A program made the position numbers and the translations under genes. DNA of 56,539 nucleotides from an uncultured virus (IMG/VR IMGVR_UViG_2061766007_000535) (taxonomy: Duplodnaviria; Heunggongvirae; Uroviricota; Caudoviricetes), in IMG/VR virus record IMGVR_UViG_2061766007_000535; one strand, given 5' to 3'. Position 1 is the stretch's first letter. Each line of letters opens with the position of its first letter. Under the pieces are notes generated by a model, which made no database searches, was not told where the DNA came from, and worked only from the letters and a program-made list of their open reading frames with translations. Below, piece by piece: positions 1 to 56,539 of this stretch.

Positions 1-257
1 GCCATAGCCTCGCCGAAGTCCTCGTCCGTGATGCCGAGCTTGTCGGCCTGCGGCTTGCAGATGGCGTACAGCACATCCACGAGCAGGACGGGGTCGGACG
101 AAAGACGTTCGAGCAATTCAGCCGATGGCTTGTTGTTCTTGTCGAGCTCCACGATACTGTTGAGGTCGACCTTGCATAGAGCCCGAACCCGTTTGACGGT
201 CGCGACGGTTACAACAATTTCCCATGCGCGACCCTTGTTGTCGGTAAAAGATTTCAT
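1..257 (-). CDS. Putative tail assembly chaperone, N-terminal part (runs off window)
   Basis: Manually translated ORF MKSFTDNKGRAWEIVVTVATVKRVRALCKVDL...DPVLLVDVLYAICKPQAD, ATG at 257 after AGAGGA. It occupies the position downstream of the tail tube gene. Confidence 0.6.
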   Translation of the reverse strand, partial: MKSFTDNKGRAWEIVVTVATVKRVRALCKVDLNSIVELDKNNKPSAELLERLSSDPVLLVDVLYAICKPQADKLGITDEDFGEAM

Positions 258-287
258 CAAAATTCCTCTGTTTTCTTTTGTTTCGAC

Positions 288-315
288 TTGAAAAACCCAA
301 GCGTCTGGTTATATT
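288..315 (+). promoter_or_regulatory. Putative sigma70 promoter of the DUF4160/DUF2442 pair
   Basis: TTGAAA-16 nt-TATATT upstream of the ATG at 348. Confidence 0.4.
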
Positions 316-347
316 AGTAGGAGAGCATCTTCAAAACGGGATTCATC

Positions 348-596
348 ATGCCGAGGTTTTTTACATTTCTTGGTTTCTGGATAGGACGATATTCTGACGA
401 GGAAAGTCGTCCGCATGTCCATGTCGTGAAATTCGGCTCAAATGAATCCATGAAGGTCTGGCTGGACCCGGACGTTGAGGTGGAGTATATCCGGGAAATC
501 AACGTTTCGACAGCCAACAGAATCCTGTCCGAAATAAGGAGACGCAGAAATGAATGCCTTGAACAATGGTACGCCTGTGAGCGCAAAAGTCGTTGA
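348..596 (+). CDS. DUF4160-family protein (HicA-like putative toxin)
   Basis: 82 aa, MPRFF...YSDEESRPHVHVVK...KVWLDP...QW pattern typical of DUF4160; overlaps a DUF2442 gene. Confidence 0.8.
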   Translation: MPRFFTFLGFWIGRYSDEESRPHVHVVKFGSNESMKVWLDPDVEVEYIREINVSTANRILSEIRRRRNECLEQWYACERKSR

Positions 597-976
597 GATG
601 ACGAAGGACTATATGTCCGTCAGCCACTGCGGCAGGATTTATCGGATTGATTTCGACCGTTATCCGTATTTCCGCAGTTGTTTCCTGAGCGAGCTTTACA
701 ACGTCCAGGCCAGCGCAGATGGGCTTCACTGGCCCGATGCTGACATTGATTTGGAACTGGAATACATAGAGCATCCTCCGAAGGACGCCAGCACGGTTGA
801 CCTGGACTGGTGGAAAGCACAGCGGAAACGCATCCTTTCCCGACTTGGTTCAATCGGCGGTTCCGTAAAATCTGAACGGAAAGCCGCCNNNNNNNNNNNN
901 NNNNNNNNNNNNCGGACGTCCTCGCAAACAGACGAAACGGAAAACCTCGGCTGCATCCAGACGGAAGCCCGCCTGA
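550..976 (+). CDS. DUF2442-family protein (putative antitoxin) with basic GGRPRK tail
   Basis: YPYF...GLHWPDADIDLELEYI motif and LGSIGGSVKSERKAA. After the gap the correct frame reads GRPRKQTKRKTSAASRRKPA-stop at 974-976. Confidence 0.8.
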
Positions 977-1327
977 TCACACCCAGACCGGCGCTCTGTC
1001 GGACGCGGTGGGCTTCGCGGTGACCTTGACAGTTACCGCTTCTTCCAGAGGCTGATCCACGGTGAAGCCCGTGACCGAGAAGTCGGCGTCCAGCCCGTGC
1101 GCCGTGGTGTCGCCGTCCGTCACGAACAGGGAAAGCGGCGTATTCGTGAAGTATGCCGTTTTGAACGCGAGAAAATCCTCATCCTCGGTGTCGTAGAGGA
1201 TTGTGATTTCGAGCGAGGCTTCCTTGAGTGTGGCGACGCTCAGTTTCCAGCCCTTTGCCTTTCGTGTGGTGACATCCGCCTCGCCGGACTCCAGGCTGAG
1301 GGAAACGTCCTTGACGTTGGTGACCTC
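977..1327 (-). CDS. Phage major tail tube protein (5' end in gap)
   Basis: NVKDVSLSLESGEADVTTR...GWK...LKEASLE...DQPLEEAVTVKVTAKP; lies between tail completion and chaperone genes. Confidence 0.8.
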   Translation of the reverse strand, partial: EVTNVKDVSLSLESGEADVTTRKAKGWKLSVATLKEASLEITILYDTEDEDFLAFKTAYFTNTPLSLFVTDGDTTAHGLDADFSVTGFTVDQPLEEAVTVKVTAKPTASDRAPVWV

Positions 1328-1391
1328 NNNNNNNNNNNNNNNNNNNNNNNNNNNNNNNNNNNNNNNNNNNNNNNNNNNNNNNNTATTCCTT

Positions 1392-1787
1392 TCATTGTTT
1401 TTTGACCGCATCTTCCCACAGTTTCGGAAGCTGGGGTGCGGTCTTGTTCAAAGTCGGTCCCATGAGGGGACGTTTCGGGTAGCGGCGTCTGCGGTACATT
1501 CCACCGAATTCATGGGCTGTCATGGACACGCCGATAAACTTTTTCGCGGGGCCGATGACGACGGACATCCGGCTCTTGTCCACGCCGAACAGAATCGAGC
1601 GTTTCAGGAGTCCGCGTCTGGTGTGCGGAGGTGTTCCCTTTTCCGAGGCGCGTTTCGACTTGTGGACGGCGTTCCGAGCCGCTTTCCGGACATACGCGCC
1701 AGCCCTCCGCAAGGATGCTAAGTTTGCCTTGTTGACTGCCCCCAGAAGCCGCCTCGAATCAAATTCGAAACGCAGTTTTACGGACAT
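1392..1787 (-). CDS. Phage virion morphogenesis / tail completion protein (HK97 gp10-like)
   Basis: Basic 131 aa, GAYVRKAAR...PPHTRRGLLKRSI...HEFGG...YPKRPLMGP; neck position in operon. Confidence 0.7.
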   Translation of the reverse strand: MSVKLRFEFDSRRLLGAVNKANLASLRRAGAYVRKAARNAVHKSKRASEKGTPPHTRRGLLKRSILFGVDKSRMSVVIGPAKKFIGVSMTAHEFGGMYRRRRYPKRPLMGPTLNKTAPQLPKLWEDAVKKQ

Positions 1788-1805
1788 GGGGTCCTTTTCA
1801 GAATG

Positions 1806-2198
1806 TCAGCATTCCAGCCGTCTGCAGGTGTCGCGGAACACGAGCTCAATCACACTCGTGAACTGGTGGCGTTCCCTGAGGTCATCAGCGGAATAAATCG
1901 GGTTGAATCCGACCGCCACGCACTTCGCGCCGCAGAATTCTTTGTTCAAGAAGCTCATTCCGAGCTTCTCGACGGTCGCCAGGAGCTCGTCCAGCTCCTC
2001 GTCCTTCGCTCTTTTCATGAAGCCGATCTGCAACTTGACCGTGCGTTCCTTCAGCGCTCTCGTGATGTTCTTGTACGACAACTCCACAGGCACGACGACA
2101 ACCTTCAGTTCCTCAAGCTCACGAAGGGTGAATTCGGGAGCAAGCACGGGTTTCGCATGCCAGTCGTCGAGCGACGCGGCGACCGCCTCGCTCAAAAC
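1806..2198 (-). CDS. Putative tail terminator, partial allele
   Basis: Near-identical to intact gene 38923..39339. Confidence 0.6.
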   Translation of the reverse strand, partial: VLSEAVAASLDDWHAKPVLAPEFTLRELEELKVVVVPVELSYKNITRALKERTVKLQIGFMKRAKDEELDELLATVEKLGMSFLNKEFCGAKCVAVGFNPIYSADDLRERHQFTSVIELVFRDTCRRLEC

Positions 2199-2209
2199 NN
2201 NNNNNNNNC

Positions 2210-2674
2210 GATTGGGGAGAATCCGTCTACGACAGTCCGTACAACAACCGTCAGTCGGCAGTGAATTCCGTTCCAAGGGAAACTGTGGTAGAAACATATT
2301 ATGACAATCCCGGCTTTCACTGTTTCTCTCGGATGTACGACGATGTCTGCGTGGATTTGGAATTGCGCTTGCCGATTTCGGTCGCTCCATACTACGAAGA
2401 AGAAATGCCGGATGAGCTCAAGCCGAAATCCGGATACCTGGTCGTCAATATAGCCGACCCGTTCGTCGGAATATATGACCCGCTGAATGCCCCGGTCACG
2501 AAGGGACTGACCACGTTCCCGCTTCAGGAAGACGGGACCTTTTTCTCGAACTGGCCGACAGCGCTGACATTGCCGGATAATCTGCCCGATGACGATTATC
2601 TGACACTTGGCTGGGACATGCAAAAGGAATACGCCATTTACGATTTCAACTCGACTTTCGAGTTTCAGGAATGA
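2210..2674 (+). CDS. Phage tail/baseplate-region protein, C-terminal part
   Basis: Frame open from the gap (DWGESVYDSPYNNRQSAVNSVPRET...) to the stop at 2674; immediately precedes the 2712 gene. Confidence 0.5.
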   Translation, partial: DWGESVYDSPYNNRQSAVNSVPRETVVETYYDNPGFHCFSRMYDDVCVDLELRLPISVAPYYEEEMPDELKPKSGYLVVNIADPFVGIYDPLNAPVTKGLTTFPLQEDGTFFSNWPTALTLPDNLPDDDYLTLGWDMQKEYAIYDFNSTFEFQE

Positions 2675-2711
2675 ACCTCATATCCACTTTTCAACCTCAA
2701 AGGAGTCCTTG

Positions 2712-3273
2712 ATGCAGGAACACATTATCTATCTTGACGCGCACGAGTCGGTCGCAGTCGTGCGGGACGAGAAAAACATGAGGACACTGCCGCCGCCCAC
2801 GCTCGTGCGAGGAACGGCCTGTGTCCTCAAGCTGCGACTTTTCGCCGAACGGATCGGAACGACTCCGTTCCCCATCGCAAACCTCTACGATGTCGTTGCC
2901 TGGCAATTCGCTATGGATAGCGATTTCTACGACCGAAGCCCNNNNNNNNNNCGCCAATATCGAGCTCAATTCCGTGCAGGAATTCCGGGATGGTATCGGT
3001 CGGGTCTATACGCAGATTACCATTCCGATGCCGTCGATGGAAACAAACGAGCTTGCTCGCTGGCTGGGCTCCGAGCCTGTCCGTGCCGGACTGACTGGCG
3101 AGCTGACCGGCTTCGACTCCACGGGCTCTCCGATCTATATCCTGCAGATCGAAGGCTTCAAAATCCGAAACCGCATCGTGTCCTCGGCAGGACCGACCAC
3201 AACTTCTTCGGGTGCCGCGATTGCCGGCATCACGATGGAACAGCTTCAGCAGATGATCAATCAGGCAATCGTC
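2712..3273 (+). CDS. Putative baseplate/fibre-anchoring protein (BppU-N-like), gapped
   Basis: AGGAG SD, MQEHIIYLDA...; beta-rich N-domain followed by linker and helix (ITMEQLQQMINQAI). Confidence 0.45.
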
Positions 3274-3283
3274 NNNNNNNNNN

Positions 3284-3484
3284 AATCAGAGCTGCGCCGA
3301 GCGTGGACATCATCATCTTTTGCAGGTCTGCTGCAGGTTTGCACGGAGGATAGTGGTGCTCGCCACGCCCGAAATGCATGTTCAGCATTCCGCGCAGTTC
3401 CGCAATGTCCAGTCTTGCCTGGTTTACTTCATGCCAGAGGTCTCGGGTGTCCGGCACCGGCACTGCATCTTTGTTTTCGTTCAT
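3284..3484 (-). CDS. Small coiled-coil + TM protein, partial allele of 39336..39581
   Basis: PDTRDLWHEVNQARLDIAELRGML shared with the intact copy. Confidence 0.6.
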
Positions 3485-3831
3485 CTTTTCCCAATCTCCT
3501 TGGTATGAATTCTTCTCACCTGGTGAATCGTCCCGCTCCACCGCCAGACAGGTTCGTCCTGCGGTGCCAGCACCTCGTACTCGACACCATCGTAAAAAAT
3601 CTTGTCGCCGGACTGCGGGTCTTTCGGCAGAACTTCGTACGGAATCAGGAAGTCACGGGAATAGACGTGGATTGTGGTTCCGTAAGAGTTCTCGACCTTG
3701 AACAGCGTCCGACCGAGCGAGGCATGTACATGGAGGCGCTCTCCGTCCCTGCGAAGATACTCCACAGGAACGGAGAGCCAGGCCTCACGCTGGGACGACA
3801 ACCAGAGTTGGCCTTCTTCCAGCAGTCCCAT
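3481..3831 (-). CDS. Head-tail joining protein (lambda gpFII-like), allele
   Basis: 116 aa, RDFLI...PQSGDKI...YEV...WRWS...RIHTK; follows DUF2190 in the intact copy. Confidence 0.7.
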   Translation of the reverse strand: MGLLEEGQLWLSSQREAWLSVPVEYLRRDGERLHVHASLGRTLFKVENSYGTTIHVYSRDFLIPYEVLPKDPQSGDKIFYDGVEYEVLAPQDEPVWRWSGTIHQVRRIHTKEIGKR

Positions 3832-3847
3832 AATGTGNNNNNNNNNN

Positions 3848-4216
3848 CAAAATCAAGTCGGAAAATCTGCCGAGCTTCGTGGACGATGTGATCGAACTCA
3901 TCGGTGTCAGCGAAACGGCTCCCGCCAGCTGTGCCGCGGGCGATATGTACTTCAATTCCGGCTCCACGAACAAGAAGATCTACACCGCCACCGCAGCCAA
4001 TACGTGGGGAACCACCGGCGTCGAACCCGAAAAGGGCAAAATTTACGTCAACACGACTGACAACAAGACCTACCGTTGGTCCGGTACTGTCATGACGGAA
4101 ATCGGCAAGATGCCCGCCGTTGCCACCACCATTCGCGTGTCCGGCACCGCCGACGACAACCACGTTGCGTCCGAGAAAGCTGTTCGCGATGCCCTCGTCG
4201 CCGCAGGAGCTTACAC
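3848..4216 (+). CDS. Tail fibre protein fragment
   Basis: LPSFVDDVIE...GKIYVNTTDNKTYRWSGTVMTEI motif common in phage fibres. Confidence 0.7.
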
Positions 4217-4226
4217 NNNNNNNNNN

Positions 4227-5483
4227 GGCAGGACGGACAACGTTGTCGGCGCCGCCCGCAGTGATGAGCGTTGCGCCTCTCGTGAGCTCAATGGCGAGGT
4301 GCTTGAGGGCGGTCGGGACAAGCAGGAACTTCGGTTCGACACTGATCGGCTGACCGTCCGCGTCGACCTGATCCAAAAACAGCTGGATGGCTTTCTTCAG
4401 ACTGTCGGAGGACAGTGCGCTCGTTGCGCCGGTGAGCAGGTTCTTGTGAGCTGCGCTGAACAGAGGCTTTCCGTCAAGCTGCACAGGGTTCTTCAGCAGA
4501 CGGGAGAAGAACAACTGGTCGATCAGCCTGGCCGCACGGTTGCCCATCGCCACCGGCACCTTCATAAAGGCCCCGAGGTCGTCGTTGATGATCATTTTGC
4601 GCGTCAAAACGAAGCGCTTGCCATACGTTTCGAGCTGATTCTTGGCCGCTTCTTCGGTGACGCCGCCGTCCTTGATTTCTCCGTCAGCGCCGACAGGAAG
4701 CAGATCGCCGACGTCGGTCAGACGGAAGCGGTCGTTCTCCTTGAAATCATTCAGGTCGCCAGTGGAACACAGCTTGGTGGCGATGATGGGCTGCGATTCG
4801 AAGCTCTTCAGNNNNNNNNNNCAGATACCATGCGGTGGAGGAGGCTCCGTCATAGGCCGCATTGGCGAGGTACGGGCTGGACACGACCTGCAGGTTTTCA
4901 TCCGCGAGGATGTTCAGGGCAGGACGGACGACGTTGTCGGCGCCGCCAGCGGTAATGAGGGTCGCGCCGCGAGTGAGCTCGATGGCGAGGTGCTTGAGCG
5001 CAGTGGGGACGAGCAGGAACTTCGGTTCGACGCTGATCGGCTGACCGTCTGCATCGACCTGATCCAAAAACATCTGGATGGCTTTCTTCAGACTGTCGGA
5101 GGACAGTGCGCTCGTTGCGCCGGTGAGCAGGTTCTTGTGAGCGGCGCTGAACAAAGCCTTGCCGTCAAGTTGCACGGGATTCTTCAACAGACGGGAGAAG
5201 AAGAGCTGGTCGATCAGCCTGGCCGCACGGTTGCCCATCGCCACCGGCACCTTCANNNNNNNNNNAGCTGGATGGCTTTCTTCAGACTGTCGGAAGACAG
5301 TGCGCTCGTTGCGCCGGTGAGCAGATTCTTGTGAGCGGCGCTGAACAGAGCCTTTCCGTCAAGCTGCACAGGATTCTTCAGCAGGCGGGAGAAGAACAGC
5401 TGGTCGATCAGTCTGGCCGCCCTGTTGCCCATTGCCACCGGCACCTTCATAAAGGCTCCGAGGTCGTCGTTGATGATCATTTT
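4227..5483 (-). CDS. Three partial alleles of the major capsid gene
   Basis: Each fragment matches 40493..42541 (MIINDDLGAF...GNRAARLIDQLFF), with many synonymous differences. Confidence 0.9.
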
Positions 5484-5517
5484 NNNNNNNNNNGCGCGAC
5501 ACCACGAAAAATCAATA

Positions 5518-5550
5518 CATGCTGGGGGAGAGTTCGTTCTCCCCGGCATG
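5518..5550 (+). other. Intergenic stem-loop with UUCG loop
   Basis: CATGCTGGGGGAGAG-TTCG-TTCTCCCCGGCATG before the 5577 gene; no long U tract. Confidence 0.6.
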
Positions 5551-5576
5551 TTTGACCTCAAATCGAAAGGTTTTCT

Positions 5577-6041
5577 ATGGCTGAGAATAAGAAAATCTTA
5601 CTCAAGTCCTCGGCTGGAGATAACCTGTATCCACGGGCATCTCTCGACAATCTAGTGGATGTCGTCGGAGGCACGACAGCCGTGCAGGTCCCGACACTGG
5701 ACAGCGACGGACGTATCGAGAGCAGATTCCTGCCGACCGGGATGTCTTTGCTAGACAGCGATGGTCGCATCGACAGCCGGTATCTTCCTCCAGATTTCTT
5801 TCCTCCGGCAGCTCGCGTCACGCTGAACGGAACAATCTACGTTTCGTCCGGCGCTTTGCTCCGAGATGCGGAGGAAACTTCCGGTTTCATCCGGGTCCTG
5901 AGCGGAGGCAGCGCNNNNNNNNNNCTTTCCTCCGGCAGCTCGTGTCACGCTGAGCGGAACAGTCTATGTTTCGTCCGGCGCTTTGCTCCGGGATGCGGAA
6001 GAAACATCCGGTTTCATCCGGGTCCTGAGCGGAGGCAGCGC
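5577..6041 (+). CDS. AIDA-like (SSGG repeat) fibre/adhesin, N-terminal allele fragments
   Basis: MAENKKILLKSSAGDNLYPRASLDNLVD...YVSSGALL...RVLSGG. Confidence 0.7.
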
Positions 6042-6051
6042 NNNNNNNNNN

Positions 6052-6163
6052 TGAAACGGCTTTGAAGGCGAAACAGGACAAGCTCACTGCCGGGACTGGC
6101 GTCTCCATCACGAACGGCACGGTCAGTGTCGCCGACACGGTCATCTACGAGGTCGTGTCCTGA
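6052..6163 (+). CDS. C-terminus of upstream fibre gene
   Basis: ETALKAKQDKLTAGTGVSITNGTVSVADTVIYEVVS-stop. Confidence 0.6.
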
Positions 6164-6180
6164 CCCTGAACGCTCTTGAA

Positions 6181-6205
6181 TCCGTCCGGCATCCGGCCGG
6201 ACGGA
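6181..6205 (+). other. Intergenic perfect 10-bp stem-loop
   Basis: TCCGTCCGGC-ATCCG-GCCGGACGGA; no U tract. Confidence 0.6.
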
Positions 6206-6240
6206 ACACATTTCACCTCAACTTTTAGGAGAACACCTCT

Positions 6241-7483
6241 ATGGCAAATAAGAAAATCCTTCTGAAATCGACCGCTGGCGACGCGCTGTTCCCGCGCACC
6301 TCCATCGACAACCTCGTGGATGCTGTCGGCAGCACGAATTCCGTCAGCGTTCCCGTCCTCGACGCCAACGGCAAGCTCGATGCTTCCTACCTTCCGAGCT
6401 ATGTGGATGACATTGTCGACCTGAAAGCCATCACGGGAACCGCGCCAAGCTCGTGCGCGGTCGGCGACATGTACTTCAACAGCACGTCCGGCAACCTCAA
6501 AATCTACACGGCGACGGCCGCCAACACCTGGGGAACGACCGGAGCGACTCCTGAAACCGGGAAAATCTACGTCAACCTCGCCGACAGCAAGATTTACCGC
6601 TGGTCGGGAAGCGCGATGGTGGAGATCAGCAAGCAGGTGTCGACCGTCACGAGTGTTCGTGATACCTCCTCCGCACTCGACACCGTCGTCCCGACCGAAA
6701 AAGCCGTCGCCACCGCCCTTTCGGGCAAGGCGGCAAGCTCCCACAGCCACAGTATCGCAAACGTCTCCGGCCTCCAGTCTGCTCTTGACGGCAAGGCGGG
6801 CACCAGCCACAGCCATGAAATCGCCGATGTTTCCGGCCTCCAGACCGCCCTTGATGGAAAACAGGGCACTCTGACGGCGGGGACGAACATCAGCATCAGC
6901 AATGGCACGATTTCCAACACCTATTCCTACAGCCTGCCTGCCGCGACCACATCGGCGCGAGGCGGCGTCGTGGTCAGCACGACTGCTTCGAACGGTGTTG
7001 CGCTCGCGATTTCCAGTGGCACGGTCAGCGTCGCGGCTACGGCAGCGTCCACCACGGCAGTCGGTACCGTTCGCCTCGCCACCACCTCGGAAGCCACCAC
7101 GGGAACGAGCGAATCCGTCGCGGTTACCCCGAAGGGACTGAAGACCGAGCTCGACAAGAAGGCGAACACCAGCCACACGCACAACTATCAGGCTGTGCTG
7201 ACCGCGGGGAACGGTATTGCGATTGCCAGCAACGTCATCTCCGCCGACATTTCCACCACGGCATCGAACGGCGTTGCCCTCGCGTGGGATGGCACGACCG
7301 AGAACTCGAAGAAGATCAAGGTCACAGCGACTGCTGCAACCGCATCGGCTCCCNNNNNNNNNNNNNNNNNNNNNCGAGGCGTCCACTGGCACGGATACGG
7401 CGAAGGCCGTCACCTGTGCTGGCGTCAAGGCCGCGCTGGACAACCGGCTTGCGTCCTATATCACCTACGAAGAACTGACCTAA
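6241..7483 (+). CDS. Tail fibre protein with HSH repeats (gapped near 3' end)
   Basis: AGGAG SD; LPSYVDDI/YRWSG domain, HSHSIANVSGLQSALDGK repeats, GTVRLAT...AVTPKGL; ends ITYEELT. Confidence 0.85.
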
Positions 7484-7505
7484 CACCCCAATGGGGTGAC
7501 GAGCA

Positions 7506-7527
7506 GTGCCGGGGGCAACCCCGGCAC
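7506..7527 (+). other. Intergenic stem-loop with GCAA tetraloop
   Basis: GTGCCGGGG-GCAA-CCCCGGCAC. Confidence 0.6.
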
Positions 7528-7549
7528 ATTCAACATACAGGAGACCCCA

Positions 7550-8532
7550 ATGGCCGAGAACAAGAAAATCTTGCTCAAAACCTCAGCGGGAGATAACCTG
7601 TATCCACGGGCATCTCTCGACAACCTGGTGGATGTCGTCGGCGGCACGACAGCCGTGCATGTTCCGACACTGGACAGCGACGGGCATATCGAAAGCCGGT
7701 TCCTGCCGACCGGGATGTCCTTGCTGGACAGCGACGGTCGCATCGACAGTCAATACCTTCCGCCCGACTTCTTTCCTCCTGCGGCGAGAGTCACTGTGAG
7801 CGGCACAGTCTATGTGTCATCTGGCGCTCTGCTCAGAGACGTTGAGGAGACCTCCGGTTTCATCCGTGTTCTAAGCGGTGGAACCGCAAAACGNNNNNNN
7901 NNNTTATCTTCCCCCCGACTTCTTTCCTCCTGCAGCGAGAGTCACGGTGAGCGGCACAGTCTATGTGTCGTCTGGGGCTCTGCTCAGAGATGTGGAGGAG
8001 ACCTCCGGTTTCATCCGTGTTCTAAGCGGTGGAACCGCAAAACGAATCACCGTCACATCCGGCAACTTCACGGTGTCGTCAGGAGGCGCCGCCACCGACA
8101 TGACCTGGAACAGTCCCGGTATCATGTACATCCCAGGCGGTCACGTTCAGTATGTGGACTGCCGGAAAGGCAGCATCGAAGTTCAGAAAGGCGGGCATCT
8201 GGAACATGTGACGGCAAACACAGGATGTCTCCTGTTCGNNNNNNNNNNNNNNNNNNNNNNNNNNNNNNNNNNNNNNNNNNNNNNNNTGCTGTCGGTCAGT
8301 TCGTGTCGACCGTCATCCCGAATCTCACTCTTTCGGCCTCCCAGTCCGCGACGGTTCACAGCGGGAATCAGGTCAGCAATGCCACTATTTCGAGCGGCGG
8401 CGCACTTCATGTCTTTGAATTCGGGACGCTGACAGGGCAATGCACCGTTCTGAACGGCGGAAGCATGGTTCTGTATAACGAATCCATTCTGGATTTCCGC
8501 ATCACGGATATGGCGCCAGGAGACACGGCCAG
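7550..8532 (+). CDS. AIDA-like fibre/adhesin, gapped allele(s)
   Basis: AGGAG SD, MAENKKILLKTSAGDNLYPR; VSSGGAAT and ISSGGALHV repeats. Confidence 0.75.
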
Positions 8533-8886
8533 NNNNNNNNNNGATCGAAGAAATATCGAAAAAAGATTTCCGGAGCGTTTTGGTGTCAAGCGTCCGTTTT
8601 CGCGATCACGGCGCGCCTGATCACTANNNNNNNNNNNNNNNNNNNNNNNNNNNNNNNNNNNNNNNNNNNNNNNNNNNNNNNNNNNNNNNNCCAGGCGCAT
8701 GATCGCACGTTCCGGCATAAGTTCGCGACGTTTCGCATAATTGCGATACCCGTGCATAGAAATCCGCAGATTCGCGGACGGCGGCCCTGACGGAGGCGAA
8801 GAGGTCGTCCGACGAATCTGCGGAAAAGGCATTACTGACGATTATTCGGCCCCGCCAGGCTGGCGGGACCGTTGGTGGTTTTCTGT

Positions 8887-9354
8887 TCAGCCGACCTTGA
8901 TGAATCTGGTGGCAGGTTTCTTTCGGAAGGCTTCCTCGACTTTTTCGCAGTAGAGGTCGAAGTCATCCGTCTCGGTCGGGAAATCTTTTTCTTCGAGGAA
9001 GTTGTTCCACATCACGCCGTCCGCGTGGAGTTCGTATTCCCCGTACTGGTCCGTCATGAGCTCCTCGTATGCCATGCGGAACTTTTTGATGTTGGCCTTG
9101 CTCTTGAGCCAGCGGAACATGTCGGTGAATTCGCCGTCGCTGTATCCCCACTTGACCCAGCCGCCGATGCTGACGTTGGTGGCAGCTTGGTCGCAGTGGG
9201 CGTCGAAGAGGTAGCGTTTATCGTTTCCGAAGAAGGCCCCGACGTTTTCGCGACGGGCGATTGCGAAGCTCATCTGGAGCTCCTTGCGGAGCTCCTCGGC
9301 CTGTTCGGTGGTTTCGGTTTCGAGCGAGATTTCGATGAAGAAGTTGTTTGCCAT
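8887..9354 (-). CDS. Hypothetical acidic phage accessory protein (155 aa)
   Basis: Intact ORF, AAAGGG SD, co-directional with the upstream gene. Confidence 0.75.
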   Translation of the reverse strand: MANNFFIEISLETETTEQAEELRKELQMSFAIARRENVGAFFGNDKRYLFDAHCDQAATNVSIGGWVKWGYSDGEFTDMFRWLKSKANIKKFRMAYEELMTDQYGEYELHADGVMWNNFLEEKDFPTETDDFDLYCEKVEEAFRKKPATRFIKVG

Positions 9355-9366
9355 GGTCGTTCCCTT

Positions 9367-10015
9367 TCAGTTGTACATCGCGAGGATTTCGTTGTAGATG
9401 GCCTTGGCGGCCTTGCTTCTGGGCCGGACGTCCCAGCCGCGGTCGTAGTTCACGAGCGGCTCGATTTCCCCTTCTTCGCGAATCCAGAGCTTGCTGATTC
9501 TGCCGTTCTGAATTCCGTACTTGCTCGGCTCCTCGAAGTGCTTCACATTGATATGGTAGATTGTTTTCTCGAACAGCGCTTCGGCAATCGTCCATGCCCC
9601 ATCATGTTTTACGATTTTGACCATTTTGTGCGGCCCCTCCGTAAACCCTTCTTCTACTGCCCCAGGGTTGAGGAACATGTTGAACCGTTCGCAGACTTCC
9701 TTGAANNNNNNNNNNTCCATCGTGTTTTACGATTTTGACCATTTTGTGTGGACCTTCCGTAAACCCTTCTTCGACTGCCCCAGGGTTGAGGAACATGTTG
9801 AACCGTTCGCAGACTTCCTTGAAGATTGCCAGCTCCACCGGAGCATCGTGAATCTCTTCTCCGCCCAGCGTAATCCAGACCGAGGTTTTCGGCCTGTAGA
9901 TGCCGTCCTCGTCTTTCTCTCTGATGCGTCTGATGTTGATGTCGTAGGTTTTACCGTTGACCTCTTTTCTGGCTCTCGTCCAGATGTCGTTCTGACTGAT
10001 GATTTTCATCGTCAT
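9367..10015 (-). CDS. Accessory protein with GRISKL...NYDRGWD domain (DUF7678-like); two overlapping allele fragments
   Basis: GGAGG SD before 10015; C-terminal SKYGIQNGRISKLWI...NYDRGWDVRP. Confidence 0.7.
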
Positions 10016-10029
10016 TTTCCTCCGTCAGT

Positions 10030-10500
10030 TGGAGTTTTCTGTTTGGCTCGCGCGGCCTCGTTCAGCCTCGCTCTGCTATTAAATAAAGCGCTTAAAGAGC
10101 TTTAATCCAGTCGATTATCGAAGAAATATGATTCTTTCTGTTTCTTTCTTTTTCATTCTGCTCATAACGAGTTTATCGAAAAAGCAAGTGTATAATCGAA
10201 GAAAAACGAGATAAAGATTCGGAGCATGGTATNNNNNNNNNNTCCTCCGTCATTTGGAGTTTTCCGTTTGGTTCGCGCGGCCACGTTCAGCCTCGCTCTG
10301 CTATTAAATAAAGCGCTTAAAGAACTTTAATCCAGTCGATTGTCGAAGAAATATGATTCTTTCTGAATCTTTCATTTTATTCTGCTCATAACGAGGTTAT
10401 CGAAATAGCAAGTGTATAATCGAAGAAAAACGAGATAAAGATTCGGAGCATGGTATTTCCGAATAGCAAGTCGAAACGCGAAGAAAAAGCGAAAAAGATT
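10030..10500 (-). promoter_or_regulatory. AT-rich leader with tandem (C/A)ACTTGCTA / CGACTGGAT boxes (two alleles)
   Basis: Duplicated ~200-bp block; boxes read on the minus strand upstream of the 10015 gene. Confidence 0.5.
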
Positions 10501-10531
10501 TGCCCGGTATCCGGCCGGGCGTGTTCGGTGT

Positions 10532-10848
10532 TCACTCTTCTTTTCGGAAGGCTTCGATGATGTGGTGGGCGGCCGCGAACAGCTCCTTGGCCGTTTCGGT
10601 CATTCCCTCGTCCTCGGCATAGATTTCTATCTTTTCGAGGTGTTCTTCGAGCTCGTCAAGGTCTCCGTCCCAGACCTCGGAGATTCCGCTCGGCTCTCCC
10701 GTGGCCACACAGCAGATGCTGTCCATCGCGNNNNNNNNNNATCCAGGTCTCCGTTCCAGACCTCGGAGATTCCGCTCGGCTCTCCCGTGGCCACGTAGCA
10801 GATGTTGTTCATTGCGGCGATCAGCGTTTCGGTTTGCAGTCTTTTCAT
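10532..10848 (-). CDS. Small acidic hypothetical protein (two allele fragments)
   Basis: MKRLQTETLIAAMNNICYVATGEPSG...AHHIIEAFRKEE; GGAG SD. Confidence 0.65.
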
Positions 10849-10904
10849 GTTCGTTCTCCGGTTGGGCATGACCCGCCAGGCGGCGGGCCATGCTGTTGGT
10901 GGGT

Positions 10905-11141
10905 TCAGTCTTCTTCCTCTTCGTATTCGTCATCCTCGTCTTCGTCGCCGAAGCAGATGTCGAACCAGTCGGAGAGGGTCGCGAGCAGGTGGTTGTAGTC
11001 CCCGGCAGTCGCTTCCTTGTGGAACTCGTCCCACATGTCCATCTTGTGATTGCGGCGGAGCTCACGCTGCGCCACTCCGAGCAGAACGAAGGCGTTGGAA
11101 TCGACGCCTTCCAGGTTGAGCTTGATGTTCGTCTTGCTCAT
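10905..11141 (-). CDS. Small conserved phage protein with acidic tail (78 aa)
   Basis: LEGVDSNAFVLLG...EATAGDYNHLL pattern seen in prophage accessory genes; GGAGG SD. Confidence 0.7.
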   Translation of the reverse strand: MSKTNIKLNLEGVDSNAFVLLGVAQRELRRNHKMDMWDEFHKEATAGDYNHLLATLSDWFDICFGDEDEDDEYEEEED

Positions 11142-11166
11142 GTTTGCCTCCATCAGNNNNNNNNNN

Positions 11167-13369
11167 CTCGTGGGATTCGAATACACTGTTCTTCTGGAAC
11201 GGCAACGTCTGGAAGTACACGGACAGCGAGGAGGGACCCCTGGCTCCTGTCCTGTGTGCCACTGTAGACGATACGGTGTCAAACGGNNNNNNNNNNAGGT
11301 AACGGCTCGCCACTCAAGGTCGTCGCATCCTCCGCCACTGCAAATGCATTCGGCACAGTGAAAACCGATGCGACCGTTACCAATGGGGCCTCTCTCGTCA
11401 ACACGAACGGCTCGATCAAGGCGACGGTCTCCTCGGCTACGACCACTCAGCTCGGTACGGTGAAAGTCACGACCACTGCATCCAATGGTGTAGCCCTTGC
11501 CATCGCAAACGGTGCAGTCAGCGCAACGCAGACCTTCGCGACAAATGCAGAGGCGTCTGCCGGAACGATCACCTCGAAAGGTGTCACGCCCGCAGGCATG
11601 AAGAATGCCATGACGTGGACCGCTATTCAGGACAANNNNNNNNNNACATCTGCCGGAACGATCACCTCGAAAGGTGTTACGCCCGCAGGCATGAAGAATG
11701 CCATGACGTGGACCGCTATTCAGGACAAAGGCACATCGAATACGGTGACGCTGGCTCCGGGCGGGGTGTTTAAGGTAGCCCCGACTGGTACACTTACGCT
11801 CAGCGCCGGAACCATTGCCTCGGCAGGGGCTTATGGTGCGGATGCCAGACTTGAAGTGTATGTCGGAACCAGTCCGGTTTCGGCTGTCTCTCCGCTCATC
11901 CTGGCAGCCCCTTTNNNNNNNNNNCGCCCCGACTGGTACGCTTACGCTCAGTGCCGGAACCATTGCCTCGGCAGGGGCTTATGGTGCTGATGCCAGACTT
12001 GAGGTGTATGTTGGAACCAGTCCGGTTTCGGCTGTCTCTCCGCTCATCCTGGCAGCCCCTTTGACTCCCAATGCGGGAAACAACTGCGTTGTCAAATATC
12101 GAGGCGGGTTTGCTTACCTGTACAAGGAAGGGGCAGAAGCAGGTTATCCTGTGACCGTCTCAGCAGGGGCATCCACCTTGTCCGGNNNNNNNNNNGGCAG
12201 GGGCATCCACCTTGTCCGGCACACTGGCCTATGGTGTTGCGAATAGCAATGGCTGGATCGTCATTCCCGAAGGAATGTCTGAGCCGGGACGTGTCGTTGA
12301 CGGCGGTACGATGACGCTGAAAAAGAACACGAATATCATCGGAGCCGGTTCCGATACCCGTATCTCCGGCACGTTCAACACGAGTTCCGGCTACCTGAAC
12401 CTCACCAATGTCAACCTTTACAGAGTTGCAATGACAGGTAACAAAGCCATAACATTCGGCGGGACCTGCTATCTCGAAGGGACGGGTTCGGATCTCGTGA
12501 CAACCGGTCCGACNNNNNNNNNNTATCGGAGCCGGGTCCGACACCCGTATCTCCGGTACGTTCAACACGAGTTCCGGTTACCTGAACCTCACCAATGTCA
12601 ACCTTTACAGAGTTGCAATGACAGGAAACAAAGCCATAACATTCGGCGGAACCTGCTATCTCGAAGGAACAGGTTCGGATCTCGTGACAAGCGGTCCGAC
12701 AGGGTCAGGCGGTGCATATGTGAGTATCGGGAAAGGTACCAGAATTGAGGGGCTCAAGGGAGAAGGGCGTACAACGCCTTGCATCAACTTGAACAAACAC
12801 TGGCTGAAGGCATCTGGCGGGGTTACCGTAGAGAACGCTTATATCTACAACGGATTCAGCTACGATGATGAACCGNNNNNNNNNNGCGGTCCGACAGGGT
12901 CGGGCGGTGCTTATGTGAGTATCGGGCAAGGTGCCAGAATCGAGGGACTCAAGGGTGAAGGGCGCATAACGCCTTGCATCAACCTGAACAAACACTGGCT
13001 GAAGGCATCTGGCGGGGTTGCCGTAGAGAACGCTTATATCTACAACGGATTCAGCTACGATGATGAACCGATGTTCATGGGGGATATGAACCTGTCGAGC
13101 GTGACAATCACCAACTGTTCGGCAACGCAGAGCGGTATGCTTATCCGTACCGAGGAAGGAGACAGGGCCAATCTTACGGACTGTGTAATCACTGGCTATC
13201 AGGATGACTGCAGGGGAGCCTTTGTTCAAATCGATGGGGAAAGCTACCTCAACATGAGTCGCTGTTCTATTGTTGGCAATAGCGGCGGAACCGTTTCCGA
13301 AGAAGGGCCAATGCATTTATATGGTTATACCACTGCCGATTCCTGCACGTTCGCAAGCAATGCAATTAC
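11167..13369 (+). CDS. Beta-helix fibre/RBP, overlapping allele fragments
   Basis: Homologous to 29209.. and 32396..34462 (AGNNCVVKYRGG, GFSYDDEPMF). Confidence 0.75.
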
Positions 13370-13379
13370 NNNNNNNNNN

Positions 13380-13930
13380 ATATCGTCGAATACGGCGGAT
13401 ATGTTCGTGTTCCGACCGGGGCCGTCGGCCAGTTCGAGCAGACCGTAATTCCGAATCTCGCTCTGTCGGCTTCTCAGTCGGCGACGATCCACAGCGGGAA
13501 CCAGGTCAGCAACGCCACCATTTTGAGCGGCGGCTCGCTCCACGTTTTCGAGGAAGGAACGCTGACCGGGCAATGCAGCGTTCTGAACGGAGGAAGCATG
13601 GTTCTGTACAACGGAGCCAATCTGGATTTCCGTATTGCGGACATGTCTCCGGGGGATACGGCTAGATTCAATGACGTAACGAAAATTTCGAGGAGCGGCA
13701 ACGCCGTCGTCTCTTACACGCTGACGGTATCGGAAGACCAGCCATCCGGGGTGTACGCTCTTGGCAGCAACTGCTCCTCATGGAATACTGAACTGCTGGT
13801 GCGGACGGACGACGGAACAAGCCTCGGCACTCTTGCATTGAACGAATCACTCACGGCAAACGGCATGGTGTTCTCTTTGTCGATCATTGACAATGAGCTC
13901 TCCGTGACGGTCAGCCGCTCAAACCAATAA
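13380..13930 (+). CDS. AIDA-like fibre/adhesin, C-terminal half
   Basis: ILSGGSLHV...YTLTVSEDQPSGVYAL...LGTLALN...LSVTVSRSNQ-stop. Confidence 0.75.
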
Positions 13931-13945
13931 CAGAGGAATTTTAAC

Positions 13946-15272
13946 ATGGCGGACAAGAAAGTTCAAATCAAAAACACAGGCGGCGACAGTCTCTTCCCGC
14001 GGGCTACGCTGGACAATATCGGGGCAAACACGGCATCCAACACGACCATGATTGCCTCCGGCGGGAAAATTCTGAACACCTATCTGCCGTCTGCAACAAG
14101 CGCCGCGGCCGGAACCGTCCAGCTTGCGACTGATGCGGAAACGTCTTCCGGGACCGTAACTGGTAAAGCTGTCACCCCTGCAGGCATGAAGAATGCTATG
14201 ATGTGGACGGCAATTCAGGACAAAGGGACCTCGGCCATTGTGGTGCAGCCGGGTGGAGTGTACAGAGGTACATGCCTGAGCGGATCCAGAACCATCAGCG
14301 CAAATGCGACCTCAGAGTCCATGTACGGAGCTGATGCTTATGTGGAGATGTTCCTTGATAAAGGAGCAAGCGTCAGGACGAGTGGCGCACTGACTCTTAT
14401 GACACCTCTGACTGCCGGAGCCGGGAACAACTGTGTTGTCAAATTCCGTAACGGCAGGGCATACATGTATCAGGAAAGCACAGATGCCGGTTACATGGTG
14501 ACCAACAGCTCGACTGATTCTGCGACAGCCGGATCCATCGCTTATGGAATTGTCAACGGAAACAAATGGATTGTTGTTCCGTCTTTTTCCTCCAACAGCA
14601 TCATGGTTGGTTATTCCAATTCCATGATCCCCGTGTCGACGCACGTGAACATTCTGGGCAAAATCACCAGCGGAACAAGTCGGCAGAGCATCTACCTTTA
14701 CTGCAATCTTACTTCCGGCGGCATTTCGCTAAGAGATATCGATCTTTCCGGAGGAGATTGTACCACCGATAGCGCGACTTCTGCGACGACTCCAATTACA
14801 ATCTACGGTCATTGCGGGATTGGCAGCATTAAGCCGTTCACAAATGGCGGTGTTTTCGTGGTTACCTCGGGTGCTTCGCTGGAAGGAAGAGCAGGTTCTT
14901 CCGGTGGTCTGAACTTTTCCAGTTTTGCAGGGATACCAAGTACGCTCTCCTGCACCAACGCCACGCTGAAGGACTTGAAAATCACAAACCTGAACAGCAG
15001 TCCGAGCAATGCGGACCACGGTCCCATTATGAAAGCCTTCAATGGAGGGTCGGCGTGTCTTGACACCGTCACGCTCACATCTGCCAGAGCATGTCTTGGA
15101 ACCGCGTATTCCAGAGGAGACCTGACGTTGTCCAACTGCACAGTTCAGGGAATCGGCATGATGGCGGACGGTGCGATTGTTGGTTTTACCTCCCAAAGCA
15201 AGGTCACCATGTCCGGATGCGTGTTCAACTATGTGAGGGCTTCCAGCGGAACATATGAGAGCAGCACCAGAG
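13946..15272 (+). CDS. Alternative fibre/RBP with divergent beta-helix C-domain (3' truncated by gap)
   Basis: GAGGA SD, MADKKVQIKNTGGDSLFPR; shares AGNNCVVK then diverges from the 32396 type. Confidence 0.8.
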
Positions 15273-15283
15273 CNNNNNNNNNN

Positions 15284-16119
15284 GTAATAGGATCATAATC
15301 CTCGTCAGAAGCAGGATCTTGTGTCGTGTTATCATGATCAGATTCGCACATTTCCCAGACATTTCCGAACATATCGTAGAAGCCCCAGGGATTAGGCGGG
15401 AATGAACCGACTTTGTTCGTCCGCTTTTCTCTTGGAATAAAATTTCCACCCATGAGCATTTTACCAAATTGTCCTACTGTTATGAACTGGGCATTGGCAT
15501 CGATGATATTTGTCATGCCCGGTTTGATACTGTCATCTCCCCAATAAGTACTTTTTGGAGTTCCGGCTCTGCACGCATATTCCCATTGATCCACGGTTGG
15601 AACATCAAAGTAGTAACCTTCCGGGAGTTTTCCGGCATATAGATCATTCAACTTATTACAAAACATTTTTACTTCGTCCCAAGTAATCCAAACTACCGGA
15701 TGTTTTTCAAATCCATATTTCAGAAAACTCGTCAAATCTGATCCGTCAGCACTTTTTTCCCCTTTCATGACTGCCCCCCACTGTTCCTGCGTGACTTCGT
15801 ATTTCCCCAGCCAAAACGCCTTTTGTAATGTCGCTTCCTCGCTGCGCACACCAGGATACCAATCTCTGGATTCAAATGTCTTTTGCACCGCGAAAGGAGC
15901 CACGATTTGAAATGACCCCCGTTTGACTTTGATCATTTCAAGTGTCTTTCCCCCCGGCAAGGCAACGTTCAGAACAGAATTGGCTTCTGTATCATCGTCC
16001 CATCCGTTTGGTGCGATAGCCGTGGAATCCTTGCCTCTTCCGCATGACAACAAACAAAGAAGGGATGCGGACAGCAATAGACTGCATGCAACGTTTTTTA
16101 CGAACGAAAAGATTTTCAT
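15284..16119 (-). CDS. FGE-sulfatase (SUMF1-family) lipoprotein; candidate immunity protein
   Basis: Lipobox LLSC; KYEVTQEQW, HPVVWITW, PTVDQWEYACRAGT, PNPWGFYDMFGNVWE; start overlaps the RHS stop codon. Confidence 0.85.
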
Positions 16120-17330
16120 TTCACGTCTCTATCATTTCTTGGTGTAAACTCGTCGTCACAAGGAAAATCTATTTTATATTTATATATCTCATTTTCTAAC
16201 TTAAATAACTGCTCTCCAATAGGATCAGAAAAAGTTGATTTAATTAATTTATATGACATTCTATTAGAAGGATTAGGGCCTTGTATAAAAGCTTCGTCTC
16301 CCTTGGTGTGTAATTTCGGTGACTGTATGTTATATTGATAAAGTTTTTCAATCACACCAGAGGCATCTCTCTTTGCATGAGATGGAGTAAAAGAATCTTG
16401 AAGATAATGAAGCATTTTTCCTAACAAAAAGCCACATTCACAGGGGATTCCATCACTACCATTATTGGAAAAGATTGCTCTTTGCATTTGATGAGTGATT
16501 TCTATTATTTTGTTAATAGCTTTTATTTGAGCATCTTTTCTTTCATCACGACTGGCATTGAGGCTTGCGGAATACATCGCATGTTGCCATTGCTCTTTTC
16601 CATAATGAGAATTTAAAAATGCAGATTGAATTCCTCTACGTATAGCGCGTTCTGCTAATGGGGTAACTATGCTTGAATCCTCCCACCAATTTGCACTATA
16701 TTCAATTTTAGGAACCGAGCGAATGGAAGCCTTTATGTTATCTTCTATTTCATTTGCATACATTTGTATTCCTTGCAAAAACAAAGGAACATATTCTTTT
16801 TTTATTTCTGTTACCGTATTATCAAAGTCCATATCTGCTCGTTTAGCAAATTGAATACCAATAAGAAATGAATAATCCAACTTTAAATCAGGTTCAATAA
16901 GTCCAGCAGCAACATTATTGATAAAAACAGACTTTTCACAACTGCTATTCAACCTGATTATTCCTCTTTGTAATGCAGATTCAACGACTAATATCCCCTG
17001 TGAAATATGATTCTCTAAGCTTGTTAGTCCTCTCATATCCCACGCATTCACGGTATTATTCCGGCAGAAGGCATAGAGGTTGAGGCCACCATCTTCTCCA
17101 ATGGTATCCCTCGTCATCCAATTTCCAATGCGCGAGTTATAGTATCTAAAAAGATAGGAATACAAACCTGTTTCCCTGTCAAAATATTCACTTGAAAATA
17201 AGAATCTAATGGAAAGATCATTATGGTATGAAATTAAATTACCGAAAGGATCATACCAGAATTCGTCCTCGACTGCACCTGTAGCCGAAATACGTTCACA
17301 AACATTTTTTGTTAAATCATGAGTAACCGA
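16116..17330 (-). CDS. RHS core + toxin C-terminus (5' truncated)
   Basis: YDPFGN...FSSEYFDRETGLYSYLFRYYN...DTIGEDGGLNLYAFCRNNTVNAWDMRGL, then an AT-rich CT with GKMLHYLQDSFTPSH. Confidence 0.9.
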   Translation of the reverse strand, partial: SVTHDLTKNVCERISATGAVEDEFWYDPFGNLISYHNDLSIRFLFSSEYFDRETGLYSYLFRYYNSRIGNWMTRDTIGEDGGLNLYAFCRNNTVNAWDMRGLTSLENHISQGILVVESALQRGIIRLNSSCEKSVFINNVAAGLIEPDLKLDYSFLIGIQFAKRADMDFDNTVTEIKKEYVPLFLQGIQMYANEIEDNIKASIRSVPKIEYSANWWEDSSIVTPLAERAIRRGIQSAFLNSHYGKEQWQHAMYSASLNASRDERKDAQIKAINKIIEITHQMQRAIFSNNGSDGIPCECGFLLGKMLHYLQDSFTPSHAKRDASGVIEKLYQYNIQSPKLHTKGDEAFIQGPNPSNRMSYKLIKSTFSDPIGEQLFKLENEIYKYKIDFPCDDEFTPRNDRDVK

Positions 17331-17332
17331 AT

Positions 17333-17377
17333 GGTCTATCCTCAAATCTCGTAAGAGATAGGGATAGACCTTGTGCC
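17333..17377 (-). mobile_element. IS3-family transposase remnant fused to the RHS core
   Basis: HKVYPYLLRDLRID matches the HK(I/V)YPYLLR motif of IS3 OrfB; only 15 codons visible. Confidence 0.55.
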
Positions 17378-17463
17378 NNNNNNNNNNTCTCATCGGGATC
17401 AAAGATGAACTTGGTGGCGTTCCACGGCTCGCCGCCACGCTTTGTCACGTATTCAAGAAAAAA

Positions 17464-17513
17464 CGGACATCTTAAATGGCGCGAAAATCGGACAAATTAT
17501 CTGGCGTCTAACA
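17464..17513 (-). mobile_element. Putative IS end (IS21/IS1202-like multi-site terminus)
   Basis: Minus strand begins TGTTAGA, then two repeats CGCCAGATAATTTGTCCG / CGCCATTTAAGATGTCCG. Confidence 0.4.
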
Positions 17514-17536
17514 AGCAGGACGATAAAGATGTGTTA

Positions 17537-18655
17537 TCAATCTTCTATCTTAGGAAACTTTTTCTGTGTCAATTCTTTGTCCCCTTCCTTATAGGTAAAA
17601 ACGAGTTTTTTTGCCTTGTTTCCCAAATTGTCAAATGTCATCGTCGCCGAGAACGGCGAGATAGACAAATCGACATTGGATTCGATGGGCTTTAGAACAA
17701 CATCGTTTTTATCTGCGTTGGAGGGATAGATTCTTGGGTAAACAGAAGAAAACCAATAACGGATGTTCTTTGAATCAAATGACATCTGTCCATAAAGTTT
17801 GCCTTGATAATAGATGGAGGCATGCAGGATTTCCGAAGCTGCCTCTTCAAAAAGAAAGCTGTACCCATTTTTACAATGGATTTCGATTTGATTCTCCCTC
17901 TGCACGGATTCGAAGTTTTTCTCCGGTTCAGTACGAAGGGATTTTGGAGAGGAAAACAACAGCCCGGTCGGAATGTATTGGTCATGCTCCATCAAAGGGA
18001 TTTCGTTTGTCAGGTATGTCTGCCGCGTCTCTACTTTTGAATCTTTATATAGCTTATTCGTAATAAAAGATTCATCTTTTTGGGAGCGGATCATAAGCTG
18101 GTTGGTGTATCGTACACCATGCATCTTTTGAAACGCCCGAATGACTGGCAGACCAAAAACAAGCCATGCATTATAGTCGAAATAATCCACACCCTCTTGT
18201 GTTTTTTCTAAATATTTCTCAAAATTGAAAAAAACTTGCTCAAAAACACGTTTTTCTTCCGTTGTGCCGGGGGTGGAATTCAGATAGATAGAACTCACGA
18301 AATCATAGTTCTTATTGGAAAGAATAAGGCAAATAGATCCAATCTCCATTTCCCCTGCTTCTTTTGCTTTTTGGGGATTCGACAGAATGATACGGAAAAA
18401 GAAATCTTTCAAACCATTTTGTCGAATCTCTATGATGTCAGTGCTCTTAACAGAGTCATCAAGAGACTCCAACGCAGGAGAAAGGATAACTGCTTCCTCT
18501 GGACTGACAACTTTCACCTCGATTCCGGATAGTTTTATTCCAAATAGGAGAAATGAAACGGTTAAAAACAAGGAGACGGTCTTAGCCGGATGACTAAGTG
18601 CGCCTACATAGCTAAGCGGCAAACGGCTGGACTCAATCCTGTATTCCTTACTCAT
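17537..18655 (-). CDS. Hypothetical exported protein (372 aa), immunity-like, with RHS-type leader peptide
   Basis: Intact low-GC ORF; hydrophobic segment after residue 25; first 24 aa match the 19259 gene. Confidence 0.7.
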   Translation of the reverse strand: MSKEYRIESSRLPLSYVGALSHPAKTVSLFLTVSFLLFGIKLSGIEVKVVSPEEAVILSPALESLDDSVKSTDIIEIRQNGLKDFFFRIILSNPQKAKEAGEMEIGSICLILSNKNYDFVSSIYLNSTPGTTEEKRVFEQVFFNFEKYLEKTQEGVDYFDYNAWLVFGLPVIRAFQKMHGVRYTNQLMIRSQKDESFITNKLYKDSKVETRQTYLTNEIPLMEHDQYIPTGLLFSSPKSLRTEPEKNFESVQRENQIEIHCKNGYSFLFEEAASEILHASIYYQGKLYGQMSFDSKNIRYWFSSVYPRIYPSNADKNDVVLKPIESNVDLSISPFSATMTFDNLGNKAKKLVFTYKEGDKELTQKKFPKIED

Positions 18656-18857
18656 CGTTTCAGTCCTTTCGGTTTGTTTGATTCAAAACAGCGGATACNN
18701 NNNNNNNNGAGCTGAGGCAGCTCTTCCCTCGATGCGGAATCTGCCTCGTTCTTCCCGAAATGCAGCTCCAATACAGGGGACGCTTCTCCGGTACTGAAAT
18801 ACTTCACCTCGACCTTGTAATACCCAGGACCGTCAAACGTGATCTCTNNNNNNNNNN

Positions 18858-19259
18858 CTCGACCTTGTAATATCCGCGGTCTGCAAACGTGATTTCTTCA
18901 ACGCTGCTCGACTCCGCCTGGGCTCCACATGTCACGCCCGTGCTGACTCCGTGCTCCCCGTCATAGATCGTCGCCTCCGCGCCGAAGTTCGCCCGAACAT
19001 AAAAACGATACGTCCCCGACTCCGAAATGTAGATGTATGCCGCATAGGAATGTGTGAACGGGCAACTGATGTCGGAAATCCCCTCGACATTCATCAAATC
19101 GTCTTCAATGATGCTGTAATGCTCCGAGCTGATCTCCGACGTCCCGGATACCGAGTAGGGAAGCTCCTCCAAATATACCCCGCGAACTGCCGGATGGCTA
19201 AGCCCTCCAAAATAACTTAGCGGTAAATGGCTGGACTCAATCCTGTATTCTCTGCTCAT
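18858..19259 (-). CDS. N-terminus of a large protein with PA14-like domain, probably an RHS toxin N-terminus
   Basis: YAAYIYISESGTYRFYVRANFGAEATI...GYYKVE; AAGGA SD; a related fragment lies at 18709..18847. Confidence 0.55.
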
Positions 19260-19359
19260 CGTTCCATATCCTTTTCGGTTGGTTTGATTGATTCAAAACA
19301 GCGGATACGAAAATCTGTTTCCCCTCGATATTTTTTAGGAGAAATCCACATTCACCCTT

Positions 19360-19387
19360 AAAATAACGCCTTTATGGCGTTTGTCAA
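19360..19387 (-). promoter_or_regulatory. sigma70 promoter with palindrome in the spacer
   Basis: TTGACA-16-TATTTT; AACGCC-N5-GGCGTT spans the spacer. Confidence 0.55.
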
Positions 19388-19870
19388 GCCATTTCTCATA
19401 AAAAATCAAGATTTTTTTGATGAGGGAGATTTCCAGCTACACTCGCACAGATGAAAGCAACGTCACCACCGCAAGCCCAAACTCCCCCGGCCACGCTGCG
19501 CTCGGCAGCGGACCAGTTGGACGTGACGAGAGATCGAATCGCTTCTTCCACAAAACTGGAAGCGAGCCACCTCTCCNNNNNNNNNNNNNNNNNNNNNNNN
19601 NNNNNNNNNNNNNNNNNNNNNNNNNNNNNNNNNNNNNNNNNNNNNNNNNNNNNNNNNNNNNNNNNNNNNNNNNNNNNNNNNNNNNNNNNNNNNNNNNNNN
19701 NNNNNNNNNNNNNNNNNNNNNNNNNNNNNNNNNNNNNNNNNNNNNNNNNNNNNNNNNNNNNNNNNNNNNNNNNNNNNNNNNNNNNNNNNNNNNNNNNNNN
19801 NNNNNNNNNNNNNNNNNNNNNNNNNNNNNNNNNNNNNNNNNNNNNNNNNNNNNNNNNNNNNNNNNNNNNN

Positions 19871-20558
19871 TACGCCTGTTGGCAGCATCTGTAGCTCTAT
19901 CTCCTGGTTCTACATGTGAGAATGGATTAATAATCCTAAAGAATCCACCGTGACCACCTCTAAATCCCATAAGGCCAAAGGTTACAGGCAAATATGTGAA
20001 ATCAATGGCATCGGGAGAACCTCGCAACGTCCCAACTTGTGCACCAAACCAACTATCATCTCGTTCAACTCCGTGTGCATAGTAGTCTTGCCACATATGA
20101 GTCAACAATCCCAAAGTTTCTAATGCATCAATACATTTACTTTCATCAAGATATCCTTTTTGATTGAGTATTTTATTTAGGTCACCAACGTTAGATGCAA
20201 GAGTAGCTTTATATTTTTCAATTGCCTGTAAATGTGTCCAATTCATTTGTGAACAATAATGATATTCTTGTTGTTTTCCAGTTTCACCGCTATCTGTATT
20301 AACATTAGACGCTATGACTATTGATATTAATTGTTCTTTAATTTTACCAATTACAATTATATCGCAATTATTCGACCTAGATATTTCAATTAAGCGAATT
20401 GAACTAAAAGCTGACCTTGTAATATTTCTGTGAGTTTCTCCCAACCATAGTCCCAGGTGGTCATATTTTTCAATGCAATTATTTTGACAAAATAAATATA
20501 AGTTTATTGAATTCAACTCTTGGGATGGGTCACGGGAAAGCCATCTGCCAAGTTCAGG
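19871..20558 (-). CDS. RHS core end + second toxin CT (partial)
   Basis: PELGRWLSRDP...NLYLFCQNNCIEKYDHLGL, then WLGETHRNIT...YH...GLLTHMWQDYYAHG. Confidence 0.85.
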
Positions 20559-20577
20559 NNNNNNNNNNATCACAGAA

Positions 20578-21639
20578 TCAATCTTCTTTTGAAGATTGGT
20601 TCAACTGATAAATATAGATCTTCTTATCATAACAATAAGCCAAATATTTGCCATTTTGGGAAAATGCAATGTTATCTGGAGTGAATCTTTTAGGAGAAAA
20701 GCACATATTAGGCGTAATGCGTTTATTGACAAATATTATATTTTTATCAAAATGATATAACAGCAAACGTGTTTCCCCCGTAAGTCTCATACGTGTCCCA
20801 ATCGAGATAATCATTCCAACCGTATTTCTATCTAAAAAACAAAGACCTTCATACCTATATGGAGCAAGTAATTGAAATTTAAATTTGGCTTCATTTTTTG
20901 AGAAACCGTTGTCATCGGGAAAAAAAGACAATAAAGGAGGCAATGTAAGACGATTTTCTTTGACCTTTTTTTGCCAATCCTCTTTCGGAATAAAAATAGT
21001 GGTAGCAAAATCAATATCATCTATTTTGTTTTCACTAACAATGTTATCTAAAAACTCTGATAAATATATTTGATGTACAAAAACGTTACTGACAATCTTA
21101 ATCGTTTTAATTAGACTTTTATCTTTGGAGTCATATATCATCCATTGTCCATCATCCTCTATAAGAAGATACGGAAATACCGAATCGCTTCTGAAAATAC
21201 ACTCACATCTTCGATCTTTTCCAAGCGGCATACTCCATACCACCTCATACCCAGTTGTATTTTTTTTCTTCAAAATTATATTTGAAGAATAGCCAAAGAA
21301 CCATAAATCAGTTTTATCCACCTGATGCTCTCCGTAGTCATCTTTCTTATATAACTGGCATTCCGTCACGAACTTCACTTTGTTAATGAGTTTTGGAACA
21401 CCGGTAGGAACTCTATTGTTGATTTTGTTGATTTTCTGAGAAGCAATATTATACTCTTGATATTTCACTTTATTCTCATCATCTATAAAACACAAAATCA
21501 AACTTTTCTCCATTTCATCAAAGCTCATATATGTGGGATTTGACTCTATTGTTTTAACTAATTTCATTTCAATCTCGTTTGCATTTAAGTTATAAGATAA
21601 GGTCAATAACCACAATACAACTATCACCACATTTAACAT
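20578..21639 (-). CDS. AT-rich secreted protein, beta-propeller-like; candidate immunity protein
   Basis: Signal-like MLNVVIVVLWLLTLSYNLNA; C-terminal IAFSQNGKYLAY; start could be 21714. Confidence 0.6.
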   Translation of the reverse strand: MLNVVIVVLWLLTLSYNLNANEIEMKLVKTIESNPTYMSFDEMEKSLILCFIDDENKVKYQEYNIASQKINKINNRVPTGVPKLINKVKFVTECQLYKKDDYGEHQVDKTDLWFFGYSSNIILKKKNTTGYEVVWSMPLGKDRRCECIFRSDSVFPYLLIEDDGQWMIYDSKDKSLIKTIKIVSNVFVHQIYLSEFLDNIVSENKIDDIDFATTIFIPKEDWQKKVKENRLTLPPLLSFFPDDNGFSKNEAKFKFQLLAPYRYEGLCFLDRNTVGMIISIGTRMRLTGETRLLLYHFDKNIIFVNKRITPNMCFSPKRFTPDNIAFSQNGKYLAYCYDKKIYIYQLNQSSKED

Positions 21640-21732
21640 ATTTTTATATACACATTTACATTTTTTAATCCATTTGTTAAGATATATAACTAGTTTATTG
21701 CGAGTAAAAATCATCGCTTGATNNNNNNNNNN

Positions 21733-22177
21733 TGGTCAGCGGGTCGTCCCGGGTCGAGACGCCACGATACCATGCGTAGGTGACGTTGAATTTCGGCCCG
21801 GTGTTCGACAGGGAAACGCCTTTCTGTGCGCGCTCCCCGAACTCATTGTCCGGACAGAGAAACATCTTTGAGTCGTCAAGATACTGGGTGCGAAGAAGCT
21901 CGAAGTCCTCGCAGCAATCGGTCTTGGAGGCCCATTCGCTCGTTTTCGGATCGGGGACGCTTCTGGCGCAGGGGAAACGTCCGTCATTGCTCAACGAATA
22001 CTGATGGCAGGCCTTGTAGATTTGCTGCAGATAGCACGCACAAACCAATTCCCGATCCAATTCTTTTGGATGCAGGACATACTCCTCGTAGAGAGTCCAG
22101 GCAAGAAAGAGGATGCACGTGCAGACGATGACGATAATCAGTTCAACGAGGGTAAAAAAAATGCATTTACGTTTCAT
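21733..22177 (-). CDS. Prepilin-type N-terminal / DUF1559-like protein (partial)
   Basis: FTLVELIIVI...CACYLQQIYKACHQY...NDGRFP...MFLCP, typical of PVC pseudopilins. Confidence 0.8.
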
Positions 22178-22210
22178 CGTGTGCCGTTCCCGTTCCATTC
22201 NNNNNNNNNN

Positions 22211-22735
22211 GCAATGATTTGCGATGTTGTTTCTTGTGCTCCAAAAGATATAACTGCAGCAAGGGCAGCTCCAACAACTGCACCGATTGCGATATGAATC
22301 CATTCCCCTTTTTCATCCCACAAATTCACCACATTATTTCCGCACATCAGATACAGATTCCAGCCGCCTTTTTCCCCGATTGGGTCTTTTGTGAGCCATT
22401 TTCCGATGGCGGGGAAGTAGTATCTGAAGTTGTAGTAGACGAGACCGAGGTCAGCGTCGAACTGTTCGGAGGAGAACTGGAGTGGGTTGTTTGCGGCGAT
22501 GGTACCGGATTCGGAGAGTTTTTGTCCGAAGGGGCCGTAGAGGTAGGTTGCGACACGGGTCTTGGACGGATTGAAGAGTCCGAGGACGTTCTTGTTGGCG
22601 TCGACGAGNNNNNNNNNNAATGGCTCCAGCAACAATCCATACAACCCAATCAGCTATTTGCCCCCTTTCATCCCACACATTCACCACATTATTTCTGCAC
22701 ATCAGATACAGATTCCAGCCACCTTTTTCCCCGAT
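22211..22735 (-). CDS. Two RHS core/CT junction fragments
   Basis: DANKNVLGL...YGPFG...FSSEQFDADLGLVYYNFRYY...DPIGEKGGWNLY. CTs start WIHIAIGAVVGAA and QIADWVVWIVAGAI. Confidence 0.9.
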
Positions 22736-23355
22736 NNNNNNNNNNNNNNNNNNNNNNNNNNNNNNNNNNNNNNNNNNNNNNNNNNNNNNNNNNNNNNNNN
22801 NNNNNNNNNNNNNNNNNNNNNNNNNNNNNNNNNNNNNNNNNNNNNNNNNNNNNNNNNNNNNNNNNNNNNNNNNNNNNNNNNNNNNNNNNNNNNNNNNNNN
22901 NNNNNNNNNNNNNNNNNNNNNNNNNNNNNNNNNNNNNNNNNNNNNNNNNNNNNNNNNNNNNNNNNNNNNNNNNNNNNNNNNNNNNNNNNNNNNNNNNNNN
23001 NNNNNNNNNNNNNNNNNNNNNNNNNNNNNNNNNNNNNNNNNNNNNNNNNNNNNNNNNNNNNNNNNNNNNNNNNNNNNNNNNNNNNNNNNNNNNNNNNNNN
23101 NNNNNNNNNNNNNNNNNNNNNNNNNNNNNNNNNNNNNNNNNNNNNNNNNNNNNNNNNNNNNNNNNNNNNNNNNNNNNNNNNNNNNNNNNNNNNNNNNNNN
23201 NNNNNNNNNNNNNNNNNNNNNNNNNNNNNNNNNNNNNNNNNNNNNNNNNNNNNNNNNNNNNNNNNNNNNNNNNNNNNNNNNNNNNNNNNNNNNNNNNNNN
23301 NNNNNNNNNNNNNNNNNNNNNNNNNNNNNNNNNNNNNNNNNNNNNNNNNNNNNNN

Positions 23356-24714
23356 TGTGGACGTACCGGAAGCGGTATTGGATGCGAAAGTCGAGGTCAC
23401 GGAGACCTGATAGACCGCGCCTGCGGAGGAGACGAAATTGGTGTTGGTGAGCGTGGTTCTGATGGACGTTCCGCCTGAGAGGATCTCCGCAAGAGGATTT
23501 CCCATTGCGTCGTAGGTTTTGGAGAGTCCGGGCTGACCTGAAACGAACGTGGAGACATGTCTCCCGAGGGTATCGTAGAACTGCGAGGCGCTGACGATGG
23601 TGTCGTAATCGAAAGACGGAGNNNNNNNNNNNNNNNNNNNNNNNNNNNNNNNNNNNNNNNNNNNNNNNNNNNNNNNNNNNNNNNNNNNNNNNNNNNNNNN
23701 NNNNAACCTGCATTGTGTAATCCGAGGTGTAGTACCAGGAGTGTTTCCTGACTGCGGCGGTTCCGNNNNNNNNNNACCCGTGCAGTTCCAGCTCGCGGAC
23801 GAGGTCTGCCCGTTGGCAAACACCGCCGAGGTGCGCTGATGCGTGAGGTTGTACTGGAACGAATCGGACCCGATGGACACGAACGCGCCGTTCGACAGGC
23901 AGACGAACCGCTCCTGTCCCACGAGGTCNNNNNNNNNNATTCCCACGAGGTGGTCTGTCCGGCAGGCTCGGTCGAGGAGACGACTCTGCCTTCCTGGTCG
24001 TAGACCGCGGAGGAGGACAGCGACAACCCGCCTCCGGTGACGGTGGTTTGAACGATGTTTCCGGCATGATCGAGCGTATAGTTTTCCGTGATCGTTCCGT
24101 TGGGCGAGGACGTGACTTTGCCGATGCAGCGTTTCAGGCCGTCGTACTGGTATGTGGTCGTCACACCGTCGACGCTGATCTCNNNNNNNNNNATGTCCCG
24201 CAGGATCGACCGAGGAGATGACTCTGCCTTCCTGGTCGTAGACCGCGGAGGAGGACAGCGACAATCCGTTGCTGCCGGTGACAGTGGTCTGAACGATGTT
24301 TCCGGCATAATCGAGCGTATAGCTTTCCGTGATCGTCCCGTTGGGCGAGGACGTGACTTTGCCGATGCAGCGCTTCAGGCCGTCATACTGGTATGTGGTC
24401 GTCACGCCGTCAACGCTGACTTCCGAGGTCGGGCCCGTGCAGTTCCAGCTCGCGGACGAGGTCTGCCCGTTGGCGAACACCGCCGAGGTGCGCTGATGCG
24501 TGAGGTTGTACTGGAACGAGTCGGACCCGATGGAGACGAACGCGCCGTTCGACAGGCAGACGAACCGCTCCTGTCCCACGAGGTCGCCGCAGACATTGTA
24601 ACTGTTGACCCGGCGGACGCTTTTGCCCGGCAGCGTGGCGAACGCGCCGTTGCTGCAGTAGCCCTCCGTAGCGGATTCCGTGAAGATCGTACCGGACGAC
24701 GGCATCCCGCTGAC
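23356..24714 (-). CDS. RHS/YD-repeat shell fragments (at least two alleles)
   Basis: YDTLGR, YDAMGN, YDGLKR, YDQEGRV repeats. Confidence 0.85.
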
Positions 24715-24724
24715 NNNNNNNNNN

Positions 24725-25535
24725 CACTGCGCCGACCACCTGCGCGGTCGGCGACATGTACTTCAATAGTACATCCGGCAACCTCAAAATCTACACGGCG
24801 ACGGCGACCAATACCTGGGGAACGACCGGCGCAACGCCTGAGGTTGGCAAAATCTACGTCAACCTCGCGGACTCCAAGATTTACCGCTGGTCCGGCTCCG
24901 CGATGGTGGAAATCTCGAAGCAGGTCTCCACCGTCACGAGTGTTCGGGCAACATCGTCCGCGCTCGATACAGTTGTCCCGACCGAAAAAGCTGTCGCCTC
25001 CGCCCTCGCAGGCAAGGCGGCAAGCTCCCACACGCACAGCATNNNNNNNNNNTGCGCTCGACACCGTCGTCCCGACTGAAAAGGCCGTCGCCACCGCCCT
25101 CGCAGGCAAGGCGGCAAGCTCCCACACGCACAGCATTTCCAATGTTTCCGGCCTGCAGGACGCCCTTGACGCCAAGCAGGGAACTCTGACCGCAGGGACG
25201 AACATCAGCATCTCCAACGGCACGGTCAGCAACACCTACAGTTATTCTCTGCCGACTGCTTCGAGCTCGACCAAAGGCGGCGTCAAGGTCGGTTCCGGCC
25301 TCAGCATCGCAAGCGAGGTTCTGTCCGTCAATACCGGCTCCACCTCGGCAAAAGGTATCCTGCAGGTCGATGAAACCGCATCCAACGGCATCAAGATCGC
25401 CGTGACCAGCGGCACCATCAGTGCCGTCGCCGTNNNNNNNNNNGCCTCGGCAAAAGGCATTCTGCAGGTCGATGAGACCGCATCTAACGGCATCAAGATC
25501 GCCGTGACCAGCGGCACCATCAGTGCCGTCGCCGT
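24725..25535 (+). CDS. Allele fragments of the 6241 tail fibre
   Basis: GDMYFNSTSGNLKIY...YRWSGSAMVEIS; diverges after TYSYSLP. Confidence 0.8.
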
Positions 25536-26015
25536 NNNNNNNNNNNNNNNNNNNNNNNNNNNNNNNNNNNNNNNNNNNNNNNNNNNNNNNNNNNNNNNNN
25601 NNNNNNNNNNNNNNNNNNNNNNNNNNNNNNNNNNNNNNNNNNNNNNNNNNNNNNNNNNNNNNNNNNNNNNNNNNNNNNNNNNNNNNNNNNNNNNNNNNNN
25701 NNNNNNNNNNNNNNNNNNNNNNNNNNNNNNNNNNNNNNNNNNNNNNNNNNNNNNNNNNNNNNNNNNNNNNNNNNNNNNNNNNNNNNNNNNNNNNNNNNNN
25801 NNNNNNNNNNNNNNNNNNNNNNNNNNNNNNNNNNNNNNNNNNNNNNNNNNNNNNNNNNNNNNNNNNNNNNNNNNNNNNNNNNNNNNNNNNNNNNNNNNNN
25901 NNNNNNNNNNNNNNNNNNNNNNNNNNNNNNNNNNNNNNNNNNNNNNNNNNNNNNNNNNNNNNNNNNNNNNNNNNNNNNNNNNNNNNNNNNNNNNNNNNNN
26001 NNNNNNNNNNNNNNN

Positions 26016-26606
26016 TACGGCTTCAGCAAGATCCTTTGTTACGCCATCGCCATCGTAATAGCAACCACCAAGATTGAATTGCGCACTGGCATGTCCCTGA
26101 TCAGCTGCTTTGCGGAACCAATTCACAGCTTCAGCAAGATCCTTTGTCACGCCATCGCCGAATTCGTAGCAAACACCAAGGTGGAATTGCGCGCTGGCAT
26201 GTCCCTGATCTGCTGCTTTGCGGAACCATTTTACGGCTTCAGAGTCATCTTTTGTAATATACTCATCATCGTTGTAAAACTCGCCGAGTTGATTCTGAGC
26301 TACTGGGTTCCCACGTTCTGCTGCCCTTGTTAATTCTATTGCATTCTCTAAATGATTCATCTGCGCCGAGGCATCGGCAAATCCCTGTTCAGCAGCTTTG
26401 CGGAACCATTTCACGGCTTCGGCAAAGTCTTTTGTCACGACTGTGCCGGATTCGTAACAAAAACCAAGGTCGTATTGCGCTCTGGCATTTCCCTGATCTG
26501 CTGCTTTTCGATACCATTTCACAGCTTCGGAGAGGTCTTTGGTCACACCCTTGCCATTCACATAGCAAAGGCCGAGGTTGAGTTGCGCATCGGCAAATCC
26601 CTGTTC
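26016..26606 (-). CDS. Sel1-like repeat protein fragment
   Basis: AVKWFRKAADQGHASAQFHLGVCYEFGDGVTKD repeats. Confidence 0.9.
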
Positions 26607-28357
26607 AGGGTCCTGAGCGGAGGCAGCGCGAAACGGATTACCGTCACATCCGGCAACTTCACGGTATCATCCGGTGGTGCCGCCACGGACATGAACTGGA
26701 ACAGTCCGGGCATCATGTACATTCCTGGAGGCCACGTTCAATATGTGGACTGCCGGAAAGGCAGCATCGAAGTGCAGAAAGGCGGGCATCTGGAACACGT
26801 GACGGCAAGCACGGGATGTCTCCTGTTCGTATCGTCAGGCGGTACGGCCACCAGCATCGTGGAGTACGGCGGATATGTTCGCGTTCCGACCGGAGCTGTC
26901 GGGCAGTTCGAGCAGACCGTGATCCCGAATCTCGCTCTCTCGGCCTCCCAGTCCGCGACCGTCCACAGCGGGAATGCGGTCAGCAACGCCACCATTTCGA
27001 GCGGTGGCTCGCTTCATGTGTTCGAGGGCGGACAGCTGACGGGACAATGCAGTGTTCTGAACGGCGGAAGCATGGTTCTGTACANNNNNNNNNNGCGGGT
27101 TTCCATTGACAATTTGGTCGATGTCGCGGGCGGTACGACGGCCGTGCAGGTTCCGACGCTGGACAGCGACGGACATGTCGCAAGGCAGTTCCTGCCGGAA
27201 ACCATGTCCTTGCTGGACAGTGACGGACGCATCGACAGCCGCTATCTTCCGCCCGACTTCTTTCCTCCTGCGGCGAGAGTCACGGTGAGCGGCACGGTCT
27301 ATGTTTCGTCCGGGGCTCTGCTTAGAGACGTGGAGGAGACCTCCGGTTTCATCCGTGTTCTGAGCGGAGGAAGCGCGAAACGGATCACCGTCACATCCGG
27401 CAACTTCACGGTGTCATCCGGAGGGGCCGCTACCGACATGACTTGGAAGAGTCCCGGCATCATGTACATCCCTGGTGGCCACGTTCAGTATGTGGACTGC
27501 GGGAAAGGAACCATTGAGGTTCAGCGAGGCGGGCATCTGGAACATGTGACGGCAAACACAGGATGTCTCCTGTTCGTTTCGTCAGGCGGAACAGCCACCG
27601 ATATCGTCGAATACGGCGGATATATTCGTGTCCCGACTGGGGCTGTCGGTCAGTTCGTTTCGACCGTCATTCCGAATCTCGCTCTTTCGGCCTCCCAGTC
27701 CGCGACNNNNNNNNNNTTTCGAGAAGCGGCAATGCCGTCGTCTCGTACACACTAACCGTGTCGGAAGACCAGCCGTCCGGGGTGTATGCCCTTGGCGGAA
27801 ACTGCTCCTCATGGAATACGCAGCTGCANNNNNNNNNNGACCGGGCAATGCAGTGTTCTGAACGGTGGAAGCATGGTTCTATACAACGGAGCCGTCCTGG
27901 ATTTTCGTATTTCGGACATGTCTCCGGGAGACACGGCCAGNNNNNNNNNNTAAGTCCTCGGCTGGAGATAACCTGTATCCACTGGCATCTCTCGACAATC
28001 TGGTGGATGTCGTCGGCGGCACGACAGCCGTGCNNNNNNNNNNGCGGGGCCAATCTGGATTTCCGAATTGCGGACATGTCTCCGGGGGACACGGCCAGAT
28101 TCAACGATATAACGAAAATCACGAGGAGCAACAACGCCGTGGTCACGTACATCCTGACCGTGTCGGAGAACCAGCCGTCCGGGGTGTATGCCCTTGGCGG
28201 CAACTGCTCCTCTTGGAATACGGTACTGCAGGTGCGGACGGATGACGGAGTTAGCCTCGGAACCCTCGCATTGAACGGATCACTTACGGCCTATGGCGCG
28301 GTTTACACGCTGTCGATCATCGACAATGTTCTTTCCGTGACTGTTAGCCGTTCATAA
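26607..28357 (+). CDS. AIDA-like fibre/adhesin, multiple allele fragments
   Basis: Same protein as 7550 and 13380; last fragment ends LSVTVSRS-stop. Confidence 0.75.
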
Positions 28358-28381
28358 CCAAAACACAGAAGGAATTTTCTC

Positions 28382-28569
28382 ATGGCAGAAAACAAGAAAG
28401 TTCAAATCAAAAATACTGGAGGCGATGCGCTGTATCCGCGGACGGCCGCGGAGAACATCGTGAACGTTCCAGGCGGCACCATGAACGTGTTCATGTACCT
28501 TAATGGATACGGCAATGAAAATCAGTTCCCCGATCCCTACAAGGGCGACAGATACTTCGACTCTGCTAC
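28382..28569 (+). CDS. Fibre/RBP N-terminus, variant
   Basis: MAENKKVQIKNTGGDALYPRTAAENIV; AAGGA SD. Confidence 0.7.
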
Positions 28570-28579
28570 NNNNNNNNNN

Positions 28580-29169
28580 ACACGGGATGTCTCCTGTTCG
28601 TTTCATCCGGAGGAACGGCCACCAATATCGTGGAGTACGGCGGATACGTTCGTGTCCCGACCGGGGCTGTCGGTCAGTTCGAGCAGACTGTGATCCCGGA
28701 TTTGGTTCTCTCGGCATCTCAGTCGGCGACGATCCACAGCGGGAACCATGTCAGCAATGCCACCATTTCGAGCGGAGGTTCGCTTCATGTCTTCGAGGGC
28801 GGACAGCTGACAGGACAATGCACCGTTCTGAATGGCGGAAGTATGGTTATGTACCACGAATCCATTTTGGATTTTCGTATTGCGGACATATCTCCCGGAG
28901 AAGTGCCGAGATTCAACGATATGACAAAAATCACGAAGAGCGGCAACGCCACCGTCACATACACGCTAACGGTAGCAGAGGATCAGCCATCTGGGGATTA
29001 TGCCCTTGGAGCGAATTGCTCTTCGTGGTCTGTTCCGTTACAGGTACGGACCGAAGACGGAACGAACATCGGCAGTCTCGAATTGAACAGGACTCTTTCG
29101 GTAAACGGCATGGTATTCGCTTTGTCCGTAAAGGAAAATGTCCTTACCGTGTCCATCAGTCGGCTTTAA
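28580..29169 (+). CDS. AIDA-like fibre/adhesin C-terminal half, divergent allele
   Basis: YTLTVAEDQPSGDYALG...LTVSISRL-stop. Confidence 0.75.
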
Positions 29170-29208
29170 CATTACTCCTCAGACGGAGAACAACATAGGA
29201 ATTCTTAC

Positions 29209-29960
29209 ATGGCAGACAAGAAAGTTCAAATCAAAAACACTGGCGGGGACGCTCTGTATCCGCGGACATCCCTCGAAAACCTTGTGTCGGTTGTCGGCAG
29301 TACAACGCATGCGTTTCTGTGGCTGAACGAGATTACCGACAATCCGTATTCTGACCCCGAAGTCGGAAACACCTACTTCTCTCCCACTGAGCAGAAGGTG
29401 TATCAGTGCGTGACCCTGGGAACATGGGCTGGGAAGAAGACTATACCGTGGGACACCAATACGCTTTTCCTCCTGGCTGACGGGATTTACAAATACGTTG
29501 GCGGCGAGGACACTCTGCGCCCGGCGATCTTCTCTTTGGTCGACAACTCAGCCACGAACGGCGTTTCCCTCCAGGGGGGTACGAATGGCATCACCATGAA
29601 GGCGATCGCGTCTTCCGCAACCGCAAACCAGTTCGGCACTGTGAAAACCGATGCGACCGTTACCAATGGGGCCTCTCTCGTCAACACGAACGGCTCGATC
29701 AAGGCGACGGTCTCCTCGGCTACGACCACTCAGCTCGGTACGGTGAAAGTCTCGACTACCGCATCCAATGGTGTTGCCCTTGCCATTGCAAACGGTGCAG
29801 TCAGCGCAACGCAGACCTTCGCCACAAATGCAGAAGCCTCTGCCGGAACGATCACCTCGAAAGGTGTCACGCCCGCAGGTATGAAGAATGCCATGACGTG
29901 GACCGCCATTCAGGACAAAGGCACATCGAATACGGTGACACTGGCTCCGGGCGGGGTGTT
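29209..29960 (+). CDS. Fibre/RBP N-terminal part (beta-helix type)
   Basis: MADKKVQIKNTGGDALYPR...; overlaps in sequence with the 32396..34462 protein. Confidence 0.8.
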
Positions 29961-29970
29961 NNNNNNNNNN

Positions 29971-30140
29971 CTCGGAACGCTCACATTGAACGGATCACTC
30001 GCGGCAAACGGCATGGTGTTCTCTTTGTCGATCATCGATAATGAGCTCTCCGTGACGGTCAGCCATTCAAACCAATAACAGAAGGATTTTTTACATGGCA
30101 GAAAACAAGAAAGTCCAAATCAAGAATACAGGCGGCGATG
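29971..30140 (+). CDS. AIDA-like gene end (stop 30078) and next fibre start (ATG 30095)
   Basis: LSVTVSHSNQ-stop, then MAENKKVQIKNTGGD. Confidence 0.65.
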
Positions 30141-30372
30141 NNNNNNNNNNTCGAAAAGTCAAGTTTTATTTCGGGAAATATCCAAAAAAGAATAATCCCA
30201 CTTTGCTCTGCCGTCTTGAATTTCGATTTTGCCAATCAAGGGCCAGTTATGCCGATTTGGCCGAGTTAACATAGGTGGTCGCATTTTCTAATAGGTCTAT
30301 CCGACGTATCACGCGACACATAGCCCTCTGTGTGCAGAAATAGCCCGCTGTCGCGCGGGCGTTGGTTCCGGA

Positions 30373-30783
30373 TTATTCGAATCCGAGGTGTTTCCTGATC
30401 ACATTGTAAACTTCTGCTTCGACCACTTTTTCGAGATTGTTCGCGTTCGGACATTTGCTGCCCCTTTCGTTCACGAAGTGCCTGGCAACTTTTTTTGCCC
30501 ATTCTTTCAGTATGGCATCGTTCGCGGTCGCCCGGCTAAGATATTCCGCCTTGATTTTTTCTTCAAGTTTTATCAGGACAAGGTCGGTCGCAAGCTTCAT
30601 CCCTCTTCTGTAGAGTTTCCAGCCTTTGTCCAAATCCTTATCGGGAATCTTGCACATGGCTTCTGCGAGGTCGTCCATAAAACCGTCCGCGCTTCGCATC
30701 TCAAGTCTTTTCATAATTCCTTCGAGGTGGAGCATTTTCTTGTGGACTCTTGCGGTCAGCTTGTCGATGTTTTCCTGTTTCAT
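30373..30783 (-). CDS. Hypothetical helical protein (136 aa)
   Basis: Intact ORF, GGAG SD, preceded by a GC hairpin at 30805-30831. Confidence 0.7.
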   Translation of the reverse strand: MKQENIDKLTARVHKKMLHLEGIMKRLEMRSADGFMDDLAEAMCKIPDKDLDKGWKLYRRGMKLATDLVLIKLEEKIKAEYLSRATANDAILKEWAKKVARHFVNERGSKCPNANNLEKVVEAEVYNVIRKHLGFE

Positions 30784-30840
30784 TTTGTTCTCCGTTTGTG
30801 GTTTTGGGAACCCGCCGTTCGGCGGGCTCCCGTTTGATGT

Positions 30841-31158
30841 TCAGGCTTTGAGGTAGAGTTCTTCACCGCGACTCCAGATTCCGAGGATGCAGGACTGGCA
30901 GAGCCAGCCGAGGTCGATTTCTTCTTGGAGTTCGCTTTCGGGGAAGTTTTCTCCGCACCATTCGCATTTGTGCCACTCCTCGCCGTCTGCTATCCATTCG
31001 CATGTTCCGTTGGGGGCGGTGATGTTGGTGAGGTAATCTTCGAAGGTCTCGGCTTCTGTTTCCCCCAGGCCTTTCAGGATTGCGTACTCGATTCTGATTT
31101 CGATGAGGCTCAGCTCTTCGCCGGTCTCGCGGTCTCTGATGACTTTTTCGTCGTCCAT
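30841..31158 (-). CDS. Small acidic zinc-ribbon protein (105 aa)
   Basis: CEWC...CQSC; GGAGG SD. Confidence 0.75.
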   Translation of the reverse strand: MDDEKVIRDRETGEELSLIEIRIEYAILKGLGETEAETFEDYLTNITAPNGTCEWIADGEEWHKCEWCGENFPESELQEEIDLGWLCQSCILGIWSRGEELYLKA

Positions 31159-31224
31159 TTTGTGCCTCCGTCTTGGTTGGCGTTTTCGGTTCGTTCGCGG
31201 CTCGGCCTTCCTTGCCGCTCTACA

Positions 31225-31540
31225 CCATTTAATTAAGCGTGAAAATCGTTAATAGCCAGTCGTTTTTCGATTAAATATCGATTATTAATCGCTTTTTATT
31301 CGTGCAGGAAGTGAGTGTATTTTGGATTGTCAATTTTGGCGATCTTTTGGCAGAGCATGAAATAGAAATATGTCAAGTCGAAAACGAAAGAATTATCGAA
31401 CATTCTCCCGTAATGCGAAAAACAGAAAGTCAAGTCGATTTCCGAAGAAATATCGAAAAAAGATTCGAGAAAAGAAAATGGCAAAGTCGCCGTGAGTTTT
31501 GCCGGGTTATGTTTTTATAGAAAAGACAAGTGGTTTTTCT
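31225..31540 (-). promoter_or_regulatory. Tandem array of -35-like boxes
   Basis: Minus strand: cacTTGTCT, cgacTTTGCC, cgacTTGACT, cgacTTGACA, TTGACA, cgaCTGGCT at ~45-75 bp spacing. Confidence 0.55.
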
Positions 31541-31763
31541 GAAAAAATGAGGAGTAAAAATTGGAGCCTTTGCTCGGCCAGGTCCGTTTCGATTTATGCC
31601 AAAGAATGCGAAGTTACGGCTTTTGAGCCGAGGTTGGCCCCTGGGCAGGATGCCCCTAATCCAATCGTTTATGCTTTGCGCGAAACATAGCCCAAAGTCT
31701 GCGACCGTTGGCAACGTGTTGAAGAGAGAGAATCACGTTTTTCATAAAAATGGGATTGTGTAC

Positions 31764-31792
31764 TTGCAAAAACTGGAACGCCAGTGTATATT
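31764..31792 (+). promoter_or_regulatory. sigma70 promoter of the moron gene
   Basis: TTGCAA-17-TATATT. Confidence 0.65.
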
Positions 31793-31812
31793 TCTGTAAC
31801 AAGGAGGCAATC

Positions 31813-31989
31813 ATGGAGTCTAATACCGGCGCATTAATTTGGCTGATTTGTCTTTTCCTTTTCTTTGCAGTCGTTTCTTTTTTGGGCTTCTATCATGGTT
31901 CGGTCACTGTAGGAGCTGCGGGTATTATTTTGATTCTTTATTTTGCCGGCATCCTTATTCAAACCAACGAAAGATTCAAAAAGAAATAG
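31813..31989 (+). CDS. 58-aa two-TM membrane protein (moron)
   Basis: AAGGAGG SD; two hydrophobic helices and a basic tail. Confidence 0.75.
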   Translation: MESNTGALIWLICLFLFFAVVSFLGFYHGSVTVGAAGIILILYFAGILIQTNERFKKK

Positions 31990-32395
31990 TTGCATCCCCT
32001 GCCGTAGTAGCTAAAAAAAAGACCAGGCCTAACCGAGGTCAGACCTGGACGGAAAGAAAAGCCCGGCAAGGTTGGGCTTGCCCGAAAACAGGCAGAGGCC
32101 TAGCCGGGAAACATGTTCGTCACTCGCCTTCTGTATATTCCTCCGCGAAGAACTTGCCGGGAATAATCCCGTGCTCATGACAGCTCACAAGAGGGCGGCG
32201 GATNNNNNNNNNNTGCTGGCACCATCGCCTCCGCAGGTGCTTATGGTGCGGATGCCAGACTTGAAGTGTATGTCGGAAACAATCCGGTTTCGGCTGTGTC
32301 TCCGCTCATCCTGGCAGACTCTTTGACACCCAACGCGGGAAACAACTGCGTTGTCAAATATCGAGGCGGGTTTGCTTACCTGTANNNNNNNNNNA

Positions 32396-34462
32396 ACCGA
32401 GGCCACGGTCACCAATGGCGCTTCCCTCGTCAACACGAATGGCTCAATCAAGGCAACGGTCTCCTCGGCCACGGCTTCCCAACTCGGCACAGTGAAGGTG
32501 ACGACCACTGCGTCCAATGGTGTCGCTCTCGCTATTGCAAACGGCGCTGTCAGCGCAACGCAGACGTTCGCGACGAATGCGGAAGCATCTGCCGGAACCA
32601 TTACCACGAAAGGCGTCACGCCCGCAGCCATGAAAAACGCGATGATGTGGACCGCCATCCAGGACAAAGGCACGTCGAATACGGTGACACTGGCTCCGGG
32701 CGGGGTGTTCAAGGTCGCGCCGTCAGGCACTCTCACGCTCAGTGCAGGCACGATCACCTCGACCGGAGCATATGGCGCTGATGCCCGTCTGGAGGTGTAT
32801 CTCGGAAGCCGTCCGGTTTCCGCAGTCGCTCCGCTCATTCTGGCTGATCCGCTGACGTCCAATGCCGGAAACAACTGTGTTGTCAAGTATCGCGGCGGCA
32901 ACGCCTATCTGTACAAAGAAAGTGCGGATGCGGGCTATCCCGTCACCGTTTCGAGCGGAGCCTCTACTGTCTCCGGCACTCTTGCCTACGGTATCGCGAA
33001 CAGCAACGCCTGGATCGTTATTCCTGAGGGAATGTCAGAACCCGGCCACGTCGTTGAGGGCGGCACGATGACGCTGAAAAAGACCACGAACATCATCGGA
33101 GCCGGTTCCGATACGCGCATCTCCGGAACATTCGATACGACCTCCGGCACACTGAACCTCACCAATGTCAATCTGTACAACGTCGTCCAAAAAGGCGCGA
33201 ACAACGTCAACCTCGGCGGTACCTGCTATCTGGAAGGCGGTACCAACCTTGTCACCAGTGCGAGGGGAAGCACAGGAGGCATGGAGGGAGGTGTTGCGGT
33301 AGCCATCGCAAACGGAGCACGGATCATCGGGCTGAAAGGCGAAGGCCGTTCTAAACCGTGGATCAATCTGAACAGTCACTGGATGTCGGTCGGCAGCGAA
33401 ACCACGCTCGATAATGTCGAAATCTACGGCGGTTTCAGCTACGATGACAACCCGATGTTCAGCGGAGCCGTCAATCTGACGAGCGTCTCCGTCTCGGCTT
33501 GTTCCGGCATTCAAAGTGCCGGTATTATGAGACTGGAAGAAGGTCAGGTCGCCAATCTTACGGACTGCGTTTTCGCCTCCTATCATGATGAGTGCCGTGG
33601 AGAACTGTTCGATGTGCAATGTGAAGCTGGCATCAACATGAGCCGTTGCGCGGTGATCAACAATGCCGGTGGTCAGGTCTCAAGCCATGGCGTTATGTAT
33701 CTGATGGGAACCGGGCATTTCGATTCCTGCACGTTCTCCGGCAATGCGATTACGGCGTCTGCCGGGCAGAAAGTGTACGGCGGAGTGGCCTGGATCGGCT
33801 CTTCGCTGAACGAGTTTGCGAACTGCGACTTCACATCAAACACCGGTTCTCATGGCGGCGTGGTTTGTACTGGTCAGGAAGACCAGACTCATCTGCTTGG
33901 CGGAAGCGGTGGAAGCGCACGGTTTGTGGATTGCAGATTCACACATAATGTCGCGGCATCCGGCGGTGTGCTCTATGCCGCCGGGAATCCCGGTAGCCCC
34001 GAACCCAGCCTTCAGTTCAGCAGGTGCGTGTTCTCCGGTAATACGGCCACCCTCGGTGACGTAGCCTGCCTCAACAACGCATCCGTGGAATTCGAGGATT
34101 GCAGAATCAACGGTGCAATCGTGGCCGTCCCCGGTCCCGGCGTAAACGGCGTGGTCACCGATTTCAAGGGGACTCAGATTATCTTTGCCGGTTCCAACAG
34201 TTTCGAGGGCGTGATTTCGCAGGGTGCGGGAGCATCGGCCACCATCTACGTCTCGTCCGGGGCCGTGCTCGATTTCACGAACGTGACGACATCCACAGTC
34301 ATGTCTGCAAACAACATCATTGTCGGTCACGGCAAGCCCGGCGATTATGACCTGAATCCGTGGACAATGGGCGGCTCCGCGACCATCATCACCAGCAATG
34401 CCCGCAAGACGATCTCCGGTTCCGGCACAAAACTCACGAGTTCCGGCACACTGACAACTTGA
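32396..34462 (+). CDS. Fibre/RBP with right-handed beta-helix, Pmp-like FxxN/GG repeats (5' truncated)
   Basis: FSGNAIT...YGG, FTSNTGSHGGVV, FTHNVAASGGVLY, FSGNTAT; Cys ladders (TDCVF, SRCAV, DSCTF). Confidence 0.85.
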   Translation, partial: TEATVTNGASLVNTNGSIKATVSSATASQLGTVKVTTTASNGVALAIANGAVSATQTFATNAEASAGTITTKGVTPAAMKNAMMWTAIQDKGTSNTVTLAPGGVFKVAPSGTLTLSAGTITSTGAYGADARLEVYLGSRPVSAVAPLILADPLTSNAGNNCVVKYRGGNAYLYKESADAGYPVTVSSGASTVSGTLAYGIANSNAWIVIPEGMSEPGHVVEGGTMTLKKTTNIIGAGSDTRISGTFDTTSGTLNLTNVNLYNVVQKGANNVNLGGTCYLEGGTNLVTSARGSTGGMEGGVAVAIANGARIIGLKGEGRSKPWINLNSHWMSVGSETTLDNVEIYGGFSYDDNPMFSGAVNLTSVSVSACSGIQSAGIMRLEEGQVANLTDCVFASYHDECRGELFDVQCEAGINMSRCAVINNAGGQVSSHGVMYLMGTGHFDSCTFSGNAITASAGQKVYGGVAWIGSSLNEFANCDFTSNTGSHGGVVCTGQEDQTHLLGGSGGSARFVDCRFTHNVAASGGVLYAAGNPGSPEPSLQFSRCVFSGNTATLGDVACLNNASVEFEDCRINGAIVAVPGPGVNGVVTDFKGTQIIFAGSNSFEGVISQGAGASATIYVSSGAVLDFTNVTTSTVMSANNIIVGHGKPGDYDLNPWTMGGSATIITSNARKTISGSGTKLTSSGTLTT

Positions 34463-34478
34463 CAGAGGAGGATAATCA

Positions 34479-34886
34479 ATGAAGCTTTACACTTTCAACG
34501 GGCAGACCTTCAAAAGTCTGCCCGATCCGTTTCAAAACATGAGTCCGATGTCGGACGAGCTTTTTGAACAGCATGGCGGCACCATCACGGATGACGGCAC
34601 TCCGACACCCGAACAGGAGTTCGAGGCGGCCTGCGCTCAGTTCCGAACCATCTGCGCCGCCATCGGGCAATTCATCGGGGCAGACAACTTCCACGGCGGT
34701 TTCGGGGAAATGGCATCCTTCGCCAGCTCCGAAGCGTATCAGGCAAACCCAGTTATGGGGAACAGCCTCGCCATCCAGTGGTCGGCCGCAAACGAGCAGG
34801 GCAAATACTTTGGTTCCAAAATCGGGTACGGTCAGCCTCAGTGGTGGTATCGGTGCTGGGAACTGGCCGGAATTGAAATCGACTGA
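34479..34886 (+). CDS. Hypothetical protein, possible fibre assembly chaperone (135 aa)
   Basis: GAGGAGG SD; directly follows the last fibre gene. Confidence 0.65.
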   Translation: MKLYTFNGQTFKSLPDPFQNMSPMSDELFEQHGGTITDDGTPTPEQEFEAACAQFRTICAAIGQFIGADNFHGGFGEMASFASSEAYQANPVMGNSLAIQWSAANEQGKYFGSKIGYGQPQWWYRCWELAGIEID

Positions 34887-34900
34887 AAGGAGGAATAACA

Positions 34901-35109
34901 TTGACTTCCATTGAAACCATCATTGAGCTGTACTACCAGGCTCAGAAGTTCCATCTTGAGAACACGGACATCCTCGAACGGTACTCGTTCGAGGACCTCG
35001 CAAAGATCTACAACGGAATCGGACCCGATTCGTTCCCGGAGTGGCTCCGCAAGGTCATCTCTTCGCTCCATCCCAGCCTCGCTCCCGCAGCCCTCATCCA
35101 CGATGTCGA
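34901..35109 (+). CDS. DUF1353/phospholipase-A2-like HD protein, N-terminal half
   Basis: AGGAGG SD + TTG; NGIGP...PAALIHDV; continues in fragments at 35795-36760. Confidence 0.6.
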
Positions 35110-35205
35110 NNNNNNNNNNGCATCTTCTGATAAGGTTTTCTTGCGGGCACAGTGCGACACTCCCTTGGATTCTTTGGTCTATATATTCTTTGCGAAAAGC
35201 TTGAT

Positions 35206-35234
35206 ACTATAACACGGGAATCGGGATTTGTCAA
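35206..35234 (-). promoter_or_regulatory. Near-consensus sigma70 promoter
   Basis: TTGACA-17-TATAGT, followed by GGGAG SD and GTG (MPARKPYQKM..., lost in gap). Confidence 0.75.
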
Positions 35235-35246
35235 GTTCCGCGAAGG

Positions 35247-35305
35247 AAATAAAACCCACCGCACGTTGAGCGTGTCTGGAAAGCCGGACAGAGGCTTGCG
35301 GTGGT
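35247..35305 (-). terminator. Long hairpin terminator of the late operon
   Basis: CCACCGCA...TGCGGTGG with inner TGTCCGG/CCAGACA stem, followed by GTTTTATTT. Confidence 0.6.
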
Positions 35306-35319
35306 ATTCTGTGGCTTTT

Positions 35320-35685
35320 TTATTTATCGGTCAGTGCTTCGACCACCTTGCCGGGATCGGCTCCGGCTTCCACGAGGTCAACGGCATATCCGTTAATCTG
35401 TCTGCCGATCTTGACACGGAGATTGCCGTCAGTGCCGACCTTGGACTTGCCGTTCTGAGCAGGAACGCCATCAGCATCGGCCTTGCCGGCCATTTCGATC
35501 TCCACATTGTCGCGGGTGATGGCGGTCATGGTCTTGCCGTAGCGAAGAGTGAACGAAGCCGAGAAATGTTCGGGATCGACGCCCATGTCGAAGCCGATGC
35601 CGTCACCGTAGGTCACGACGTTGTGCGAACATGCAGTCAGCAGGAGCAGGACGGGGATTCCGATGGTGAGGAAGATTTCCTTCAT
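35320..35685 (-). CDS. Lipoprotein (121 aa), possible spanin-like
   Basis: Lipobox LLTAC; second allele starts at 36870 (LSGC). Confidence 0.8.
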   Translation of the reverse strand: MKEIFLTIGIPVLLLLTACSHNVVTYGDGIGFDMGVDPEHFSASFTLRYGKTMTAITRDNVEIEMAGKADADGVPAQNGKSKVGTDGNLRVKIGRQINGYAVDLVEAGADPGKVVEALTDK

Positions 35686-35700
35686 TTTCTGGGATTCCTT

Positions 35701-35802
35701 TCAATGGTTGATAGTGAAGAATGCTGCCCCGATGAGCAGGAACAGCACAATCAGCACGAAGCCGAAGATGAACACGACGGCGAGGCTGAGGAGCTCATCC
35801 AT
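35701..35802 (-). CDS. 33-aa single-TM peptide
   Basis: MDELLSLAVVFIFGFVLIVLFLLIGAAFFTINH; conserved in three alleles (also 36756..36857 + and ~36066..36162 -). Confidence 0.7.
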   Translation of the reverse strand: MDELLSLAVVFIFGFVLIVLFLLIGAAFFTINH

Positions 35803-36763
35803 TCGCCTTTGCCTGTTCACGTGCCTTTTCGCAGATCGGACACTCGCAGGGAGAACACCACGCGTTCCACCCGAAGAGCTCGCAGTAGTTTCCGAATCTG
35901 CGAGCCTGGTTCCAGACGATGTAGCGACGCGGATTGAAGAACGAGAAGGAACACTTGGCGACAGCCTTGCCGTTGCGTTTGAAGCGGGCATTGGATTCGG
36001 AGAAGGAATCCCGCGTCTTATCGCTTTCGTGCCACTCGACATCGTGGATGAGGGCNNNNNNNNNNAGTTGAGGGTAAAAATGATTGCGAGAACGAGCAGG
36101 AACAGGACAAGTAGGACGAAGCCGAAGATGAACACAACGGCAATGCTGGCGAGCTCATCCATGCGACTTCGCTTGCTCACGCGCCTTCGTGCAGATCGGG
36201 CATTCGCACGGCGAACACCATGCAGACCACCCGAAGAGTTCGCAGTAGTTCCCGAAGCGTCTCGCCTGATTCCAGACGATATAGCGACGCGGATTGAAGA
36301 ACGAGAAAGAGCACTTTGCGACGGCCTTGCCGTTGCGTTTGAAACGGGCATTGGATTCGGAGAAGGAATCCCGTGTCTTGTCGCTNNNNNNNNNNCGTGC
36401 AGATTGGACATTCGCACGGCGAACACCAGGCAGGCCAGCCGAAGAGTTCACAGTAGTTCCCGAAACGCCGTGCCTGATTCCAGACGATCCAGCGACGCGG
36501 ATTGAGGATGAAGAACGACTGCTTTGCGATGGATTTGCCGTTCCGTTTGAAGCGGTCGTTGGATTCGGAGAACGAATCCCGCGTCTTATCGCTTTCGTGC
36601 CACTCGACATCGTGGATGAGGGCNNNNNNNNNNGTACATTGTCTGGAATCAGGCGAGACGCTTCGGGAACTACTGTGAACTCTTCGGATGGCCCGCATGG
36701 TGTTCTCCGTGCGAATGCCCGATCTGCGAAAAGGCGCGTGAACAGGCGAAGGCGAATGGATGA
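35795..36763. CDS. Four allele fragments of the HD protein C-terminal half
   Basis: ALIHDVEWHESDKTRDSFSESN.RFKRNG...CELFGW.AWCSPCECPIC. Confidence 0.7.
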
Positions 36764-36869
36764 GCTTGCCAGCCTCGCTGTTGTGCTCGTTTTCGGTTTC
36801 GTTCTGCTCGTGCTGTTCCTGCTCATCGGGGCAGCATTCTTCACAATCAACCATTGAAAGGCAAAAACC

Positions 36870-36979
36870 ATGAAAGAAATCTTTCTTGCCCTCGCGATCC
36901 CCGCTCTGCTCATTCTGAGCGGGTGTTCGCATAACGTCGTGACCTACGGTGACGGCATCGGCTTCGATATGGGCGTTGA
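36870..36979 (+). CDS. Lipoprotein allele, N-terminus
   Basis: MKEIFLALAIPALLILSGCSHNVVTYGDG. Confidence 0.75.
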
Positions 36980-37949
36980 NNNNNNNNNNNNNNNNNNNNN
37001 NNNNNNNNNNNNNNNNNNNNNNNNNNNNNNNNNNNNNNNNNNNNNNNNNNNNNNNNNNNNNNNNNNNNNNNNNNNNNNNNNNNNNNNNNNNNNNNNNNNN
37101 NNNNNNNNNNNNNNNNNNNNNNNNNNNNNNNNNNNNNNNNNNNNNNNNNNNNNNNNNNNNNNNNNNNNNNNNNNNNNNNNNNNNNNNNNNNNNNNNNNNN
37201 NNNNNNNNNNNNNNNNNNNNNNNNNNNNNNNNNNNNNNNNNNNNNNNNNNNNNNNNNNNNNNNNNNNNNNNNNNNNNNNNNNNNNNNNNNNNNNNNNNNN
37301 NNNNNNNNNNNNNNNNNNNNNNNNNNNNNNNNNNNNNNNNNNNNNNNNNNNNNNNNNNNNNNNNNNNNNNNNNNNNNNNNNNNNNNNNNNNNNNNNNNNN
37401 NNNNNNNNNNNNNNNNNNNNNNNNNNNNNNNNNNNNNNNNNNNNNNNNNNNNNNNNNNNNNNNNNNNNNNNNNNNNNNNNNNNNNNNNNNNNNNNNNNNN
37501 NNNNNNNNNNNNNNNNNNNNNNNNNNNNNNNNNNNNNNNNNNNNNNCCGAACGCAAGTTGTTCCTCCATATCCGCCGCCCTCTTGTGAGCTGTCATGAGC
37601 ACGGGATTATTCCCGGCAAATTCTTTGCTGAAGGTTACACGGAAAGCGACTGACGTACTGTTTCCCGCCTACGCCTCCGACTGGTTCCCAGCCATGCGCA
37701 ACCTTGGCGGGCATTTTTCCGTCCAGGTCTGATTTCGGTCAGGCCTGGATTTTTTTGTCTTCGCGCTGGAAGACACGACGGCTTTCGTGGCGATCTTTCG
37801 GCTATGTTTCGCGCAACGCATAAGGCGTTGGTTCAGGGGCATCCTGCCAAGGGGCCAACCTCGGACAAATCGGCCTTTCTGGGCATTCTTTGGCATAAAT
37901 CATAATGGACCTGCGCGAGCAAACGCCTCAAAACTTTCTGCGAAGAATT

Positions 37950-38153
37950 ATAGAAAAACCGCTTGACTTTTCTGTAAAAGCATAATCGGAGAATCTTCGA
38001 TCTTTCTTTCGTTTTCGACTTGCTTTTTTGAAAAACGGGTAGTCGAAGAAAAACTGGTTTTTCTTCGGAAACCGACTTGATATTGAGGCAAACAATGCTC
38101 AAGAAGAAAGTTCTATTAAAAACGCTTATTTCTCTGTAAAAGACTGGCTATTA
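37950..38153 (+). promoter_or_regulatory. Allelic array of -35-like boxes
   Basis: cgcTTGACT, cgacTTGCTT, cgacTTGATA, agaCTGGCT. Confidence 0.5.
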
Positions 38154-38163
38154 NNNNNNNNNN

Positions 38164-38569
38164 GGTGCAGTCTTGTTCAAAGTGGGTCCCATGAGGGGAC
38201 GTTTCGGATAGCGGCGACGTCTGTACATCCCGCCAAATTCGTGGGCTGTCATGGACACACCGATAAACTTTTTGGCGGGACCGATGACCACGGACATCCG
38301 GCTTTTGTCCACGCCGAACAGAATCGAGCGTTTCAGCAGGCCGCGTCGGGTGTGCGGAGGCGTTCCCTTTTCCGAGGCGCGTTTCGACTTGTGGACGGCN
38401 NNNNNNNNNACATAGATAGATACCTTTCATTGTTTTTTGACCGCGTTCTCCCACAGCTTCGGGAGCTGANNNNNNNNNNACCCGCACTCCGCAGAGCTTT
38501 GTAATTTGCTTTGTTGACTATCCCCAGAAGCCGCCTCGAATCGAGTTCGAAACGCATTTTTACGGACAT
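38164..38569 (-). CDS. Allele fragments of the tail completion gene and tail tube start
   Basis: Matches 1392..1787. Confidence 0.75.
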
Positions 38570-38615
38570 TTTGGCGTAAATCTTTGATTTTTTACTGAAA
38601 AATAACTTTTTTCGC

Positions 38616-38644
38616 TTGACATGAGCAGGGAGCGAGGTTATATT
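38616..38644 (+). promoter_or_regulatory. Strong sigma70 promoter with AT-rich UP element
   Basis: TTGACA-17-TATATT. Confidence 0.8.
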
Positions 38645-38684
38645 TACATAACCCTTAACCTCAAACCAACAGAGGAGTGTTCAT

Positions 38685-38861
38685 ATGAAACACAGCTTCT
38701 ACGACGTCAAAGCGAAAAAGAAAGTCCAGGCCGAAGTCACGAAAGCCGTCAAGTACGGCAAAGGCACGGCCACCCGTTATGCGTTCAAGGCCCTCACGAA
38801 GGACGGCCGCAATCTGACCGCTTTCGTCAAGAAGGAAGACTGGGACAAGTTCAAAAAATGA
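38685..38861 (+). CDS. 58-aa Lys-rich protein, CC1/Cren7/DUF5679-like putative DNA-binding protein (not in ORF track)
   Basis: GAGGAG SD; MKHSFYDVKAKKKVQAEVTKAVKYGKGTATRYAFKALTKDGRNLTAFVKKEDWDKFKK; own promoter and terminator. Confidence 0.8.
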   Translation: MKHSFYDVKAKKKVQAEVTKAVKYGKGTATRYAFKALTKDGRNLTAFVKKEDWDKFKK

Positions 38862-38893
38862 TCTGATCCCATCAGCCTCTTATGAGTTGCTCG

Positions 38894-38924
38894 ACGCTCT
38901 GGATTCGTCCAGGGCGTTTTTTTT
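38894..38924 (+). terminator. Rho-independent terminator
   Basis: ACGCTCTGGA-TTCG-TCCAGGGCGT followed by a T tract. Confidence 0.85.
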
Positions 38925-39339
38925 ACGGCTCCACCCGCCTGCAGGTATCCCTGAAAACGAGTTCAATGACGCTCGTGAACTGGTGGCGCTCCCTGAGGTC
39001 GTCGGCAGAATAGATCGGATTGAAGCCGACTGCCACACACTTCGCGCCGCAGAATTCCGTGTTCAGGAACCCCATTCCGAGCTTCTCGACGGTCGCCAGA
39101 AGCTCGTCGAGCTCTTCGTCTTTCGCCCTCTTCATAAAGCCGATTTGGAGCTTCACCGTGCGTTCCTTGAGCGCTCTGGTGATGTTCTTGTACGACAGTT
39201 CGATGGGGACGACCACGACTTTCAGCTCTTCGAGCTCACGCAATGTGAACTCCGGGGCCAGTGCAGGCTTCGCATGCCAGTCATCGAGCGACGCGGCAAC
39301 AGCCTCGCTCAATACAAGACAGTCCATAGCGTCGTTCAT
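38923..39339 (-). CDS. Putative tail terminator protein
   Basis: 138 aa; position between head-tail joining and tail completion genes. Confidence 0.6.
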   Translation of the reverse strand: MNDAMDCLVLSEAVAASLDDWHAKPALAPEFTLRELEELKVVVVPIELSYKNITRALKERTVKLQIGFMKRAKDEELDELLATVEKLGMGFLNTEFCGAKCVAVGFNPIYSADDLRERHQFTSVIELVFRDTCRRVEP

Positions 39340-39581
39340 CTCCGCACAAACTCCAATACAATGTTGCCGATGGCGGCGAGCAGCGCAATGAGCGCAGCAC
39401 CAAGCGTGGAAAGCATCGTCTTCTGAAGTTCGGCTGCAGGCTTGCAGGGCGGGAAATGGTGCTGCCCTGAGCCGAAATGCATGTTCAGCATCCCCCTCAG
39501 TTCCGCGATATCCAGCCGAGCCTGGTTCACCTCGTGCCAGAGGTCACGGGTATCCGGCACATTTTCCTTGTTTTCACTCAT
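39336..39581 (-). CDS. Coiled-coil + C-terminal TM protein (XhlA/holin-like)
   Basis: 81 aa; ATGA overlaps on both sides; TM LGAALIALLAAIGNIVL. Confidence 0.55.
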   Translation of the reverse strand: MSENKENVPDTRDLWHEVNQARLDIAELRGMLNMHFGSGQHHFPPCKPAAELQKTMLSTLGAALIALLAAIGNIVLEFVRR

Positions 39582-39928
39582 CTTTTACCGATCTCCTTGG
39601 TGTGGATTCTTCTTACTTCATGGATGGTCCCGCTCCACCGCCAGACGGGTTCGTCCTGCGGAGCCAGCACTTCGTACTCGACGCCGTCGTAGAAAATCTT
39701 GTCTCCCGACTGCGGGTCTTTCGGCAGGACCTCGGACGGAATCAGGAAGTCACGCGAATAGACGTGAATGGTGATTCCGTAGGAGTTTTCGACCTTGAAC
39801 AGCGTCCGACCGAGCGTGGCGTGAACATGAAGCCTTTCTCCGTCCCTGTGAAGATACTCCACAGGGACGGAGAGCCAGGCATCACGTTGGGACGTCAACC
39901 ATTGTTGGCCTTCTTCCAGCAGTCCCAT
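39578..39928 (-). CDS. Head-tail joining protein (gpFII-like)
   Basis: 116 aa from MGLLEEGQQWL; same length as allele 3481..3831. Confidence 0.7.
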   Translation of the reverse strand: MGLLEEGQQWLTSQRDAWLSVPVEYLHRDGERLHVHATLGRTLFKVENSYGITIHVYSRDFLIPSEVLPKDPQSGDKIFYDGVEYEVLAPQDEPVWRWSGTIHEVRRIHTKEIGKR

Positions 39929-39933
39929 TGTGC

Positions 39934-40425
39934 TTAACTGGCCGCGATGATGTTCGCGGAACGAAGGGCGGAGAGGATGGAATTGATCTTTTCCCGGATG
40001 GTGCTCATGGACTCGGCGCACCCGGAGTCGCTCGTGAGAGTTCCGAGGTCGGCGATGGCAGCCCCGGCAGAGCTTCCAGCCCCGCCTGCGGAGCCGCCCG
40101 CAGTACCGGCATTGAGCAGGTAGTAGACGGATTCGGAACTCGCCTGAGCATTGTAGACGGCAACGCCGAGATAGATGTCGGTCTTTTCCTTTGTGGCGAT
40201 GTCATTCGCGGCATCGTAGTAGACGGCCTCGCCGACGTCAATGGCTTCGGCAGCCTTCGGGGATTCGAACACTCCGGTCACGGCAAGAGCGCCGAGTTCA
40301 CCGGCTCTGATGTCGAGGCGGGTAATCCCGACGAATCCGGGGAACGGGACAATCGTTTTTGCCCGGACATCGGTTTCGGGACGGTAGTCGATGGATTCGC
40401 CTTTCTGAATATAGCGAGCAGACAT
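39934..40425 (-). CDS. DUF2190 capsid cement/decoration protein with C-terminal extension
   Basis: YIQKGESIDY...DIRAGELGALAVTGVF..PK...GEAVYYD; Gly linker and KINSILSALR helix. Confidence 0.85.
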   Translation of the reverse strand: MSARYIQKGESIDYRPETDVRAKTIVPFPGFVGITRLDIRAGELGALAVTGVFESPKAAEAIDVGEAVYYDAANDIATKEKTDIYLGVAVYNAQASSESVYYLLNAGTAGGSAGGAGSSAGAAIADLGTLTSDSGCAESMSTIREKINSILSALRSANIIAAS

Positions 40426-40459
40426 GAGTATATCTCCTGTTGATTTTGAGTTGAAGTGA

Positions 40460-40483
40460 GGAGGCGGGGTTCAGCCCGCCTCC
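40460..40483 (-). other. Stem-loop after the capsid gene
   Basis: GGAGGCGGG/CCCGCCTCC 9-bp stem, no U tract. Confidence 0.55.
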
Positions 40484-40492
40484 GGGAAAGGC

Positions 40493-42541
40493 TTAGCCGT
40501 TGGCCGCGCCAGCGGACTTGACCATACCACGATGATCCTGCTCCCTGATGCCGAGGTCAAAATAGACTCTGAACCAGAGGCCCAGCGTATTGAAATCAGT
40601 TTCGCCGCGCTCGACGGTCGGGGTGCGCTTACCGCGCAGATACCCGATTTCGAAGGTGTCGGTCTGGCGCGGATCGCCGAAGAGGTACCACGCATTCGCG
40701 GAGGCTCCCTCATAGGCGCTGTTGGCGAGGTACGGGGAGCTGACGACCTGCAGGTTCTCGTCTGCGAGGATGTTGAGAGCAGGACGGACGACATTGTCAG
40801 CACCGCCAGCGGTGATGAGGGTGGCGCCGCGGGTGAGTTCGATGGCGAGGTGCTTGAGGGCAGTCGGGACGAGCAGGAACTTGGGTTCGATGCTGATGGG
40901 CTGACCATCGGCGTCGACCTGGTCCAGATACAGCTGAATGGCTTTCTTCAGGGATTCGAAGGACAGCGCACTGGCGGCACCCGTGAGGAGGTTCTTGTGC
41001 TGGGGGCAGAACAGGGGCTTGCCGTCGAGCTGAGTCGGGTTCTTGAGCAGGCGGGAGAAGAAGAGCTGATCGATCAGACGAGCCGCACGATTGCCCATCG
41101 CCGTCGGAACCTTCATAAAGGCTCCGAGGTCGTCGTTGATGATCATTTTTCTCGTCAAACAGAACTTCTTGCCATAGGTTTCGATCTGGTTCTTCGCGGC
41201 TTCTTCGGTCACGCCGCCGTCCTTGATCTCGCCGTCAGCGCCGACCGGAAGCAGGTCGCCGACGTCGGTCAGTCTGAAGCGGTCGTTCTCCTTGAAATCG
41301 TTGAGGTCCCCGGTAGAACACAGTTTGGTCGCGATCACGGGCTGGGACTCGTAGCTCTGCAGGAGCTTTTTGTTGGCCACGTTGCTCAGGATGCCCGGCA
41401 GGGACACGGAGCTGAAGGCCGCGCGGATGGTCTCGTTGTCGAAGCCGCGACCATACGGGATGCCGTCGAGTTTCATGCACTCAATGAGGAGCTGTTTCAG
41501 CGGCATGTCCATTTCCTTCATGCCTGCTTCGATGGTCTTTTCGTCGAAGGATTTTTCCAGGACTTCGGGGGTAACGCCGCAACGGAGGCACATCGCAGCC
41601 TCGATGGTCTTGCGGAGTTCGTTGCCTTCCGGTTCAGTCTTCACGGTGATGTGGACGTCGGCGGCAGGACGTTCGGCACGGATGGTTTCGAGGACTTTCT
41701 TCGTCACGACTTCCGGGGTCCAGCCAGCGGAGATCGCGTCCCTTTCAATCTCCGGGAATTCGCCATCGCAAATGGCGCGGATTGCGGCCACGCGCTCGCG
41801 TTCGGCCTTGACCGCGGCAACGGCGGCTTCGTGGGCTGCGGCGGCCACATCGACGGCAGCAGGCTCCGGCTTGGCTTCGGGCTTGACTTCCGGCTTGGCT
41901 TCCGCCTGGATTTCGGGTTTCGCCTCGGCCCTGATTTCCGGCTTCGCTTCGGGCTTGGCTTCCGGCTTCGCTTCCGGCTTCACGTCAGCCTTGGCTTCGA
42001 CATCTTTGTTTTCATTCATAGTTTCGACTCCTTCCTCTTCATGGTTAGGGTTCTTCAGTTCGAAATTTGCTGTGACTTTCAGATTCGTGTGAGCGTCAGC
42101 GCCAACGGCGACCACGCTCACTTCACGCAGGGCAGACTTGCGGACATGGTAAAACGGACCTTCAAACTCCTGTCCATTCACCTCGCGCTTGCCCCGGACA
42201 AGCTCGCACTCCTTCACATCGGCTCCGATGGAGAGCTGCCAGTCGGCTCCTGCTTTGCTCTGGGCAACGATGTCGGCGGCGTCCGGGCTGTCGGAGATGA
42301 TTTCGCCCGTGATTTCGAGCATGTTGTTTTTCACGCTCGCCGAGACCATCCCGATGCGGGCGCTCGTCCGGTTCTCGTGGTTTGCGAGCAGAGGAACGGT
42401 TTCCGGGAGTTCCATTCCGCTCAGGTCGACCACGACCGGATTCTTCCAGCCGGGCAGAGACATCTTCCCGCCGGAGTACGCGGTGCCGACAATTTTCGGA
42501 CGTGCGCCTCCGGCTGCTTCAATCAGTGTGAATTCGTTCAT
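40493..42541 (-). CDS. Prohead protease-scaffold-major capsid fusion (Mu gpT-like capsid domain)
   Basis: PLLANH, WQLSIG, LREVSVVAVGAD protease motifs; KPEA scaffold repeats; TYGKKFCLTRKMIINDDLGAF capsid motif. Confidence 0.93.
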   Translation of the reverse strand: MNEFTLIEAAGGARPKIVGTAYSGGKMSLPGWKNPVVVDLSGMELPETVPLLANHENRTSARIGMVSASVKNNMLEITGEIISDSPDAADIVAQSKAGADWQLSIGADVKECELVRGKREVNGQEFEGPFYHVRKSALREVSVVAVGADAHTNLKVTANFELKNPNHEEEGVETMNENKDVEAKADVKPEAKPEAKPEAKPEIRAEAKPEIQAEAKPEVKPEAKPEPAAVDVAAAAHEAAVAAVKAERERVAAIRAICDGEFPEIERDAISAGWTPEVVTKKVLETIRAERPAADVHITVKTEPEGNELRKTIEAAMCLRCGVTPEVLEKSFDEKTIEAGMKEMDMPLKQLLIECMKLDGIPYGRGFDNETIRAAFSSVSLPGILSNVANKKLLQSYESQPVIATKLCSTGDLNDFKENDRFRLTDVGDLLPVGADGEIKDGGVTEEAAKNQIETYGKKFCLTRKMIINDDLGAFMKVPTAMGNRAARLIDQLFFSRLLKNPTQLDGKPLFCPQHKNLLTGAASALSFESLKKAIQLYLDQVDADGQPISIEPKFLLVPTALKHLAIELTRGATLITAGGADNVVRPALNILADENLQVVSSPYLANSAYEGASANAWYLFGDPRQTDTFEIGYLRGKRTPTVERGETDFNTLGLWFRVYFDLGIREQDHRGMVKSAGAANG

Positions 42542-43989
42542 GCTTCCTCGTTTGTTGATGTTTCATCCTCGCCGGACTCTCCCGGTTCGGAGCTTCTTTT
42601 CTGTGCTTCCTTTTGCTCTCCGGGGACAGGAATCCCCAGAGACTTCATCAGCTTGATTTCCTTTGCTCTCTGTTGCAGGACGCCGAGGTAGTCCCGGCCA
42701 TCCTTCGCACACTCGGCCGCCAGCGTGGTGGTGAGGTTCGCAAGGCGGCGTTCCTGCGCCGTGGCTTCCTTGTTGGGGTCGACGTGCGGGAAGCCGTCCC
42801 AAAACCATGTGTGGTTTTCTTCAAGCGGAACAAGATTCTCGGTCAAAAGGTATTCCCTGAACCACACCTCGAAGATACGGTTCAAGACCTCGGTCTCCCA
42901 GAAGGAACGGTCGACCAGAATGGACTTGTGATAGATCTGATTGTCCAGCCTGCCGGACGCATAATTGTGTCCGCTGTAGTCCCCGGCGAGCGTTCCGTAG
43001 GTGGTAACGGCACATCGGGCGATCTCGCTCAAAATGATCTTGACGAATTCCGCATGGTTCGCCGCGGGCTGCTTCGGGTCGAGCTGGTCCATACGCCAGC
43101 CAGCGGGAACCGTGAGCATCATATTCCGTTCGAGCGGGATGGTGTCCATCGGCTCGACTTCCTCGGCCTCTCCGCTCGGAGGCGCGTCCGTGTAAAGGAT
43201 AGCGGCAAAGTCTGCCGCTGCTTCCGCAGCACTCAGAACGGCAAGATTGTATCGTCTGAGCTGGGCGAACAGAGGAAGAGCGGAGGTCAGCTCCGGTACA
43301 CCGCGATGGAGTCCCGGTCTATCCTGACGGAAGATGTGGATCATCCACTCGGCGGGAATCGTGATAGCTTCGTCGCCCGTCGCAAACCTCGTATCCCCCG
43401 GATGGTATTTCAGCACCCGGTATGAAGTCGGGTTCCCCCACGGATCGAACGTGATGCCGTCCACAGACTGTCCATCGTCAAACAGTTTGATGCCGCCCGA
43501 CACTCTGTCTGCCTCGATCAGCATGAGGTCAAGCTTGACGGGACTGCGCACCTTCGGATTCGTCGCCAGCACTGCGAACGCTTCTCCGTCCTGGCATCGT
43601 GCCATCCGCATTGTTCGGAGCTTCGGAGCAAGCCTGACCGCCTCTGCCCATTTCATGAATGCCCTCTCGACTTCATCATTGAAAGCCTCGTCCGAGGTGA
43701 GCATCTGCAACCTCGGCCCCGTGCCAACGGTGTCATTCGCGAGCATCTGGACCAGGCCGCGAGCATAGGAATTGTTCGCCACCTCGTACCGGGAACGCAT
43801 CCGAAGCGTTCGACGGACTTCCGGCGAGGCTTCCATGTCGGCAGAGAGCTGGTCGGCCGCCGCCCAATGCTTCGAGTTGTCCCTCGTGGTCTGAGCGGCG
43901 TCGAACCTTGCCCGGATCGGGCGGTGAAAGTGTTGTTCCTGTTGTGGCTTCGAGGTGCGGAAAAAGTTCTTCAGCACCTCCAGCATCAC
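42538..43989 (-). CDS. Phage portal protein, lambda family
   Basis: LRMRSRYEVANNSYARG, DGEAF, IEADR, HIF...RPG..RGVP, NYASGRLD, HVDPNKEA. Confidence 0.93.
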   Translation of the reverse strand: MMLEVLKNFFRTSKPQQEQHFHRPIRARFDAAQTTRDNSKHWAAADQLSADMEASPEVRRTLRMRSRYEVANNSYARGLVQMLANDTVGTGPRLQMLTSDEAFNDEVERAFMKWAEAVRLAPKLRTMRMARCQDGEAFAVLATNPKVRSPVKLDLMLIEADRVSGGIKLFDDGQSVDGITFDPWGNPTSYRVLKYHPGDTRFATGDEAITIPAEWMIHIFRQDRPGLHRGVPELTSALPLFAQLRRYNLAVLSAAEAAADFAAILYTDAPPSGEAEEVEPMDTIPLERNMMLTVPAGWRMDQLDPKQPAANHAEFVKIILSEIARCAVTTYGTLAGDYSGHNYASGRLDNQIYHKSILVDRSFWETEVLNRIFEVWFREYLLTENLVPLEENHTWFWDGFPHVDPNKEATAQERRLANLTTTLAAECAKDGRDYLGVLQQRAKEIKLMKSLGIPVPGEQKEAQKRSSEPGESGEDETSTNEEA

Positions 43990-44189
43990 ACAGCCCCCGA
44001 ATGCGTCATCTTGGAAAACTTCAGCCCGCTCCCGCGGTGTTTCACGGCGTCCTTCGAGGCGAGGTATTTGTCTGCTTCGATCTGTTCTTTCAGCGAATGC
44101 TGCTCGACACGCTGTCCGTCGACTTCCGCGGACTTCGGTCCGGTCGCATTTTTTACAATGGATTCTCTGATTTTTTCATGTTCACTCAT
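43986..44189 (-). CDS. gpW-like head-tail adaptor
   Basis: 67 aa, GPKSAEVDGQRVEQHSLKEQIEADKYL; directly upstream of the portal. Confidence 0.7.
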   Translation of the reverse strand: MSEHEKIRESIVKNATGPKSAEVDGQRVEQHSLKEQIEADKYLASKDAVKHRGSGLKFSKMTHSGAV

Positions 44190-44191
44190 TT

Positions 44192-46249
44192 TTATTCTCC
44201 TGTTTCGGGTTTAGCCTCACGTGAGGCTAAACTCTCTTCGACCGCCTGAATCCGATGTCCGATCCACGCCATCACGTTCACGCACATCGAATTCCCGCAA
44301 GCCTTATACCGCGGGGCATCCGGGCATTCCTCCTCAGGCTTGCCCTTCCACTTGATGCGGGTGTGGTTATCCGGGAAGCCCATCAGACGCTCGCATTCGA
44401 CCGGGAGAAGTCTCCGAACAGTCGACTGCCAGCTGACGCCGGGGACGGATGCGGAGGTAATCGTGTTCATCGGAGCACCGTCTTCCCCAACGCCGACGCC
44501 TTGCCGGTTCTGTTCGTCTTTCTTATTCGGATCGCGTGTCGCGTTCCTCAGATCAAGTGGAACACACTCTGCAAAATCAACAATCATCTGACCGCCTTGT
44601 GCCTTCTGTGGCGTCGGGATCGTGGTGTCCAGCGTTTTTGCGACGTCAGTCTCGTGGATGCCGCTGTTCGGATTCGAACTTTTCATCGAATTGCTCCGAT
44701 CAGCGTCTATCGTCCATACGCGGGGCTTCGAGACACATTCCATCGTGGCTACGCCCATCACGCCCGTGGCGTTCTGTGTGTATGCCAATTCTTCCTGAGC
44801 TCCGACCCCGTTGCCGCCCGTGTGGTCCTGTCGGCCAATGATGTTCTCAGCAATAGCCACGGAATCGATGATGACCGTTTCAGCATTTGTGCCGCCTGCC
44901 GTCACCGTCTTGCTCGCATCAGCCTCGGTCACATACAGCCCGCCGTCCGGCCGATCTTTCCTTGTGCCGTTGGCATCGCAGAAGCTGACGTTGTATGCGA
45001 CTGCCGGGAGCGCACCGCTCCTGAGCGTCGGGAATGTGTCACCCCAGAAGCCCTGCTGTTCGCCTCCGGCATCATTCTTGATGAAGCCGACGGGCTTGCC
45101 TTCGACCATGTATTTGTCGCAGTCTTCAAGGGAGTTCTTTTCATACATCGAAGCCATCAGCGTGGGCGCGACATCCTTCTCCTGAACATCATCCATCACA
45201 AGCGGAGTCTGGTTGCCTCCCGTTCCCCAACGGCTCATCACTGTCGGGGAGACCGGAACTTCCTTCACTCTGGCATCGGACGGATGGTTTTCAAAGCAGA
45301 CGGCTCCGGGCCCTTTTGCGGTCAGCGTGGGCTGAACATCTTCCGAAAGGCTCATGCCATATTTGGCATTCTGCCCCTGATTGAACACATCGCGACCAAG
45401 TCCGACAGCCTTGCCGCCTTTGTAGTCCGTGGCGATCAGCGTCGGCGCAATCTCAACTTCCTGCACCTCGACCTGTCTCATGTCCATGCATTCGACGGCA
45501 GGCTCGATCACGCACTGGAGACGTCCCTTGTCCGGCATCAACTGATTGTTGCTCGTTCCGGTCAGTGTTCCGGCCTGGTCGCTGCCATCCCACCACTGAG
45601 CGTCTTCCGTCAGAGTTACGATGGTCTGGTCATTCCCCGTCGCCAGCGTGTGGCTCAGGTCGTCGCCGACTAAAGCTCCTTTTCCGCCTCCGGTTTTTCC
45701 TCCACGCATCCGGATTGACTTTGTCGTATCAATGCCTCCTTCAGCACAGGCGGGAGCGGCTTGCCTCTTCGTTCGGCTCGGCGGAGAATCCCCTCCGCGC
45801 ATCTCGCCGTCAAATAATACCGCTGCGGGATAAAGCCACGAACCAAGATATCCGACAATGAAGAGACGTCTCCTTCTTTGCGGGACTGCCCTCGGAAATT
45901 CGGGAACTCTGGTATACTGAGCGTCAAGTATTCTCCACGCCACTCCAAAGCATCCAGGTGCAGGGGTGACGATTCCACACTTGCGCCAGCCTCCTTCGGG
46001 GACATTGACTTCCCATCCGCACAGCAGCGATAGGAAGCTGGCAAAATCTTTTCCGGCCCCGCTTGACAAAAGACCAGGGACGTTTTCGACCAGCGTCCAT
46101 CGTACCCCTGTGCGATAAGCCAGTTTGACAAATTCAAGGGCAAGGTGTCCACGGGGGTCGGTAATCCCTTTTCTAAGCCCCGCGATAGAGTAGGACTGAC
46201 ATGGGACCCCGCCGACGAGCAGGTCAATTGGTTCATCGAAATCCTCCTT
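44192..46249 (-). CDS. C5-cytosine DNA methyltransferase, very long multi-module variable region (5' part in other fragments)
   Basis: Motif IV GGVPCQ, VI ENVPG, VIII PQRRRRLFIVG, IX RRLLPVECERLMGFPD, X YKACGNS. Confidence 0.95.
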   Translation of the reverse strand, partial: KEDFDEPIDLLVGGVPCQSYSIAGLRKGITDPRGHLALEFVKLAYRTGVRWTLVENVPGLLSSGAGKDFASFLSLLCGWEVNVPEGGWRKCGIVTPAPGCFGVAWRILDAQYTRVPEFPRAVPQRRRRLFIVGYLGSWLYPAAVLFDGEMRGGDSPPSRTKRQAAPACAEGGIDTTKSIRMRGGKTGGGKGALVGDDLSHTLATGNDQTIVTLTEDAQWWDGSDQAGTLTGTSNNQLMPDKGRLQCVIEPAVECMDMRQVEVQEVEIAPTLIATDYKGGKAVGLGRDVFNQGQNAKYGMSLSEDVQPTLTAKGPGAVCFENHPSDARVKEVPVSPTVMSRWGTGGNQTPLVMDDVQEKDVAPTLMASMYEKNSLEDCDKYMVEGKPVGFIKNDAGGEQQGFWGDTFPTLRSGALPAVAYNVSFCDANGTRKDRPDGGLYVTEADASKTVTAGGTNAETVIIDSVAIAENIIGRQDHTGGNGVGAQEELAYTQNATGVMGVATMECVSKPRVWTIDADRSNSMKSSNPNSGIHETDVAKTLDTTIPTPQKAQGGQMIVDFAECVPLDLRNATRDPNKKDEQNRQGVGVGEDGAPMNTITSASVPGVSWQSTVRRLLPVECERLMGFPDNHTRIKWKGKPEEECPDAPRYKACGNSMCVNVMAWIGHRIQAVEESLASREAKPETGE
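45670..46236 (-). CDS. Overprinted 188-aa ORF, M.EcoHK31I-beta-like MTase subunit
   Basis: AAGGAGG-6 nt-ATG inside the MTase gene; SSLSDIL...RYYLT...GILRRAERRGKPLPPVLKEAL; also open in the allele 48252..48780. Confidence 0.8.
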   Translation of the reverse strand: MNQLTCSSAGSHVSPTLSRGLEKGLPTPVDTLPLNLSNWLIAQGYDGRWSKTSLVFCQAGPEKILPASYRCCADGKSMSPKEAGASVESSPLHLDALEWRGEYLTLSIPEFPNFRGQSRKEGDVSSLSDILVRGFIPQRYYLTARCAEGILRRAERRGKPLPPVLKEALIRQSQSGCVEEKPEAEKEL

Positions 46250-46259
46250 NNNNNNNNNN

Positions 46260-48989
46260 CGCCCGACGAAGCGCAGACAGAAAAAGAACGGAAGCAGAGA
46301 GAAAGCTGGGAGAAACAGATTGCCGAGCTCCCCGAAGGCGGAACGATCCCGAATCTGGGCGACTTTCCCAAAATCACGAAGGAGGATTTCGATGAACCAA
46401 TTGACCTGCTCGTCGGCGGGGTCCCATGCCAGTCCTACTCTATCGCCGGCCTCAGAAAAGGTATCACTGACCCACGCGGACACCTTGCCCTTGAATTTGT
46501 CAAACTGGCTTATCGCACAGGGGTNNNNNNNNNNGCTTCCTCGACAGCCTGAATCCGGCGTCCGATCCATGCCATCACGTTCACGCACATCGAATTCCCA
46601 CAGGCCTTGTACCTCGGAGCATCGGGGCATTCATCTTCCGGCTTGCCCTTCCACGCGATGCGGGTGTGGTTGTCGGGGAATCCCATCAGACGCTCACATT
46701 CGACCGGCAGAAGCTTGCGAACGGTCGACTGCCACCCGACACCGGGGACAGACGCGGAGGTAATAGTGTTCATCGGAGCACCGTCCTCGCCGACGCCAAC
46801 GCCCTGCCGGTTCTGCTCATCTTTCTTATTTGGATCGCGCGTCGCGTTCCTTAAATCAAGGGGAACACATTCCATCGTGGCCACGCCCATCACACCCGTG
46901 GCGTTCTGGGTGTATGCCAGTTCTTCCTGAGCTCCAACACCGTTGCCGCCTGTGTGGACCTGTCTGCCGATGATGTTTTCGGCAATCGCCACGGAGTCGA
47001 TGACAACAGTCTCGGCATTCGTGCCGCCAGCCGTCACCGTCTTGCTTGCATCTGCCTCGGTCACATACAGCCCGCCTTCCGGTCGATCTTTCCTTGTGCC
47101 GTTGGCGTCGCAGAAGCTGACATTGTAGGCGACTGCGGGAAGAGCACCGCTCCTGAGCGTCGGGAACGTGTCGGCCCAGAACCCCTGTTGTTCGCCTCCG
47201 GCATCATTTTTGATGAAGCCGACGGGCTTGCCTTCGACCATGTATTTGTCACAGTCTTCNNNNNNNNNNTGGTCACTGTCTTGCTCGCATCCGCCTCGGT
47301 TACATACAGACCTCCGTCCGGTCGATCTTTCCTCGTGCCGTTGGCATCGCAGAAGCTGACGTTGTACGCGACAGCCGGAAGAGCTCCGCTCCTGAGCGTC
47401 GGGAATGTATCGCCCCAGAACCCCTGCTGTTCGCCTCCGGCATCNNNNNNNNNNAACCCGAACCTCCTTCAGCCTCGCATCGGATTGATGGTTTTCGAAA
47501 CAGACTGCTCCGGGTCCCTTGGCGGTCAGCGTGGGCNNNNNNNNNNTTCTCCTGAACATCATCCATCACGAGCGGCGTTTGATTCCCGCCCGTTCCCCAA
47601 CGGCTCATCACGGTCGGGGAGACCGGAACTTCCTTCACTCTGGCATCGGACGGATGGTTTTCGAAACAGACTGCTCCGGGTCCCTTGGCGGTCAGCGTGG
47701 GCNNNNNNNNNNGGCAACGTCCTTCTCCTGGACATCGTCCATCACGAGCGGTGTCTGATTGCCGCCCGTTCCCCAACGGCTCATCACGGTCGGGGAGACC
47801 CGAACTTCCTTCAGTCTCGCATCGGACGGATGGTTTTCGAAGCAGACGGCTCCGGGTCCCTTGGCGGTCAGCGTGGGCTGAACATCTTCCGACAAGCTCA
47901 TGCCGTATTTGGCATTCTTCCCCTGATTGAACACATCGCGTCCGATTCCGACAGCCTTGCCGCCTTTGTAGTCCGTTGCGATCAACGTCGGGGCAAGCTC
48001 TGTTTCCTGAACCTCGACCTGTCTGGTATCAATACACTCGACGGCAGGTTCGATCACACATTGGAGCCGTCCCTTGTCCGGCATCAGCTGATTATTGCTT
48101 GTTCCAGTCAGGGTTCCTGCCTGATCGCTTCCATCCCACCACTGCGCGTCTTCGGAAAGCGTGACAATGGTCTGATCGTTTCCTGTTGCAAGAGTGTGGC
48201 TTATGTCAGTTCCGACCAACGCGCCCTTACCGCCCCCCTCACGACCACCTCTTAGCCGGATTGACTTTGTCGTATCAATGCTTCCTTCAGAACGGGCGGC
48301 AGCGGCTTGCCTCTTCGTTCGGCGCGGCGGAGTATCCCCTCCGCGCATTTCGNNNNNNNNNNACATCTCGGAGTCAAATAGTACCGTTGCGGGATAGAGC
48401 CACGAACCAATATATCCGACAATGAAGAGACGTCTCCTTCGCTGCGGAACCGCCCTTGGAAATTCGGGAACTCTGGTATATTGAGCGTCAAGAATGCGCC
48501 ATGCCACTCCAAAGCATCCCGGTGCAGGCACGACGATTCCACACTTGCGCCAGCCTCCTTGGGGGACGTCGACTTCCCATCCGCACAGCAGCGATAGGAA
48601 GCTGGCNNNNNNNNNNNNNNNNNNNNNNNNNNNNNNNNNNNNNNNNNNNNNNNNNNNNNNNNNNNNNNNNNNNNNNNNNNNNNNNNNNNNNNNNNNNNNN
48701 NNNNNNNNNNNNNNNNNNGAGGCCGGCGATAGAGTAGGACTGGCATGGGACACCGCCGACAAGCAGGTCAATTGGTTCATCGAAATCCTCCTTCGTGATT
48801 TTGGGAAAGTCNNNNNNNNNNGAGGTGTCCGCGCGGGTCGGTGATACCTTTTCTAAGCCCGGCGATAGAGTAGGACTGGCATGGGACCCCGCCGACGAGC
48901 AGGTCAATTGGTTCATCGAAATCCTCCTTCGTGATTTTTGGAAAGTCGCCCAGATTCGGGATCGTTCCGCCTTCGGGGAGCTCGGCAAT
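46260..48989. CDS. Multiple allelic fragments of the MTase gene
   Basis: Near-identical repeats of 44192..46249 between N gaps, one inverted. Confidence 0.9.
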
Positions 48990-48999
48990 NNNNNNNNNN

Positions 49000-49239
49000 T
49001 GTTCCGCCTTCCGGAAGCTCGGCAATCTGTTTCACCCAGCTTTCTCTCTGCTTTCGTTCCTTCTCGGTCTCGGCTTCCTCTGGCGGGAGCAAACGCAGAG
49101 GCCGTGTCGCCCCGAACCGCTGTTGCAGGACGGCTGCCGGGAACGGTTCGACTTCCGCGAAGAACACCGCCTTCCATCCGAGCGGTGCCCAGGCCAGTGT
49201 CGCGGCTTCCACGCCGCTGCATACGCTTCCGTAGTTCAT
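49000..49239 (-). CDS. MTase N-terminus (motif I)
   Basis: GGAG SD; MNYGSVCSGVEAATLAW...FAEVEPFPAAVL. Confidence 0.9.
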
Positions 49240-49502
49240 GAATCTATTCTCCGTTTTGAAAAAAAATCGAATGTCTCCAAGTACTTCTTTACCGTTTTGC
49301 CGCAAGTTGCACACGAAAACAGCCCATTTGCTTTATTTTTTTTGATTTTTTCTGTGTTTTTCGTAAAAAACATGCTTTTTACATACATACCGGTCTCCCG
49401 ACACGAAAAAAAATACGCAAAATGCCTGAATCAGATTGAAAGACACAATGAGATGAAGTATTGTAATATCCTCATACAACCACACGTCCATAAAGATTCA
49501 AA

Positions 49503-50561
49503 ATGAAGAAAGATGACCATCATTTAACAGATCAGTCCAAAAAAGGGGAATCGTTATCTTCCCGCAGGACATATACCACATCTCCCCGATATCAGCAGAT
49601 GGCTCGCATGAACCGCATTGTTTCTTTGCTGAAGATGAACAACTGCCCGACAGCCAGAAAGATTGCGGACGAGCTCAGCGACCTGGAGGTTGCATCCGGG
49701 AGGGTAATTCATAAGAACTACAGCATTCGGACAATATACCGTGATATAGACGCGCTCAGGAACGAATTCCATTGCCCGATCCTGTTCGACCGGGCTACTG
49801 ACACATACCGTCTTGAGGATACGAAGTGGGAATTCAACTGGCCGTCCTATCTTTCGGAAGAGGCTTCCTTCGCGCTCATCATAGGAAGTCATGTGGCCGA
49901 GGAGATTATTCCGAACCCTTTGCGTGCGCGCATAAAGAAATCTGTAGATGAACTCTTAAAGAGAAGCAATACGGGATTCATCGGAAATGCAAATCTGAAG
50001 TCACTGAAGATTTTTGCCGGTGGAGGAGAACCGGAAAACAAGGGCGTCTTTTCCGTAATCTTTGATTCCTGGCGAACGCATCGGAGCGTAAAGATTGTGT
50101 ACGACAACCAGAAGGGGAGCATTTCCGAGCGAGTTGTAGACCCGCATGTTCTGTATTATCATCTGCGTGAATGGCGCATCAAGGCGTTCTGCCACAAAAG
50201 CAATGATGATCGCGTGTTCGTAATCAACCGAATCCGGAATGCTTGGCAGTTGAATGAAACGTTTATGCCGAACAAAAAAACAATCGATTCCGTCACGGCG
50301 GATCACCTCTCCAGCTACGAAAAGCTGAAAGACGTGAAGATAAAGCTCACCGGGGACGCCGTGAAGTTTGCAAAAGTAAACCACATGCATTCCAAGCAGA
50401 AAATCAAGAACGGCGTTCTCTTCATCCCGGAGGTCTCGTTCGAGGTTGCCGTACCGTGGATTTTGGCTCAGGGAGGACAGGCATCCGTAATTGAGCCTGC
50501 AGAGTTGAAGAAGCGAGTACGGGAAGTGGCTCAGGCGGTCATTGACGGCAACTCGGACTGA
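49503..50561 (+). CDS. HTH-WYL-WCX transcriptional regulator
   Basis: TARKIADEL...RTIYRDIDALR HTH; ERVVDPH...WRIKAFCH...RVFVINRI WYL; WILAQGGQASVIEPAELK WCX. Confidence 0.93.
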   Translation: MKKDDHHLTDQSKKGESLSSRRTYTTSPRYQQMARMNRIVSLLKMNNCPTARKIADELSDLEVASGRVIHKNYSIRTIYRDIDALRNEFHCPILFDRATDTYRLEDTKWEFNWPSYLSEEASFALIIGSHVAEEIIPNPLRARIKKSVDELLKRSNTGFIGNANLKSLKIFAGGGEPENKGVFSVIFDSWRTHRSVKIVYDNQKGSISERVVDPHVLYYHLREWRIKAFCHKSNDDRVFVINRIRNAWQLNETFMPNKKTIDSVTADHLSSYEKLKDVKIKLTGDAVKFAKVNHMHSKQKIKNGVLFIPEVSFEVAVPWILAQGGQASVIEPAELKKRVREVAQAVIDGNSD

Positions 50562-50711
50562 TCTCATCCTGCCCGAATGAACATCTCCTCCTGTACTGGC
50601 AAGGTATGGGGGGATCTTTTTTACCTGTCGGGGTGATTTCCGCCTCAAATATCTTCGATTGGGGCGAATCAATCTTTTTTTTGGACTTTTTTTAGTTTAG
50701 CCTCCTAAAAC

Positions 50712-50743
50712 TGACCACGGATGTCATAGGGGCGTGCTATATT
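50712..50743 (+). promoter_or_regulatory. TGAC-N7-GTCA palindrome plus extended -10; putative WYL-controlled promoter
   Basis: cTGACcacggatGTCAtaggggcgTGcTATATT; palindrome sits where a -35 would be. Confidence 0.6.
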
Positions 50744-50828
50744 ATACTCGTTGATTCGGATGCCACGGAATCACGGAGGTTCCGATCCGATCCGCAAAAC
50801 AACGCATCACTCAAATCGGAGACACAAC

Positions 50829-50948
50829 ATGAAAGAAAAAACGATCACCGCCTTGCGCTGTATGTTCGACCTGCCCCAAAACGACCCCGTCTTCTTCTTT
50901 GTCTGGGGCATTTCTCTGGCCGTCATGCTCAAACTCGCCTGCGCATGA
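50829..50948 (+). CDS. 39-aa membrane peptide
   Basis: GGAG SD; hydrophobic C-half. Confidence 0.45.
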   Translation: MKEKTITALRCMFDLPQNDPVFFFVWGISLAVMLKLACA

Positions 50949-50967
50949 ACTTAGGAACGGAAGAACT

Positions 50968-51333
50968 ATGAACTACGACAAACTCATTTACAGGAAAACA
51001 ACCCAACCGGAAATCGTCCTGACGGTCGACTTCGGCGGCATCGGCGAACTGACGGTGGCATCCGAATCTGCCGGAGAAGTCACCTGGCGTCGCCTTACAA
51101 CGCCGGTCAGGGACGTTCTACAGGCAAAGCTTGCCGCCTGCGGGTTCGATTCCTGGCAGTCCGAAGACACTTCGCCAGTGTGCTGGGGACTTGAACTGTT
51201 CCACAACGGACAACTCGCGAAACGAATCTGCGGATGCAATGCAGTGCCGGAAATGATTCGGTCGCTTCTGGAATTCTGTACGGCCCTTGCCGAAAACCGC
51301 TCCAAACGCAGAATCGCACAACCAACAATCTGA
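50968..51333 (+). CDS. Hypothetical protein (121 aa)
   Basis: AGGA/GGAAG SD, MNYDKLIYRK; operon spacing with the exonuclease. Confidence 0.6.
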   Translation: MNYDKLIYRKTTQPEIVLTVDFGGIGELTVASESAGEVTWRRLTTPVRDVLQAKLAACGFDSWQSEDTSPVCWGLELFHNGQLAKRICGCNAVPEMIRSLLEFCTALAENRSKRRIAQPTI

Positions 51334-51352
51334 ACACAAAAGGAAACACACC

Positions 51353-51913
51353 ATGAAAATTTTCGCAGCAATTGATCTCGAAACCACCGGTCTCAATCCC
51401 GCCAGCAACGAAGTTCTCGAAATCGCCATTGTTCCGCTCAATCCGGATTTCACCATCTCCACGGACATCCCGGAATTCTCCTGCAGGGTTCGCGCGGAAC
51501 ACCCCGAACGCATCGAGCAGCAGGCAATGGGCGTCAATGGTCTTGACCCGAACGAAGGAGAATCTCTCGCCGAAGTCCAGTATGCCCTCATGGAGTGGGT
51601 TGCCGAGAACGGGATCGAAAGCATTACGCCCCTTGCCCACAACCTTGCTTTCGACATGTCGTTCATGAAGGCGGCCTTCCCGGATTTTTCCAGAATCTTT
51701 TCACACCATGGACGCGACAGCATGCGTCTGGCGTACATCCTCAACGATGTCCTGCGCGCACGCGGAGACGAAGAGATGTTCTCCAGCGGATCGCTCAAGT
51801 CGGTCAAGACCGTTCTCGACATCGAAGGCGAAGTCCAGCACCACGCTCTGGAAGATGCGCGGGATGCCGCACACGCATATCGGAAGATGATCGCCATGCT
51901 GGACATGGCATAA
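51353..51913 (+). CDS. DEDDh 3'-5' exonuclease (DnaQ/RNase T-like)
   Basis: IDLETTGL, AHNLAFD, HHALEDA motifs. Confidence 0.93.
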   Translation: MKIFAAIDLETTGLNPASNEVLEIAIVPLNPDFTISTDIPEFSCRVRAEHPERIEQQAMGVNGLDPNEGESLAEVQYALMEWVAENGIESITPLAHNLAFDMSFMKAAFPDFSRIFSHHGRDSMRLAYILNDVLRARGDEEMFSSGSLKSVKTVLDIEGEVQHHALEDARDAAHAYRKMIAMLDMA

Positions 51914-51938
51914 CCCGCCAAAACAGGACACACAGACG

Positions 51939-52376
51939 ATGAGAAAAATCAAGAGCCGTATTGCCGAACTGGAGCTGGACGAAAAAGCCGTTACCACAAG
52001 TGCTCTTCTTCGCCGAGACATCGCTTATTCACACCGTTGGAAAAACGAAGAACACGAATTCCTTGGTTCTTTATGTGATGCGATGGAGAATGGTCAGCCG
52101 AAGCTGGCATATGCATACTATAACGTATTGTCAAATGGCCTCTTTTATGACTCCATAAGGATTTGCAACTATCGGGAAGCAATCTGGCGCGCCATAAAGG
52201 AAATCAAGGCGGGGATGCCCGGTGAAGATATTATCGCCCATCTGGAGTCAGTGCTTGACGAAATGAAAGACGGGATCGAAATGTTCGACATTTCAGAAGA
52301 GGAATTCGAGAAAAGGTATCCGTCTCCGCCATTGAAAACCGGGAACAAACAGAATCGCAAGGAGGTGATCGAGTAA
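51939..52376 (+). CDS. Hypothetical helical protein (145 aa); allele fragment at 52472..52600
   Basis: AGGA SD; C-terminus conserved in the second allele. Confidence 0.7.
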   Translation: MRKIKSRIAELELDEKAVTTSALLRRDIAYSHRWKNEEHEFLGSLCDAMENGQPKLAYAYYNVLSNGLFYDSIRICNYREAIWRAIKEIKAGMPGEDIIAHLESVLDEMKDGIEMFDISEEEFEKRYPSPPLKTGNKQNRKEVIE

Positions 52377-52714
52377 ATCTGTCGAGAGGATGATATCTGG
52401 CTGATATCGTCCAAATCGCAGCGGACACACACCACGATTCAAAGACTGACAAGTACCGCAGNNNNNNNNNNCATTGTCGCTCATTTGGAGTCTACGCTGG
52501 ACGAAATGAAGGACGGAATCGAAGCATTCGATATTTCCGAAGAGGAATTCGAGAGAAGACATCCATCTCCGTCACACCTCGATTCAACGATTGACAATTA
52601 ACGCAGTGTTCGTTTTTAATGTGACGGACAGAAAGCCTCCTGCCGTCACACTGAAGTAATAAAGGCTCTTCCTCTCGCGTATCATTGCGCGGGGGGGCAA
52701 GGAAATGATGTAAT

Positions 52715-53902
52715 ATGCGCGCATACAGTGCATCAACAGTTATTCGCCGGACATCCAATGCCATTCTGAAATCCTTTTTTGAACACGAAAAGTGTATGAC
52801 TTCCGTTGATTTCGAGAGGGACAAGCTCTATGAAATCCAGGAGGCCTTCCGTCTCTTAAAGGAATCCGATCGGATGCGGGTCGAATCAATCATGAGAAAC
52901 GTTTTTGTCTTTGCCACTGGCGGGACCGCAACATCGCGCCTCTTTGCAGAGGTAAACAACTATGAGCTCGAAGCAGAATGCAAAATCATTACCGACCCGT
53001 CAGCATCGGAAAAGAGTCTGTACGACAAAGTGTTCATGGTCTATTTGAACTATCCGGACATCTGGAAGAAGGCATGTTTTTTCATCGAGGCAGATATGAT
53101 GCAGAATCGCTTCTGGACCCGTTATGCCAATCTGCCGAACATGCATCCTCGCACCGACAAGCCCTCCCTTGATGCTTTTGGCAAGGCCATTTCCGACTTT
53201 TTCTGGAAAAGGCAAATCCGCGGAAACAAGTTTCATGTGCAATACGAACAGCGCTCCGAGAAAGAACACTACTACCTCGTTTTCCTGAGCGACTTTTCCA
53301 ACACATACGATGTCTTCGAACCCGATAACGACGAAATGGTTTCCCGTTCCGAATCCCGGACACTCAGCATGGCTATTGTTTTCGACGAAGAGAGGCATAC
53401 TTTGGAAATCAATGCGCATGGCGGGCGCGAAGTTTATGATACCGTAGCCTTGTTGTTTTCCAGCATCATTCTTGTTTCGGAACTGAATATGCAGCAAACG
53501 ATCATAAGCAATTATCAACTTGATCAGCTCCTGCTCCCCGAAAACAAGTTGATGCCGATACCGGAATGCGGTGTCATGAGCGTCAGGATAGCAAGCATGA
53601 AAATCACCTACAACAGAGGAAACAAGAGGAGACAACATGTGATCAACCTCAATTTAACGGATGACAGTCTATATGAGGAGATCTCGATGTTTTCCGAAGA
53701 CAAGAACGTTTCAAATATCCACATCCGTTTTGTGGATATCATTCTGGGGGTTCTTTTGAATGGGATCATGACGGAAATGAGCATTAAAGTCTTCGAAAAA
53801 TCCTGTGACCTCAGAAGCGCCAGCGATGAACTTCGCTTAATCGGAAACAACTACATTCAAAAGGTCGGTATCGATGAACAGCAGTACCTCAATCTCTTTT
53901 AA
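52715..53902 (+). CDS. Conserved prophage hypothetical protein (395 aa)
   Basis: Long intact ORF overlapping the next gene; function not recognised. Confidence 0.8.
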   Translation: MRAYSASTVIRRTSNAILKSFFEHEKCMTSVDFERDKLYEIQEAFRLLKESDRMRVESIMRNVFVFATGGTATSRLFAEVNNYELEAECKIITDPSASEKSLYDKVFMVYLNYPDIWKKACFFIEADMMQNRFWTRYANLPNMHPRTDKPSLDAFGKAISDFFWKRQIRGNKFHVQYEQRSEKEHYYLVFLSDFSNTYDVFEPDNDEMVSRSESRTLSMAIVFDEERHTLEINAHGGREVYDTVALLFSSIILVSELNMQQTIISNYQLDQLLLPENKLMPIPECGVMSVRIASMKITYNRGNKRRQHVINLNLTDDSLYEEISMFSEDKNVSNIHIRFVDIILGVLLNGIMTEMSIKVFEKSCDLRSASDELRLIGNNYIQKVGIDEQQYLNLF

Positions 53903-54860
53903 CAAATTCCTTCAGATGGGATCCGTCATTGGGGATGCGGAATTGGACGAAGCGGAAATCGCATCCCTCAAATGGAACATTCCCTTCTATCTGCAGCTTG
54001 GCTTGCTTGTTCCGGCATCGCCTCCGCATGAAATATACTGCGAGACCTGCGACGAAATGGCAAAAATCTTTTATTTCAATGGGATGGCCCAGGCCGCTTG
54101 TCCCAAATGCGGAATCTACACCCCTCCAAGGTACCAGTTAAACCTTTGGCGGGTCTGCTACAAGCCCGTCGTTCAATCGCTTTATACCGGACTGGGATGC
54201 ACGGAATCGACCGATCTCATTATCCCGAATGTGCTCTGGAAACTAGGTCGTTGCGGAATAGCGGGGCAATCGCGCCTCGTCTATGTCGCACGGGGGATCA
54301 ATAATCCCAAGACAAACGCCTCAATTATAGGGAATCTTCCCAATAACAGGACCTTCCTTCTTTTGGTGTTTGGGAATCTGCCGCAGAAAAACGCGTGTCC
54401 TGATTTTGAAGCAGACAGAGTCTTCTCCATCAATTCGCTTGTGTCTCTTGGGGAAGACGGCCTGCATACCGACACTGCTCCCATCAGAGAGACTTTGGAG
54501 CTTTTGCTTAAAACGGCCCTGCCGAAAGTCAGAGGTCCGGGGAAGAATGCAAAAATCGGCGACGTTCAGATTAAAATCCGGGATCGTCTGGAAGCTCATA
54601 TCATTGGTGAGTACGACAGAATGGAAACATGTGAACGACTTGATATGCAATACGAGTTCAAAACCCTGTTGCAGAAGGATTTTGTGAAAATGCTTCAGGT
54701 CAACAAGGTTATGGTTCACCGCGCCATCAGAGAAGACCCGTATGTAAATGATCTTTTTAAGGCATCTCAGGACTTTGATCTGATGTGCGCCACGGCAAGA
54801 CACCTCCTAAAAGAAGAACAAAAAGCACTGGGGAAGAGACCGAAATCTCAAGCATCATAA
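53874..54860 (+). CDS. Zinc-ribbon protein with possible C-terminal HTH (328 aa)
   Basis: CETC...CPKC; LLQKDFVKMLQVNKVMVHRAIRE resembles an HTH. Confidence 0.75.
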   Translation: MNSSTSISFNKFLQMGSVIGDAELDEAEIASLKWNIPFYLQLGLLVPASPPHEIYCETCDEMAKIFYFNGMAQAACPKCGIYTPPRYQLNLWRVCYKPVVQSLYTGLGCTESTDLIIPNVLWKLGRCGIAGQSRLVYVARGINNPKTNASIIGNLPNNRTFLLLVFGNLPQKNACPDFEADRVFSINSLVSLGEDGLHTDTAPIRETLELLLKTALPKVRGPGKNAKIGDVQIKIRDRLEAHIIGEYDRMETCERLDMQYEFKTLLQKDFVKMLQVNKVMVHRAIREDPYVNDLFKASQDFDLMCATARHLLKEEQKALGKRPKSQAS

Positions 54861-54884
54861 GATGATGTTTCCCCCGATTAATTC

Positions 54885-54922
54885 AGCCATCTGAAGTCAA
54901 AAACTTTGGGTGGCTCTTTTTT
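54885..54922 (+). terminator. Rho-independent terminator
   Basis: AGCCATCTGAAGT-loop-ACTTTGGGTGGCT-CTTTTTT. Confidence 0.7.
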
Positions 54923-54942
54923 GTCTGTATCGTCTCCTGCCA

Positions 54943-55077
54943 GTTACAATTTGATTCCCTCCGAACCTTTTTGTAACTGCGGACGGGTGCCGGTTACAAT
55001 TTGGCCCCCTCCGACTCTTTTTGTAACTGCGGACGGGTGCCGGTTACAATTTGGCCCCCTCCGACCCTTTTTGTAAC
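54943..55077. repeat. Three 50-bp-period units GTTACAA-N21-TTGTAAC; fourth related site at 55166..55199
   Basis: Units start at 54943, 54993 and 55043, separated by an identical 15-bp linker TGCGGACGGGTGCCG. Confidence 0.9.
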
Positions 55078-55347
55078 TTATACCTCCACAGACGTACTTT
55101 TTGATATCCGATGCTTGTTGATTGGTCGCTCATCATATCCGACAGCCCCATCTAAAAAGCCGCGAGTTACAATTTGCCGGTTATGCCCCAAACTGTAACT
55201 CCTTTTTTTTCGCTGACAATCAGTGTTCAGGACCCCAGTTTATAGCGGTTTTTGAGGCTGTTTTGGCGGTTTTTGGTGAAACTCCCGATTCCACTTGCGT
55301 AAAGCTCCCGCATGGTGCGGAAGCGAGAACCAAGTTGGAGAAAAACC

Positions 55348-55932
55348 ATGTCCGACAAAACACACAAAAAGTCCGAGACCCAACAAGTCTGCCCCACCGT
55401 ATCCAATCCCATCACCGAAGAAGTCCGTTCGCTCATCGAAGTCTTTGCATGCGAAACAATCCGTTTCTGCGGATTCAGCAAGTCTGACATTGATGACCTG
55501 AGCCAGTTTTATTCTTTGGCCGTAGTTGATGCCTTTCCCCGCTATGACAGCGACAAAGGCAACTACCTTGCCTTTGTCAGAGGCATCCTCTTCCGGGCTA
55601 AAAACAACATCTACCGCACAAGAATCCGTAAGGGAACGGATTGCTGCAATGTTGCGATTGATAATCTCCCGGAGGAATCCCCTTTTTTCATTGATGAATA
55701 TACTCTTCCTCCAGATCTGCAGCTCGAAAGGAAAGAGAGGGTTGAACAGATCAATAAGACGTTCGAGGGCCTTGATCCGCTCCAGAAGAAAGTCTGTATC
55801 CTCCTTGCAAAAAAAAGAAACTATTCAGACATCATGCGTCAGCTGAACATCCCCAAATCAATGTTCTACCGCCAGATTATGCCCGAAATCAGAAAAAAAT
55901 TCAGGAAATTTGTCCGGGACACCGAGTTTTGA
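55348..55932 (+). CDS. ECF-like sigma70 factor
   Basis: GGAG SD; DIDDLSQ...AFPRYDSDKGNYLAFV (region 2), LDPLQKKVC...YSDIMRQLNIPKSMFY (region 4). Confidence 0.8.
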   Translation: MSDKTHKKSETQQVCPTVSNPITEEVRSLIEVFACETIRFCGFSKSDIDDLSQFYSLAVVDAFPRYDSDKGNYLAFVRGILFRAKNNIYRTRIRKGTDCCNVAIDNLPEESPFFIDEYTLPPDLQLERKERVEQINKTFEGLDPLQKKVCILLAKKRNYSDIMRQLNIPKSMFYRQIMPEIRKKFRKFVRDTEF

Positions 55933-56011
55933 TGTGCAACTTATGCCAAAACGGTAAAGAAGTACTTGGAGACACTCCATTTTCGCCCAACAGAAACACA
56001 AGAGGCAACAA

Positions 56012-56074
56012 ATGACGAATACTGACTTCATCATCCACGAACCGGCGGAAAGCTACCACTTCCGCAGCCGCAGC
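56012..56074 (+). CDS. Start of a probable RecE-like/DUF3799 PD-(D/E)XK nuclease
   Basis: GAGG SD; MTNTDFIIHEPAESYH resembles the DUF3799 N-terminus; only 21 codons visible. Confidence 0.4.
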
Positions 56075-56084
56075 NNNNNNNNNN

Positions 56085-56539
56085 CTGGAGAAGACCCTTG
56101 TCCGTTCGCTGAAGGTATTCGCCGAGGGCGGCATCGCAGAGAACCCGTCAGTATTTTCCACCGTGTTCGAGGCATGGCAGTTCCACAGACGTCTGCACAT
56201 CGTGTACAACGATCAGAGCGGCACGATAACGGAACGCGACGTCGATCCGCACGTTCTGTTCCTGTACCTGCATGAGTGGCGCATCAAGACATTCTGCCAC
56301 TTGAAGAACGCTCAGCGCACGTTCGTAATCAACCGTATCGTGAGGGCATGGCTTTGCCCGGAGACGTTCGAGCCGGACAACAGCATTATCGATTCCGTCT
56401 CCCTCGACACCATCGTGAGCTACAGGAAGCTCAAAGACGTGAAAATCCGCCTGAGCGGAGACGCGGTCAAGTTTGCGAAGGCAAACCGAATGCATTCCAA
56501 GCAGAAAATCAAGCAGGTCGGCGGCGAATGGCTGTTCAC
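56085..56539 (+). CDS. Second, diverged WYL regulator fragment
   Basis: Manual translation SLKVFAEGG...ERDVDPHVLFLYLHEWRIKTFCH...RTFVINRI aligns with 49503..50561. Confidence 0.9.
   Translation, partial: MEKTLVRSLKVFAEGGIAENPSVFSTVFEAWQFHRRLHIVYNDQSGTITERDVDPHVLFLYLHEWRIKTFCHLKNAQRTFVINRIVRAWLCPETFEPDNSIIDSVSLDTIVSYRKLKDVKIRLSGDAVKFAKANRMHSKQKIKQVGGEWLF

Follow-up and report, generated by a model that had tools for sequence, protein, structure and literature searches.

C5 DNA methyltransferases made of two chains have been described before. In M.AquI-type enzymes the protein is split between motifs VIII and IX, and the two chains are encoded by two consecutive genes, not nested in another frame. 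M.EcoHK31I combines an alpha chain of ~309 aa with a beta chain of ~176 aa. As described in PMC2836561 (on Lee, Kam and Shaw 1995), this C5 methyltransferase (E. coli HK31, YGGCCR) has its beta chain encoded within the alpha gene in a different frame, as a preliminary description of the locus analyzed here had also stated. According to the same article, activity depends on both chains, the beta N-terminus is dispensable in part, and the alpha chain is without motif IX, this motif being located in beta.

Here we describe a prophage methyltransferase gene with a comparable layout. The window, which is the whole stretch of 56,539 nucleotides that was analyzed, comes from an uncultured virus (IMG/VR IMGVR_UViG_2061766007_000535), and the gene lies on its minus strand. 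The nested frame of this gene most likely encodes a small partner chain of the methyltransferase.

The nested frame and its assembly context

As listed in Table 1, a Shine-Dalgarno (SD) sequence is embedded in the main-frame codons for KEDFDEP, which start at 46249, and is followed by an ATG at 46236-46234; the minus-strand letters from 46249 to 46229, comprising the SD and the ATG, are AAGGAGGATTTCGATGAACCA. Since the ATG is offset by 13 nt from the main frame, the open reading frame (ORF) that it opens, here called beta, is in the +1 frame of the methyltransferase, here called alpha. Beta closes at a TAG at 45672-45670, is enclosed over its whole length by the alpha frame, spans the main-frame motifs IV (PCQ), VI (ENV) and VIII (QRRRR), and ends ~50 codons past motif VIII. 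The preliminary description had reported an SD 6 nt ahead of an out-of-frame ATG opening 188 codons across motifs IV-VIII, and this is what the letters read. The GGAGGA core and the beta ATG are conserved in 10/10 close relatives.

Table 1. Coordinates of the methyltransferase locus in the window
Feature	Position	Strand	Remarks
Contiguous alpha part: motifs IV, VI, VIII, long repeat-rich middle, IX, X, stop	44192..46249	-	PF00145
Alpha N-terminal fragment: start ATG 49239-49237, motif I	49000..49239	-	contiguous in G001 locus L180
Nested beta ORF, 188 codons + TAG	45670..46236	-	+1 frame of methyltransferase; relatives in the same frame in 259/259 loci
SD AAGGAGG, 6 nt before beta ATG; doubles as K-E-D codons of alpha	46243..46249	-	kept in relatives; codon bias
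Best-conserved beta block, residues ~105-170: TL..PEFP, SSLSDIL, QRYYLT, GILRRAERRGKPLPPVLKEAL	45727..45924	-	invariant columns
Inverted assembly fragment of the same locus, SD + ATG (ATG 46392)	46260..46524	+	
Second-allele assembly fragment, SD + ATG (ATG 48780)	48719..48811	-	allele matches G001 version
Assembly fragment, SD + ATG (ATG 48916)	48822..48989	-	
Beta C-terminal half of diverged allele, N run 48353-48362 inside	48252..48606	-	ends after ...IRQSQSG, like G001

Alpha is matched by PF00145 (E 1.5e-28) in two stretches, at profile positions 46-162 and 269-323, and is without a match at positions 163-268, which lie between motifs VIII and IX, whereas a canonical C5 enzyme, also present in the related genome G001, is matched at positions 3-322 in one stretch. 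The catalytic motifs IV (PCQ), VI (ENV), VIII (QxRxR), IX and X are all visible in alpha, and together with the match at 269-323 this bears out the earlier claim that alpha retains motif IX; it retains motif X as well.

The 21-mer with the SD and the ATG occurs exactly 4 times in the window (46229-46249 -, 46379-46399 +, 48773-48793 -, and 48909-48929 -), and none is expected from 100 shuffles. The scaffold is riddled with N runs, 76 in total and 10 of them between 46250 and 48999, and the four copies are therefore read as short allelic contigs of one locus that were strung together. Thus, the four copies noticed earlier do exist, but as allelic assembly fragments and not as four genomic copies. 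Such fragments and N runs also cut off the alpha N-terminal fragment from the remainder of the gene, and the integrity of alpha, which is broken by assembly gaps in the window, was judged from G001, the closest relative genome compared, where one intact gene has an open main frame of 767 codons and a nested ORF of 176 residues. In the diverged allele (48252-48746, minus strand) the beta frame is open in the sequenced parts, and SSLSDIL, QRYYLT and GILRRAERRGKPLPPVLKEAL are retained; the C-terminal block had been described as unchanged. Two nearby residues differ (F to S, and A to P). The position of the beta stop differs between the alleles of one prophage as well, giving 188 versus 176 residues.

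Recurrence of the nested frame and purifying selection on it

In all 259 related loci with matches to both profiles, beta occupies frame +1 relative to alpha. This holds for 8/8 phage records, 10/10 and 80/80 beta-seeded viral contigs, 80/80 alpha-seeded viral contigs, 80/80 bacterial/archaeal genomes and 1/1 for G001, and the frame offsets were also verified by hand for 8 annotated phages and for dmt of phage P1. The preliminary description had proposed stop-codon avoidance in homologues as a check, and in the 80 loci that were picked by alpha alone, the +1 frame matched the beta profile in every case, with a median open length of 161 codons, compared to 30 codons in the +2 frame. When 80 related enzyme genes were shuffled synonymously, the median open length was 65 codons versus the 161 observed, and 294 of the 8000 trials attained the observed length. 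As a single negative control, the canonical PF00145 gene in G001 was examined, and its +1 frame has 13 stops. In compact relatives alpha measures 303 aa and beta 157 aa, and the combination of motifs IX-X in the alpha frame with a short beta was present in 189 of the 238 unique loci sampled. A beta relative was also found in the +1 frame of dmt in phage P1 (NC_005856.1). It aligns with the beta of an enterobacterial phage at 44% identity (E 2e-26), with 94% of its length covered, and among the 25 features annotated in the dmt stretch there is no nested ORF. These data show that beta is a member of a large unnamed family that is always located in the +1 frame of such genes, and this unannotated nested layout recurs across hundreds of phages, phage P1 among them.

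Searches with beta against described families gave little. Beta of the window matched nothing in Pfam, NCBIfam and PHROGs, and showed no match to PF00145 up to E 1; in PHROGs, three of five other beta-like or fused chains weakly matched phrog_16143 (best E 3e-8). A profile search against solved chains returned one row only, at chance level (E 0.042), and Foldseek with the beta model gave no match at E 0.001 or better. The nearest clusters in the ESM Atlas are unnamed and consist mostly of viral 'hypothetical proteins'. A full-text literature search, in which matches were judged by title and the start of the abstract, except for PMC2836561, returned no published description of the nested family or its motifs.

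Selection on the nested frame was assessed in a related clade, represented by 73 unique genes, from the third-position entropy of conserved fourfold alpha codons. Of the two flanks, the one upstream of beta gave 1.82 bits (n=11) and the one at motifs IX-X gave 1.85 bits (n=10), whereas in the overlap the same codon class gave 1.23 bits in the N part of beta (n=17) and 0.45 bits in the C block (n=13), with a Mann-Whitney p of ~7e-7 for each overlap part against the flanks. In the C block the codon phase is inverted, and the most variable codon position of alpha is position 1, the one that serves as position 3 in beta (1.26-1.56, versus 0.40-0.69 at alpha position 3). The clade of the window itself (12 sequences) gave values of 0.00-0.14 at position 3 and 0.28-0.79 at position 1 of the C block, and position 3 was back to 0.9-1.4 directly past the beta stop. 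Because synonymous sites of alpha are frozen and the variability has moved to the third position of beta, this is the signature of a coding sequence and not of an RNA or DNA element. The conserved beta block overlies alpha motif VIII and ~40 codons beyond it, and across this block alpha third positions are near-frozen; the alpha residues after motif VIII that look conserved are largely a shadow of the beta codons. Scored against the beta profile, the real +1 translations reached a median of 230 bits (minimum 92), and synonymously shuffled genes a median of 70 bits (maximum 131), and since the latter still reach ~70 bits, part of the beta similarity is imposed by the alpha sequence.

The start signals of beta were surveyed in 158 unique loci. 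An ATG is present near motif IV in 122 of these, mostly 11-12 codons before PCQ, and 36 have none there; some loci have a TTG or GTG in its stead, and in some the ATG comes later. An SD-like word precedes 73 of the 122 ATG codons and is absent from 49, at a background of 12% of positions. In the related clade, the upstream K codon is AAG in 49/55 genes and the upstream E codon is GAG in 47/60, compared to 44% and 41%, respectively, elsewhere in the same genes. Beta is hereby shown to be a real protein-coding frame under purifying selection.

A candidate second chain of the enzyme

We consider it probable that the locus is a dual-coding C5 methyltransferase gene, in which beta is independently initiated and binds alpha, and in which both are needed for methylation. 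The main frame would give alpha, in which a recognition region rich in repeats separates motifs I-VIII from motifs IX-X. Beta, of 188 aa, would be started in the +1 frame by the SD and ATG that lie inside the gene, shortly before motif IV. Judging from the sequence, beta would be produced by independent internal initiation and would then bind alpha. Its helical C-terminal module (SLSDIL - YYL - GILRRAExRGKxLP) may provide, in trans, the portion with which the small (target-recognition) domain begins; in single-chain enzymes this portion comes after motif VIII, and alpha appears to be without it. By analogy with M.EcoHK31I, methylation would require both chains. In a sister architecture, the beta frame stays open through the recognition domain and motifs IX-X, so that one chain carries all of these parts, and alpha presumably stops early.

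This sister architecture is visible in the databases. In 33 of the best 150 database clusters at 50% identity, found with P0123, beta is joined in frame to the recognition domain and to motifs IX-X in chains that have no motifs I-VIII, and at locus L249 such an in-frame fusion of beta to motifs IX-X is present as DNA. That beta continues in frame into these parts argues for beta being part of the enzyme, and the fused clusters fit a beta that supplies the piece after motif VIII. Database chains of 224-284 aa, in which the N-terminus of alpha is joined to the C-terminus of beta, have differing junctions, and judged by their sequences we take them for probable indels or sequencing errors rather than an architecture. 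An AF2 model of the fusion, with alignment A8 of natural fusions and betas as input, was confident in the beta C block and in the IX-X parts. The best solved match of this model was the C5 methyltransferase 3qv2_A (rmsd 3.0 over 89 residues, model 123-350), and with a Z of 5.5 it is weak, falling short of the 7-8 below which the tool itself advises caution, and due in part to the homologous motifs IX-X. C5 methyltransferases make up 6 of the top 15 matches, each aligned from model residue 112-125 on. Folded alone, the beta of a compact relative gave a mean pLDDT of 60 and was confident only at residues 100-152, where three helices form a small module with many Arg and Lys residues.

The basic character of this module would also suit a beta that is translated without being a structural chain, and that regulates the expression or activity of the methyltransferase, binds DNA, or counters host defence while merely being housed in the gene. 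The nearest solved look-alikes of the module outside methyltransferases are generic helical pieces, and the result for PF00145 is in line with such a role too. Nevertheless, we regard it as unlikely, given that beta is never found apart from the alpha gene in the 259 loci, and that the clusters in which beta forms the N-terminal part of a chain reaching motifs IX-X are hard to square with it. These same fusions, which exist as plain DNA in other genomes, raise the question of whether ribosomes shift near the end of beta into the main frame, which would give a long 'C-half' chain of beta, recognition domain and motifs IX-X, and a step of exactly -1 is what the change from the beta frame to the alpha frame requires. 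A programmed -1 frameshift was rejected because a conserved slippery site is absent: a canonical slippery heptamer is present in the last 45 codons of beta in only 32 of 238 unique loci. In addition, two alleles of one prophage end beta at different positions, and we hold a shift of this kind to be quite improbable.

It could also be argued that no protein is made, and that the open beta frame and its similarity are by-products of a conserved enzyme sequence or of a nucleic-acid constraint. Shuffles that preserve alpha retain the 70 bits mentioned above, some of them attain the observed open length, and several conserved beta residues coincide with alpha motifs, such as GKTSP over ENVPG. However, the real scores are ~160 bits above the shuffled ones, the synonymous sites of alpha are frozen precisely where beta is most conserved, with the variability at the third position of beta, and the start codon and the codon choice in the SD are preserved, which together make this explanation very hard to maintain.

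Implications and comparison with known systems

To our knowledge, DNA phages and bacteria very rarely have overlaps on the same strand that extend over 150-190 codons and are conserved between phyla. The overlap described here is located inside a textbook enzyme family, yet it is missing from Pfam, NCBIfam and phage annotations, those of P1 included, and the locus offers a clean natural example for the study of two proteins encoded by a single sequence. If beta is required, many phage methyltransferases that are annotated as single-chain 'orphans' would be heterodimers, codon-optimized or otherwise recoded alpha clones would be dead, and target specificity may be divided between two frames. 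We are evenly divided on a broader proposal, namely that the 'orphan' cytosine methyltransferases of phages and prophages include an entire clade of obligate two-chain enzymes, with hundreds to thousands of genes in many bacterial phyla and P1 dmt among them. The second chain of these enzymes would come from the +1 frame and start the target-recognition domain, and single-base changes of frame where the overlap ends would convert 'long alpha + short beta' into 'short alpha + long beta' and back. If this is true, half of the machine is overlooked in the current annotations of these enzymes, in recoded expression constructs and in predictions of their specificity.

With the M.AquI-type enzymes the proposed pair would share the two-chain organization, and it differs from them in that their chains are encoded by separate consecutive genes. 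P1 Dmt, of 754 aa, is annotated as a bifunctional adenine and possible cytosine methylase. The P1 relative aside, the P0123-type two-frame C5 methyltransferases have the same beta N-terminus, the same SLSDIL/GILRRA block and the same enzyme gene family, and they differ in that their beta frame runs on into the recognition domain and motifs IX-X, whereas beta is short here. M.EcoHK31I resembles the present locus in that the smaller chain is wholly inside the alpha gene in another frame, and the chain sizes are alike. The differences are that motifs IX and X stay in alpha here and that beta contains none of the ten motifs, having a post-motif-VIII helical module in place of the motif IX of the M.EcoHK31I beta chain. 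In addition, M.EcoHK31I is the methylase of a restriction system, whereas here the gene belongs to a prophage and lies beside a portal gene, with no nuclease seen. We therefore read the nested pair as a variant of the M.EcoHK31I kind, in which alpha keeps motifs IX and X.

The nested frame and its locus

The methyltransferase locus lies in a prophage-like stretch, flanked by a lambda-family portal gene and a WYL/WCX regulator. G001, the nearest genome compared, contains 28% of the words sampled from the window; in it the same prophage methyltransferase gene is uninterrupted, again next to this regulator, and its main frame is open for 767 codons. The regulator diverges from the methyltransferase start, and is the same neighbour in G001. 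The scaffold contains 76 N runs window-wide, and the stretch between the longest contiguous methyltransferase piece, the sole long one in the window, and the fragment with the alpha N-terminus is a series of short contigs in which one methyltransferase locus is represented by two or more alleles. Gene order and copy number within this stretch cannot be trusted. One of the alleles matches that of G001.

Features of the methyltransferase locus in the window
Feature	Position	Strand	Remark
Portal gene, lambda-family	42541-43989	minus	PF05136
Longest contiguous alpha piece	44192-46249	minus	pre-motif IV to motif X
Repeat-rich middle of alpha	44192-45700	minus	about 10 loosely repeated units
Beta stop codon	45672-45670	minus	TAG
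Beta start codon	46236	minus	ATG
SD of beta	46249-46243	minus	AAGGAGG
Strung short contigs	46250-48999		at least two alleles
Inverted piece	46260-46524		within the strung contigs
Fragments with alternative repeat units	46535-47700		several
Alpha N-terminus with motif I	49000-49239		separate fragment
WYL + WCX domain regulator	49503-50558	plus

The preliminary description had proposed that an SD and an out-of-frame ATG within the main-frame C5 DNA methyltransferase chain (alpha) open 188 codons (beta), and both were found as claimed, with six bases between them and the open frame at +1 relative to alpha. The 21-mer containing SD and ATG has four exact occurrences, with none expected by chance; these had been counted as four visible copies and turned out to be allelic fragments of the assembly rather than repeated genes. 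The claim that the frame stays open in the sequenced parts of the diverged allele, with the SSLSDIL / QRYYLT / GILRRAERRGKPLP block kept, was borne out, and the G001 counterpart of this allele gives a 176-residue beta product.

The long alpha piece runs from pre-motif IV (PCQ) through ENV and QRRRR into a long repeat-rich middle, followed by motifs IX and X, both in the main frame, as had been stated for motif IX. It matches the C-5 cytosine methyltransferase profile PF00145 in two separate stretches (E 1.5e-28), and in this profile search positions 163-268 had no match anywhere in alpha, unlike the canonical G001 enzyme, which matches right through. The alpha residues after motif VIII (…AAVLFD/E…R.D.PP.R…), as read from the sequence, are dictated by the overlapping codons with which beta encodes YYL(S/T) and GILRRA. 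The units of the middle have the form xPTLxA...GG (e.g. SHTLATG, APTLIATDYKGG, QPTLTAKGPG, SPTVMSRWGTGG, APTLMASMY and FPTLRSGA), and several assembly fragments are alternative versions of them. A further methyltransferase of G001 is diverged and likewise contains a nested beta, which is 37% identical to that of the window; the canonical single-frame PF00145 enzyme of G001 has 13 stops in the +1 frame (G001 loci L181 and L262).

Distribution of the nested frame

By tblastn, the 188-residue product matched 113 phage records; in 8 of the 8 opened, the match lay in the +1 frame relative to the methyltransferase CDS annotated there. A beta match in phage P1 falls in the +1 frame of dmt, with no annotation at that place. 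We gathered 11 close viral loci, 80 viral loci by the beta profile (567 of 582 among the pattern matches listed being relatives), 80 loci seeded with the enzyme N-terminal half only (576/581 pattern matches) and 80 loci from species-representative genomes (356/536), the latter from Alpha-, Beta- and Gammaproteobacteria, Acidobacteriota, Saccharibacteria, Planctomycetota and others, plus one Haloarculaceae MAG. Using profiles of beta and of alpha motifs I-VIII, beta was found in the +1 frame of alpha at all 259 loci with both matches (80/80 in the alpha-seeded set alone); of two loci without paired matches, a contig end truncates the first, and the second, on the other strand, was read by eye. 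At 255 of the 259 the open beta frame lay entirely within the open alpha frame, the remaining four being contig ends or open frames starting further upstream. The proposed stop-codon check went the same way, the median open length being 161 codons in +1 versus 30 in +2; the observed open length was reached in 294 of 8000 synonymous alpha shuffles.

The window's layout was shared by 189 of 238 unique loci; motifs IX-X stood in the beta frame at 1 and in a further ORF at 8, had no match by regular expression at 25, and were off the contig end at 15. At L039, L080, L141, L185, L189 and L261 they occupy a separate downstream ORF, +1 of alpha and past the beta stop, possibly a third layout in three pieces.

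Selection on the overlap and the start site

When 73 unique alpha genes from the alpha-seeded set were aligned by codon, alpha third-position entropy was ~1.5 bits before the start of beta, 1.05-1.3 over the N-terminal part of beta and 0.40-0.69 over its C-terminal block, returning to 1.3-1.7 at motifs IX-X. In the block after motif VIII the phase was inverted, alpha position 1 (beta position 3) being most variable (1.26-1.56). When composition effects were removed by considering only conserved fourfold-degenerate alpha codons, the two flanks had entropies of 1.82 (n=11) and 1.85 (n=10) and the two parts of the overlap 1.23 (n=17) and 0.45 (n=13), each overlap value differing from the flanks at p ~7e-7. 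Within the window's clade (12 sequences, the window and G001 among them), position 3 had 0.00-0.14 and position 1 0.28-0.79 over the block, and position 3 jumped to 0.9-1.4 immediately past the beta stop. Against the beta profile the median score was 230 bits for real +1 translations and 70 for shuffled genes keeping the alpha protein, so the alpha sequence accounts for some of the similarity but not for most of it. Variation at alpha third positions is thus suppressed in the overlap, most strongly over the C-terminal block, where the phase inverts; as judged from codon-position variability, two overlapping coding frames are both under selection.

A beta-frame ATG was present near motif IV at 122 of 158 unique loci, most commonly 11-12 codons before PCQ; in most of the other 36 that place is taken by TTG or GTG, or an ATG further on opens a shorter product. 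Of these 122 loci, 73 have an SD-like word 4-16 nt before the ATG, versus 12% of positions generally. Upstream of the beta start, the alpha K codon was AAG in 49/55 cases (44% elsewhere) and the E codon GAG in 47/60 (41% elsewhere). Among relatives of the window's clade, 10/10 retain the GGAGGA core and ATG while the surrounding alpha residues change.

Nature of beta and the proposed heterodimer

No Pfam or NCBIfam family matched beta, PHROG gave a weak match for some relatives only, and a sequence search of solved chains found no relative. Gene calling has yielded ~150 such proteins without a name (152 matches), and the closest clusters in the Atlas are likewise nameless and largely viral. 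Folded alone, the beta of a compact relative was confident at residues 100-152 only, predicted as three helices (SLSD(T/I)LE, ACxGILRRAxKRGK and LPxxLxxAL). Three longer database chains carry full beta first, then a same-frame recognition region and motifs IX-X, and an exhaustive search with one such chain found this build, without motifs I-VIII, in 33 of the best 150 50%-identity clusters. Its one DNA example among the sampled loci is L249. In this Parvibaculum MAG, GILRRA leads directly to motifs IX-X without a recognition region, and the alpha frame continues ~200 residues past motif VIII. In the AF2 model of a fused chain, the beta block (pLDDT 87-97) and IX-X were predicted with confidence; its best solved match was the Dnmt2-type C5 methyltransferase 3qv2_A (Z 5.5, rmsd 3.0 Å, 89 residues; model 123-350 versus chain 187-303), and C5 methyltransferases filled 6 of the top 15 rows, their alignments beginning at model residues 112-125. 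Since the tool itself advises caution at Z values this low, the modelled match to C5 methyltransferases is supporting, not decisive. Beta belongs to the C5 methyltransferase enzyme family. Eight chains of 224-284 aa (P0054, P0071, P0073, P0077, P0083, P0086, P0094 and P0103) join the enzyme N-terminus, through motif IV and mostly through VI, to the C-terminal half of beta at differing junctions; they probably stem from sequencing errors or indels, a truncated isoform being conceivable.

We propose that beta would be translated from its own SD and ATG, bind alpha, and supply the first part of the small domain, which the alpha chain skips. Some other function of beta is unlikely, being disfavoured by the natural beta-IX-X fusions. 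A -1 frameshift joining beta to the rest of the chain is quite improbable, as no slippery site is conserved, one being present in 32/238 loci, and that the open frame is a pure by-product is hardly credible, as the phase inversion contradicts it.

The preferred reading is, by analogy, a putative heterodimer resembling M.EcoHK31I. A literature search found no description of the wide unnamed beta family or of the variant with alpha keeping IX-X; the nested-frame principle is known from one enzyme. In PMC2836561, the beta of M.EcoHK31I is described as encoded within the alpha gene, in agreement with the preliminary description. The window's enzyme shares with M.EcoHK31I a beta nested in alpha, and the difference is that its alpha retains motifs IX and X.
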